Notes under the pieces: generated by a model
Seen by the model: only the letters and a program-made list of their open reading frames with translations
Database searches by the model: none
Told to the model about the DNA's origin: nothing
Program-made: the position numbers and the translations under genes
DNA from: a virus
Lineage: Duplodnaviria; Heunggongvirae; Uroviricota; Caudoviricetes
DNA length: 4,755 nucleotides
Virus record (IMG/VR): IMGVR_UViG_2671180411_000012
Direction: 5' to 3' (one strand)
Shown: positions 1 to 4,755 of the stretch, in pieces
How the letters are laid out: every line of letters starts with the position of its first letter
Position numbering within the stretch: the first letter of the stretch is position 1

Positions 1-119
1 GTCCGGGCATGAAGATACCCCGCGCTCAGCGTGGACTGATGTTCAGACGCCCATGCAGGCGCACCGGATACGGCCAGACAAATGGCTGCGGACAAAATGG
101 CGGCACAAACTTTACGCAT
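1..119 (-). CDS. lom: Lom-family outer membrane protein (Ail/Lom/OmpX family), N-terminal 39 codons only; the gene runs off the window at position 1
   Basis: Minus-strand ATG at 119-117 is preceded by GAGAGG 5 nt upstream. Translation is MRKVCAAILSAAICLAVSGAPAWASEHQSTLSAGYLHAR..., a typical Sec signal peptide with an A-W-A cleavage motif. It is near-identical to the N-terminus of phage lambda Lom as I recall it (MRKLYAAILSAAICLAVSGAPAWASEHQSTLSAGYLHA...). Position immediately downstream of J matches lambda gene order. Not in the ORF track because it has no stop inside the window. Confidence 0.85.
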   Translation of the reverse strand, partial: MRKVCAAILSAAICLAVSGAPAWASEHQSTLSAGYLHAR

Positions 120-124
120 AATTA

Positions 125-130
125 CCTCTC
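125..130 (-). promoter_or_regulatory. Shine-Dalgarno / ribosome-binding site for lom
   Basis: Minus-strand GAGAGG (plus-strand cctctc at 125-130), with a 5-nt spacer before the lom ATG at 119-117. Confidence 0.6.
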
Positions 131-140
131 GCTTTTCTGC

Positions 141-167
141 AATAAAAAAGGCGTCATTCCTGACGCC
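141..167 (-). terminator. Rho-independent (intrinsic) terminator between J and lom
   Basis: Perfect 7-bp inverted repeat ggcgtca (150-156) / tgacgcc (161-167) around a 4-nt loop. On the minus-strand RNA this is GGCGUCA-GGAA-UGACGCC (GNRA tetraloop) followed directly by UUUUUUAUU (plus-strand 149-141). It lies about 22 nt downstream of the J stop codon. An A-tract upstream makes it potentially bidirectional, but the U-tract is best on the minus strand. Confidence 0.65.
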
Positions 168-189
168 ATTTATTGGGGTTATAAATATT

Positions 190-1958
190 TCAACGAATAC
201 TGATGCCGGAAGCCGCTTTTTTGGTCACAATCACCGTACAGTCGGTGATATTGCCTGCCCCCTGATTGCCTTTCTGGAAAATCTTAAACTCCAGAGTGAC
301 GCTACCACCACCACTAGGCATATCAATAACTGCACTGTAACTACCGGGAATGGCACCTTTAGTTTCTCTGGATGCGATTAATACGCCGTTTTTGCGAACT
401 TCAAAACCATAACCCGTGTATCGCGTGCCTCCTGGGTTATTTCCGCTCCCCGGATCGTCATACGCTATACCGTTAAAAATAATGGGCGGAATAATAATCT
501 GGCGGTCAAAGTTATGATCATCGCTTATGGTGACTGTAACCGTCCCGTTTGGTGTTTCCGTGTTACCCCACGTACCAGCCTGTTTCGGAAATGATTTGGA
601 TACAGCTTTAACGAAGTCACCTCTGACCTGAGTCGCCTCCAGCATGCCCTTAATCGTACAGTTTTCATTTACCGTGACATTGTTGAGCGTCCCGGCGTTC
701 GCATTCACACTGCCACTGATATCCGCATTTTTAGCGGTCAGCTTTCCGTCCGGAGTCAGGGAAAATGCCGATGGATTTCCACCGCTGGTAATGGTGGGGG
801 CCGTCAGGCGTTTCAGGAACACGTCGTTCATGAATATCTGATCGCCCTGACCAACAAACATCGGTTTTGTGTTGCCATTCGCAGGATTAACCATCGCAAT
901 CCTGTCCGCCGCCAGCAGCACCTGACTCTGCATGCCGTCAGGGGTGTTCTCAATACCGGCACCAATACCCGCGATATAAAGGCGTCCGTCCTGCATCTGC
1001 TGCAGCTTCACAGCCCACATGCTGTTCAGGTTATTATTTGTATCAACCTGAACCTTCTGTATCTGCTGAATTGCCGCACTCTGGTCTTCCAGTTTCTTAT
1101 TGACGGTCTGCGTGATTTCATTGCTGACATCCGTAATGGACGTCCTGATTTCAGCCAGGTCAGGCGCAAGCTGACCGTTATCAATCTGCGTCCACAGCTC
1201 CTGAGCCAGATGGGTTTTCCCTATCTCGCCTTTGAAAAAATCCAGATAACCGGATGCATCATCACTCGGCTGACCAACAGCCTCCACGAATGCCGATTTG
1301 CCAACGGTGTTCACACTGCGGATATAAAAGTAATAATCATGGCCCGGTTTGATATTGATACTGGCGGCTATCCAGTACAGCGCCGTGCCAAGATAGCGTG
1401 CTGTGGTTTCAACCTGCCTGATATCCGCAATCCGCTTTTCCGAGAACCAGAACTCAAACTGTACCGTCGGATCATAAACCGCAAGATGCGGCGTGGCGGT
1501 TATCTGAAAATAGCCCGGCGTCAGCTCAATCCGCGACAGCGCTGCCGGTGCGGCAATCCGGAACGATACCGACGCCGGATCGCCCTGCTGCCCCCACGCA
1601 TTTACTGCCCGGACTGTCAGCCTGTAGTTCCCCAGCGCCAGTTGTGTGAAGCGGTAAGTGGTTTCCGTCGTCCGGGCCGTGCTGACCAGCCGCTCACTGC
1701 CGTCATCCGCTGTTACGGTCAGACGGAGCAGGAAGCTCACGCCCTTCACCACCTTCGGCGTGTCCCAGCGCGCCAGCACCTGATATTCCCCGCTGTCTGC
1801 GGTGACTTCGGCAGTCAGGTGCTGCACCGCTGGCGGCGTGACACCATTCACCGTGCCGCTCTGGTCGCCGTCAAAGTGCGCCCCGTTATCCACGATGGCT
1901 TCTTTTTCCGGCACATGCTGCACGGCGGTGATGGCATACGTGCCGTCGTCGTTCTCAC
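190..1958 (-). CDS. J: Host specificity protein J (tail tip / central tail fibre), C-terminal segment: second FN3-like module to the stop codon (TGA at 192-190)
   Basis: This is the low-coordinate part of the 970-aa minus-strand ORF (190..3102). It reads [30 protein letters not shown]...[30 protein letters not shown]...[55 protein letters not shown]...[10 protein letters not shown]. Long blocks match my recollection of phage lambda gpJ (e.g. [43 protein letters not shown]). The last ~170 residues are diverged from lambda. Bounded upstream by the N-run at 1959. Confidence 0.93.
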
Positions 1959-2576
1959 NNNNNNNNNNNNNNNNNNNNNNNNNNNNNNNNNNNNNNNNNN
2001 NNNNNNNNNNNNNNNNNNNNNNNNNNNNNNNNNNNNNNNNNNNNNNNNNNNNNNNNNNNNNNNNNNNNNNNNNNNNNNNNNNNNNNNNNNNNNNNNNNNN
2101 NNNNNNNNNNNNNNNNNNNNNNNNNNNNNNNNNNNNNNNNNNNNNNNNNNNNNNNNNNNNNNNNNNNNNNNNNNNNNNNNNNNNNNNNNNNNNNNNNNNN
2201 NNNNNNNNNNNCCAGGCATTTACCGCCCGGACTGTCAGCGTGTACCGTCCCAGCGCCAGTTGCGTGAAGCGGTATGTGGTTTCCGTCGTCCGGGCCGTGC
2301 TGACCAGCCGCTCACTGCCGTCATCCGCTGCCACGGTCAGGCGAAGCATAAAGCTCACCCCCTTCACCACCTTCGGCGTGTCCCAGCGCGCCAGCACCTG
2401 ATATTCCCCGCTGTCTGCGGTGACTTCGGCAGTCAGGTGCTGCACCGCTGGCGGCGTGACACCATTCACCGTGCCGCTCTGGTCGCCGTCAAAGTGCGCC
2501 CCGTTATCCACGATGGCTTCTTTTTCCGGTACATGCTGCACGGCAGTGATGGCATACGTGCCGTCATCGTTCTCAC
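1594..2576. repeat. Direct repeat pair of a 365-bp FN3-like domain module of J (copy 1 at 2212-2576, copy 2 at 1594-1958), separated by the N-run
   Basis: Manual alignment gives 18 mismatches in 365 nt (about 95% identity), offset exactly 618 nt. There is a 170-nt perfectly identical core (1742-1911 vs 2360-2529); mismatches cluster at the NAW-proximal end plus 3 near the ENDDG end. Most changes are synonymous; protein differences are M/L, A/T and RYT/NYR. Confidence 0.9.
1959..2211. other. N-run (253 nt): assembly gap or masked sequence inside J
   Basis: Uninterrupted n characters. Flanked on both sides by the ~95% identical 365-bp FN3-like module; the copy-to-copy period is 618 nt, which keeps the reading frame. 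Confidence 0.95.
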
Positions 2577-2749
2577 GGATACTCACACAGCGGAACAGGC
2601 GCTGGCGCAACGTCGGCAGCTTCAGCCCCCACACGCTGTATTCAGCAACGCCGTCAGGAACACGGCTCACTTTCACCTTCACGCCGTCGGTGACGGACTG
2701 AACCTCCACGCTGACCGGATTGCCACTTCCGTCAACCAGGCTTATCAGC
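2212..2749 (-). CDS. J: Host specificity protein J, internal segment (LISLVDGSGNPVSVEVQ... through the first FN3-like module ending ...[12 protein letters not shown])
   Basis: Same reading frame as 190..1958 (codon phase is preserved across the 253-nt N-run). Translation [68 protein letters not shown]...[14 protein letters not shown] matches the central region of lambda gpJ as recalled. Bounded by N-runs on both sides. Confidence 0.9.
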
Positions 2750-3026
2750 NNNNNNNNNNNNNNNNNNNNNNNNNNNNNNNNNNNNNNNNNNNNNNNNNNN
2801 NNNNNNNNNNNNNNNNNNNNNNNNNNNNNNNNNNNNNNNNNNNNNNNNNNNNNNNNNNNNNNNNNNNNNNNNNNNNNNNNNNNNNNNNNNNNNNNNNNNN
2901 NNNNNNNNNNNNNNNNNNNNNNNNNNNNNNNNNNNNNNNNNNNNNNNNNNNNNNNNNNNNNNNNNNNNNNNNNNNNNNNNNNNNNNNNNNNNNNNNNNNN
3001 NNNNNNNNNNNNNNNNNNNNNNNNNN
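2750..3026. other. N-run (277 nt): assembly gap or masked sequence inside J
   Basis: Uninterrupted n characters. The J frame differs by 1 nt between flanks, and the run is much longer than the ~22 residues that separate ...GGRVLA from LISLVDG... in lambda gpJ as recalled. This points to an estimated-size scaffold gap, not exact masked sequence. Confidence 0.95.
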
Positions 3027-4291
3027 ACCGCCAGCACGCGCCCGCCGATGCTGATACCCGCATAGTCATCATCACAGATTTCAATGACATCGCCCGGCAC
3101 ATGGCGAAGCCCTTCTGCGCCCACGCTGAAGTCCACGGTCTGCGTTTCCAGCAGTTCTGTTTTAATCAGCCACAGCCCGGCGCGGTGTGCCTGCCCCCGG
3201 CTGGTACAGCCAAAGGCATCCATCTTCGTGACGTTACGACCGTAACGGACAATGGCCTGCGTATCCTCCACAAGCTCTGTCGCCGTCTCCCAGCCGTTAT
3301 CCGGGTCAATCCAGTTCACCTCAACGGCATTATGGCGGTCTTTCAGGGCGCTGAAACTGTAGCGGAACGGCGCGCCATCATCCGGCATCACCACATTACT
3401 GCGGTTATAGGCCCACACCTTATCCGACTGTCGGTCCTGCACGAACGTCAGCGTCTGCCCGTTCCATACCGGCATACAGCGCATCGCCGAGCAGAAATCA
3501 CTGAGCACATCCCACGCCTTGCGCTGTGTGGTCAGCCAGGCATTACAGGTGATGCGCGGCTCCGTGCTGCCAAAGCCGTCCGGCACCGACTGGTCACAGT
3601 ACTGGCCGATGACATACAGCGCCCATTTATCCACATCTGCCGCACCAAGACGTTTCCCCATGCCATAGCGCGGATGGGTCAGCATATCCCACAGACACCA
3701 GGCCATGTTGTTGCTGTATGCCGGTTTTAACGTTCCGTCCCAGATACCGCTGTATTGCCGCGTCTGCGGATTATAGTTCGACGGCACCTGCAGAATGCGC
3801 CCGCGAAGATGATAATTACGGCTCACCTGCTGGCTGCCGAACTGTTCCGAGTCCACCTGCACACCGACCAGTGCCGTGTTCGGGTAGCACTGTTTCACAT
3901 CGATGATTTCGGTGTATGACGACCAGAGCGTTTTGTTCTGCAGCTGGTCTGTGGTGCTGTCCGGCGTCATTCTGCGCATCCGGATATTAAACGGGCGCGG
4001 CGGCAGGTTATCCACCACCACCGAGGCCAGATACTGCGAGGTGGTTTCCACCAGTGCCTGTACACCGAAGGTAAAACGCAGTCGGTCAATGTTTGCCGAC
4101 GTGATGGTCCGGGTGATCGGCGTGTCATATTTCACTTCCGTACCCAGCACCGTCTCGGAGCCGGAGGATTCAAACCCCTCCGGCGGTGTCTGCTCCTGCT
4201 CACCTGCCCGGAACACCACCGTGACACCGGAGATATTGGTATTCCCCTCACTGTCCAGCACCGGCGTACTGTTCAGCAGCACGCTTTTTAA
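3027..4291 (-). CDS. J: Host specificity protein J, N-proximal/central segment (LKSVLLNSTPVLDSEGNTNISG... to ...EICDDDYAGISIGGRVLA)
   Basis: Minus-strand frame of the 516-aa ORF (2732..4282); its apparent start is an internal GTG (V of LKSVLLNS), not the true start. Near-identical to my recollection of lambda gpJ from roughly residue 50 onward (LKSVLLNSTPVLDTEGNTNISGVTVVFRAGEQEQTPPEGFESSGSETVLGTEVKYDTPITRTITSANIDRLRFTFGVQALVETTS...), except for an in-frame absence of ~35 residues after ...ALVETTS. The frame is offset by 1 relative to the 190..2749 segments, so the 277-nt N-run does not preserve phase. The ADKPG tail of this ORF and the MCRAMSLK... head of the 970-aa ORF are wrong-frame read-through artefacts. 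Confidence 0.9.
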
Positions 4292-4541
4292 NNNNNNNNN
4301 NNNNNNNNNNNNNNNNNNNNNNNNNNNNNNNNNNNNNNNNNNNNNNNNNNNNNNNNNNNNNNNNNNNNNNNNNNNNNNNNNNNNNNNNNNNNNNNNNNNN
4401 NNNNNNNNNNNNNNNNNNNNNNNNNNNNNNNNNNNNNNNNNNNNNNNNNNNNNNNNNNNNNNNNNNNNNNNNNNNNNNNNNNNNNNNNNNNNNNNNNNNN
4501 NNNNNNNNNNNNNNNNNNNNNNNNNNNNNNNNNNNNNNNNN
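4292..4541. other. N-run (250 nt): assembly gap or masked sequence between two overlapping J N-proximal segments
   Basis: Uninterrupted n characters. The flanks carry overlapping, not consecutive, J protein sequence. Confidence 0.95.
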
Positions 4542-4755
4542 CTTTTTCCGTCACCCAGCCACCGTTACGCTGTATCTGAACCAGCAGGCGAACTTCAGAC
4601 GGATTCCTGTCTCCCTTTGAGGTGGTTTCCACCAGTGCCTGTACACCGAAGGTAAAACGCAGTCGGTCAATGTTTGCCGACGTGATGGTCCGGGTGATCG
4701 GCGTGTCATATTTCACTTCCGTACCCAGCACCGTCTCGGAGCCGGAGGATTCAAA
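4542..4755 (-). CDS. J: Host specificity protein J, separate N-proximal fragment (FESSGSETVLGTEVKYD...ALVETTSKGDRNPSEVRLLVQIQRNGGWVTEK); overlaps in protein content with segment 3027..4291 and runs off the window end
   Basis: Minus-strand frame of the 147-aa ORF (4288..4731). Its upper 137 bp are nucleotide-identical to 4038-4174. It then continues with KGDRNPSEVRLLVQIQRNGGWVTEK, which is present in lambda gpJ as recalled but absent from the 3027..4291 copy. It is therefore a second, more lambda-like J allele fragment or an overlapping contig end. Confidence 0.8.

Follow-up and report, generated by a model that had tools for sequence, protein, structure and literature searches.

The number of Ig-like/FN3 domains varies among phage fibers generally, and a J gene of a tailed phage that appears to carry the same domain module twice, in frame, raises the question of whether its tail fiber has gained a domain or whether the second copy was created during assembly. 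The gene lies in a 4,755-nt stretch of DNA, referred to here as the window, from the IMG/VR record IMGVR_UViG_2671180411_000012 (Caudoviricetes). Were the duplication real, the central tail fiber would contain ~206 extra residues and would be about one to two Ig-like/FNIII domains longer, and the distance from the hub to the receptor-binding domain would be changed.

Three runs of N divide the window into four sequenced pieces, A to D (Table 1), and the window as a whole reads as a scaffold of four contigs derived from a lambda-like J gene on the minus strand, followed by lom. The minus strand is the coding strand, and its long frame, with X at the N positions, encodes a lambda-type tail-tip attachment protein J, as indicated by its J-specific Pfam domains and its position upstream of lom in the tail-gene cluster. 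In Escherichia coli MB56, a finished genome used throughout as the main reference (L001), the neighbors of J are a tail assembly protein, a C40 peptidase, the minor tail protein L, and the tape measure protein. The translation of the lom start (MRKVCAAILSAAICLAVSGAPAWASEHQSTLSAGYLHAR) matches the Lom protein of MB56, and finished genomes annotate Ail/Lom over the region matching this end of the window. The hairpin found by the consensus scan between the two genes has a 7-bp stem with 5 G-C pairs and the minus-strand tail TTTTTTATTG; in phage Ayreon, an annotated terminator lies under the match to this region. According to the Pfam architecture of the reference J, the unique part of contig A encodes the second Ig-like/FNIII-2 domain, the helical shaft, the fiber, and the C-terminal receptor-binding domain. 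The locus resembles that of lambda in the order of genes, J and then lom, and in the module DNA, which is 96.4% identical to that of lambda. However, the best matches of the window are phages and prophages of the ev099 and cdtI types rather than lambda itself, and we take the C-terminal receptor-binding region of the window J to differ from the LamB-binding domain of lambda.

Table 1. Features of the 4,755-nt window and, for mapped segments, the corresponding positions in E. coli MB56 (L001)
Feature	Window position	Strand	Position in L001	Remarks
lom 5' end (Ail/Lom outer-membrane protein)	1..119	-		Start codon 119-117; runs off the window
Piece A (contig A)	1..1958		3001-4952	Window 6-1958, 98.0% identity
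Terminator-like hairpin, then T run, between J stop and lom start	150..167	-		Consensus scan
Contig A, unique part	190..1593	-		J 3' portion, stop codon at end
Copy 1, end of contig A	1594..1958	-	4588-4952	ev099/MB56-type allele; J codons 578-698 (linker and Ig_J/FNIII-1)
N run 1, scaffold gap	1959..2211	.		253 N; reference-implied distance -365 nt (overlap)
Piece B (contig B)	2212..2749		4588-5125	
Copy 2, end of contig B	2212..2576	-	4588-4952	EC2-type allele; J codons 578-698
Contig B, unique part	2577..2749	-		J codons upstream of the module (...LISLVDGSGNPVSVEV...LFRCVSIR)
N run 2	2750..3026	.		277 N; 63 nt in references
Piece C (contig C)	3027..4291	-	5189-6209 (window 3027-4047) and 6305-6558 (window 4038-4291)	J hub-domain part (Phage-tail_3 and FNIII-A regions)
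N run 3	4292..4541	.		250 N; reference-implied distance -331 nt (overlap)
Piece D (contig D)	4542..4755	-	6228-6441	J fragment re-covering reference positions of contig C

The two copies are 365 nt long, begin 618 nt apart, and differ by 19 mismatches (94.8% identity), a similarity far beyond chance. The differences gather towards the edges, and the longest identical run spans 170 nt (1742-1911). An initial annotation, made from the letters of the window, had described the module in much the same terms, as present twice at ~95% identity with a 170-nt identical core and divergent edges, and only the size it gave, 123 residues, needs adjustment: the module protein (...TVRAVNAW, minus strand) comprises 121 full codons. 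Almost all of the changes were said to be synonymous, as is indeed the case for 13 of the 17 codons that differ between the copies, the other four being non-synonymous (L/M, T/A, N/R, and R/T).

The same annotation reported an in-frame period of 618 nt with ~83 intervening codons and made no mention of the N runs. The spacing was recovered by measurement, but all of the 253 bases between the copies (1959-2211) are N; the last base of copy 1 adjoins this run, and the first base of copy 2 comes directly after it. The 618-nt spacing is therefore the sum of 365 nt and the N count set by the scaffolder, and the ~83 codons have never been observed. A genuine tandem duplication would be recognized from continuous sequence leading from one copy through the junction into the other, and here 253 nt of the putative 618-nt unit consist of N.

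Nor is the sequenced part of the repeat a clean domain unit. The 121-aa module consists of a linker and positions 1-87 of the 104-position Ig_J domain (Pfam PF24421, E = 1.9e-34), and any remainder of a unit would fall in the Ns. The domain series of the reference J in Pfam is FNIII-A_GpJ, Phage-tail_3, Ig_J, Ig_J_second, Phage_Tail_Tip, and Ig_GpJ_C. In tail-tip structures, lambda gpJ possesses exactly two successive FNIII domains, FNIII-1 and FNIII-2 (PMC11101478), and the repeated segment corresponds to the linker and most of the first of these, FNIII-1.

J-lom regions matching the window occur in 254 phage records and in 4,670 of the finished E. coli genomes (5,426 in all). Window 6-4755 (4,750 nt) corresponds to only ~3,558 nt in the best-matching of these finished genomes and phages. 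The pieces were placed by piecewise blastn on MB56, where the J coding sequence occupies 3184-6681 and encodes 1,165 aa (Table 1), and phage ev099 (L002) yielded the same piecewise coordinates. All breaks of colinearity between contigs fall at the N runs, for which the reference implies distances of -365, +63, and -331 nt as against the 253, 277, and 250 N present in the scaffold; thus, two of the three N runs are overlaps. Both copies map to a single interval of the reference, L001 4588-4952, within a J protein that contains the module once (aa 578-698), and the flanks are colinear after collapse, as is characteristic of false duplications. When the copies are collapsed by removal of 618 nt and the second gap is set to 63 nt, one open frame of 1,089 codons followed by the J stop is obtained. 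Taken at 277 N, the second run produces an apparent frameshift in J, and 63 nt in its place restores the frame. Given that the two N runs other than the one between the copies are non-colinear and break the frame at face value, the lengths of the N runs in this scaffold demonstrably cannot be relied upon.

The third N run is accompanied by another repeat, in which the last 137 nt of contig D (4619-4755) are 100% identical to 4038-4174; judged by its placement on the reference, this repeat appears to be a second false duplication. Compared to all references, contig C also has an internal in-frame deletion of 105 nt at ~4038-4047. The contiguous deletion junction was not found in finished E. coli genomes, and an exact 46-mer across it had no match in IMG/VR, GTDB representative genomes, or JGI metagenomes.

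Comparison with individual genomes assigned the two copies to different alleles. The J genes of the finished genomes EC2, SW071611/19/3, and NCTC9082 match piece B, with copy 2 in it, at 100% identity along 538 nt, and copy 2 is also 100% identical in three N-free IMG/VR contigs (L004, L005, and L011). Copy 1 differs from phage ev099 at a single position and from MB56 at four (98.9% identity to L001 4588-4952). At all 19 differing sites, the EC2-type records carry the copy-2 base, and ev099 and MB56 carry the copy-1 base at 18 of the 19. Hence the copies are distinct alleles that already existed, another mark of a false duplication.

The sequences that continue beyond each allele elsewhere cross over to the flank of the other copy in the window. 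Leftwards of the copy-2 allele in EC2, at the place of the Ns in the window, are 253 nt that align ungapped and at 94.9% identity with window 1341-1593, the stretch after copy 1. For the copy-1 allele, the next 173 nt in MB56 and ev099 match window 2577-2749, located before copy 2, at 98.8% identity. The IMG/VR draft L007 is 100% identical to window 1668-1958 and runs into sequence of the 2577-2749 type without an N. In all three of these records (L001, L002, and L007), the copy-1 allele continues rightwards into the CVSIR-side sequence and not into a second module. In its home genome, each allele thus appears to be accompanied by exactly one module, and the mosaic of identity and divergence between the copies would represent population-level allelic variation between two haplotypes, each in circulation as a single-copy J gene, rather than divergence after duplication. 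A gene-conversion tract, which the initial annotation had invoked together with two paralogous alleles, was considered for the 170-nt identical core and set aside as unneeded: the 19 differences between the copies are those of two standing haplotypes and are already present between single-copy J alleles elsewhere.

The number of modules per gene was then surveyed among relatives. The module was detected in 255 phage records at 260 places, and these records fit a single module in each J gene; among the matches listed (60 rows), three phage records with two places are 89-94 kb in size, which is the size of two prophages, not one. Lambda, as stated in the initial annotation, as well as 434, DE3, and ev099, has the module at one place per record, and one module each is present in three finished E. 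coli J genes that were aligned (MB56, ev099, and EC2) and in the three N-free IMG/VR contigs. No double-module architecture was seen in finished relatives, namely, the 255 phage records and the J genes of MB56, ev099, and EC2. Finished E. coli genomes were screened for the module by the best place per record; the number of J-like places per E. coli genome has a median of 2-3 and reaches 14.

A phmmer search with the module against 1.84 billion representative proteins, clustered at 50% identity so that true double-module cases could be hidden, returned a single close match with two stretches, P0001 (431 aa). Apart from P0001 and the fragment P0052, the close J-like matches (at least 41% identity) consist of a single stretch, and the matches with many stretches do not exceed 37% identity and have the appearance of unrelated proteins with multiple FN3 domains. 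The source of P0001 is the 2,783-nt contig CASDMC010000056.1 (L013) of the assembly GCA_949281435.1, and its period is 211 aa, not 206. This contig is a chain of six J fragments, whose joins are marked by single Ns in three cases and carry no N in the other two, and P0001 was accordingly rejected as a natural double-Ig_J protein, being encoded on a jumbled six-fragment draft contig. The search of clusters at 90% identity returned only short fragments, with no doubled score among 195 candidates, and bears on such fragments rather than on full-length proteins. These clusters, with up to ~1,950 members, comprise "partial J" proteins encoded on contigs of 350-600 nt; the existence of such large clusters indicates that the J region routinely breaks short-read assemblies.

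The unreliable N lengths, the two standing alleles, the single-copy state of the relatives examined, and the restoration of the frame by collapse together lead us to conclude that the duplicated domain is very probably a false duplication flanking an assembly gap, formed by overlapping contig ends that carry different J alleles, and that the module most likely occurs only once in the real gene or genes. In essence, this is the reading that the initial annotation had favored, with overlapping contig ends from different J paralogues, and the placement of both copies, as two alleles, on the same reference interval bears it out. The exact abutment of the copies on the N run was discarded as proof of an artifact: a true 618-nt repeat whose middle is unsequenced should look no different in this respect.

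We propose the following sequence of events. The window would be a scaffold in which the J gene (tail-tip attachment protein, central fiber) of a lambda-like prophage was assembled in fragments, probably from short reads. At least two diverged J alleles would have been present in the sample, most likely contributed by two lambdoid prophages in one E. coli genome, and their differences at ~5% of sites would have kept the short contigs from being merged. The scaffolder would then have chained the contigs with N runs of guessed length, such that the end of contig A and the start of contig B, which represent the same 365-nt J segment in different alleles, came to face each other across 253 N and took on the look of an in-frame tandem duplication. 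We infer this behavior of the assembler and the scaffolder, as well as the origin of the alleles in two prophages rather than two strains. We further assume that the scaffolder misbehaved in giving a positive 253-nt gap to ends that truly overlap, which is plausible in a multi-copy region.

Comparable scaffolds are present among other drafts. In IMG/VR, a 53-mer specific to copy 2 was found in nine stretches on seven contigs, which provided allele references and additional cases of the artifact. In the isolate-draft scaffolds L003 and L006-L009 from the same collection, the reference coordinates jump back by ~0.3-1.9 kb at 10 of the 12 single Ns. The IMG/VR UViGs 2700989365_000006, 2700989368_000009, and 2693429679_000007, together with CASDMC010000056.1, likewise consist of several J fragments of different alleles joined end to end. 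These chained drafts are similar to the window in that the coordinates jump back at most joins and some of them carry the same two alleles; they differ from it in having single Ns or no N at the joins and overlaps of other lengths.

Alternatively, the two alleles could stem from contamination or from a mixed or metagenomic sample containing two strains or phages. This would be a sub-case of the same artifact, and we consider it improbable. Pieces A and B do find their best matches in different genomes (MB56 or Z247 vs EC2), and the window was not traced to an isolate genome, which would fit a mixture. However, E. coli genomes usually contain several prophages with a J gene, so that one genome is enough to supply both alleles, and two isolate-derived IMG/VR scaffolds, L007 and L009, each contain both alleles. 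A single genome with two prophages is favored as the source of the alleles.

A genuine in-frame duplication, the other possibility that the initial annotation had raised, is very unlikely. Here, unequal (illegitimate) recombination of two J alleles would have generated a chimeric J in which an EC2-type module precedes an ev099-type module by ~206 codons, and the 253 N would stand for an unsequenced stretch of the correct length. The spacing of 618 nt is a multiple of 3, and the minus-strand frame is open through both copies; the length of the first N run keeps the frame, for which the chance is 1 in 3. Recombination between alleles could place two standing haplotypes in tandem, and the geometry alone is compatible with a real 618-nt repeat of which the middle was left unsequenced. 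Against this, no sequence joins the copies, and the other two N runs are non-colinear with the references (+63 vs 277 and -331 vs 250) and break the frame at face value. The absence of a double module from the 255 phage records and the J genes of MB56, ev099, and EC2 likewise speaks against a duplication, as does the derivation of the only close double-module protein among the 1.84 billion representatives from a jumbled contig, and the sequenced copy 2 stops at position 87 of the 104 positions of Ig_J.

Least credible of all is that the N runs are masks over real contiguous sequence, and the window is a J pseudogene with tandem duplications of 618 and 581 nt, a 214-nt insertion, and the 105-nt deletion: some stretches of a public collection are masked as N, and the three runs are similar in length (250-277), but this reading needs three independent rearrangements with breakpoints exactly under the masks, outside of which only the 105-nt deletion is seen, and it includes 581-nt and 214-nt events that destroy the frame, yet all the sequenced pieces are intact open frames and 96-100% identical to functional J genes, and scaffold gaps explain the same facts without extra events.

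The false duplication in the window has a counterpart in a recognized class of assembly errors. In vertebrate assemblies, false heterotype duplications place diverged versions of a sequence in tandem, and a gap between the pair is a primary diagnostic (Ko et al. 2022, Genome Biol 23:205, PMC9516828), with read depth and k-mer multiplicity as further diagnostics. The window has such an assembly gap between the copies, with no sequence for the junction, and in all shows three of the diagnostics of the class. As in the vertebrate cases, diverged versions that lie in tandem across a gap give the appearance of a gene or domain gain. In vertebrates, these versions correspond to the two haplotypes of a diploid; those in the window most likely represent paralogous J alleles from two prophages, the bacterium being haploid, and by this analogy the artifact can be regarded as a bacterial, paralogue-driven counterpart of false heterotype duplications.

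Artifacts of this type are already present in public protein collections, where the 431-aa "double Ig_J" P0001 stands as a cluster representative. Repeats whose copies abut an N run should be treated as overlap until a spanning read says otherwise. The gene underlying the window is an ordinary, already well-known lambda-like J, of the kind present in most E. coli genomes, and the domain "gains" that draft scaffolds suggest in phage tail fibers can be artifacts of assembling multiple prophages.

Repeat comparison within the window revealed a second repeat, of 137 nt and 100% identical, with one copy on each side of the third N run (window 4038-4174 and 4619-4755) and the second copy reaching the window end. 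The short terminal piece of the scaffold (piece D, 4542-4755) aligns to positions 6228-6441 of the reference stretch L001 of finished E. coli MB56, positions that are already covered by, or internal to, the preceding piece C (3027-4291). This repeat is a second false duplication in the window.

Piece C additionally carries, at window ~4038-4047, an in-frame 105-nt (35-codon) deletion relative to all references, with loss of the J residues that lie after ...VETTS and before QYLAS.... The deletion sits where two alignments of piece C overlap by roughly 10 nt, and the undeleted version of the segment is present in piece D. No contiguous match to the deletion junction turned up among 5,426 finished genomes of E. 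coli or in IMG/VR, the GTDB representatives, and the JGI metagenomes. Either this allele carries a private deletion, or the junction is a misjoin.

The second N run (window 2750-3026) consists of 277 nt, compared to 63 nt at the same place in the references, and J is listed as two ORFs in the window (190..3102 and 2732..4282); the apparent frameshift that splits the gene results from the count of Ns in this run alone. The C-terminal, receptor-binding end of J (window 190-~1000, minus strand) groups with the ev099 phage, cdtI, and MB56 type at 96-98% DNA identity, compared to only about 93% identity to the finished E. coli genome EC2 in the same region, and window 865-1190 has no megablast match in EC2. 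A terminator-like hairpin (see the table) separates the stop codon of J (190) from the start of lom (119), and phage Ayreon has an annotated terminator at the equivalent place.

Coordinates and source records of the intergenic hairpin and of J-derived sequences in public databases
Feature	Record or position	Strand	Sequence
Terminator-like hairpin	window 150-167	minus	GGCGTCA-GGAA-TGACGCC then TTTTTT
P0001 on contig L013	CASDMC010000056.1 (NCBI GCA_949281435.1) 1131-2426		
IMG/VR UViGs behind L003, L006, L007, L008, and L009	2700989365_000006, 2700989368_000009, 2693429679_000007		

The artefact behind the false duplications also recurs in public records. P0001, a predicted protein of 431 aa that contains two Ig_J modules and serves as a cluster representative, is the product of a contig built of six shuffled J fragments. 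A 170-aa partial protein encoded by a 528-nt contig (P0030), annotated as a 'phage holin family protein', combines Ig_J (PF24421) with a domain of phage holins (PF05106); a further short contig of chimeric origin, or an annotation error, is the probable cause. In the IMG/VR ‘viral genomes’ L003 and L006-L009, derived from isolate drafts, J fragments of several alleles are chained via single Ns, and the chain in L006 also holds fragments of other tail genes. P0001 exemplifies the spread of the J-fragment artefact into protein databases, and the chained scaffolds would raise gene counts along with the apparent repeat content.

Follow-up and report, generated by a model that had tools for sequence, protein, structure and literature searches.

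The question raised by this locus is whether a stretch of viral DNA, parts of which encode the same segments of the tail tip protein J twice, can be read as one J gene, or whether it was put together from several J genes during the assembly. The stretch analysed here (the window) comprises 4,755 nucleotides of a Caudoviricetes virus, IMG/VR record IMGVR_UViG_2671180411_000012. The original prediction, made from the letters alone, was that J is present in it as overlapping and non-collinear pieces, probably in a chimeric scaffold of two or more J alleles.

The window consists of four sequence pieces, referred to as A to D, and of three N runs of 253, 277 and 250 bases, which are arranged as follows.

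1-1958: piece A as a whole stretch, including the start of lom (piece mapping)
1..117, minus strand: beginning (5') of lom, Ail/Lom outer-membrane protein, truncated where the window starts, translation MRKVCAAILSAAICLAVSGAPAWASEHQSTLSAGYLHAR
150..167, minus strand: terminator-like hairpin GGCGTCAGGAATGACGCC followed by TTTTTT, between the J stop (190-192) and the lom start (117)
190..1958, minus strand: J part of piece A, aa 578-1131 (lambda numbering) and the stop codon at 190-192 (blastx against lambda J, ORF, Pfam)
1959..2211: N run 1, 253 N; the flanking pieces A and B overlap by 365 bp in the references
2212..2749, minus strand: piece B, J aa 520-698, allele 2 (blastx, reference mapping)
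2750..3026: N run 2, 277 N; each of the four reference J genes places B and C 63 bp apart
3027..4291, minus strand: piece C, J aa 42-497 without aa 127-161 (blastx, translation, Pfam)
4292..4541: N run 3, 250 N; the whole of piece D falls within the reference span of piece C
4542..4755, minus strand: piece D, J aa 81-151 (blastx, repeat search)

All four pieces are parts of the lambda-type tail tip protein J (gpJ/TipJ), encoded on the minus strand. Their amino acid identity to lambda J in blastx was 100% for D, 89.7% for C, 96.6% for B and 66.8% for A, and the RefSeq label "gpJ: phage attachment tail tip protein J" underlies thousands of their matches in complete E. coli genomes. Six J domains (FNIII-A_GpJ, Phage-tail_3, Ig_J, Ig_J_second, Phage_Tail_Tip and Ig_GpJ_C) were found above the Pfam gathering cut-offs and in the expected order, the first two of them in piece C, where FNIII-A_GpJ is broken, and the other four in piece A. 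The lom portion comprises the first 39 codons (117-1), and the RefSeq label under the matches of this region is Ail/Lom family protein. The hairpin at 150-167 was picked up by a consensus scan as a pattern match only, with a 7-pair stem containing 5 G-C pairs and a T run.

In order to see how the pieces relate to intact genes, they were mapped to the complete J genes of four E. coli genomes, namely IHE3034, EC2, MB56 and 4/1-1. In all four references the pieces lie in the correct order and orientation, yet they do not abut, and all three joins made through N runs are non-collinear with every one of the four genes. The overlap of A with B is 365 bp long, at 94.8% identity (window 1594-1958 versus 2212-2576). 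From B to C there are exactly 63 bp in each of the four references versus 277 N in the window, and D is nested within the reference span of C. In the coordinates of the reference L001, A ends at 4764, B occupies 4400-4937, C occupies 5001-6021 and 6117-6370, and D occupies 6040-6253; the three further references repeat this pattern. The excess of N run 2 over the references is 214 bases, and piece D (4542-4755) is exactly as long. The agreement may be a coincidence or a trace of the placing of D by the scaffolder. As for the ends of the window, bases 1-5 were left unaligned in the best matches, and position 4175, which is equivalent to the base just past 4755, differs from three of the four references.

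The J proteins of the five complete genomes examined are 1131-1165 aa long and none of them contains such a duplication. A single continuous ORF of about 1130-1165 aa is absent from the window, where segments are duplicated and missing and C is out of frame with B. The ORF found mechanically at 190..3102 on the minus strand (970 codons) crosses two N runs, and it arises because A and B share a frame across N run 1.

The duplication noticed in the original prediction concerns pieces C and D, and the repeat search located its two copies.

4038..4174, minus strand: repeat copy 1, J aa 81-126, inside piece C
4619..4755, minus strand: repeat copy 2, inside piece D

The 137-bp identity claimed for these two stretches was indeed exact (a direct repeat at 100%), and its length is far above the chance expectation for a window of 4.7 kb. 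The peptides quoted from the letters could also be confirmed: the minus strand of 4755-4542 reads FESSGSETVLGTEVKYD...ALVETTSKGDRN...WVTEK, and the reading restarts in 4291-3027 as LKSVLLNS...FESSGSETVLGTEVKYD...ALVETTSQYLAS.... The lambda numbering needed a slight correction, as D covers aa 81-151 in blastx (approx. 83-150 had been given) and C starts at aa 42 (approx. 50 had been given).

The second overlap, between pieces A and B, was analysed in the same way.

1594..1958, minus strand: part of piece A overlapping B, J aa 578-698, allele 1 (direct repeat versus 2212-2576)

The two sequences differ by 19 mismatches in 365 nt, 14 of which fall on third codon positions. In total 17 codons are affected, 13 synonymously and 4 non-synonymously. 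Since the 19 differences are mostly synonymous, A and B are two evolved alleles, and the pattern is that of diverged functional alleles, which errors of sequencing would not produce. Five complete genomes, E. coli EC2, NCTC9082 and three SW0716 strains, have a J that matches piece B at 100% identity. The identity to the J gene of EC2/NCTC9082 was 89-93% for A, 97.3% for C and 97.7% for D. Within the overlap, piece A differs from the EC2/NCTC9082-type J at 19 sites and from the J of MB56 at only 4. Over the C-terminal part of J, which contains the receptor-binding domain (193-1000), the DNA identity was 76-89% to IHE3034 and EC2 and 98% to MB56, LD93-1 and NCTC9967. The overlap at 1594-2576 is the strongest evidence for two mixed J alleles, and the sequenced material contained at least two of them.

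The other pieces were less easily matched. The best full-length match of piece A in complete E. coli genomes was 98.0%, and among 5,426 such genomes, searched also with sub-pieces of the window, there was no match above 98.3% for A, C or D. The fact that A, C and D stay at or below 98.3% to any complete E. coli genome, versus the 100% of B, counts against the reading of the window as a chimeric scaffold. These pieces may represent rare alleles, or else consensus mosaics produced by bubble-popping between paralogues.

Beyond the 137 shared nucleotides the copies in C and D diverge: D reads VETTS-KGDRNPSEVRLLVQIQRNGGWVTEK, as in lambda, and C reads VETTS-QYLASVV. Piece C lacks 105 bp, that is 35 codons corresponding to lambda aa 127-161, which are present in every reference. 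Of this missing segment 77 bp are found in D, at 4542-4618. The claim that C re-encodes the stretch of D thus holds over the shared 137 nt and fails beyond it, where C is without the 105 bp that D partly holds. When piece C was used as a 1265-bp query, every match listed aligned in two parts over 1370 bp. The gap takes out the middle of FNIII-A_GpJ, the Pfam match of which is split into two stretches. A short direct repeat is found at its junction (4037/4038).

4038..4047, minus strand: 10 nt of microhomology where the 105-bp gap was closed in piece C, GAGGTGGTTT, read on the minus strand as AAACCACCTC (T-T-S codons)

In the references the 105-bp segment lies between two copies of AAACCACCTC that share one codon phase, and C keeps one of these copies (4038-4047). 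The intact junction sequence is ...CTCCCTTTGAGGTGGTTTCC....

The junction was looked for in several collections. A 44-nt probe with 22 nt on each side of the breakpoint was covered over at least 80% of its length, the threshold for a match, in none of the 5,426 complete E. coli genomes. All matches listed end at base 32 of the probe, and they reach 32 nt because the probe spans the 10-nt microhomology. The exact junction 40-mer CCGAGGCCAGATACTGCGAGGTGGTTTCCACCAGTGCCTG was not found by a pattern scan, run without a positive control, of species-representative genomes, and a degenerate 32-mer of the junction at the protein level was not found in genome, viral and metagenome contigs, likewise in a scan without a positive control. 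A junction-centred query of 95 aa was run against a database of 5.8 billion proteins, and the junction was absent from the best 30 of 229 candidates; these 30 matches were all short (54-164 aa). This last negative result is weak, since the database is clustered at 90% identity.

Two origins of the gap have to be weighed. It could be a real in-frame deletion by slippage between the AAACCACCTC repeats in one J copy, with piece D representing the intact paralogue; the scaffold would still be chimeric. The gap is exactly 105 bp long, and in every reference a copy of the 10-nt direct repeat borders it on either side, with identical codon phase; this layout is the classical signature of a slippage deletion. 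Moreover, typical k-mer assemblers are unable to join sequences over a 10-nt overlap, and reads crossing the junction probably exist. Against this stand the absence of the junction from the genomes, the viral and metagenome contigs and the best protein matches searched, its position in a scaffold of which every N-run join is wrong, the reappearance of missing bases in a neighbouring contig beside the identical 137-nt flank, and the loss of the middle of the FNIII-A_GpJ domain. Some scaffolders also fuse blunt ends of contigs that share only a few bases, and the junction may be such a mis-join at the 10-nt repeat. On balance we regard a real deletion as a tentative reading, with a chance somewhat below even. 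Whether the junction is a deletion or a mis-join, two versions of this segment of J are present in the data.

J is a multi-copy gene in E. coli. The number of J-like places per complete genome has a median of 3 and reaches 14-15. The single complete genome of strain 4/1-1 carries two J paralogues that are 96% identical over 2.5 kb and share exact runs of 100-227 bp between SNPs, among them runs of 227, 170, 161, 159, 153 and 129 bp. The 95% identity of A and B and the exact 137-nt run of C and D appear similar to what is seen in this pair. Since many "partial" J proteins at NCBI sit on contigs of 200-500 bp, some of them with more than 100 and up to hundreds of member sequences, J often lands on very short contigs in draft assemblies. 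It has been described that E. coli prophages contain repetitive and paralogous features beyond the resolution of short reads (PMC5359411).

The best explanation of the window, with a probability of about 0.9, is that it is a chimeric scaffold, in which four contigs from at least two near-identical J alleles were joined with wrongly sized N gaps, and hence an assembly artefact. The non-collinear joins, the allelic differences between A and B and the multi-copy nature of J all bear out the chimera of more than one J allele that had been proposed at the outset. The warning that the J model is not trustworthy as a single locus also stands, and since three of the three joins are non-collinear, it extends to the whole window. 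The non-collinearity at N runs 1 and 2 lies outside 3027-4755, the part to which the original prediction referred.

The events leading to such a scaffold could have been the following. The alleles would be approx. 95-100% identical over stretches exceeding the resolution of the assembler. The assembly graph would branch at allele-specific differences and yield short contigs, some of them specific for one allele (A versus B) and some carrying a common repeat (the 137 nt of C and D). Links from read pairs of different copies would then bring the contigs into an order and orientation close to those of the gene. The distance estimates would be wrong, so that contigs which overlap or lie 63 bp apart would be set approx. 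250-280 N from each other. The apparent restart of J would thus be the property of no single DNA molecule. In this reading the window is a short draft-assembly scaffold from the J-lom region of lambdoid prophages, and perhaps an entire one: both of its ends lie at polymorphic sites, which suggests that it is a whole scaffold ending at branch points of the assembly graph. Two observations do not fit smoothly. The N runs (253, 277 and 250) are positive size estimates, and the true distances are negative or small. The exact run common to C and D exceeds the k-1 overlap that neighbouring plain de Bruijn unitigs should have, and therefore some step of repeat resolution or path merging must be assumed.

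The same artefact could have arisen from alleles of mixed strains or of a metagenome bin, and not from several prophages of one genome. The window alone shows only that at least two alleles were present, and the finding that B is a known E. coli allele, and that no complete genome matches A, C or D above 98.3%, would fit two source strains. With a median of 3 J places per genome and 96% identical copies in 4/1-1, a mixture is unnecessary, and we consider this source unlikely. An origin of the alleles from several prophages in one genome is favoured, because multiple J paralogues per genome are the norm in E. coli. A structure that is partly biological, consisting of a private 35-residue deletion in one paralogue or, more remotely, of in-frame tandem duplications (e.g. 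of a 206-aa unit) under the Ns, is in our opinion very improbable. A further reading, a real arrangement in which a single J carries partial tandem duplications (aa 81-126 and aa 578-698) with their junctions under the N runs, could rely on A and B being in frame across N run 1 at a spacing of 618 = 3 x 206. The C/D spacing (581) and the excess of the B/C gap (214) are out of frame, and the frame of any spacing carries little weight here, because the lengths of the N runs are estimates. Such a gene would require three independent rearrangements, each of them exactly under Ns. The 206-aa unit ignores the boundaries of the Ig domains and would cut through an Ig-like domain, and no duplication of this kind was seen in the J proteins (1131-1165 aa) of the five complete genomes examined. 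Besides, A and B are 5% apart, mostly by synonymous changes, and B is the J allele of other strains, which means two lineages and not a recent duplication. A real duplicated J is slightly less probable still than the partly biological structure.

The N runs might also be masks laid over contiguous and correct sequence. The three runs are of similar length, and some stretches in the genome collection are N-masked. Masking in place keeps collinearity, however, and the flanks here overlap by 365 bp, lie 63 bp apart versus 277 bp, or are nested in each other. This is the least probable of the readings considered and we give it hardly any weight; a masked but otherwise normal J gene is excluded by the non-collinear flanks at all three N runs, and masking could be upheld only in combination with real tandem duplications. 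A diversity-generating retroelement was considered separately and rejected: the mismatches between A and B are not confined to adenines (C/G, T/C, G/C, T/G, A/T and G/A, in both directions), and the C/D repeat has zero mismatches.

The practical consequences of the preferred reading, the chimeric scaffold, concern the use of the record. Gene models called on it would be spurious, like the 970-aa ORF at 190..3102, and automatic annotation could yield a fused J protein that is spurious and contains runs of X. J typing, the inference of receptor specificity and prophage counting based on IMGVR_UViG_2671180411_000012 would be wrong. No new biology would be implied by an artefact in a well-known gene, and the value of the observation lies in the warning against the use of this J model. 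If the 105-bp deletion were true, cryptic prophages would gain a further example of a decayed tail gene, a point of minor significance.

Compared with known systems, the window shares with lambda gpJ (the central tail fibre or tail tip attachment protein of the TipJ family) the J domain set in its usual order, and lom comes after J, an order seen also in lambda and four E. coli prophages. Unlike lambda J, it lacks a single intact ORF: no piece covers aa 1-41 or 498-519, aa 81-126 and 578-698 each occur in two copies, and one copy is without aa 127-161. Towards its C-terminus (piece A) the window J is only 67% identical to lambda J, and its host-receptor specificity probably differs from the specificity of lambda J. 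The closest likeness is to the chimeric short-read scaffolds formed at paralogous genes of lambdoid prophages in E. coli drafts. Compared with these, the only oddity of the window is the 105-bp junction in contig C, which is unique and lies on a 10-nt repeat. The other features are the same in both: sized N gaps stand between short contigs, the order of the contigs is roughly right, the distances between them are wrong, related genomes carry several copies of the gene, and neighbouring contigs show allelic overlap.

Follow-up and report, generated by a model that had tools for sequence, protein, structure and literature searches.

A probable 105-bp in-frame deletion between short direct repeats in a prophage copy of the lambda-type tail-tip gene J

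In a 4,755-nt stretch of viral DNA (IMG/VR record IMGVR_UViG_2671180411_000012; the window hereafter), two fragments of the lambda-type tail-tip gene J agree base for base over 137 nt and then part, one continuing through codons that the other lacks. The locus raises the question of whether the shorter fragment is a natural deletion variant of J, the boundary of a recombination between J alleles, or a product of assembly. Sequence comparisons indicate that it is probably a lambdoid prophage copy of J with a 105-bp in-frame deletion between short direct repeats. We present here the make-up of the window, the anatomy of the junction, its occurrence elsewhere, and the predicted effect on the protein.

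A scaffold through several J alleles

The coding sequence of the window, all on the minus strand, consists of J and, after it, the beginning of an Ail/Lom-family gene. J is cut into four pieces, A to D, by three runs of N (1959-2211, 2750-3026, and 4292-4541), and the J coordinates of the pieces were obtained by mapping onto an annotated E. coli gpJ gene (L001). The features, in the direction of transcription, are as follows.

4542-4755, minus strand: piece D; J nt 241-454, codons 81-151, long form (BLAST against L001)
4619-4755, minus strand: exact 137-nt repeat of 4038-4174, with the upstream copy of the direct repeat inside it at 4619-4628
4542-4618, minus strand: first 77 nt of the 105-nt segment (K127-K151), present on piece D only and ending at the N run
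4292-4541: scaffold gap between D and C; 250 N; the two pieces overlap by 137 nt in J coordinates
3027-4291, minus strand: piece C; J nt 124-377 joined to 473-1493 (codons ~42-126 and 162-498), short form
4038-4047, minus strand: single kept copy of the repeat AAACCACCTC, codons (E)TTS; the junction base is 4037 (G of TCG)
2750-3026: scaffold gap between C and B; 277 N where 63 nt of J are missing; the pieces are out of frame across it
2212-2749, minus strand: piece B; J nt 1557-2094, a second allele of a region also covered by piece A
1959-2211: scaffold gap between B and A; 253 N; the two pieces overlap in J coordinates
1-1958, minus strand: piece A; J nt 1730 to the stop codon, and beyond
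190-1958, minus strand: 3′ part of J on piece A; 588 codons, with the stop codon at 190-192
150-167, minus strand: terminator-like hairpin, GGCGTCA-GGAA-TGACGCC followed by TTTTTT; GC-rich 7-bp stem and 4-nt loop
1-119, minus strand: start of the Ail/Lom-family gene (MRKVCAAILSAAICLAVSGAPAWA...), running off the window

Pieces D and C overlap in J, so their order and the size of the gap between them are not collinear with one gene. In their own overlap, pieces A and B differ by 19 mismatches in 365 nt (1594-1958 versus 2212-2576; 94.8% identity). A region near the start of the FNIII repeats (...RAVNAW) is seen twice, on pieces A and B, in frames that happen to agree; this double region is two alleles in one scaffold, not a tandem duplication.

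The ends of the pieces recur elsewhere. Window positions 1958, 4542, and 4755 match contig ends in unrelated NCBI assemblies to the base (L123, L124, and L125). The first base of Shigella sonnei contig AAUSMS010000300.1 (GCA_013856525.1) is the start of piece A, from which the contig differs at 2 of 1,958 nt; it encodes the same 588-amino-acid product, a protein recorded once in the database. In assemblies GCA_902840185.1 and GCA_012919285.2, contigs of 214 nt share both ends with piece D and encode its 71-amino-acid product. Piece ends also directly adjoin allele-variable sites, such as a single-nucleotide difference at 4175, one base beyond the stretch shared with piece D. Coincident ends beside variable sites are the signature of assembly-graph forks in a multicopy gene.

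The pieces thus overlap across N runs, differ as alleles, and end at recurrent contig ends. The window is therefore a scaffold in which two or more J alleles are entangled, and it comes from a draft genome containing several lambdoid prophages; this genome is probably from Shigella sonnei or from an E. coli closely related to it. Since piece D is a fragment of an intact long form, the genome holds at least two J genes, for which reason the assembler split J up and strung the overlapping pieces together with runs of N. That the N runs mask real sequence was considered and rejected: the gap lengths do not fit J, the pieces overlap, and their ends are contig ends elsewhere. An earlier sequence-only reading of the window spoke of two J copies; both stretches are J fragments, but they are two contig pieces of an N-gapped scaffold and not demonstrably adjacent genes.

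The reading frame of piece C is open from end to end, and its exact 421-amino-acid product is absent from the protein collection. Homology to the N-terminal hub (PF24801 and PF13550) places it in the gpJ/TipJ family. Chance resemblance is no issue, since pieces C and D are fragments of the same gene family. Residues 1-358 of the long-form relative align end to end with the gpJ chains of phage lambda (PDB 8IYK, 8K35, 8XCG, and 9E7M), and the likeness extends to the same families (PF24801, PF13550, and the C-terminal J modules) and the same order, J and then Ail/Lom. The C-terminal modules (Ig_J, Phage_Tail_Tip, and Ig_GpJ_C) were found on the identical 588-amino-acid product of piece A and, given at least two alleles, may not come from the gene copy that carries the deletion. 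Toward its 3′ end, in the receptor-binding part, J on piece A can be aligned only in part with L001 and L126, the J genes used for comparison.

A junction between direct repeats

The 35-codon difference and the point at which the fragments diverge were confirmed as first described. Positions 4038-4174 and 4619-4755 are identical over their 137 nt at an offset of 581, and the first differing bases are 4037 and 4618. On the minus strand, piece D reads GAA ACC ACC TCA AAG GGA and piece C reads GAA ACC ACC TCG CAG TAT, so that the two part at TCA AAG versus TCG CAG. Translated, piece D runs FESSGSE...ALVETTSKGDRNPSEVRLLVQIQRNGGWVTEK and then into 250 N, and piece C runs ...ALVETTSQYLASVVVDNLPPRPFNIRMRR across the junction; beyond the shared stretch, piece D goes on KGDRNPSEVRLLVQIQRNGGWVTEK and piece C goes on QYLASVVVDNLPPRPF. 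Lambda gpJ had been taken to have the long form, correctly: chains 8iyk_J and 9e7m_Ja both read VETTS126-KGDRNPSEVRLLVQIQRNGGWVTEKDITIKGKTTS161-QYLAS. Piece C lacks exactly 105 nt, or 35 codons, equivalent to lambda gpJ K127-S161. The same 105-nt difference holds against E. coli gpJ (L001), the Shigella sonnei phage J gene (L126), and ~115 further long-form loci.

In L001 and L126, the 105 nt are bracketed by a 10-nt direct repeat, AAACCACCTC, at J nt 368-377 and 473-482. The repeat codes for TTS, first as residues 124-126 and then as 159-161, and its length is 10 to 11 nt across long forms. By BLAST, piece C matches L001 and L126 in two collinear parts that overlap by 10 nt in the query (245-254) and skip 105 nt of the subject. 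Apart from the missing segment, it matches L126 perfectly for 137 nt upstream of the junction and 175 nt downstream; the closest mismatches on either side are at window positions 4175 and 3863. Piece D is 100% identical (214/214 nt) to L126, which is the J gene of Shigella sonnei 6207 "plasmid unnamed1" (NZ_CP061364.1); over these 214 nt it therefore represents an intact long copy of that allele type in the same genome.

The ancestral repeat is thus present at both ends of the missing segment, one copy is kept, and a single allele is collinear with both flanks. The absence of an allele change at the junction argues for a repeat-to-repeat deletion and not a mosaic break point. A mosaic recombination boundary between J alleles, one of the two origins first proposed, finds no footing here, as the nearest relative (L126 on both sides) and the level of identity are unchanged across the junction.

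The repeat pair is widespread. Flank spacing was 105 nt throughout 121 long-form loci, apart from small alignment-end effects (~115 loci at exactly 105), and an exact direct repeat of at least 10 nt at this spacing was found in 90 of them (74%). About a quarter lack a repeat of that length.

Misalignment of the repeats would remove one copy together with the intervening DNA, by slipped-strand replication or by RecA-independent or single-strand-annealing recombination. The deletion is in frame because both copies encode T-T-S in the same frame. No stimulating DNA secondary structure was found between the repeats, where folding energy is ordinary (z = 0.29 and -0.58 for the two strands). In E. 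coli, deletions between short direct repeats arise by slipped-strand mispairing or RecA-independent recombination, with classic hot spots in lacI. The J event resembles these in that a 10- to 11-bp repeat flanks the loss, one copy is kept, the flanks are unchanged, and the event recurs on different backgrounds. It differs from them in excising a complete structural element in frame, in having no stimulating structure, and in that its mechanism is proposed from the end product.

Occurrence of the short form

The short junction was found in none of 5,426 complete E. coli genomes, whether with a 66-nt probe or with an exact 40-nt junction probe, in a search confined to E. coli chromosomes. The 66-nt probe gave 0 records yet listed 6 genomes with at least 80% probe coverage, and the 40-nt probes gave none. 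With queries of 401 nt and of the full 1,265 nt of piece C, every top match was in two parts and spanned the extra 105 nt. The junction was likewise not found in 50,697 phage records or in plasmids, the exact 34-nt junction had no match in GTDB representatives, and a degenerate junction pattern had none in IMG/VR or GTDB representatives. In JGI metagenomes, the degenerate pattern had one match (L122), on an unrelated AT-rich contig, which is a chance match. A control pattern for the long form matched at least 120 IMG/VR contigs. Altogether, the short form was absent among ~15,000 J-like places in complete genomes and from 252 phage records with the region. Protein searches with 59- and 421-amino-acid short-form queries returned long forms alone.

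That the deletion is a singleton was overturned by a query of 148 short-form residues. It revealed short-form proteins of a different allele family (P0195 and P0207, with cluster mates P0301 and P0302). Five draft assemblies carry the same junction (GCA_054094005.1, GCA_054118015.1, GCA_049247115.1, GCA_018432085.1, and GCA_012188385.1), in all cases as ETTS/Q(Y/F)LAS at J nt 378, and three of these contigs run from the upstream tail gene I into J. The five represent four backgrounds, 19 to 40 substitutions apart in ~500 nt, of an O157-like allele family that is ~80% identical to the window around the junction. L130, from E. coli strain 155, is the long form of this family, and in it an 11-nt repeat, AGACCACCTCA, stands at both ends of the 105 nt. 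Locus L127 equals L130 downstream of the junction and is close to it upstream. Each short form is an exact repeat-to-repeat deletion of the long form of its own family. Neither the complete E. coli genomes nor the phage records contain the junction of the O157-like family.

Among database sequences that include the region, the frequency of the short form is roughly estimated, from cluster sizes, at 1 in 10,000. Draft assemblies number several hundred thousand, as a rough figure. With few cases among so many drafts, a real junction and an artefactual one would alike be expected to be missing from 5,426 complete genomes, and its absence there favors neither.

The deletion is rare but recurrent, at a widely conserved repeat pair. 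At least four J backgrounds besides that of the window would have gained the same deletion, by new origin or by spread, making the repeat pair a candidate low-frequency deletion hot spot. The suggestion that piece C is a natural deletion variant holds in that, compared with all other J genes examined, it shows a deletion, with its junction in five more drafts, but as the form is rare it holds in a weak sense. A limited literature search found no description of it, and it appears to be a new minor variant of a well-known protein.

The explanation that best survives beside a genuine deletion is that the isolate has long-form J alone and that the junction was made by merging at a 10- to 11-nt overlap or by template switching in the library. 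We regard this as unlikely. The four J pieces overlap one another across N gaps; piece D, a long form with the identical 137-nt flank, adjoins piece C; and piece ends that are contig ends in other assemblies mark assembly-graph break points. All six junctions are in short-read draft contigs and none in complete genomes, and draft J proteins include obvious chimeras and internal duplications (P0033, P0035, P0056, P0184, and P0187). The gap-closing steps of some assemblers accept overlaps of ~10 nt. Overlap merging, however, needs two contig ends that stop exactly at the two repeat copies, and the graph kept the long continuation as piece D, so the upstream sequence was no dead end. Chimeras formed during amplification are as a rule much too scarce to prevail in an assembly. 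Repeats of 10 to 11 nt are shorter than the k-mers of de Bruijn assemblers, and the junction lies inside a 1,265-nt contig, 254 nt and 1,011 nt from its ends, so reads spanning it should exist. Against an artefact stands also the recurrence of the junction in six assemblies from different submitters, one of them third-party (TPA), on different backgrounds and in contigs that take in gene I as well as J. A literature search for misassembly of J gave nothing useful.

Other rare rearrangements of the J region were seen in draft-assembly proteins (P0209, P0219, P0184, P0187, P0033, P0035, and P0056). They include a 36-residue deletion (ETTSKGD/SVVVGNLPP), a 27-residue deletion (QIQRN/LPPRP), and several internal duplications, and some of the proteins finish in sequence that is out of frame or from the reverse strand. 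Where a genome with several prophages is drafted from short reads, J is fragmented, re-used across scaffolds, and sometimes rearranged. Because J is tangled in such drafts, apparent "two copies" and indels in it need read-level confirmation.

An old, stable lineage of short-form J, or a mosaic break point at which a shorter J module was recombined onto a lambda-like N terminus, is highly improbable. Lambdoid J is mosaic, as seen in the window itself, where the 3′ part on piece A is 80 to 90% identical to L001 and L126 and piece D is 100% identical to L126, and the four backgrounds of the second family could descend from one ancestor reshuffled by recombination. Yet the nearest relative does not change across the junction, either for piece C (L126) or for L127 (close to L130), and every short form is an exact deletion of the long form of its own family. 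Nor did complete E. coli genomes, phage records, IMG/VR, GTDB representatives, or JGI metagenomes yield any short form.

The FNIII-A hairpin and its probable loss

The segment was first placed in the part of J that joins the tail tip complex, which is roughly right: the region is the FNIII-A (Ig-like) insertion in the gpJ hub (PMC10721106). FNIII-A comprises gpJ residues 72-215, is part of the tail-tip hub, and contacts gpI (PMC10721106). In piece C, the Pfam domain PF13550 (Phage-tail_3) is intact (E = 2.1e-42) and PF24801 (FNIII-A_GpJ) is split (E = 1e-25); profile positions ~42-76 of 126 are missing, so that the complete FNIII-A domain is not present.

Among 31 aligned sequences, the segment is absent from that of the window only. 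Nine of its residues are invariant in the 30 homologues, which are 69 to 97% identical. Solved homologues from phage T1 and the F2 pyocin and the J-like gp24 keep the segment, with at most one extra residue.

An AlphaFold2 model of the long form has strands at residues 130-143 and 146-157, joined by an N-G-G turn (pLDDT, 69 to 87). Residues 92-198 of this model have pLDDT values of 60 to 87; its mean pLDDT is 43.8, poor overall. With the same alignment, the short form lost most strands of the domain, where pLDDT was 27 to 42 (mean, 31.2); both models are shallow. Foldseek matched the long-form model to gpJ in the PDB at a global root mean square deviation of ~19 Å, FNIII-A alone being confidently modeled, and this comparison did not validate the strand positions. 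As modeled, residues 127-161 are the long central beta-hairpin of FNIII-A, which is present in lambda gpJ and missing in piece C.

Conservation and the two low-confidence models suggest that FNIII-A would be misfolded or weakened in the short J protein and that the prophage copy is probably defective for tail-tip assembly or function. Short J may then be a lesion drifting in a prophage. Structurally, removal of the hairpin could be tolerated, as its two ends are side by side.

The HDII-ins2 domain, which we infer to be FNIII-A under another name, turns during opening and defines where the DNA channel is narrowest (Ge and Wang, PMC11101478). The Ur-lambda paper gives no role for FNIII-A. Phage T5 pb3 has the same hub-domain scaffold as gpL and gpJ and is without the whole of FNIII-A (PMC10721106), whereas short J keeps about three-quarters of the domain and loses its core hairpin. 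The loss in short J is thus unlike the clean domain-level difference between families such as that of T5 pb3.

A functional, selected variant would require the TTS...TTS pair to be kept as a switch for shedding the FNIII-A hairpin while the tail tip still works, and this we consider very unlikely. The two sites use the same codons (ACC ACC TC) in two families that are ~20% diverged, the repeat is at least 10 nt long in 74% of the loci sampled, the loss takes a whole hairpin in frame, and it recurs. ACC, however, is simply the preferred threonine codon in E. coli. Such a switch is also at odds with the quarter or so of long forms that lack the repeat, with conservation of the hairpin down to the T1 and F-pyocin homologues, with the absence of the short form from any isolated phage in the phage records searched, with its frequency of about 1 in 10,000 sequences covering the region (a rough figure), and with the lack of unusual structure in the DNA between the repeats. 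Slimmer still is the prospect that TTS...TTS is a built-in excision site yielding a functional J without the hairpin and altering the hold on gpI or the gating of DNA exit, in which case the hairpin would be a dispensable, switchable element and not the core of FNIII-A.

If the deletion in piece C is real, as we think probable, it points to a minor deletion hot spot in a phage gene that is among the best studied and provides a natural gpJ mutant, lacking residues 127-161, for probing the role of FNIII-A that the structural papers leave open. The short form leaves the understanding of phage biology unchanged.

Some observations concern the neighborhood of the junction and the sequences used for comparison. 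The terminator-like hairpin lies between the J stop codon (190-192) and the Lom-like start (119), inside the late operon; the gene order of J and then Ail/Lom is annotated likewise in L001 and L126. The C-terminal third of J in the window (~190-1190) aligns patchily with the two reference J genes, at 80 to 90% with unaligned stretches, which suggests a different central-fiber or receptor-binding module in the J gene of piece A. The replicon holding L126 (NZ_CP061364.1) is a 42.4-kb circle with tape-measure, L, K-like, I, J, and Lom genes and resembles the genome of a lambdoid phage deposited under a plasmid label. Finally, two fragments that are near-identical to J of E. coli (P0002 and P0057) are labeled Enterococcus faecalis and Streptococcus pneumoniae in NCBI, labels that probably reflect assembly contamination.
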